IMG/VR virus record: IMGVR_UViG_3300020044_002775
Location: 1-26,152 of that record
DNA length: 26,152 nt
Source of the DNA: a virus
Lineage: Duplodnaviria > Caudoviricetes
Direction: 5' to 3' (one strand)
The position numbers and the translations under genes are program-made. This document shows positions 1 to 26,152 of the stretch, in pieces. The notes under the pieces were generated by a model that saw only the letters and a program-made list of their open reading frames with translations, was not told where the DNA came from and did no database searches. Position 1 is the first letter of the stretch. Every line of letters begins with the position of its first letter.

Positions 1-456
1 CATACGATTGCGACGGTTGGCGCAGAAACTACTGGCGGCGGTCTTGAGCGCGAAGATTTGGTTGCAATGGCTAATGCGCTTCCCGCTCAGTATTGGTATC
101 TGCCTGGCACCGCATGGATGATGCATCCGTCAGCAATTGTTGCGCTGCGGAATTATGCTCACGGCGGCGCAGGTTATTCGTTTGTTGAGATTGGCGAGAA
201 CGGCGAAGGCCCGCTGGTCAATGTGTTTGGTTTCCCGGTAATCCCCAACCCGTATCTAGATGTTTGGGGTACTGTTGGATGCAAGTCTATTTACCTTGCG
301 AACTGGCCGCGATTCCTGAGCATTGCTGACGTTGAGGAAATGACTATTCAAATGATGGAACAAACTGCGCCAGGTTTCATTACCATGTTTGCGCAAAAGC
401 GGATGGTCTCGACCGTTCGCGATCCGTTTGCTGGTGTTCGCGCTATTGGTGTTTGA
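1..456 (+). CDS. Major capsid protein, HK97 fold (C-terminal part, 5' truncated by window)
   Basis: Frame open from base 1. WMMHP...VFGFPVIPNPYLD...IYLANW...ITMFAQKRMVSTVRDPFA matches the C-terminal pattern of HK97-family capsids, and head-tail connector genes follow. Confidence 0.85.
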   Translation, partial: HTIATVGAETTGGGLEREDLVAMANALPAQYWYLPGTAWMMHPSAIVALRNYAHGGAGYSFVEIGENGEGPLVNVFGFPVIPNPYLDVWGTVGCKSIYLANWPRFLSIADVEEMTIQMMEQTAPGFITMFAQKRMVSTVRDPFAGVRAIGV

Positions 457-458
457 TT

Positions 459-1133
459 ATGGCGTTTGATAATCTAATTTCCAGCGGTTACCCTTACGGC
501 GCGTCAAGCCGTAATCCGTTTAATTATGTCAAGTTTGAGCAAATCAATCGTGACGTAACTACGGCATGGTTGACTTTGGAGGAAATGACTCAGCAGTTAA
601 ACCTGTTTGACGATGAAAGCCAGGATTCGTATATTACGTCTCTCGGGCTTGCGACCAGGTTTGCTATTGAAGATTATCTAGGTCTTTCAATCTTTGCGAC
701 GCAATATCGGGTTTGGTATAGCCCGATCGGGTTGATTACGTCGCCGGTATCGCTGGACTTACCTGAAGTAAGCCAAAATTCTAGTCCGTCGCTTGCGGGC
801 GTTACAATTAACAGCGTAGGTTACTGGAATGAAAATAGTCCTAGCACGTTTACAACAATTGCGTCAGGCAATTATTCGTATGATGCGTCGGGTAACAAAG
901 TAATCATGAGCGAGTTGCCGTCAGACATCAATACGTTTATGACGGCTCCGATTGTTGTTGAATACACTACCGCTGCAAGCCCAATTCAAACTTACCCGGT
1001 TGTCAAACAGGCTGCGCTATTGTTGCTGACGCATTTGTATAATCAGCGGTCAAACAGCACCGAAACGCAGTTAAAGAACATTCCGTTTGGCGTTGAGACT
1101 TTGCTTCGGCCATATAAGCCGTTGGTGATGTAA
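459..1133 (+). CDS. Head-tail connector protein (HK97 gp6 / SPP1 gp15-like)
   Basis: LTLEEMTQQLNL...DDESQDSYI near the N-terminus and VVKQAALLLLTHLYNQR...IPFGVETLLRPYK at the C-terminus. Directly after the capsid gene; ATG at 459. Confidence 0.85.
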   Translation: MAFDNLISSGYPYGASSRNPFNYVKFEQINRDVTTAWLTLEEMTQQLNLFDDESQDSYITSLGLATRFAIEDYLGLSIFATQYRVWYSPIGLITSPVSLDLPEVSQNSSPSLAGVTINSVGYWNENSPSTFTTIASGNYSYDASGNKVIMSELPSDINTFMTAPIVVEYTTAASPIQTYPVVKQAALLLLTHLYNQRSNSTETQLKNIPFGVETLLRPYKPLVM

Positions 1134-1477
1134 TGGCCATTGCGCGTTTTGAGAATATTGCCGTCAACAATCTGACTTTTGGGGTCAGTGCGTTTGGCGA
1201 GCAATCAACGACGCAAACTAAATGGTTTGATACTAGAGCCAGAGTTTCATCTGTTGCAAACAGTCTAAAGATTGCTGACAGATACCGGCTGTATCAAGAC
1301 ATGATCAATTTTACTTTGAATTATACGCCAAGCATAAAACTAATGGTTGATCGTCAAGATTTGTATTCGATCACTTGGCGCGGCAATGACTGGAGGATTG
1401 ATAACATTCGGGAAGCTGACGATCGTATGTCAGTGCTTATTCTTTGTTATCGTTCTGATCCTGTTACGGCGGTTTAA
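1133..1477 (+). CDS. Head closure / head-tail adaptor (SPP1 gp16-like)
   Basis: 114 aa, TAATG overlap with the previous gene, beta-rich ITWRGNDWRIDNI pattern, expected synteny. Confidence 0.7.
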   Translation: MAIARFENIAVNNLTFGVSAFGEQSTTQTKWFDTRARVSSVANSLKIADRYRLYQDMINFTLNYTPSIKLMVDRQDLYSITWRGNDWRIDNIREADDRMSVLILCYRSDPVTAV

Positions 1478-1894
1478 ATGGCGCAACTCAATCCGGTTGA
1501 TTACGCAAAGGCGATTCAGTATCAACTGGCTAACATTGTTACGCCGGTTCCTGTTTACGCTGCGTTCAATCGTAACTTTGCGACTCAGCCTAAGTTTATA
1601 ACTTGGATGCTGCGCAATGTGCATCAGCCTGTCTACACTGGTCCGGTGCAAAGTGTGAAAGGTATTGATACGCCTGTATTCCAGATTTCTATCTTTACCC
1701 AAGCAATTGAAGATGGGTTTACAATCTCGAACCAGGTATTGCAAGCTCTGCACGGATATAGTGGAGTGTTTGGAGGGCCGACTTATGGATTCGGCATATC
1801 CAAAGCTGACGTTTTCTGGTTGTATAATAGTTACAACAACGAAGAAAAGATGGCGCAGATTTATCTAGACTGCACGTTGTATATCCCAACATAA
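1478..1894 (+). CDS. Tail completion/terminator protein (gp17-like)
   Basis: 138 aa, PVFQISIF...QVLQALHGYSG motif, immediately upstream of the tail tube genes. Confidence 0.7.
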   Translation: MAQLNPVDYAKAIQYQLANIVTPVPVYAAFNRNFATQPKFITWMLRNVHQPVYTGPVQSVKGIDTPVFQISIFTQAIEDGFTISNQVLQALHGYSGVFGGPTYGFGISKADVFWLYNSYNNEEKMAQIYLDCTLYIPT

Positions 1895-1923
1895 GATTTT
1901 TACTTATCTTAAAGGAATGAAAA

Positions 1924-2427
1924 ATGGCTCTGCCAAGTAAAGTTTTGCCGGGATTTACCGCTGCGCTCTATGCTCAACCGACTGCATCCCCTACTCCTTT
2001 GACCCTTGCCCAACTGTCGCTGGTTGCCAGCGTTTCGCCGATTGCCGTGGTCGGCAACCTAGTGCCGGTGGAAGCCATCCCAGCCTTTGGTCAGGACGAT
2101 GCTGTTGCTAGCTTTACCGTCGCCGGTTCGCGGCAGTCGGATAAGATCCCTGCGCAGTCTGCGCCTACCAGCATGACGATTACTGCCGCATGGAATCCTT
2201 CCGATGCTGCGCTGCTGCTGATTCGAGGCGACGCAACTAGCGGCGTTGTGGATCGTACGTACGTTATTGCCGCCAGCGACAATGCTACGGTTCCCAATAT
2301 CATTTACTACGCCTTCAATGCTCGCGCTAGTCAGTTCCAGATTGATGCTGCGCCTGGTGCTGAAGCTAAATGTATGTTCAGCCTGCACCCGCGTGGCAAT
2401 CTGTATGGCTGGTCTAACAACGCCTAA
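1924..2427 (+). CDS. Major tail (tube) protein, copy 1
   Basis: Strong RBS (AAAGGA), 167 aa Ala/Thr-rich beta protein in the tail-tube position, paralogous to the next ORF. Confidence 0.7.
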   Translation: MALPSKVLPGFTAALYAQPTASPTPLTLAQLSLVASVSPIAVVGNLVPVEAIPAFGQDDAVASFTVAGSRQSDKIPAQSAPTSMTITAAWNPSDAALLLIRGDATSGVVDRTYVIAASDNATVPNIIYYAFNARASQFQIDAAPGAEAKCMFSLHPRGNLYGWSNNA

Positions 2428-2441
2428 TTGGAGTAATTACT

Positions 2442-2960
2442 ATGGCTATTCCGAATAAAGTTTTGCCTGGGTTTGCCGCTTCAATGTGGCTTCAAACTGG
2501 CGCTACGCCGACGGTCCTGACTACTGCCAACTTGTCTGTTTGGTCGGCTCAGGTTGCGACGATTGTTGGCACCGCTGCCAACGGCACGGGAACTGCAGGA
2601 ACGCAGCTGAACGTCGAGGCGGTGCCTGCATTTGGGCAGGATGATGCGGTCGCTAGCTTTAGCGTTGCCGGTTCGCGGCAATCGGACAAAATCCCGGCAC
2701 AATCGGCGCCGACTAGCCTGACTATTACGGCTGCGTGGAATCCTGCTGATACTGGTTTGCTGCTTATCCGAGCAGATGCTTATAGCGGCGTTGTGGATCG
2801 AACCTACGTTGTTGCGGCGACTGAAGGAACCAATACCATTGCCTACGCTTTTAACGCTCGGGCCAGTCAGTTCCAGATTGACGCGGCACCAGGCGCGGAA
2901 GCGAAGTGCACGTTTACTCTGCACCCGCGTGGCAATCAATACGGCTGGAGCAATAGCTAA
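2442..2960 (+). CDS. Major tail (tube) protein, copy 2
   Basis: Own RBS (GGAG). Shares PAFGQDDAVASF.VAGSRQSDKIPAQSAPTS and YAFNARASQFQIDAAPGAEAKC...LHPRGN.YGWSN with copy 1. Confidence 0.7.
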   Translation: MAIPNKVLPGFAASMWLQTGATPTVLTTANLSVWSAQVATIVGTAANGTGTAGTQLNVEAVPAFGQDDAVASFSVAGSRQSDKIPAQSAPTSLTITAAWNPADTGLLLIRADAYSGVVDRTYVVAATEGTNTIAYAFNARASQFQIDAAPGAEAKCTFTLHPRGNQYGWSNS

Positions 2961-3142
2961 TGGATGATCTCGACTCTACTGTAGAGTTTTTGGTCGGTGT
3001 AAAGGGTGATCTAAAACTGGCCTGTCGAGGGCTGGTTTTGGACCCGCAGGAAGTGGCCGATTCGCTTGAGTTGGCTGACCCTGACACTGCGGAACAAATG
3101 GTTCTTCAATTGCTTGCAGAGATGTTTCCAGTAAAAGAGTGA
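2960..3142 (+). CDS. Hypothetical acidic protein (60 aa)
   Basis: TAATG coupling to the upstream gene; fills the operon without a gap. Confidence 0.6.
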   Translation: MDDLDSTVEFLVGVKGDLKLACRGLVLDPQEVADSLELADPDTAEQMVLQLLAEMFPVKE

Positions 3143-3143
3143 A

Positions 3144-3368
3144 ATGACAACGACAATACAAAACAATAATGACTTGCTCGGATACCTAATCAATCAAGCA
3201 GAGCACCGCAAAGATTGGTTCGGGTTTCCGCAGCAACGTCTGACGGCTGTTTCTTTGGCGCATGATATTGCCAAGCACCATGCTAATACCATGACGCCAG
3301 AAGAAGTAGTCGATTATGCGGTTGATCTAAACGAAGCCATTTACCATAAGATTATTAAAAAAGGCTAG
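3144..3368 (+). CDS. Hypothetical protein (74 aa)
   Basis: Tightly packed, co-oriented ORF with 1-2 nt gaps on either side. Confidence 0.65.
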   Translation: MTTTIQNNNDLLGYLINQAEHRKDWFGFPQQRLTAVSLAHDIAKHHANTMTPEEVVDYAVDLNEAIYHKIIKKG

Positions 3369-3370
3369 CA

Positions 3371-3913
3371 ATGTCTGTCTCTATAAAGTTGGAAGGACTT
3401 GGAGACGTTGACCAAATGTTAAGGCAGTTGGAATCGGAAATTGGCGATAAAGCTGCAAGAAGCAAGATTTTAATTCCAGCAGTTAGAGAAGCAATGCTTC
3501 CCGTGCTGTCATCTGCACAAGCAGATGCGCCAATTGATACTGGCGGACTAAAGCTATCTTTGCAAATAAATGCAAGAAGGCCAAACGCAAAAGATAGACG
3601 ATCAAAATACGTTACAAGAACAGACACAGTAATCGCTGTTGTCACAACTGCTTCAGGCGCTAAACTTAAAAAAATGTCTGAAGCTGAAAACATTTCCAAA
3701 TCAAGACGCAAACTTAATAAACTAGGCGTTAATTCCGAATCGTTTTTTGGAATTAAAAGCGACGCTAGGGCTATTGCTCAAGAGTTTGGTTCTGCTAGAA
3801 ATCCTGCGCATCCATATCTTCGGCCTGCATTAGAAAAAAATGCGGCTAATGTTGTGGAAAAACTTGCGCAAATTTTGTTTAGACGTATAGAAAACTTTAG
3901 GAAAAAACAATGA
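3371..3913 (+). CDS. HK97 gp10-family tail/neck component
   Basis: MSVSIKLEGL N-terminus, APIDTGGLKLS and AQEFGSARNPAHPYLRPAL motifs typical of the HK97 gp10 family. Confidence 0.85.
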   Translation: MSVSIKLEGLGDVDQMLRQLESEIGDKAARSKILIPAVREAMLPVLSSAQADAPIDTGGLKLSLQINARRPNAKDRRSKYVTRTDTVIAVVTTASGAKLKKMSEAENISKSRRKLNKLGVNSESFFGIKSDARAIAQEFGSARNPAHPYLRPALEKNAANVVEKLAQILFRRIENFRKKQ

Positions 3914-4392
3914 CAAAAATTGTATCTTTGCTTGGCAATGAATATCAAATCAAACGAAAAGAATTGTCTATTCGAGAATTTGATTTGAATGGCTTTAAAT
4001 TTAAAGTAAAAATTCCGCTGGTAATTGAATCTGATTTGATTTATAAAAAGATTTCTAATCAGCCAGAAGAAAAAGTCAACGAACTATTTTTGAAACTTTC
4101 AGAGCCGTTGCAGAAATTTAAAGACCTTGAAGATTCTTCTATTTCGTTTGAAAATGAAGATGTAAAGGTTGAAGGCAAATCATTAAAAGAAGCAGCAAAA
4201 CTTCAATTAATGACGCAAACTCGAATTACAGAATATATTAAACTGCTTGTGCCTGCAGATGAAAATAGTTCTATGCAAGATATTACTTATGAGGATATTT
4301 CTGCTGAGTGGCCTTTGTCCGTACAATTGGCGCTAGTGGAAAAAATTGGCGAAGTAATTTCACCAACTTATAAGGAAGCAAGGGGAAACTGA
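3910..4392 (+). CDS. Tail assembly chaperone (lambda G-like)
   Basis: Lies two ORFs upstream of the tape measure gene and ends in the slippery heptamer G GGA AAC just before TGA. Confidence 0.75.
   Translation: MTKIVSLLGNEYQIKRKELSIREFDLNGFKFKVKIPLVIESDLIYKKISNQPEEKVNELFLKLSEPLQKFKDLEDSSISFENEDVKVEGKSLKEAAKLQLMTQTRITEYIKLLVPADENSSMQDITYEDISAEWPLSVQLALVEKIGEVISPTYKEARGN
4383..4389 (+). other. Programmed -1 ribosomal frameshift site (GGGAAAC)
   Basis: X XXY YYZ heptamer in the correct phase (G GGA AAC TGA). The -1 frame is open from 4383 to 4754. Confidence 0.85.
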
Positions 4393-4754
4393 TTAGCTCA
4401 TTAAGGACGCAAGTAGAAACTGCGCTTGTCTTTAATGGGCACACACAAGAAACAATTGGCGCAATTGATAGTGAGACAATGGCTAGAATTCAAACCATGT
4501 ACGCTGACGGCATAATTGGCAATCATGGTTTAATAAATCAAATGTCCAAATTAGTTAGCATTGTTTTGAACTATATAAGGCAACCTGGCTCTGCGCCTTA
4601 TACGCAAGAAAAGATTCTTGGTTCCGCTTCTGATTATTTATTTCCGCCTGCAACTGAAGTAGAAGCAAAAGCAAATATAAACGAAAAATTGCTTTCGTTT
4701 ATTAGTCAAGCCCCAGGCTTTAATAAAGAACTATTCGAGAAAAAACATGGCTAA
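4389..4754 (+). CDS. Tail assembly chaperone frameshift extension (lambda T-like part of G-T fusion)
   Basis: The -1 frame reads LISSLRTQVETALVFNGHTQETIGAIDSET and runs into the listed ORF 4479..4754, which overlaps the tape measure start. Confidence 0.75.
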   Translation: MISSLRTQVETALVFNGHTQETIGAIDSETMARIQTMYADGIIGNHGLINQMSKLVSIVLNYIRQPGSAPYTQEKILGSASDYLFPPATEVEAKANINEKLLSFISQAPGFNKELFEKKHG

Positions 4755-6942
4755 TATCGTTTCTAGATTAGGTGTTTTGCTTGGGCTTGATAGTGCTGAG
4801 TTTGTTCGAGGTATTGACGCGGCAAGCAGAAAATTAGCAGACTTTTCTAATGCAGTTGAAAAGAATGGGAAAATTGCTGTTGTTGCTTTTTCTGCTGCAA
4901 CTGTTCAAGCCGTTAGAATGGCAGATGAAATTGCTGATGTAGCAAAAGCAAATGATCTTGCAATTGATTCTGTATTAAAACTTTCTAATGCTTTAATGGT
5001 TTCCGGCGGCGAATATGAAAACGCAGGAAAGCTAATTTCTTCGTTTACAAATTATGTAGACAAAGCCGCAGGCGGTTCGTTTGAAGCGCAAAAAAAGTTT
5101 GCTGATCTTGGTATTTCGCTAAAAGATCTTGAGACTTTGGATCAGCAGGAGTTGTTTAACAAAACAATTCAAAGCCTTGCAAATATGCAAGATCCAATTA
5201 CCCGAAACGCCATGGCAATGGATGTTTTGGGTAAAGCGGCGAAAGGGGTTGATTGGACATCTGTTGCAGATGAAATTCAAAACACTACATCAAAAAACAA
5301 AGAACAAGAACAGGCAATTAAAGACGCTGCTGATGCTTATGATGAAATTCAAAAAGCGGCGTATCAATTTGGTATTACTTTAGCTCAAAGTGTTGGGCCT
5401 CAAATCAAAACCATAATTGATTATATTAAAACCTTTAATTCAGAAACATCTGTGCTTGGTGTTGTAATCAAAACTGTATTTGAAACTATTGCTGTTGTTG
5501 GCGCAAATGTTGCGTACACTTTTCAAACAATTGCATTGAATATAGAAGCGGCATTTAAAGCGTCAGGCGCTGCGCTAAAAGGAGAGTTTGCTTTAGCCGG
5601 GCAAATTCTAGGAGAAAACGAAGTAAGAATTAAAAAAAATCTTGAGCTTTTAAATTCTTTTCAAAATAAAGTCTTGGGAATTAAATCTGCTCCTAGTGAT
5701 AAATCTTTTCTTTACGGCGAAGGTTATGGAACTTCTGAGGTTGATAGTTCTGTAAAAAGAAAAGTAACGTTAGGCGAAGATACAAAAGGCAAATCAGAAA
5801 GAAAAGAACTGCAAAAAAGAGAAGAAGAAATTGCAATTCAAAGAATGCGTAATGCAATTGCTAATGAAAAAACTTTTGCAACTGAAATATCAAAAATAGA
5901 ACTTGAAGCAAAAGAAAAACTTGCAATCGCCAAGCAAAAAATGGATAGCGATAATATTGTTGAAAACAATAAATTTGCAAAACAAAATCTTGAACTATAT
6001 CAACAAACAGAAATTGCAATCAATTTAGAATCCGCTCAAAAAATAAAAGATATTCGCGCTCGCAACAATGCGGATATGGCAAAAGCTGATTTGGACTATC
6101 TTGATGAAATCACTAAATTTCTTGCTGATAGGGAAAATGCTTTTGGAAGCGCGTTGCTCAATCAATCTAAAACAATTGAGTTAGAAAACATTTCCCTTGG
6201 TTTTGCAAAACAAAAACTAGAAGCGCAAAACGAAATGCGATTTGCGACTGACAAAGAATTAAAACTTGCAATGTTGCGTTTGGATACAGAAGAAAAAATT
6301 GCCCGTTACAAATTAGATAAAACTTTGGATGACAAAGGCCGAGAATCTATTATTCAACAATTGCGAGAACAAGAACAAATTAAAGCGGCATCGATTGAAA
6401 CTGAAGATAGATATACAAAAATTGGCCAAGTGTGGGATTCGGTTACCGACAACATGACGCAGGCGTTGGATAACTTTGTCAGAACTGGAAAGCTAAACTT
6501 TAAAGACTTTGCCCGCAGCGTCATTCAAGACTTGATTGCAATCCAGCTTAAAGCGCAGGCAACATCATTGCTGCGTATGGCAATTGGTGCGTTTGGAAAT
6601 ATGTCTTTTGGGACTGGCGCAGGGTATGGCAGTCAAGATTTTGGCGGCTTTTTGGATAGCACTTCTATTGCCACTAGAGCAGAAGGCGGCCCGCTAGAAT
6701 CTGGTCAACTATCAATGGTTGGCGAGCGCGGTCCTGAACTGTTTGTTCCTCGATCTGCGGGCACAATTGTTCCTAACAATGCTTTGTCAGGCATGGGGTC
6801 AACCACAAACGTGACCAACAATTACATCAGCGCCATTGATGTAAAATCGTTTGAGGAACGGCTGTACGGAAGCGCTAAAGCCATTTGGGCAGCAAACGCA
6901 TATGCGGCTAAAGGCCTGGCCACTTCGTCTGGGAGAGCGTAA
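4747..6942 (+). CDS. Tape measure protein (731 aa)
   Basis: N-terminal RLGVLLGLDSAEF, long helical Ala/Lys/Glu-rich body, lambda-like C-terminal FVRTGKLNFKDFARSVI and GGP...VGERGPELFVP. Confidence 0.9.
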   Translation: MANIVSRLGVLLGLDSAEFVRGIDAASRKLADFSNAVEKNGKIAVVAFSAATVQAVRMADEIADVAKANDLAIDSVLKLSNALMVSGGEYENAGKLISSFTNYVDKAAGGSFEAQKKFADLGISLKDLETLDQQELFNKTIQSLANMQDPITRNAMAMDVLGKAAKGVDWTSVADEIQNTTSKNKEQEQAIKDAADAYDEIQKAAYQFGITLAQSVGPQIKTIIDYIKTFNSETSVLGVVIKTVFETIAVVGANVAYTFQTIALNIEAAFKASGAALKGEFALAGQILGENEVRIKKNLELLNSFQNKVLGIKSAPSDKSFLYGEGYGTSEVDSSVKRKVTLGEDTKGKSERKELQKREEEIAIQRMRNAIANEKTFATEISKIELEAKEKLAIAKQKMDSDNIVENNKFAKQNLELYQQTEIAINLESAQKIKDIRARNNADMAKADLDYLDEITKFLADRENAFGSALLNQSKTIELENISLGFAKQKLEAQNEMRFATDKELKLAMLRLDTEEKIARYKLDKTLDDKGRESIIQQLREQEQIKAASIETEDRYTKIGQVWDSVTDNMTQALDNFVRTGKLNFKDFARSVIQDLIAIQLKAQATSLLRMAIGAFGNMSFGTGAGYGSQDFGGFLDSTSIATRAEGGPLESGQLSMVGERGPELFVPRSAGTIVPNNALSGMGSTTNVTNNYISAIDVKSFEERLYGSAKAIWAANAYAAKGLATSSGRA

Positions 6943-7592
6943 TGTCTTTTCAAACGATATTTGAAATTCAGCAGTCTATGTCTGTGAACAACAGGCGGAC
7001 GGTTGGTGAGCAGGTTAGTCGAGGCGGGCAGATTAGGACTGCAGGCTATCTGACTGCGGTTCCTTGGGTGTTTACGGTCACGCCGCACAATTACCTGTAC
7101 TACCCGCAGGTGCGTGATGTCATTCAGTCTATTGATAATTACGATAGAGAATATCCGCAGAACATTACGTTTAACACAACTCAACTATCCTGGTTTACGG
7201 CTTACAAAGGCGGGCTGTCGCTTGCGCAGGCTTCTGCATTGACGCTTGCATCAGTGCCTGCAGCGAATGCAACCGTCATCAGCGTTGGCAACTTGCCAGC
7301 AGTTGGAACAAGCGTTGTAGTGTTTGCTGCTGGTGACTTTCTGCAGCTGGGTGCGTATGTCTACAAAGTCGCTACAGCGGTCCTTAGAGGCGCCGGTTCT
7401 ACTGTGTCCGTCACTTTGCACCGTCCGGTCATTGGGGCGCCTGCTACGGGCACTCTGACGGCTGTAGGGGCATCTGTGTATTTCCCGGTCTATGCAGAAC
7501 AGTGTCCAACGTATACGCTTATGCCAATGACGGCTGGCGCGTTTGTGGCTTGGGATGGTCCGTTTGTCTTTAGGGAAAACATAGCACCATGA
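6942..7592 (+). CDS. Putative distal tail protein
   Basis: Directly follows the tape measure gene (TAATG overlap); beta-rich, with GDFLQLG..VYKV pattern. Confidence 0.6.
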   Translation: MSFQTIFEIQQSMSVNNRRTVGEQVSRGGQIRTAGYLTAVPWVFTVTPHNYLYYPQVRDVIQSIDNYDREYPQNITFNTTQLSWFTAYKGGLSLAQASALTLASVPAANATVISVGNLPAVGTSVVVFAAGDFLQLGAYVYKVATAVLRGAGSTVSVTLHRPVIGAPATGTLTAVGASVYFPVYAEQCPTYTLMPMTAGAFVAWDGPFVFRENIAP

Positions 7593-8272
7593 CTACAACA
7601 ATGGCGGCGCTGGCCGCAAACAATATCCGCCACGCGGAGTTTATTAAACTTTCTGTCGGTTCGACGCCGACTGTATATACGTTTTGCAATGCTGCTGCGC
7701 CAATCACTGTAAGCGGAACAACGTATTCCAATCTTGGCAGTCTGCTGATGCTTGGCGAAGTGCAGCAAGACATGAAAAACACTGCTGCTGATTTGACTAT
7801 CTCTTTGACTGGCATTGATCCCAACAATATTGCGCTGATGCTGTCCAGCAATATTAAGGGCAGTCTAGTAGAAGTATGGCGCGGCTTTCTTAATACAAAC
7901 AATCAAATCATTACAACGCCGACAACGCAGTTTTTTAAACGCTACACCGGCATTATAAATAACGTCAGCATTACAGAAAAGTTTGATGATAAGGCTAGGA
8001 CTCGGGTTGCCACCTGTTCCATTTCTTGCTGTTCCATGCGCAAGATATTGGAATCTAGAATTGGCGGCATGAAAACAAATCAGAAAAGCTGGCAGTTTGT
8101 ATATTCTGGTGATACGTCAATGAATCGAGTTGGTGTAATCAGCAATCAGTATTTTGATTTTGGCAAGCCTCCGCAGTCTGGTAGTGTTTCTGATCCAAAC
8201 ACTAATCCTAATTCTGGCGAGTATTCTGGGACGCCTGCCAATCAAACCGGACTTGATGGGGGTGGAGGTTGA
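7589..8272 (+). CDS. Minor tail protein (tail tip/hub component)
   Basis: ATGA overlap. YSNLGSLLMLGEV...LTISLTGID...VEVWRGF...Q..YSGD pattern seen in siphovirus minor tail proteins. Confidence 0.65.
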   Translation: MTTTMAALAANNIRHAEFIKLSVGSTPTVYTFCNAAAPITVSGTTYSNLGSLLMLGEVQQDMKNTAADLTISLTGIDPNNIALMLSSNIKGSLVEVWRGFLNTNNQIITTPTTQFFKRYTGIINNVSITEKFDDKARTRVATCSISCCSMRKILESRIGGMKTNQKSWQFVYSGDTSMNRVGVISNQYFDFGKPPQSGSVSDPNTNPNSGEYSGTPANQTGLDGGGG

Positions 8273-8709
8273 TTCGGCTAGCAAACAAGTATGACTTGAA
8301 TGCTTGCGTAGAAATGATGCGTCAATATTCTTTTGAATCAGGTATTGATGCTTTATCAGATACAACAGCACACAATTCAGAATATGTATCAAATTTGCTC
8401 TTGTCATTGATTTGTGGCCGGGGCTTTATTTTTATTGATGACCAGCATAGAGGCATGATTGCAGGCATCATTACGCCTAACATCTGGTGTAATTCGGTTA
8501 TGGAATTGCGGGAGTTGGCCTGGTGGATTCATCCAGACTTTAGAAACAAAACAATTGGCGGCAAGTTGTTTTTGGCGTTTAACAAAAAAGCAGATGAGTT
8601 GATAAAACAGAACAGGGTAAAACTTGTTTATATGTCATTGATGAAAAACAGCACAGTTCAATCATTGCCTGGTTACAGAATGATTGACTCAACTTTTATC
8701 AAGGTTTGA
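8269..8709 (+). CDS. GNAT-family acetyltransferase-like protein
   Basis: MIRLA..D start and acetyl-CoA motif A-like WWIHPDFRNKTIGGKL; 146 aa; TTG start overlapping the upstream stop. Confidence 0.7.
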   Translation: MIRLANKYDLNACVEMMRQYSFESGIDALSDTTAHNSEYVSNLLLSLICGRGFIFIDDQHRGMIAGIITPNIWCNSVMELRELAWWIHPDFRNKTIGGKLFLAFNKKADELIKQNRVKLVYMSLMKNSTVQSLPGYRMIDSTFIKV

Positions 8710-8710
8710 T

Positions 8711-11700
8711 ATGCCAGCATCAATAATTCTTGCCGCAATTGGCGCTCAATTAGGCGTAATTGGAACGGCCATAGCAACATTTGCAATTAACTTTGCAGTG
8801 TCAGCAATTGTTAGCCGGGTGTTTATTTCTAAACCTGACGCGCCGCAAGACACTGGCTCGCGCCAGCAGATGCCGCCTAGCTCAGACAATCCGATTCCGA
8901 TTGCTTATGGTGACGCTTGGCTAGGTGGCAAGTTTGTTGATGCTGTTTTGTCTGTCGATCAAAAGACAATGTATTACGTCATGGCTATTAGCCATGTATC
9001 GCCCGATGGATTGTTTACTTTTGATACAAGCAATTTTTATTATGGCGATCGTAAGGTTACTTTTGACGGCACGGATTTAACGAAAGTTGTGTCGTTGACT
9101 GATGGCGCTGGAAATGTTGATACAAAGATTGCAGACGATTTGTATGTGTGGCTGTATCGGTCTACAGCAGCGGGCGTAATCACTCCGCTCAACAGTTCAT
9201 CATTGCCGTCTGTTGTAATGGGCGGGTCAGACATTGCGGTTGCGCAACAGTGGACCGGAACCCGTCAGATGAACGGTTTGGCGTTTGCCATTGTTAAACT
9301 TAACTACAACACAACAGATGGCATTACCAGTCTTTCGCCGCTTACGTTTAAGGTAAACCATTACCTTAATGGCGCTGGCGTTGCTCGCCCTGGTGATGTC
9401 TTTCGTGACTATTTGAACAGCAGTGTTTATGGCGGTGCAGTATCTCTGTCAAACATTAACACTACTGCTTGCTCTGATCTAAACACTTATTCTGATGCGC
9501 TGATTACATATACGCCAAGCGGCGGCGGTTCAGCAACGCAAGCAAGATATCGAATCAACGGCGTTATTGACACCGGCGAGCAAGTGCTTTCCAACGTCAA
9601 TAAAATCATGACGGCTTGCGATTCTTGGATGGCCTATGAGTCTGCTACGGGGCAATGGTCGCCAGTAATCAATAAAGCTTCCGCGACGTCTTTTGCGTTT
9701 AATGATTCTAATATCATTGGCGATATTCGTGTTTCGGTTACTGATCTTGCATCAAGCATCAATCAAATTGAGGCTTCGTTTCCGTTTAAAGGAAACAAGG
9801 ATCAACCTGAGTACATTCGTATTGCAACGCCTAGCGGATTGCTTTATTCAAATGAGCCGGTAAACAAACTCAGCACTTCGTTTGATTTGGTAAACGATTC
9901 GGTGCAGGCAGAATATCTTGCCAATCGTTTGCTTGAGCAGGCCAGGGAAGATTTGATTGTTTCTTTCTCTACTGCATATACTGGTATTCAAGTTAATGCT
10001 GGCGATGTTGTCAGCGTTACCAATACTGCTTACGGTTGGACTGACAAACTATTTCGCGTCCTCAAGGTTCAAGAATCATCATTGCCTGATGGCAACCTTG
10101 GCGCTCATGTTGAGCTTTCAGAGTACAACGTGCAGGTTTATGACGATCTAAGCATTCTGCAGTTTTCTCCTTCGCCAAATAGCAACTTGGTTTCTGGCGC
10201 GTACTTTTCTGCATTGCCTGCGCCGACCGTTGGCGATCTTAATCCCGTAGCAGCGATCCCGACGTTTAGCGTGACTTGTCAAATCCCATCAAGCGGTCGA
10301 GTCAATTCGCTTGTTTTGTTTTACACAACCAACCCAACGCCAGCAATTACCGACTGGAAGGTTTGGGGTTCGCAGACAGAGGCCAGCGGCGGTGCTTATA
10401 CACCATCTCTAGCGATTAAGTTTCCGGATATCAATCTCCCGCCAGCAACTTATTACTTTGCGTATCGAGTATCAAACGACACTGCAACTTCTGCACTGTC
10501 TAGTGCATCACTTGCGCACGTTTGGAATCCGACAGGCATTGCAGGGCCGACAGGTCCGACTGGCACTAGCATCACTGGTCCGACTGGGCCTGCAGTAACT
10601 GGCCCGACTGGTGCAAGCGGAACGCAAACTGCAGCGGTGTATCTGTATCAATGGGCGACTGCAACGCCGGCTAGCCCGACGGGCAGCAGCACATATACAT
10701 GGGCGACTGGCGCTAATAGTGCGTATACCGCAAGCGACGGCTGGACGGTTGCGATCCCATCTAATCCTGGTACGCCTGGCATATACCTATGGTATGCCAC
10801 TAAAACGCTTGTAGAGGCCGCAGGAACGGCTACTACTACCGTCAACTGGACGACCGGCATCACGGTCGGCGCAAGCACTGGAAACGGTATTGCGGGCCAG
10901 AAAACAGCCAAGCCGGCAGTGTATCAATGGGCATCAACAATACCGACGATTTCCGGCACCAGTACATACACTTGGGCGACTGGTGCAATTAGCACTATTC
11001 CGTCGGGTTGGTCTGCTGCGCCTGCAGCATCAACGCCAGGCTTCACGTTGTGGCAAGCGGTTGTTTCTATTTCTGATGCAGATGCAGCAACTACTACGTC
11101 AATCAATTGGACTACTGCAAGCGTTCTTGCAAGCGGTTATGCGGGCACTACTGGCGCTCAAGCGCGGGTAATGTACGCAAGGATTGCAAGCAATCCTACG
11201 CCAACTGCAGGAACTGTTACTGTTACTGGCGACAATCGGCCAACTGGAGCGCAAGCAAGTGCGGTTTGGAATGCGTCATTTAACGTAACTTGGTATGTAT
11301 CAGATCCAGACCCGGCAAGTGCTAACTCGCTATATCAAGCTGATGGTGTTTATAGTCCTTCTGCAAACACTACCAGTTGGTCTGCGCCTTATATCAGCAG
11401 TCTAAAAGTTGGCAATTTAAGTGCGGTATCTGTTAATACTGGATCGTTAGATGTTACTGGTAGCTTGACTGTTGGAACGGTTGGCAATGTTAAAGGCGGA
11501 CAAACTGCATATAACAGTGGCACTGGTTTCTTTTTGGGATATAGCGGTGCTGCTTATAAGTTTTCAATTGGATCAAGTTCTAACTCATTTACTTGGGATG
11601 GCACTAATTTAGCAATTGTCGGTGGAAGTATTAACACTTCTGTTGCTAATGCTAGAGTTTCAATCAATCAATCAGGAAACAATAAGATACAAATTTATGA

Positions 11701-12601
11701 TGCGTCATCTGTTCTTGCGGCAGAGTTTGGAGGCGGAAACGGAGTTATTTATGCAACTGCCGCCTCTATTTTGCAATCAACAATTCAAGGTTATGCAACT
11801 GGATATTTTTCAGGTGTTTATGGTAGTCACGTTTCTTCCGGTGGCGTTTCAACTGTTGCAGCTTCTGGCGTAAGAGGTAAAGCTAGCGGATCAACATCAA
11901 GACATGGTGTATTTGGTGAATCTACGGTTTATGAGGCTGTTTATGGTGAGTCAGTTACTTATGGCGCAACAAATCATGGAGTGCGTGGTAAAAATTTAAA
12001 TGGTGTATCTAGTGGAGTTGCAACCGCCGGTTTTGTTGGCGGCGCTAATGGGTATGACTTTTATGCAGATGGCGCTGGTACAAACTACGGTCCGTTTACT
12101 GGTTCGCATGATGGGCTAATGCCAAACAATTTTGTTTGTGAGCCAGGTAATATTGTGGTTGATGTAACTTGCATATCCAGAAAAAACTGGAGCAACACAT
12201 TGTTTGAAGTGGCGCAATCAAGCCAAGCAAATCAAACCAGTGCTGTTGGTGTTGTTGCGCTAGTTAATGGTCCGCTTTCAATGTTTTATCCTTCTGCTTT
12301 GATTTCAGACCAAGTAACCGAAAACAATGATCCAATCATGCTGCCGTTATACGATCAAATCAAAGGTCAATATACTTTGGTTGCGATTAACGCGGTCGGT
12401 GAAGGTCAGGTGTATGTATGTGGACAAAACGGAAATATTTCTAACGGAGATTACATTTGCACTTCTGATACGCCAGGCAAAGGCATGAAACAAACAAGCA
12501 ATGTTTTATCTAATACAACTGTTGCCAAGGCTAGGGAAAATGTAACTTTTGATTTCCCAGAGCAAATTAAGCAAGTGGCTTGTTTTTACGTTTCCGGTTA
12601 A
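8711..12601 (+). CDS. Tail tip / host-specificity protein (lambda J-like) with fibre extension
   Basis: Hydrophobic N-terminus, PIPIAYG, GLAFAIVKL, RYRINGVIDT, GDVVSVT...WTDKLFRVLKV (phage-tail_3-like), GPT collagen triplets. The C-terminal FTGSH...GEGQVYV...NGDYICTS..PGKGMKQ resembles an autocleaving chaperone. ATG at 8711 preferred over the TTG at 8684. Confidence 0.85.
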   Translation: MPASIILAAIGAQLGVIGTAIATFAINFAVSAIVSRVFISKPDAPQDTGSRQQMPPSSDNPIPIAYGDAWLGGKFVDAVLSVDQKTMYYVMAISHVSPDGLFTFDTSNFYYGDRKVTFDGTDLTKVVSLTDGAGNVDTKIADDLYVWLYRSTAAGVITPLNSSSLPSVVMGGSDIAVAQQWTGTRQMNGLAFAIVKLNYNTTDGITSLSPLTFKVNHYLNGAGVARPGDVFRDYLNSSVYGGAVSLSNINTTACSDLNTYSDALITYTPSGGGSATQARYRINGVIDTGEQVLSNVNKIMTACDSWMAYESATGQWSPVINKASATSFAFNDSNIIGDIRVSVTDLASSINQIEASFPFKGNKDQPEYIRIATPSGLLYSNEPVNKLSTSFDLVNDSVQAEYLANRLLEQAREDLIVSFSTAYTGIQVNAGDVVSVTNTAYGWTDKLFRVLKVQESSLPDGNLGAHVELSEYNVQVYDDLSILQFSPSPNSNLVSGAYFSALPAPTVGDLNPVAAIPTFSVTCQIPSSGRVNSLVLFYTTNPTPAITDWKVWGSQTEASGGAYTPSLAIKFPDINLPPATYYFAYRVSNDTATSALSSASLAHVWNPTGIAGPTGPTGTSITGPTGPAVTGPTGASGTQTAAVYLYQWATATPASPTGSSTYTWATGANSAYTASDGWTVAIPSNPGTPGIYLWYATKTLVEAAGTATTTVNWTTGITVGASTGNGIAGQKTAKPAVYQWASTIPTISGTSTYTWATGAISTIPSGWSAAPAASTPGFTLWQAVVSISDADAATTTSINWTTASVLASGYAGTTGAQARVMYARIASNPTPTAGTVTVTGDNRPTGAQASAVWNASFNVTWYVSDPDPASANSLYQADGVYSPSANTTSWSAPYISSLKVGNLSAVSVNTGSLDVTGSLTVGTVGNVKGGQTAYNSGTGFFLGYSGAAYKFSIGSSSNSFTWDGTNLAIVGGSINTSVANARVSINQSGNNKIQIYDASSVLAAEFGGGNGVIYATAASILQSTIQGYATGYFSGVYGSHVSSGGVSTVAASGVRGKASGSTSRHGVFGESTVYEAVYGESVTYGATNHGVRGKNLNGVSSGVATAGFVGGANGYDFYADGAGTNYGPFTGSHDGLMPNNFVCEPGNIVVDVTCISRKNWSNTLFEVAQSSQANQTSAVGVVALVNGPLSMFYPSALISDQVTENNDPIMLPLYDQIKGQYTLVAINAVGEGQVYVCGQNGNISNGDYICTSDTPGKGMKQTSNVLSNTTVAKARENVTFDFPEQIKQVACFYVSG
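10541..10620 (+). repeat. Collagen-like Gly-Pro-Thr repeats within tail tip gene
   Basis: GPTGPTGTSITGPTGPAVTGPTGASG. Confidence 0.8.
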
Positions 12602-12614
12602 AATTTGCAAACAA

Positions 12615-12670
12615 GACATGATTCGTAGCCCTGCGAGTACGCGGGGAGCGTCACTACCTGAGTTCAGGGA
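12615..12670 (+). promoter_or_regulatory. Candidate structured cis-regulatory RNA overlapping the RBS
   Basis: Hairpin CCCTGCG/CGCGGGG (12629-12646), GTAG/CTAC pairing, and CCCTG complementary to the CAGGG of the RBS. Confidence 0.4.
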
Positions 12671-12676
12671 ACTAAA

Positions 12677-13159
12677 ATGGCTTTGTTTTCGCAGAATACG
12701 CTGACGCAAGTATCGGGTTTTGATAACCCGATCATTGCAGGCGAGTTGGTTTACAACCAAAAAACCTTTTGGAATTTGGCGCTTACGTCTGCAGGTTCGC
12801 CTGTTAACCTGACGGGCGTAACCATTAACGCGTCAATTGTGCGCCGCACAATATCTAATCTTGTCGATACCCGCAACGGGTTGACATTTGATATTGGCAA
12901 TTACACGCCAACGCCGACAACGGTGACGTTGACCATTTCCAATCTTAATGCTGCGGCAGGCACGTTTACTGTTGTAATTGATGATTCTACTTGGTCGCTG
13001 GTGACTGGCGATCCTGAGCTAGACATTTCTGCTACAGAGCCTGTTGCGTTTTCCGGTCGAATTAAAATGAGTTTTCCTGCGTCTGGTTCCAGCCCAGCAG
13101 AAGATAACATTATCTTTTTGCTGTTCTTGGTTCGGTCAGACGGCGTTATTAACGTATAA
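12677..13159 (+). CDS. Virion structural protein (possible BppU-like fibre attachment/baseplate domain)
   Basis: [21 protein letters not shown]...[11 protein letters not shown] pattern of Ig-like baseplate-upper domains; sits between the tail tip and fibre genes. Confidence 0.55.
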
Positions 13160-13170
13160 AGGAAAACATC

Positions 13171-14034
13171 ATGGCGAACATTTCCGTTTCAGTTACGGAT
13201 GGCAATAATATTGCTGTTGCAGTAACGCCGTTGCCGACGCAGCTAATTACGATTGATCGAGGTGTTTCTGGCGCTGTTGGCCCAACTGGTCCGACTGGTG
13301 CGCCTGGCTCGGTGCAATCTGTTGGCTTGTCTGCGCCATCTGTCTTTAATGTCAGCGGATCTCCTGTCACCACTACCGGAACTCTTGCTCTTTCTTATTC
13401 AGGCACTCCTTTGCCTGTGCTTAACGGCGGCACCGGGCTGACTACATACACTGCAAACGGGGTTCTTTATGCTAGCGGCACTGGTACGCTTGCAACGGGT
13501 ACTGGACTGCTGTTTAGCTCGACCAATCTGTTGGTTGGTACGTCAACAAACACAAACACTTCTAAGATTGTCGCTGCAGGCACGATCTCCGAGACAGTCG
13601 GCTCTACTCAATACCTAGTCGCTAGTCAGTTCGATGTCGGCGCAGCGCCGAATCAGATCCCGCTGAACCAGTACCTTGGCAGTCTGGCGTATGAAGATGC
13701 TGCAAACATTGCAGGTCAAGTAGGGGTCATTGCTGGCACTGCTGCACTGCCGTCGCTGGTCTCTGCTGTAGATACGGATACGGGAGTGTGGTTCCCTGCG
13801 GCGAATACTGTTGCACTGAGCACTGGTGGGTCTGAGCGGGCGCGGTTTGACTCCTCCGGCAACCTCCTAGTCGGCACTACCGCAGCGGGAACTACCGCAG
13901 CCAAGATAATCGGCATGGGTAACGCAACAGCGCCAACAACCTCTCCTGCTGGCATGGGTCAGTTATACGTTGAAGCGGGTGCGTTGAAGTATCGCGGTTC
14001 GAGCGGCACCGTCACAACCATTGCAGTCGCATAA
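13171..14034 (+). CDS. Tail fibre protein (287 aa)
   Basis: RBS AAGGA; [10 protein letters not shown] triplets, [25 protein letters not shown] beta-fibre repeats, C-terminal [23 protein letters not shown]. Confidence 0.8.
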
Positions 14035-14043
14035 GGTGAAATC

Positions 14044-17000
14044 ATGAGCTTGTCTAATAACTTCCCGACGATCAAACCTTCGCTGCTGCTGGACTTTGCG
14101 AACGTCAATCAACTAGATCCGCGCATTACGTTTACCCGCGCTAGCACGGCTACTTATACCAACAGCAACGGCTTGCTGACCAGTTCTGCTACGAACACGC
14201 CGAGGTTTGACTACAACCCTAATACAGGTGCGCCGCAGGGGTTGTTGGTTGAGGAGCAGCGCACGAATTTGCTGACGTATAGCAGTGAGTTTGATAATGC
14301 GGCTTGGACTAAATTTAGGTCAAATGTTTCTGCAAATGTTATTGCTTCACCAACGGGCAATTTAGATGCAGACAAACTGATTGAAGATACAACTGCAAGC
14401 AATAGCCATTATATTGTTCAAAACCCCTCAGTTGTAAGCGGCTCTGCGTATACATATACTGTATATGCCAAAGATGCTGGCAGGCGTTATTTGCAACTAA
14501 TTTTTACTACCCCAGCATTTAGTGTAAATGTAGTTGCAACTTTTGATCTTATATCTGGCACTAGCACTCAAAGTGGAGGCGTTGCCTCTATTACTAATGC
14601 TGGTAATGGTTGGTATCGTTGTTCAGTGACTGCAACGGCAGCAACAACCACTAACGTTAATTGTCAATTGCGGCTTTCTGATTCCAGTATATCTACGCCA
14701 GCCTCTTACACCGGAGACGGCACCAGTGGCATCTACATCTGGGGCGCTCAACTAGAGGCAGGCGCATTCCCCACTAGCTACGTTCCTTCCACTAACACCT
14801 TCACCAGCCGTGCGTCTGTAGGCTCTTTTGTTGACTCTACCGGCACGTTGCAAAGTGCGGCTATTAACGTAGCGCGGAACACTTATAACCCTAGCAACCT
14901 GACTGCGGCACCGTTTCTGCTGCTAGAGGAGTCTAGGACGAATTCGATTCGCAATAGCACGGGTGTTGGGGCTATTGCTGGTACGCCGGGGACGTTGCCG
15001 ACGAATTGGGTGGGTACAGGAGGTGTAGCTAACGGCTTAACTAGACAAATAGTTGGAGTGGGTGTTGAAAGTGGTACTACCTATGTTGATATAAGATATA
15101 GCGGCACCACAACAGCAGCTTCATTTCATAGTATTAGTGAAGAGACTATTGGAGCGGTGGCCGCATCTTCTGGTCAAACATGGACTCATTCAGCGTATAT
15201 TTCACTTGTTGGTGGTTCTACAACCAATATAAATGCATTTGATATTGGCGTTAACGAATATTCAAGTGCTCCAGCATATTTAACAGGTTTTTCAGTAAAT
15301 ATTGCAATTTCTTCTGGCGCATTGCTTACTAAAAGGTATTTAGTTACACGCACTTTAACAAATGCATCTACAGCATCAATACATCCATTCTTTGCTTTTA
15401 CATATAGCTCTGGTGTCGCTATCGACATCACTCTTCGAATTGGCCTCCCCCAACTCGAACAAGGCTACGGAGCGTCTAGTGTAATCCCCAACTCGCCGAC
15501 ATTTACCAGCCGTGCTAGTGCTGCTACTTACTACAACGCTAGTGGACTGGTGACCAGTGCGGCGACGAACGTAGCGCGTCTTAACTACAACCCGGCGAAT
15601 CTAGCGCAGCCTGCCAACTTGATTCTTGAGAACGCGGCGACGAACCTAATTACTTATAGCAGTGAGTTTGACAACGCGGCTTGGGTTAAGACCAGATCCA
15701 ACATAGCTGCAAATGTTATTGCTTCACCAACGGGCAACGTGGATGCGGATAAGCTGATTGAAGATACGTCAGTAAGCAATACCCACATTGTTTATGCCGC
15801 TCCGGCAGCTGCGTCTAACAGCTATACTTTTTCTGTATATGCAAAAGCAGCGGAAAGAACAGAAATTGCAGTTCGACTTGATTGTGGTACATCAGGTCAA
15901 CAAGTTGGGTTTTTTAATCTTAGTTCTGGAGCAATTGGCACAGTTACATCAAATATAAGGTCATCAATTGCAAGTGCTGGAAATGGTTGGTATAGGTGTT
16001 CTATCTCTACAATAACAAATGATAATATAATCAATGCAGTTTTAATGCCTGCTGTTGGCGGAACTCAAATTTACACCGGCGACGGCGTATCTGGCATCTA
16101 CATCTGGGGTGCTCAACTTGAAACCGGCTCTGCAGCGACTACCTACATCCCTTCGACCAACACCTTTACCAGCCGTGCTAGTACGGGTAGCTACTTCGAT
16201 AGCGCAGGGGTGCTGCAGAGTGCAGCGATTAACGTAGCAAGAAACACATACAACCCGGCTAACCTTGCTGCAGCGCCGTTCTTGTTGCTTGAAGAAGCGC
16301 GGACTAACTCGATCCGCAACAATACGATGGTCGGTGCGGTTGCAGGTACGCCGGGTACGTTGCCGACGAATTGGGTACAAGCAGCGATATCGTCTGGATT
16401 GACTCAACAGATTGTAGGTGTTGGCACTGACAGCGGCATTAATTATATTGAAATTAGGCTTTCTGGCACGACAGCAGATGCTAATGGATACGTATTAAAC
16501 TTTGAGTTGGGAACGCAAATTGCCGCAGCAAACGGTCAGTCTTGGGCTGCTTCTTTGTACTTGGCTATTGTGTCGGGTAGCACTGCAAACATTGCATCCA
16601 TTGTTCAACGGCTTACGGAACGGTCTGCCGCTGGCGCATTTTTGGCATCAACAGATACTACAATTGCTACGGCAACAAGTTCGCTAAAAAACAGATTCTT
16701 TGCAACGCGCACTTTTAACAACGTTTCAACGGCATTTACTACTTCTGCGCTTGTACTAAACATTGTTTCCGGTGTCGCTATCGACATCACTCTCCGTATC
16801 GGCCTCCCCCAACTTGAACAAGGCTACGGAGCGTCTAGCGTTATCCCAACCTCGACAGTAGCAGTCACCCGCGCTGCGGATGTATCGAGTTCTGCAACAA
16901 CCACTCGCGCTGCAGATGTTTATGCGCAAGCAGCGCTGACCAGAAGTGCGGATGTGTCGAGTTCTGCGCAGACTACCCGCGCTGCGGAGGCTGCAGCCGT

Positions 17001-17469
17001 TAACAATTTGACGCCTTGGTACAACCAGACGGAAGGGACGTTGTTTGCGGAGGGATCGCGTATCGCAGCAGGCTTAACTTCTGGTGTAATGGTAGGTTTT
17101 GCACAAACTTTGACATTTAATCAATCAATGTATATGTCAAATGACATTGGGAATGGAAATTCAATAACAAGCAGAGTCATTAACGGAGGGGTAATACAGG
17201 CGACACTTGGTGGCCCGGTAGCTACAGGTGTTACCAACACCTTCAAAACCACATTGGCGTACGCCACAAATAATTTTGCAGGCTCTATCAATGGGGCAAC
17301 TCCACTTACCGATGTATCCGGCACAGTTCCAACCCCAATACAAGTTCTTGCAATTGGTAGCGCACCTTGGAGTGCTATTGGCGAAACAAACTGGTCTGGA
17401 TACATCCGCCGTATTGCTTACTACCCAAAACGTCTCTCTAACACCGAACTTCAAGGAATTACATCATGA
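14044..17469 (+). CDS. Large fibre/spike protein with four carbohydrate-binding-like modules and a C-terminal LamG/ConA-like domain
   Basis: SLLLDFAN...ITFTRASTATY...GLLVEEQRTNLL, NGWYRCS, IYIWGAQLE.G, TRAAD and terminal GYIRRIAYYPKRLSNTELQ motifs, typical of phage spike/fibre lectin-like proteins. Confidence 0.8.
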   Translation: MSLSNNFPTIKPSLLLDFANVNQLDPRITFTRASTATYTNSNGLLTSSATNTPRFDYNPNTGAPQGLLVEEQRTNLLTYSSEFDNAAWTKFRSNVSANVIASPTGNLDADKLIEDTTASNSHYIVQNPSVVSGSAYTYTVYAKDAGRRYLQLIFTTPAFSVNVVATFDLISGTSTQSGGVASITNAGNGWYRCSVTATAATTTNVNCQLRLSDSSISTPASYTGDGTSGIYIWGAQLEAGAFPTSYVPSTNTFTSRASVGSFVDSTGTLQSAAINVARNTYNPSNLTAAPFLLLEESRTNSIRNSTGVGAIAGTPGTLPTNWVGTGGVANGLTRQIVGVGVESGTTYVDIRYSGTTTAASFHSISEETIGAVAASSGQTWTHSAYISLVGGSTTNINAFDIGVNEYSSAPAYLTGFSVNIAISSGALLTKRYLVTRTLTNASTASIHPFFAFTYSSGVAIDITLRIGLPQLEQGYGASSVIPNSPTFTSRASAATYYNASGLVTSAATNVARLNYNPANLAQPANLILENAATNLITYSSEFDNAAWVKTRSNIAANVIASPTGNVDADKLIEDTSVSNTHIVYAAPAAASNSYTFSVYAKAAERTEIAVRLDCGTSGQQVGFFNLSSGAIGTVTSNIRSSIASAGNGWYRCSISTITNDNIINAVLMPAVGGTQIYTGDGVSGIYIWGAQLETGSAATTYIPSTNTFTSRASTGSYFDSAGVLQSAAINVARNTYNPANLAAAPFLLLEEARTNSIRNNTMVGAVAGTPGTLPTNWVQAAISSGLTQQIVGVGTDSGINYIEIRLSGTTADANGYVLNFELGTQIAAANGQSWAASLYLAIVSGSTANIASIVQRLTERSAAGAFLASTDTTIATATSSLKNRFFATRTFNNVSTAFTTSALVLNIVSGVAIDITLRIGLPQLEQGYGASSVIPTSTVAVTRAADVSSSATTTRAADVYAQAALTRSADVSSSAQTTRAAEAAAVNNLTPWYNQTEGTLFAEGSRIAAGLTSGVMVGFAQTLTFNQSMYMSNDIGNGNSITSRVINGGVIQATLGGPVATGVTNTFKTTLAYATNNFAGSINGATPLTDVSGTVPTPIQVLAIGSAPWSAIGETNWSGYIRRIAYYPKRLSNTELQGITS
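14128..16866 (+). repeat. Four internal modules A(14128)-B(14797)-A'(15499)-B'(16162)
   Basis: Each module starts TFT(S)RAS and ends QLExG..x(Y/V)(V/I)P. A/A' and B/B' share near-identical DNA blocks, e.g. 14330-14360 = 15707-15737. Confidence 0.9.
16867..16989 (+). repeat. Four 36-nt (12-aa) TRAAD repeats
   Basis: TRAADVSSSATT / TRAADVYAQAAL / TRSADVSSSAQT / TRAAE at 16867, 16903, 16939, 16975. Confidence 0.9.
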
Positions 17470-17729
17470 TTGACTACTACCTGAAATTTGACACTGAAGC
17501 TGATGCTGCAGCAGTGCTTTACGACGGCGATCAGCCTAAGTACCCGAACACCGATGTCATTGGCGTGATCTACAAACCCACTGGCGCGACTGTTGATACG
17601 CCGGATGGCCCGATGCCGGAAATGGCTCCTCTTGATGGTTGGCACGTTAATGTGCGGTGTATCGAAGAGCAACCGGAACTGGACGCTTATGTTGTGCAGG
17701 TTAAAACGCCGGTAAGGGTCTGGGCATGA
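17466..17729 (+). CDS. Hypothetical fibre-associated protein (87 aa)
   Basis: ATGA coupling to the spike gene; DYYLKF...DVIGVIYKPTG...GWHVNVR...PVRVWA. Confidence 0.7.
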   Translation: MIDYYLKFDTEADAAAVLYDGDQPKYPNTDVIGVIYKPTGATVDTPDGPMPEMAPLDGWHVNVRCIEEQPELDAYVVQVKTPVRVWA

Positions 17730-17863
17730 TTACGTTAAACCTGACCACTGAAGAAGTGAACGCAATCCTGCAGGTGCTGGGTGAGTTGCCTAGCAAGACC
17801 GGGGTGTGGCCGCTGATCGTGAAGATCAAAGAACAGGCAGCAGCAAAGCCTGCAGCAGAATAA
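17726..17863 (+). CDS. Small hypothetical protein (45 aa, not in ORF track)
   Basis: ATGA overlap; MITLNLTTEEVNAILQVLGELPSKTGVWPLIVKIKEQAAAKPAAE fills the gap before the glycosyltransferase. Confidence 0.7.
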   Translation: MITLNLTTEEVNAILQVLGELPSKTGVWPLIVKIKEQAAAKPAAE

Positions 17864-17881
17864 TCATTAAAAAGACAAGAT

Positions 17882-18970
17882 ATGAAAATAGCAGTTTATG
17901 CAATTAGTAAAAACGAATCGTTATTTGTCAAACGGTTTTGCGATTCAGCTAAAGACGCAGATGTTATTCTGATTGCCGATACTGGCAGCATTGACGACAC
18001 AGTTCAGATTGCTAAACAATGCGGCGCATCAGTCTATAACATCTGCGTTTCTCCTTGGCGGTTTGATATTGCTCGGGACACTGCGCTATCTCTAATTCCT
18101 GCTGATGTTGACGTTTGCATTAGCTTGGATTTGGATGAAGTGCTTGAACCTGGCTGGCGCGAAGAAATTGAACGGGTATGGAAATCTGATACCACTCGAT
18201 TGCAATACAAGTTTGACTGGGGCGCTGGCATCAGCTTCTACTATCAAAAGATCCATCATCGCAAAGGCTATCACTGGCATCATCCAGTGCATGAGTACCC
18301 AAGGCCAGACGGTAGAACTGCAGAGGTCTATGCATACACAGACAAACTGCTGGTCAGTCATCATCCAGACAACACAAAGTCTCGCGGCCAATACCTTGAT
18401 CTGCTGCGCCTTGCAGTCAAAGAAGATCCTACGTGCCCGCGCAACGCTTTCTACTTTGCGCGTGAATTGACGTTCTACGGATTGTGGCAAGAATCAATTG
18501 ACGCACTGCAAAAGTATCTTGCGATGCCTGGTGCTGATTGGGCAAACGAACGTTGTTACGCAATGCGGTTGCTTGGCAAAGCGCATGAGGCGCTGAACAT
18601 GGATGGATTTGTTTGGTATCGAAGGGCTTGCGCAGAAGCGCCAGGCACCCGCGAGCCTTGGGTAGATCTTGCGCTGGCTTGCTACAAGCGAGAGCGTTGG
18701 GCTGAGTGTTATTCCTCAGTTAGCACTGCGCTGGCAATCAAAGAAAAGGAATTGGTCTATACCTGCGAGCCTGCAGTCTGGACTGAGCAACCTCATGATC
18801 TGGCTGCTATTTCCGCATATCATTTGGGTTTATTTGCGGTTGCTCTAACTCACGGTACAATTGCGGCTGATATGGCCCCTGAAAATCAGAGGCTTGCCAA
18901 CAATGTAGTCTTTTACCGAGAGTCATTAGACAATGGCCCAACCAAGTCAAGAGGACTTCAACCGGCTTGA
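17882..18970 (+). CDS. Glycosyltransferase family 2 with C-terminal TPR-like helices
   Basis: KNE...IADTGSIDDT, F..ARD.AL, DxD-type SLDLDE, W..PVHE, then helical repeats (RNAFYFAREL, REPWVDLALACY). Confidence 0.9.
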   Translation: MKIAVYAISKNESLFVKRFCDSAKDADVILIADTGSIDDTVQIAKQCGASVYNICVSPWRFDIARDTALSLIPADVDVCISLDLDEVLEPGWREEIERVWKSDTTRLQYKFDWGAGISFYYQKIHHRKGYHWHHPVHEYPRPDGRTAEVYAYTDKLLVSHHPDNTKSRGQYLDLLRLAVKEDPTCPRNAFYFARELTFYGLWQESIDALQKYLAMPGADWANERCYAMRLLGKAHEALNMDGFVWYRRACAEAPGTREPWVDLALACYKRERWAECYSSVSTALAIKEKELVYTCEPAVWTEQPHDLAAISAYHLGLFAVALTHGTIAADMAPENQRLANNVVFYRESLDNGPTKSRGLQPA

Positions 18971-19208
18971 GAGCAAAGTCGATAAACTAACTGATGCGGT
19001 ATTGCGTTTGATTTTGCTTGAGGAACGGCAGTCAGCGCAGGGCGAGCGAATTGGGATTGTTGAGCAAAAAATTGCGGTAAATGAATCAACAACGGCACGA
19101 ATAGATTCTAAAGTCGAGCGGTGGATTAACCGAGGTATTGGGGCTTGGGGCGTTGCGGTTGTCCTTTTTGCAATAATTCAATTTGGCGAAAAGCTATTTA
19201 ACAAATGA
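18933..19208 (+). CDS. Holin-like / lysis-associated membrane protein (coiled coil plus one C-terminal TM helix)
   Basis: RLESKVDKL heptads, hydrophobic GIGAWGVAVVLFAII; directly upstream of the endolysin. Confidence 0.55.
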   Translation: MAQPSQEDFNRLESKVDKLTDAVLRLILLEERQSAQGERIGIVEQKIAVNESTTARIDSKVERWINRGIGAWGVAVVLFAIIQFGEKLFNK

Positions 19209-19612
19209 TTAGCAGCCGAAAAATTGAAGATCTTGATCCAAAGACAGCAGAGCTTTGCCGCCGCTTTATTGATGCTTGCAAAACACAGGGCATCGATATC
19301 CTAATCACATCTACCTACCGTGACTTTGAAGCGCAAGGCGCGTTGTATGCGCAGGGTAGGACGGCACCGGGTAAGATAGTAACTAATGCAAAACCCGGCC
19401 AAAGCTGGCACAATTGGAAGTGCGCGTTTGATTTCGCGCCTATCGTTAACGGGAAGATCCCGTGGACAGACGCCAGTCTGTTTACTAAGTGCGGCATCAT
19501 TGCCGAGAGTGTTGGCTTAGAGTGGGCAGGCCGCTGGAAAAGCTTCAAAGAATTAGCCCACTGCCAGTTCACCAACGGACGTACTCTGTCCCAAATGAAA
19601 GAAACCCCATGA
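19205..19612 (+). CDS. Endolysin, peptidase M15 family (L-Ala-D-Glu peptidase-like)
   Basis: TYRD..AQ.ALYAQGRT.PG.IVTNA..GQSWHN...AFD...GLEWAGRW..F.ELAHCQ, the SxHxxxxAxD / H zinc motif. Confidence 0.92.
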   Translation: MISSRKIEDLDPKTAELCRRFIDACKTQGIDILITSTYRDFEAQGALYAQGRTAPGKIVTNAKPGQSWHNWKCAFDFAPIVNGKIPWTDASLFTKCGIIAESVGLEWAGRWKSFKELAHCQFTNGRTLSQMKETP

Positions 19613-19917
19613 ACATCGCCCTCGTAGGTAACGTATTCACCGCACTTAAAGCGGGGTATGCGCTCAAAGATTCCGAAGTTTGGAAGAACCGACAGACTGC
19701 CGTTAACGCTATTGCCGCTGTGCTTAGTGCTGCTATGGCTATTGCTCAGGGGCTTGGCTATGGGTTTGCTGTCAGTAACGAGACAATGCTTGCTATCTCT
19801 GGCGGCATTTGGGCTCTTGTCGGGGTGTTCAACTCTTGGGCCACCGTCGCAACATCCGCCAAAGTTGGTCTGCCAGTGGGCGGTAGTGCCGCTGATGCGC
19901 CCCCAGGCATTGGCTAA
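19609..19917 (+). CDS. Putative holin (102 aa, two TM helices)
   Basis: ATGA overlap with the endolysin stop, so the start is 19609 rather than 19489; two hydrophobic segments. Confidence 0.6.
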   Translation: MNIALVGNVFTALKAGYALKDSEVWKNRQTAVNAIAAVLSAAMAIAQGLGYGFAVSNETMLAISGGIWALVGVFNSWATVATSAKVGLPVGGSAADAPPGIG

Positions 19918-19987
19918 AGCAGAATCCATTAAAGAACATTTAATGGCAGCGGATGGCATAACCATCCGCGTGTCATGCAAAGATTAG
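19760..19987 (+). CDS. Putative lipoprotein (o-spanin/Rz1-like) overprinted on the holin-like gene
   Basis: AGGGG RBS 7 nt before ATG 19760; signal peptide ending in lipobox LSGC; Pro-rich linker; two further Cys. Confidence 0.55.
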   Translation: MGLLSVTRQCLLSLAAFGLLSGCSTLGPPSQHPPKLVCQWAVVPLMRPQALAKAESIKEHLMAADGITIRVSCKD

Positions 19988-20412
19988 ATTTTTGCAAGTG
20001 CATGCGCTTGTTTGTGATGAGCAGAACAAAGCCAAACAACAGATAGTGGTTGGCTGTAATCAGGATGATGCGCTTCCGGAGATTTTTTGCATTCTGGCAA
20101 AGCGCAAACAGGCCATTTTGTTAAACGTCCATCTCGGATAGCATTGTTAACTGCATATTGAGCTTTTTTTCGGTCGGGATATTTTTCCCGCCATTCAGAA
20201 ATAAATTTCTTTGCGCTGGCTTTTCGTTTAGGGGTTTTTGCTCTTTTAAGATCATAAGCAAGTATTTTTTCGCGGCCTTTGCCATGACGATGTTCAAATA
20301 CATCTTTTTTAGTGCAAACTTTGCATTTGTTAAGATGACCGTCAGCCATTTTGGGATGTTTATAAAACTCAAATAAAGATAAATTTTTATTGCATTTAAA
20401 GCATGTTTTCAT
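19984..20412 (-). CDS. HNH-like (His-Me finger) endonuclease with N-terminal zinc finger
   Basis: CxxC...CxxC N-terminus and C-terminal C..PEC...EAHHPDYSQPLSVVWLC..HH; visibly more AT-rich than its neighbours. Confidence 0.75.
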   Translation of the reverse strand: MKTCFKCNKNLSLFEFYKHPKMADGHLNKCKVCTKKDVFEHRHGKGREKILAYDLKRAKTPKRKASAKKFISEWREKYPDRKKAQYAVNNAIRDGRLTKWPVCALPECKKSPEAHHPDYSQPLSVVWLCSAHHKQAHALAKI

Positions 20413-20505
20413 GACGAACTTTCATGATGAACTAAAAGGAATTGCTGGCGCACGGTTGTTCATGCCGTTTGTCCCCCGTCGGGTAGCGCCAACTTGCATA
20501 TTCTA
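20408..20505 (-). promoter_or_regulatory. -10 box plus structured 5' leader of the HNH-like gene
   Basis: TAGAAT (20505-20500), followed by the 8-bp stem GTTGGCGC/GCGCCAGC enclosing two hairpins; loop ATGAAC is complementary to downstream GTTCAT. Confidence 0.45.
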
Positions 20506-20536
20506 GCCGGTTTTTTGAGCGGTTTGCCGGACCCGC

Positions 20537-20797
20537 TTAATTAAAAGGAATATCACTGTCCATATCTTCAACCTTTGACGGTCGCTTTGCTGCAGGCTTT
20601 CCGGCCATCTTTTGTTCTTTCGGTTCAACGCTCAACGAAAGAAACTTGCCGCTACCGTCTTTTTTGGTCTTAGTCCAGCCGGACAGCCAGTAATCAACCC
20701 CGTCAATGTTGATAGTGCCTTTCATGTCGGGGTGCGAGTCTTTTTCTTTACGCTCATTGCGGCTAATAATTCCGCGATTAGTATTGTCGTATTCCAT
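20537..20797 (-). CDS. Single-stranded DNA-binding-like protein (DUF736-like)
   Basis: HPDMKGTINIDG..YWLSGW...KFLSLSV core and acidic C-terminal DMDSDIPF tail like SSB. Confidence 0.7.
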   Translation of the reverse strand: MEYDNTNRGIISRNERKEKDSHPDMKGTINIDGVDYWLSGWTKTKKDGSGKFLSLSVEPKEQKMAGKPAAKRPSKVEDMDSDIPFN

Positions 20798-21419
20798 TTG
20801 TCGCTTTCATTGTGATAGGTGCGATTGAGTGCAGCAGTTCGGAGATTTGCTCTGCAATTTGTCGATGCTCTTTTTGTGTGCTTTTGTCCAATCTTTGTTT
20901 AAGGTAGTGAATCCAACTGCGCATGGTGCCAGCCATGTATAACCTGCTGGCGGTTAATCCTTCAGGCAGGATTGATCTAGCGACTTCTTTTGCAATGCCT
21001 TGACTCAAAGCATATTCATAAAAGTTAGTGCTTTGCATTACTACTTGATTCTGAATATCGTTCCAGATTGACTGCTTGCCAGCATCGTCGCATTCAAGAC
21101 TGTTCTGCCGGTTTTGAGTGTCTTGCAGTCTACATTCGCGCAATTGCGGCGCAGCAAGTTTATCAAACGATTGGTAGCGGCCGCTGAACTCTTGAAAGCT
21201 AAAGCTACGGTGCCGCAGGATTTGCCGGCCGATGTCGCGGGTAGTGTTTATTTCAATGCAGACGCTTGCCATTTCAAATGGCGAAACGTGGCCGTGCTGC
21301 ATCATATAGCCTAGCAGTTTTTCAATGTTTGGATTGTCTTGATTTTGCGGGTTGCTAACTCTAGCAATGTACGCAATCTGCTGGTCAATGTCTGGCGTGG
21401 CCCACACAAGTTTAATCAT
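20778..21419 (-). CDS. thyX: Flavin-dependent thymidylate synthase
   Basis: GHVSPFE, QILRHRSFSFQEFSGRY (RHRx7S ThyX motif), AKEVARSILP, TQKEHR. ATG at 21419. Confidence 0.95.
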   Translation of the reverse strand: MIKLVWATPDIDQQIAYIARVSNPQNQDNPNIEKLLGYMMQHGHVSPFEMASVCIEINTTRDIGRQILRHRSFSFQEFSGRYQSFDKLAAPQLRECRLQDTQNRQNSLECDDAGKQSIWNDIQNQVVMQSTNFYEYALSQGIAKEVARSILPEGLTASRLYMAGTMRSWIHYLKQRLDKSTQKEHRQIAEQISELLHSIAPITMKATNGIRQY

Positions 21420-21612
21420 TTCTGTCCTGTTTTTTAAGTGTCGGCAATGGTGCCCAGCCACGCCAGAAGCCTGGTGAGCCGTTGTAGTTACTGTAAACAG
21501 CAACGCCGCTCGCGTTCAGCAGCTGAACCTTTACGCCGGTCGGGCAGGTAGCCATTGGAAGCCAGTTGTATTTAGGATCAACTGCTGCCGTCTTTGTAGA
21601 ATCTTTTCTCAC
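21412..21612 (-). CDS. Hypothetical protein (DUF551-like)
   Basis: WLPMATCP.G..V.L ... GWAPLP pattern; GTGA overlap with the upstream gene. Confidence 0.6.
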   Translation of the reverse strand: MRKDSTKTAAVDPKYNWLPMATCPTGVKVQLLNASGVAVYSNYNGSPGFWRGWAPLPTLKKQDRND

Positions 21613-21764
21613 AGTTGCTCCACCACAATATCATCTTGCGGCACTTCAAACGTGTTCCAGCGGATTTTGCATTTATCGCAAGAGCGACGGCGCTTAATCC
21701 AACCTTCTTTTGTTTCTTCGCTGTCCAGCACTTTGCTTCGTTCGTTACATTTGATGCAAGTCAT
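21609..21764 (-). CDS. NrdR-like N-terminal zinc-ribbon protein (51 aa, not in ORF track)
   Basis: MTCIKCNERSKVLDSEETKEGWIKRRRSCDKCKIRWNTFE matches the CxxC..KV.DS....RRR.CxxC..R..T.E pattern; translationally coupled on both sides. Confidence 0.75.
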   Translation of the reverse strand: MTCIKCNERSKVLDSEETKEGWIKRRRSCDKCKIRWNTFEVPQDDIVVEQL

Positions 21765-22072
21765 TTTGTTTCCTTGATTAAGTATCTCAACTCGACGGTC
21801 CTTGTTGCACTGCGCAGACTGCTGAGGCTAGCGCCCTTCATGAGTTCGATTGCTATCGCAACGAAGGTTTCAACTTCTGCCCTAGTGTCATCAGACCAAC
21901 CGATAAGTTCGGCCACGCACATTTGCATCCGTACATCTTTTAGCTTAGCCACGCGCTCGACAAGGTACTCAAGATCCTCGCGTGGCAGCGCCGCCCGTTG
22001 CTGCAGAAGATACGTCATACGCTCTGCCTGCATTGCCACAAAGTTCTTATCAAGTTTGGCTCGCTGCGTCAT
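21761..22072 (-). CDS. Hypothetical protein (103 aa)
   Basis: Co-oriented and overlapping its neighbours in the early operon. Confidence 0.65.
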   Translation of the reverse strand: MTQRAKLDKNFVAMQAERMTYLLQQRAALPREDLEYLVERVAKLKDVRMQMCVAELIGWSDDTRAEVETFVAIAIELMKGASLSSLRSATRTVELRYLIKETK

Positions 22073-22727
22073 TTTTTACTTTGTAGTCTTTGAATACAAT
22101 GCCTTTACTAGGGTCGCCAACTTTGCACGGTTGGACCCATGCAATTTTTCCGGAAGGTAGTTTGCGGTAATGGCCGCGACGATCGTGCTGGCGTGGGCTT
22201 GCGTGAGTGCCGCCCTGCGGAGCGTTCTTAAGCGGCTTTGGCCCGATTTCAACGGTATGCCAGTCAAAGCTAATCGGACTCTTACCCTTGGCCGCTCGCT
22301 TGCGATTGATGAATGAGTCCTGCGGGACTGGCTTATAAGCACTAGCCGACGTTTCTGCTAGCTTGACTAATACCGCGCAGACCATCCGAAACGCTGGCCG
22401 CACATCTTCCTGTTTAATTGCCTTGTCTTTCTGGTAATAACGTAGACCATCTTCTGTCTGCACATACGCGAACGGCTTCATGTACGTCCCATGCCACATT
22501 GAAGCGCCACCAACCGCAACCGAACCGGACCCCTGCGTAAGCCAGAGGGCAAAGTCCTTGCCGGATTGATCCCGCCCGACAATGCCTGTGCGCGGGAACG
22601 GAAGGTTAAGCACAACGTCATTAACAACCGGGCCACCTTTCCATCGATCCATGTTGCCGACATCGAACCACATTGCAGTCTCAGGCTCGGGTGCCATTCG
22701 GACAGCTTTTTGAATTAGCGGCGTCAT
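22050..22727 (-). CDS. Hypothetical phage protein with C-terminal HxRRGHxR motif
   Basis: HASPRQHDRRGHYRKLPSGKIAWVQPCKVGD; ATG at 22727 overlaps the upstream stop (ATGA). Confidence 0.7.
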   Translation of the reverse strand: MTPLIQKAVRMAPEPETAMWFDVGNMDRWKGGPVVNDVVLNLPFPRTGIVGRDQSGKDFALWLTQGSGSVAVGGASMWHGTYMKPFAYVQTEDGLRYYQKDKAIKQEDVRPAFRMVCAVLVKLAETSASAYKPVPQDSFINRKRAAKGKSPISFDWHTVEIGPKPLKNAPQGGTHASPRQHDRRGHYRKLPSGKIAWVQPCKVGDPSKGIVFKDYKVKNDAASQT

Positions 22728-22897
22728 TTTCGCCTTCTGGCTGCGCAGAACTGGCAGATCCACCTGTACTTAGTCATCACGCCTTTATCCGGTTGATCGG
22801 TTTGGCAGGTGGTGCAGAACCGCTTATTGCCCATCGCCTTGATGAGCTTCGCGGTCATCTCTTTGCGAGCCTCAGTGCTGGTTACGTCACTGCTCAT
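22724..22897 (-). CDS. Small zinc-finger protein (57 aa, not in ORF track)
   Basis: MSSDVTSTEARKEMTAKLIKAMGNKRFCTTCQTDQPDKGVMTKYRWICQFCAARRRK; two CxxC motifs; ATGA overlaps at both ends. Confidence 0.7.
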   Translation of the reverse strand: MSSDVTSTEARKEMTAKLIKAMGNKRFCTTCQTDQPDKGVMTKYRWICQFCAARRRK

Positions 22898-23181
22898 CGC
22901 TTACCCCAATCTTGTGGGCGCGCGTAGAGGAGTGTGATGCTTGGGTCGTCGGGCGGTGTATCATCATATTCAATCTGCTCGCACTCGCCGTCGCTGTTGA
23001 CGTAAGCCCACCCCACCGGCTTTTGCTCCGGCTTTGCCAGCGCGGCGCGGAGAGATTCAATCGCATCCTTTACGTCTGGCTGGTCATGCTTTGACACCTC
23101 AAGCCCAGAGTAGTCGTTCATGTACAGCGACTTGTCCAACGCCTCCAGCACCTGCGCTGCCGCTTTCCGTAAGTCACTCAT
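22894..23181 (-). CDS. Hypothetical protein (Ead/Ea22-like early protein)
   Basis: MSDLRKAAAQVLEAL...AIESLRAALAKPEQKPVGW...LYARP; RBS AGGGGG. Confidence 0.65.
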   Translation of the reverse strand: MSDLRKAAAQVLEALDKSLYMNDYSGLEVSKHDQPDVKDAIESLRAALAKPEQKPVGWAYVNSDGECEQIEYDDTPPDDPSITLLYARPQDWGKR

Positions 23182-23356
23182 TGTTGCCCCCCTTGATCTT
23201 CCTGATCGCGCACTCATAGTGCGCCGGTCCCCATTCCCAACATCCCGGTCCGTGTGTCCCGATGCGAGACAGCAAATGCTGTTCGTAGTGCAAGGACTTA
23301 GTCAGGCGCTCGATTTCATTGCGCAATATTTCATTTTCTAGTTTTGCGCTATCCAT
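23174..23356 (-). CDS. Hypothetical protein (60 aa)
   Basis: Coiled coil followed by THGPGCWEWGPAHYECA; packed in the operon. Confidence 0.65.
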   Translation of the reverse strand: MDSAKLENEILRNEIERLTKSLHYEQHLLSRIGTHGPGCWEWGPAHYECAIRKIKGGNNE

Positions 23357-23564
23357 TTCCAATTATCCTATTAAGATTTAATCTTTTGTCGTAATCTTCT
23401 CTGCATTCAACTGAGCAAAACAATTGATTGCGTATTGTTTCTTGACAAAACCAGCAAAACCCCATGATTGCTAGCCCTGTTTTAGCTCGGTTACGCACTT
23501 TGTTAATATAACTTTCAAGCGTTTGCTGCGCTTGATCGTTAGCGTTGTCTGCTTCGTCAGACAT
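23349..23564 (-). CDS. TraR/DksA-like C4 zinc-finger protein
   Basis: N-terminal MSDEADNA (DxxDxA motif), a helix, then CWFC...FCSVEC. Confidence 0.7.
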   Translation of the reverse strand: MSDEADNANDQAQQTLESYINKVRNRAKTGLAIMGFCWFCQETIRNQLFCSVECREDYDKRLNLNRIIGNG

Positions 23565-23899
23565 CAATGTCCCCAAACATTCTTTTGTTTAGGCTTTAGC
23601 ACAACAAACATTCCGACTTTGCCTTTTTCGCTCAAGTTTAGGATGCGTTTTTCTCGCACTAACTCACCCATTGCGCGAACGATAATGTGCTTTTCCACTA
23701 CTAGCTGATTAGCTAATCGTTGAATGCTTGTGCCTTTTTTTTCATCAAGCAATTGCTCAATTTGCACATACAGCGGATTGCGTTCTTTGATGACTCCAAC
23801 CGGTTTGTTTTCCGGCGCTTCTGCAGTCAGTTTACGATAAATATATCGGTGCAGTTTTAGAGCCATGCGAGCGTGAGCAGCTTTTTGGTCTGGCGTCAT
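23564..23899 (-). CDS. Hypothetical protein, possible winged-helix DNA-binding domain
   Basis: TSIQRLANQLVVEKHIIVRAMGELVREKRI resembles a wHTH; ATGA overlap. Confidence 0.55.
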   Translation of the reverse strand: MTPDQKAAHARMALKLHRYIYRKLTAEAPENKPVGVIKERNPLYVQIEQLLDEKKGTSIQRLANQLVVEKHIIVRAMGELVREKRILNLSEKGKVGMFVVLKPKQKNVWGH

Positions 23900-24525
23900 G
23901 CTGTCACCTTTGCAAACAACTGCTCTACTTCGTAAAGAAAAGCCTGCGCCTTCGCTTCAATATCCTTAATCTCATCTTCCGCAGGCGTCCAGTGCCACGT
24001 TGCCATACGCTGACCGAATGGCATACGCGGATCGTAGGAAACTAGGATTGCGCTGGTGCGGCCGGTGCAGGCCAATTGCGCCAGCACCTGGGGCTTGTGC
24101 TGCGCCGGAAATTCGTCTTTCATCAGCCAGCCTACATGGGTCGAGCTTGTCGGGCACTTGATTTCAATCACTGTATCGTGCGCCACAAAACCGTCAGGCG
24201 ACGCGCCAAAATGCTCAATTGTCGGGTGCAGGATGAACCCGCAGTCCTCAATCAATATCCCCGTTTTGGCCTGCCAAGTCGCTTTGGCATGAGGTTCGTA
24301 CTCAATGCCCCAGCGCATTGCATCATTTACAAAGTTTGGCGTCTGGTCGCCCGTCAGCCGTTGCGCAACGATATCAATGATTAGCTTGTTGCGTTCTTCG
24401 CTTGAGCGCACGTTGCCCTGCTTGTCGGGCTTCAGGAACGACATGGCTTTCGCCATGTTCGAGGCGGTAAGATTTCCGACGCGGGCGTTTAGCCACGCAC
24501 CGCTACCTTGGGGGGCAAAGTTCAT
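23896..24525 (-). CDS. YqaJ-like / lambda-type exonuclease
   Basis: QGS.AWL.AR.G.LTAS, AMRWGIEYEP.A, GASPDG, IEIKCP, QV.AQL motifs. Confidence 0.92.
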   Translation of the reverse strand: MNFAPQGSGAWLNARVGNLTASNMAKAMSFLKPDKQGNVRSSEERNKLIIDIVAQRLTGDQTPNFVNDAMRWGIEYEPHAKATWQAKTGILIEDCGFILHPTIEHFGASPDGFVAHDTVIEIKCPTSSTHVGWLMKDEFPAQHKPQVLAQLACTGRTSAILVSYDPRMPFGQRMATWHWTPAEDEIKDIEAKAQAFLYEVEQLFAKVTA

Positions 24526-25127
24526 TTTGACTCCTGAGATTCGACCAGCATTTTTAATGTTTCCAGCTGCGGTTTCAGTTCGCTGCGTTGCGACGGCGAG
24601 GCGCTGGCCCAGAAGTCTGCAAATGCTGGCCGGCCTGCTTTGGCGGCGGCGATTGCAGCGTTCTGCAGCTCAAGGTTGATCTCCGGCGCTTTTACTTCCG
24701 GGTGATGCGCGTCGGCGTCATTGTCGCCTTCGGTTGGGATGCAGAAGGTCTGCAGGCAGGCGTATTTATAAGCCGCTGACATTGCTTTATTCGTCGCTTT
24801 GTCGGCGCTGTCCATTGCTTCGCCAGGCACCCGCACAGTGACGCTGGAGCCGTCCTTGCTGCTCGCAAACGTAAACTCAACATCAACCACTACCGCAAAC
24901 AACACGCCGCCTCGGGCGCTCTGCCGCTCGGTCACAGACCGGCTGAGGCACTTTGGCAGGATGCACAGACCTTCGCCCGCCATAAGCGGGGCCAGCGCGT
25001 TGTAGACATCATCAATGCCTCGAAACTTGTATCCTTGACTTTCGTTCTTGCGAACCTTGCCAATCCCGGCTCGAGCCAGGCCAGCCATCACATTAGAGAT
25101 GGCAACATATACCTGTGGTGTAGTCAT
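24522..25127 (-). CDS. ERF-family single-strand annealing protein
   Basis: N..QGYKFRGIDDVYNAL, GEAMDSADKATNKAMSAAYKYA...F.IPTEGDND.D; adjacent to the exonuclease. Confidence 0.88.
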   Translation of the reverse strand: MTTPQVYVAISNVMAGLARAGIGKVRKNESQGYKFRGIDDVYNALAPLMAGEGLCILPKCLSRSVTERQSARGGVLFAVVVDVEFTFASSKDGSSVTVRVPGEAMDSADKATNKAMSAAYKYACLQTFCIPTEGDNDADAHHPEVKAPEINLELQNAAIAAAKAGRPAFADFWASASPSQRSELKPQLETLKMLVESQESK

Positions 25128-25306
25128 CAAAACCCCCAAAGAACTGCGATTAAACTGCAAATAAGAATTGCGGCGGATAGCCTCCCAATAAACCGGTCCA
25201 TTTTGTCATGGTCTTTTGGCCATTCTGCATACGGCCCAAACGCCTGCTGCAGCGTCCTGGGCGCGGTTAATCCCTTGCGCGGCACTGCGCGACTGACTAT
25301 GTTCAT
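25127..25306 (-). CDS. Small membrane protein (59 aa), first gene of the leftward operon
   Basis: RBS AGGGGG; PRTLQQAFGPY motif and C-terminal hydrophobic helix. Confidence 0.65.
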   Translation of the reverse strand: MNIVSRAVPRKGLTAPRTLQQAFGPYAEWPKDHDKMDRFIGRLSAAILICSLIAVLWGF

Positions 25307-25412
25307 TTTGCCCCCTGTTGAAGTGAGGTTCAATCGTATGCCGGCCAGCAATGACCGTCCAGTCGCTACGTTTCATTTTTTGCACAATTGCTTGTTTGGC
25401 GCACAAGTGGCC

Positions 25413-25441
25413 TTGCGCTAGACAATTGCCGGCGCTATCGT
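25413..25441 (+). promoter_or_regulatory. Candidate sigma70 promoter for rightward unit
   Basis: TTGCGC - 17 nt - TATCGT in the divergent intergenic region, overlapping an imperfect inverted repeat. Confidence 0.45.
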
Positions 25442-25452
25442 TCAATCCCGCG

Positions 25453-25531
25453 TGCAGTCGGCACAACCAGTGCAACGCTGGAAAGAGGAACGCCCCCAGC
25501 CTGCGGCGGGCAGGAAACTGCACAACCCGCC
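25453..25531 (+). ncRNA. Candidate structured leader RNA
   Basis: GTGCAGT/ACTGCAC closing stem, two inner hairpins, GGCGGG complementary to downstream CCCGCC. Confidence 0.4.
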
Positions 25532-25559
25532 AATTTTTAACTAACATACAGGGGATGAC

Positions 25560-25709
25560 ATGACAGAACAGAAAGCAAATGAAGACAAGAAGCCGCAGCC
25601 GATTGCATGGCCGTTTCCGCAGTGGAAGAACGGAAAGATGGTAGTTAACCGGCCTAAGCGGGTCACTAAAGCGCAGTTGGCCGAAGCTGTCGGCCCTGCA
25701 TTGTTCTGA
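25560..25709 (+). CDS. Small hypothetical protein (49 aa, WPFP motif; not in ORF track)
   Basis: RBS AGGGGA; MTEQKANEDKKPQPIAWPFPQWKNGKMVVNRPKRVTKAQLAEAVGPALF. Confidence 0.65.
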   Translation: MTEQKANEDKKPQPIAWPFPQWKNGKMVVNRPKRVTKAQLAEAVGPALF

Positions 25710-25717
25710 GGTCAATC

Positions 25718-25933
25718 ATGACTCAAAACGAAGCTATTTTAGCAGCGCTCAAGAAGGGCAAACGTCTTACGCCTCTTGACGCGCTTTGTGAATTCGGGTG
25801 CAATCGCCTCGCGGCTCGCATCCTTGACTTGCGCCAGGCAGGGCACGACATTCGCTCGCACCTAGTGCAGCGCGGCTTGAAGAAAGTTTCTAGCTACTGG
25901 CTAGTCAACGTCCAGCACAAACTGGAAAAGTAA
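25718..25933 (+). CDS. Winged helix-turn-helix protein (HTH_39-like)
   Basis: TQ...IL.AL..G..LT.LDA...FGC.RLAARI.DLR..G.DI pattern; RBS GAGG. Confidence 0.8.
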   Translation: MTQNEAILAALKKGKRLTPLDALCEFGCNRLAARILDLRQAGHDIRSHLVQRGLKKVSSYWLVNVQHKLEK

Positions 25934-25945
25934 AAGCAGGACAGC

Positions 25946-26125
25946 ACCCCCCGCTGAGAGCAGTGGACCAGGAAGTACCCGGTCGCTGGGGAGAGAAGGG
26001 TCACCTGCTGTTGTGGCAGGCGCTTGGGCTGGTGCCGAAAGGTGCGGACCGAGGGCGAGGGAATCGAATGGTTACATGGTCTATGCCACGCCGAGACTCT
26101 CCGCCTTTTGTGGGGGGTAGGGTGG
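25946..26125 (+). ncRNA. Candidate GC-rich structured non-coding element
   Basis: Long-range stems ACCCCCCGC/GTGGGGGGT and GGAGAG/CTCTCC enclosing several hairpins, including GTGCC-GAAA-GGTGC. Confidence 0.45.
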
Positions 26126-26152
26126 CTATTTGCCGATATGTAATAACTCAAC

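Follow-up and report, generated by a model that had tools for sequence, protein, structure and literature searches.

The head-spike fibre of RcGTA is described as flexible, monomeric and capsule-binding (PMC7296036, PMC10218006). Binding of capsular polysaccharide has been shown for RcGTA (PMC10218006), and the fibre is reported to be anchored by an N-terminal Leu-Gly repeat, (I/L)-x-L-G-L-G-L-G-L, on a pentameric spike base (PMC7296036). The RcGTA protein Rcc01080 (GhsB) matches residues 10–270 of the fibre analysed here, P0001, with an E-value of 3.4e-44 by sequence, and matches it at 7e-70 by profile. Like P0001, it comprises an opening segment, a jelly-roll and a closing segment (LTRATSATY ... 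QLEAG..VIPT..VTRAAD), but it contains only one module, with one opening and one closing. The single-module, TRAAD-bearing form cited in the initial annotation is real, Rcc01080 running ...LTRATSATY...QLEAGAAVSSVIPTEAAAVTRAAD. The fold of this protein is known from prediction only, and entry 6TB9, in which residues 2–10 alone are resolved (PMC7296036), was set aside as a solved relative, as was 9OCC, in which only residues 3–165 are described as modelled (PMC12724387).

The only solved structures of a P0001-type jelly-roll found here are those of the baseplate wedge proteins E217 gp45 (8ENV) and Pa193 gp46 (9B45), whose jelly-roll matches P0001 by profile at E 1.5e-24. In these proteins the jelly-roll is likewise an insertion, with one strand before it and one after; unlike P0001, however, they are myophage baseplate proteins with just one such inserted domain (PMC10329688, PMC11456595). 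They have no TFTxRAS head, TRAAD motif or nesting.

Recursive nesting of domains is itself already known and is not a new principle. In Si3 of the cyanobacterial RNA polymerase β′ subunit, copies of one β-sandwich motif are described as inserted in one another, and several domains draw on segments that lie far apart in sequence (PMC10895346). Si3 differs from P0001 in its unrelated fold (SBHM), its place in a cellular enzyme, its fixed architecture and its lack of a host-recognition role, and the accessible part of its description mentions no short repeated closing motif of variable copy number (PMC10895346); the resemblance is one of design, not descent. Because the concept is already known from Si3, the importance of nesting in P0001, if correct, would lie in giving a large family its rule. 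A further point of comparison is provided by concanavalin-A-like and CBM40 lectin domains (sialidases NanB and NanC, AbnA domain 4), which match the predicted fold of the P0001 base domain, although in the latter, unlike in these lectins, an insertion of 950 residues would separate the first strand from the rest. The literature searched, outside subscription journals, yielded no nested architecture of the P0001 type. We consider it probable, as predicted by modelling, that P0001 is a phage fibre made of one chain and likely to bind glycans, its four jelly-roll modules sitting one inside the next and all of them within a concanavalin-A-like base domain that is split.

Modular organization of the fibre gene

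P0001 is encoded in the window, that is, the whole 26,152-nt stretch of viral DNA analysed (Table 1). An RBS-like AAGGTGA lies 5′ of the ATG, the product matches PHROG 5939 'tail protein' (E 2.3e-145), and the surrounding tail module comprises a tape measure, tail proteins, a 1305-residue fibre/hub and a collagen-like fibre. The Leu-Gly anchor is absent from the P0001 N terminus, which reads MSLSNNFPTIKPSLLLDF, and comparison of the neighbouring genes at 12677–13156 and 17466–17726 with PDB sequences gave nothing at E ≤ 1, and so no match to a spike base. The anchor and spike base that mark the GhsB functional class were thus not found with P0001, whose gene sits among tail genes.

Table 1. 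Predicted parts of the fibre P0001, with positions in the window and the evidence for each assignment
Feature	Residues	Position	Strand	Basis
Fibre gene P0001	1141 aa	14044..17469	+	ORF list and translation
N-terminal strand (PSLLLDFAN...) of split concanavalin-A-like base domain	9-28	14068..14127	+	VIA-align rows; model strand 14-17
Opening 1, TFTRAS...LLVEE	29-66	14128..14241	+	Opening profile match; strands 29-31, 36-39, 45-48, 54-57, pLDDT 84-90
Jelly-roll 1 (A type)	67-251	14242..14796	+	NF048003 167 bits at 14245-14814; Pa193 gp46 superposition
Opening 2, TFTSRAS...	252-290	14797..14913	+	Opening profile; pLDDT 37-52, alignment cover 1/48 rows
Jelly-roll 2 (B type)	291-485	14914..15498	+	NF048003 42.5 bits; CBM4-like superpositions
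Opening 3	486-524	15499..15615	+	Opening profile; strands 486-489, 494-497, 503-506
Jelly-roll 3 (A′ type)	525-706	15616..16161	+	NF048003 149 bits; 9b45_1, 8env_K superpositions
Opening 4	707-745	16162..16278	+	Opening profile; pLDDT 90-93
Jelly-roll 4 (B′ type)	746-936	16279..16851	+	NF048003 47.8 bits; pLDDT mostly 85-92
Four closing 12-mers	937-984	16852..16995	+	Sequence; strands 941-943, 947-951, 953-955, 959-961, 977-979, 983-986
C-terminal body of concanavalin-A-like base domain	985-1141	16996..17466	+	VIA-align superpositions

The translation of this reading frame bore out the module pattern of the initial annotation. After each of the four TFTRAS or TFTSRAS openings, which begin at residues 29, 252, 486 and 707, come ...L(L/V)EE.RTN and a jelly-roll ending in QLE.G...(I/V)P. 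Sequence inspection found no TRAAD-like motif between the modules; the four closing motifs, TRAAD, TRAAD, TRSAD and TRAAE, instead follow the last module, as had been noted, at residues 942, 954, 966 and 978 (nt 16867–16881, 16903–16917, 16939–16953 and 16975–16989), in steps of exactly 12 residues. NCBIfam NF048003 (GTA_spike_fiber domain) scored 345.6 bits on the whole protein over four stretches, each of which exceeds the curated 36-bit threshold. Pfam gave no family at E ≤ 1 on the whole protein, including PF13385 Laminin_G_3 and PF02018 CBM_4_9, and no match on residues 983–1141; precomputed annotations of both families exist for some homologues.

At the DNA level the gene displays an A-B-A′-B′ duplication pattern, with opening 1 plus jelly-roll 1 being 69.3% identical to opening 3 plus jelly-roll 3 (641 nt), opening 2 plus jelly-roll 2 being 68.9% identical to opening 4 plus jelly-roll 4 (672 nt), and closings 1–2 being 66.7% identical to closings 3–4 (72 nt). 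Local DNA repeats within the gene are 73–90% identical and the closing array shows a 72-nt period; Tandem Repeats Finder reported no 36/72-nt closing array in P0001. A homologue with 51% identity, P0002, retains both the 4+4 organization and the VY.QAAL linker, and the modules of the two proteins are orthologous by position. The earlier argument that tandem duplication cannot generate such an architecture holds for a single event: one tandem duplication cannot produce A-B-A′-B′ together with the closing array, but two unequal crossovers can, and so can one insertion of the whole unit into itself. Likewise, the mirrored letters on which that reading drew are present as claimed (opening junctions STN/NSP/STN; closing linkers VSSSATT/VYAQAAL/VSSSAQT), but they carry no independent weight, because any A-B-A-B duplication gives the same-different-same pattern.

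Opening and closing counts across homologues

At E ≤ 0.001, the family's cluster representatives number 42,275. We counted openings and closings with profile detectors at fixed thresholds set on shuffled sequences; these replaced an earlier regular-expression census, because the latter missed TFTSRAS and divergent closings. Among 240 homologues, the opening profile (≥6 bits) produced 368 matches and the closing profile (≥4 bits) 370, compared with 0 for either profile in the shuffles of the same proteins, so the motifs are not due to chance. The initial annotation had staked nesting on the agreement of module and TRAAD numbers across homologues, and such agreement was indeed observed: over five samples and with automatic thresholds, 352 of 426 homologues had equal numbers of openings and closings, ordered as balanced brackets (100/120 of near length, 108/120 shorter, 21/31 longer, with 14 of these 21 scoring 0/0, 72/79 complete IMG/VR ORFs and 51/76 new 50%-cluster representatives). 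The Spearman correlation between the two counts is 0.91. When the near-length sample was permuted 2000 times, balanced proteins averaged 38 and never exceeded 55, against the 100 observed. The number of jelly-rolls matched that of closings in only 37 of these 120 proteins, and many relatives hold several jelly-rolls within a single bracket; the count rule applies to TFTxRAS heads, not to jelly-rolls.

Written as brackets, the homologues include (j(j(j(j)))), (j(j))(j(j(j))), (jjjj) and (jj)j(jj), with nesting depths of up to 5, and neighbouring closings lie 12 residues apart in 101 of 104 pairs. Equality was missed in 74 of the 426 homologues; by eye, most of these are N- or C-terminally cut proteins or carry divergent motifs such as TKALD, TRAKD, QRGAD, TRADD, NRAAD and TRIGE. 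Unequal counts persisted after inspection in P0293 (2 versus 3) and P0318 (3 versus 4), and P0076 has four openings, three clear closings and no base domain.

We separately calculated mutual information across 207 single-module proteins, which reached 0.25 between head position 2 and closing position 14 (controls ≤0.063) and 0.139 between head position 3 and closing position 12 (controls ≤0.115). This signal probably reflects covariation of the N-terminal segment with the start of the base domain and was set aside as proof of contact between head and closing.

Equal counts would be expected, too, if the closings completed the openings of another chain, forming a strand-exchanged oligomer without nesting in cis, and the fact that many phage fibres are trimers favours such pairing in trans. 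We regard it as very unlikely, given that the monomer model closes on itself with both termini in one domain, that closing 1 begins about six residues after jelly-roll 4, and that the RcGTA relative is described as having one subunit per spike (PMC7296036). Nesting within one chain is the reading pursued below.

Predicted structure and pairing order

In the AlphaFold2 model of full-length P0001 (pLDDT 82.2, pTM 0.55), three units appear to be completed by a later segment of the chain: the base domain (model 7..1141) and two modules, 1 (56..982) and 3 (508..965). For the base domain, the VIA-align rows of concanavalin-A-like and CBM40-like structures span model residues 7..1141 to 11..1141 and cover 167–194 aligned residues, compared with 159 residues in its C-terminal part alone, with Z 15–18.6, rmsd 2.1–3.0 and 10–15% identity. 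These rows include AbnA domain 4 (5ho2; Z 18.6, rmsd 2.8, 192 aligned), the NanC lectin domain (4yw1_A; Z 17.9, rmsd 2.2, 170 aligned) and a CBM40 (6er3_B; Z 17.0), and on the predicted model they support the assignment of residues ~9–28 and 983–1141 to one concanavalin-A-like domain. The atlas lead for this domain was to ConA-like/Laminin_G_3 (PF13385) clusters, with a score of 0.95.

The two inserted modules were aligned to solved structures. Residues 187..398 of Pa193 gp46 (9b45_v) superposed on the module 1 range with Z 22.9, rmsd 2.0 and 26% identity over 187 residues, the alignment stopping at the last residue of closing 4, whereas Pa193 gp46 (9b45_1, Z 22.2) and E217 gp45 (8env_K, Z 18.9) superposed on the module 3 range, including the closing-2 region. 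The place occupied in P0001 by the next opening is taken, in a solved structure with one module, by a strand directly after the jelly-roll; the E217 gp45 sequence after the jelly-roll reads ...TTGAPVTITDYVLQ. Jelly-roll 2 is CBM4-like in the model (4bj0_A, Z 13.7, rmsd 2.7, 155 aligned, model 299..474; 1gui_A, Z 12.1). Read from the first and last aligned residues of the superpositions, for modules 1 and 3 only, the pairings support nesting, with module 1 completed by closing 4 and module 3 by closing 2. The earlier assignment of the TRAAD repeats to modules B′, A′, B and A, respectively, is thereby supported for the fourth and second repeats, whereas the partners of modules 2 and 4 are those we infer.

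Confidence varied along the closing array, with block pLDDT values of 93, 88, 51 and 81 for closings 1–4. Short strands were modelled at closings 1, 2 and 4, and opening 2 (pLDDT 37–52) shared the low confidence of closing 3. This common dip was rejected as independent evidence for pairing of the two, because alignment cover there is thin (opening 2 in 1/48 and closing 3 in 9/48 rows of alignment A1). A truncated fold of residues 704–1141, based on a 10-sequence alignment covering the four closings evenly, had a mean pLDDT of 53.4, and neither opening 4 nor any of the closings reached 50. Together with the low value of closing 3 in the full-length model, this result speaks for a TRAAD array acting as a spacer or a small element of its own, whose length follows the count of stalk segments without one-to-one strand pairing. 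Such a role appears very unlikely, however, in view of the exact 12-residue period, the confident strands at closings 1, 2 and 4, the superposition of the solved single module together with the closing region, and bracket orders in which one stack follows another, as in (j(j))(j(j(j))).

The order of pairing was addressed by junction/linker similarity in 53 nested proteins, where both the reverse (r 0.318) and the forward (r 0.341) orders exceeded random (0.234, sd 0.046) and the two were not separated; the junction/linker 'code' was accordingly discarded as proof of reverse order. One-to-one pairing in another order, for example with an outer pair of module 1 and closing 4 and inner closings running forward (2-1, 3-2, 4-3), scores slightly higher in this comparison and agrees with both superpositions. 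We nevertheless consider it highly improbable: with only about six residues between them, closing 1 must adjoin module 4; closing 1 is confident in the model (93), whereas its forward partner, opening 2, is not; and the chain would need to cross itself. Reverse completion of the modules is therefore the order adopted here.

Proposed chain path and its implications

Most likely, P0001 serves a siphophage with a GTA-like tail as a multivalent fibre that binds glycans and consists of one chain. As predicted from the model, the chain would begin with one base-domain strand (residues ~9–28), run outward through each opening and its jelly-roll in turn, from opening 1 as far as jelly-roll 4, return as four short closing segments completing modules 4, 3, 2 and 1 in that order, and finish with the remainder of the base domain (residues 985–1141), so that the N and C termini would meet at the base, with jelly-roll 4 at the far end. 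The jelly-rolls and the lectin-like base may bind host surface polysaccharide multivalently in a first, reversible adsorption; glycan binding is suggested by the CBM4-like jelly-rolls, a domain shared with the capsule-binding RcGTA head-spike fibre. Copy number could rise by duplication of a module block, ~1.37 kb here, with the 36-nt closing units duplicating separately, 72 nt here, and unbalanced forms would be removed by selection.

More tentatively, a very large family of phage fibres might be built on a bracket grammar, in which any number of lectin modules is stacked in one another to a depth of five or more, with a ~38-residue head opening each module and a single strand of 12 residues closing it. 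The 36-nt return-strand array would then have to co-vary with 0.7-kb modules lying hundreds of codons upstream, and two distant repeat arrays of one gene would be kept equal by folding, which could represent a new evolvable route to a branched, single-chain multivalent adhesin.

P0001 would be a clean natural case of copy number coupled between two separated repeat arrays, and a nested fibre of this kind is a possible scaffold for engineered multivalent display. Host-recognition proteins determine the range of bacteria open to a phage or gene transfer agent, and the P0001 family is very large and mostly unannotated. If the nesting is true, it would explain why these proteins are misread by simple domain counting, would make their shape predictable from sequence by counting brackets, and would show how phages gain and lose binding modules without breaking the fold.

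Openings, jelly-rolls and closings in the fibre protein

The 1141-aa fibre protein P0001 carries four TFT(S)RAS openings, starting at residues 29, 252, 486 and 707, each leading through ...LLxEE.RTN into a jelly-roll with a QLE.G...IP end, and jelly-roll 4 is followed by the closings TRAAD, TRAAD, TRSAD and TRAAE at residues 942, 954, 966 and 978. The translation bears out the four openings and four stacked TRAAD-type motifs after the last module described in the initial annotation, together with the junctions (STN, NSP, STN) and linkers (VSSSATT, VYAQAAL, VSSSAQT) exactly as noted there. In a profile search, all four jelly-rolls scored above the family cut-off of NCBIfam NF048003 (GTA_spike_fiber), and a Pfam search of P0001 matched no family. 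P0001 belongs to the NF048003 domain family and falls outside the functional class of head spike fibres.

DNA identity is 69.3% between modules 1 and 3, 68.9% between modules 2 and 4, and 66.7% between the first and second closing pairs, and from these values one duplication took place in the modules and one in the closings, with a similar degree of divergence since. Jelly-rolls 2 and 4 share 90% identity over their final 87 nt (15409-15495 and 16768-16854), compared to ~69% for the whole modules, which suggests that the module ends are strongly constrained or have undergone gene conversion.

The IMG/VR virus record is linear, 26,152 bases long and ~70% complete (CheckV). By the gene order read from PHROG matches, the nested fibre gene is the last large gene in a siphophage-type tail module.

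Genes around the nested fibre gene, in order
Feature	Position	Strand	Remarks
End of major head protein, adaptor, major tail protein			start of gene order (PHROG)
Tape measure	4747-6942		PHROG; tail proteins next
Fibre/hub protein	8684-12601	+	1305 aa; after tail proteins (PHROG)
Collagen-like fibre	13171-14034	+	287 aa; directly upstream of nested fibre gene
Nested fibre (P0001)	14044..17469	+	1141 aa; RBS-like AAGGTGA ahead of ATG
Glycosyltransferase	17882-18970	+	family 2; downstream (PHROG)
Endolysin			after glycosyltransferase (PHROG)

The fibre/hub protein contains GPTGPTG runs of collagen-like type as well as Y.WATG... segments that recur within the chain, with weak family matches only (phrog_5616, E 2e-24; PF13550, 17.8 bits, under its cut-off), and the collagen-like fibre has a short collagen-like stretch (13 residues) and weak tail-fibre PHROG matches. 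The target modified by the glycosyltransferase between the fibre and lysis genes (phrog_13126, E 1.5e-101; PF00535, 24.9 bits) might be the host surface or a virion protein. G+C dips to 0.35-0.36 at 4001-6000, around where the tape-measure gene begins, against 0.43-0.58 in the rest of the window.

Balance of openings and closings among homologues

We made three profiles from relatives, for the opening head (consensus PRITFTRASTATYFDSNGLLK), the closing (TSAAVTRAADVASST) and the jelly-roll, with thresholds placed where shuffled sequences yielded zero hits; the closing training set was chosen by location after the jelly-roll, and opening counts were kept out of all training. The expectation of the initial annotation that homologues have as many openings as TRAAD motifs held up: numbers were equal and the bracket string balanced in 352 of 426 sequences, a total pooled from five samples without de-duplication between them. 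These were 100/120 near-length homologues, 108/120 shorter ones, 21/31 longer ones (14 of the 21 with neither element), 72/79 complete ORFs from 80 IMG/VR loci, and 51/76 further cluster representatives. When closing counts were permuted among the near-length homologues (2000 trials), equality arose in 38 on average and in 55 at most; in the unpermuted sample, openings correlated with closings (Spearman 0.91), whereas jelly-roll number equalled closing number in just 37/120. Neighbouring closings were spaced by 12 residues in 101/104 cases.

Most unequal proteins were inspected by eye, a matter of judgement rather than of a rule-based count. Many of these chains start within a jelly-roll or past the head, or stop short of the base domain; in others the motifs have diverged and score below threshold (TKALD, TRAKD, QRGAD, TRADD, LRSAD, NRAAD, TRIGE; the head TFTSRAAS in P0012). 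Still unequal after inspection were P0076, with 4 openings, 3 clear closings, a degenerate fourth segment and no base domain, P0293 (2 vs 3) and P0318 (3 vs 4). That clearly unbalanced proteins are rare suggests that such forms are selected against.

With openings and closings written as brackets and jelly-rolls as j, P0001 and its 51%-identical relative P0002 read (j(j(j(j)))), many two-module homologues (j(j)), and P0006 (j(j))(j(j(j))); the maximum depth is five. Other homologues hold four jelly-rolls in one bracket, (jjjj), or carry a second stack that splits the base domain after ...ITGSNFG and before SWYRQ..., as in (jj)j(jj). This second slot was seen in P0010, P0013, P0018, P0025 and others, where the base domain begins after the first closing (...VASITGSNFG), is interrupted by more jelly-rolls plus another opening with its closing, and resumes at ...SVFESSWYRQ. 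Since P0002 retains 4+4, the VY.QAAL linker and modules orthologous by position to those of P0001, the 4+4 architecture predates their split and was retained. On one phage contig, three single-module family genes (L052, L057, L011) lie head to tail; phages therefore multiply GTA_spike_fiber-type modules as separate genes and also within one chain.

Predicted structure and pairing

Two sequence matches, Rcc01080 and Sf11 gp17, provided no experimental structure of the jelly-roll domain; experimental models cover only residues 2-10 of the former (PMC7296036) and only residues 3-165 of the latter (PMC12724387). E217 gp45 and Pa193 gp46, two baseplate wedge proteins in which the domain has been resolved (PMC10329688, PMC11456595), came from a profile search. 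The full-length AlphaFold2 model of P0001 (49-sequence alignment) has a mean pLDDT of 82.2 and a pTM of 0.55, with ten-residue block means of 93, 88, 51 and 81 at closings 1-4 and 37-52 at opening 2. Opening 2 and closing 3 are thinly covered in the alignment, and we therefore draw nothing from their shared low pLDDT. The fold predicted for a truncated chain was too poor in quality for use.

Pairings were read from the first and last aligned residues reported by VIA-align. Dozens of concanavalin-A-like lectin domains superpose on model residues 7..1141 through 11..1141 (167-194 residues, rmsd 2.1-3.0, Z 15-18.6); because this exceeds the 159 residues of the C-terminal part alone, the first strand of the base domain is predicted to precede opening 1. 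Pa193 gp46 chain v (187..398) aligns with 56..982 (Z 22.9, rmsd 2.0, 187 residues), ending on the final residue of closing 4, and Pa193 gp46 chain 1 and E217 gp45 (182..405) align with 508..965 (Z 22.2 and 18.9), a range that takes in module 3 and stops just past closing 2. Past the jelly-roll, the gp45 chain continues ...TTGAPVTITDYVLQ, whereas P0001 at the same point opens its next module and supplies the strand only later, which in the model amounts to nesting. Of the proposed pairing of TRAAD 1-4 with modules 4, 3, 2 and 1, the superpositions recover TRAAD 4 with module 1 and TRAAD 2 with module 3. We infer the other two, in which module 4 is paired with closing 1 and module 2 with closing 3, because closing 1 begins about six residues past jelly-roll 4 and the model is confident at closing 1, not at opening 2. 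Junction and linker similarity did not separate reverse from forward closing order.

Possible origin and predicted role of the proposed nested fibre

Serial stacks, the outcome of tandemly duplicating the whole unit once, do exist (P0006 and P0022). One such duplication cannot make nesting, as the initial annotation stated; to reach nested 4+4, either an entire unit must be inserted into itself or unequal crossing-over must occur twice, once among the modules and once within the 36-nt closing array. Both routes are compatible with the similar divergence seen in the module and closing duplicates.

The A-type jelly-rolls have their match in the RcGTA head-spike fibre, a protein that binds capsular polysaccharide (PMC10218006). 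The B-type jelly-rolls resemble CBM4 modules in model superposition (4bj0_A, Z 13.7; 1gui_A, Z 12.1), and the base domain is similar to the lectin domains of sialidases. Because of these resemblances, P0001 would be a single-chain fibre displaying five lectin-like domains, with its termini together at the base; it lacks the RcGTA-type N-terminal anchor. By analogy, its likely role is the first, reversible binding of host surface polysaccharide.

Recursive nesting of one fold, as predicted for P0001, is already described for cyanobacterial RNA polymerase, in its Si3 insertion (PMC10895346). We found no description of the opening/closing count rule in literature outside subscription journals.
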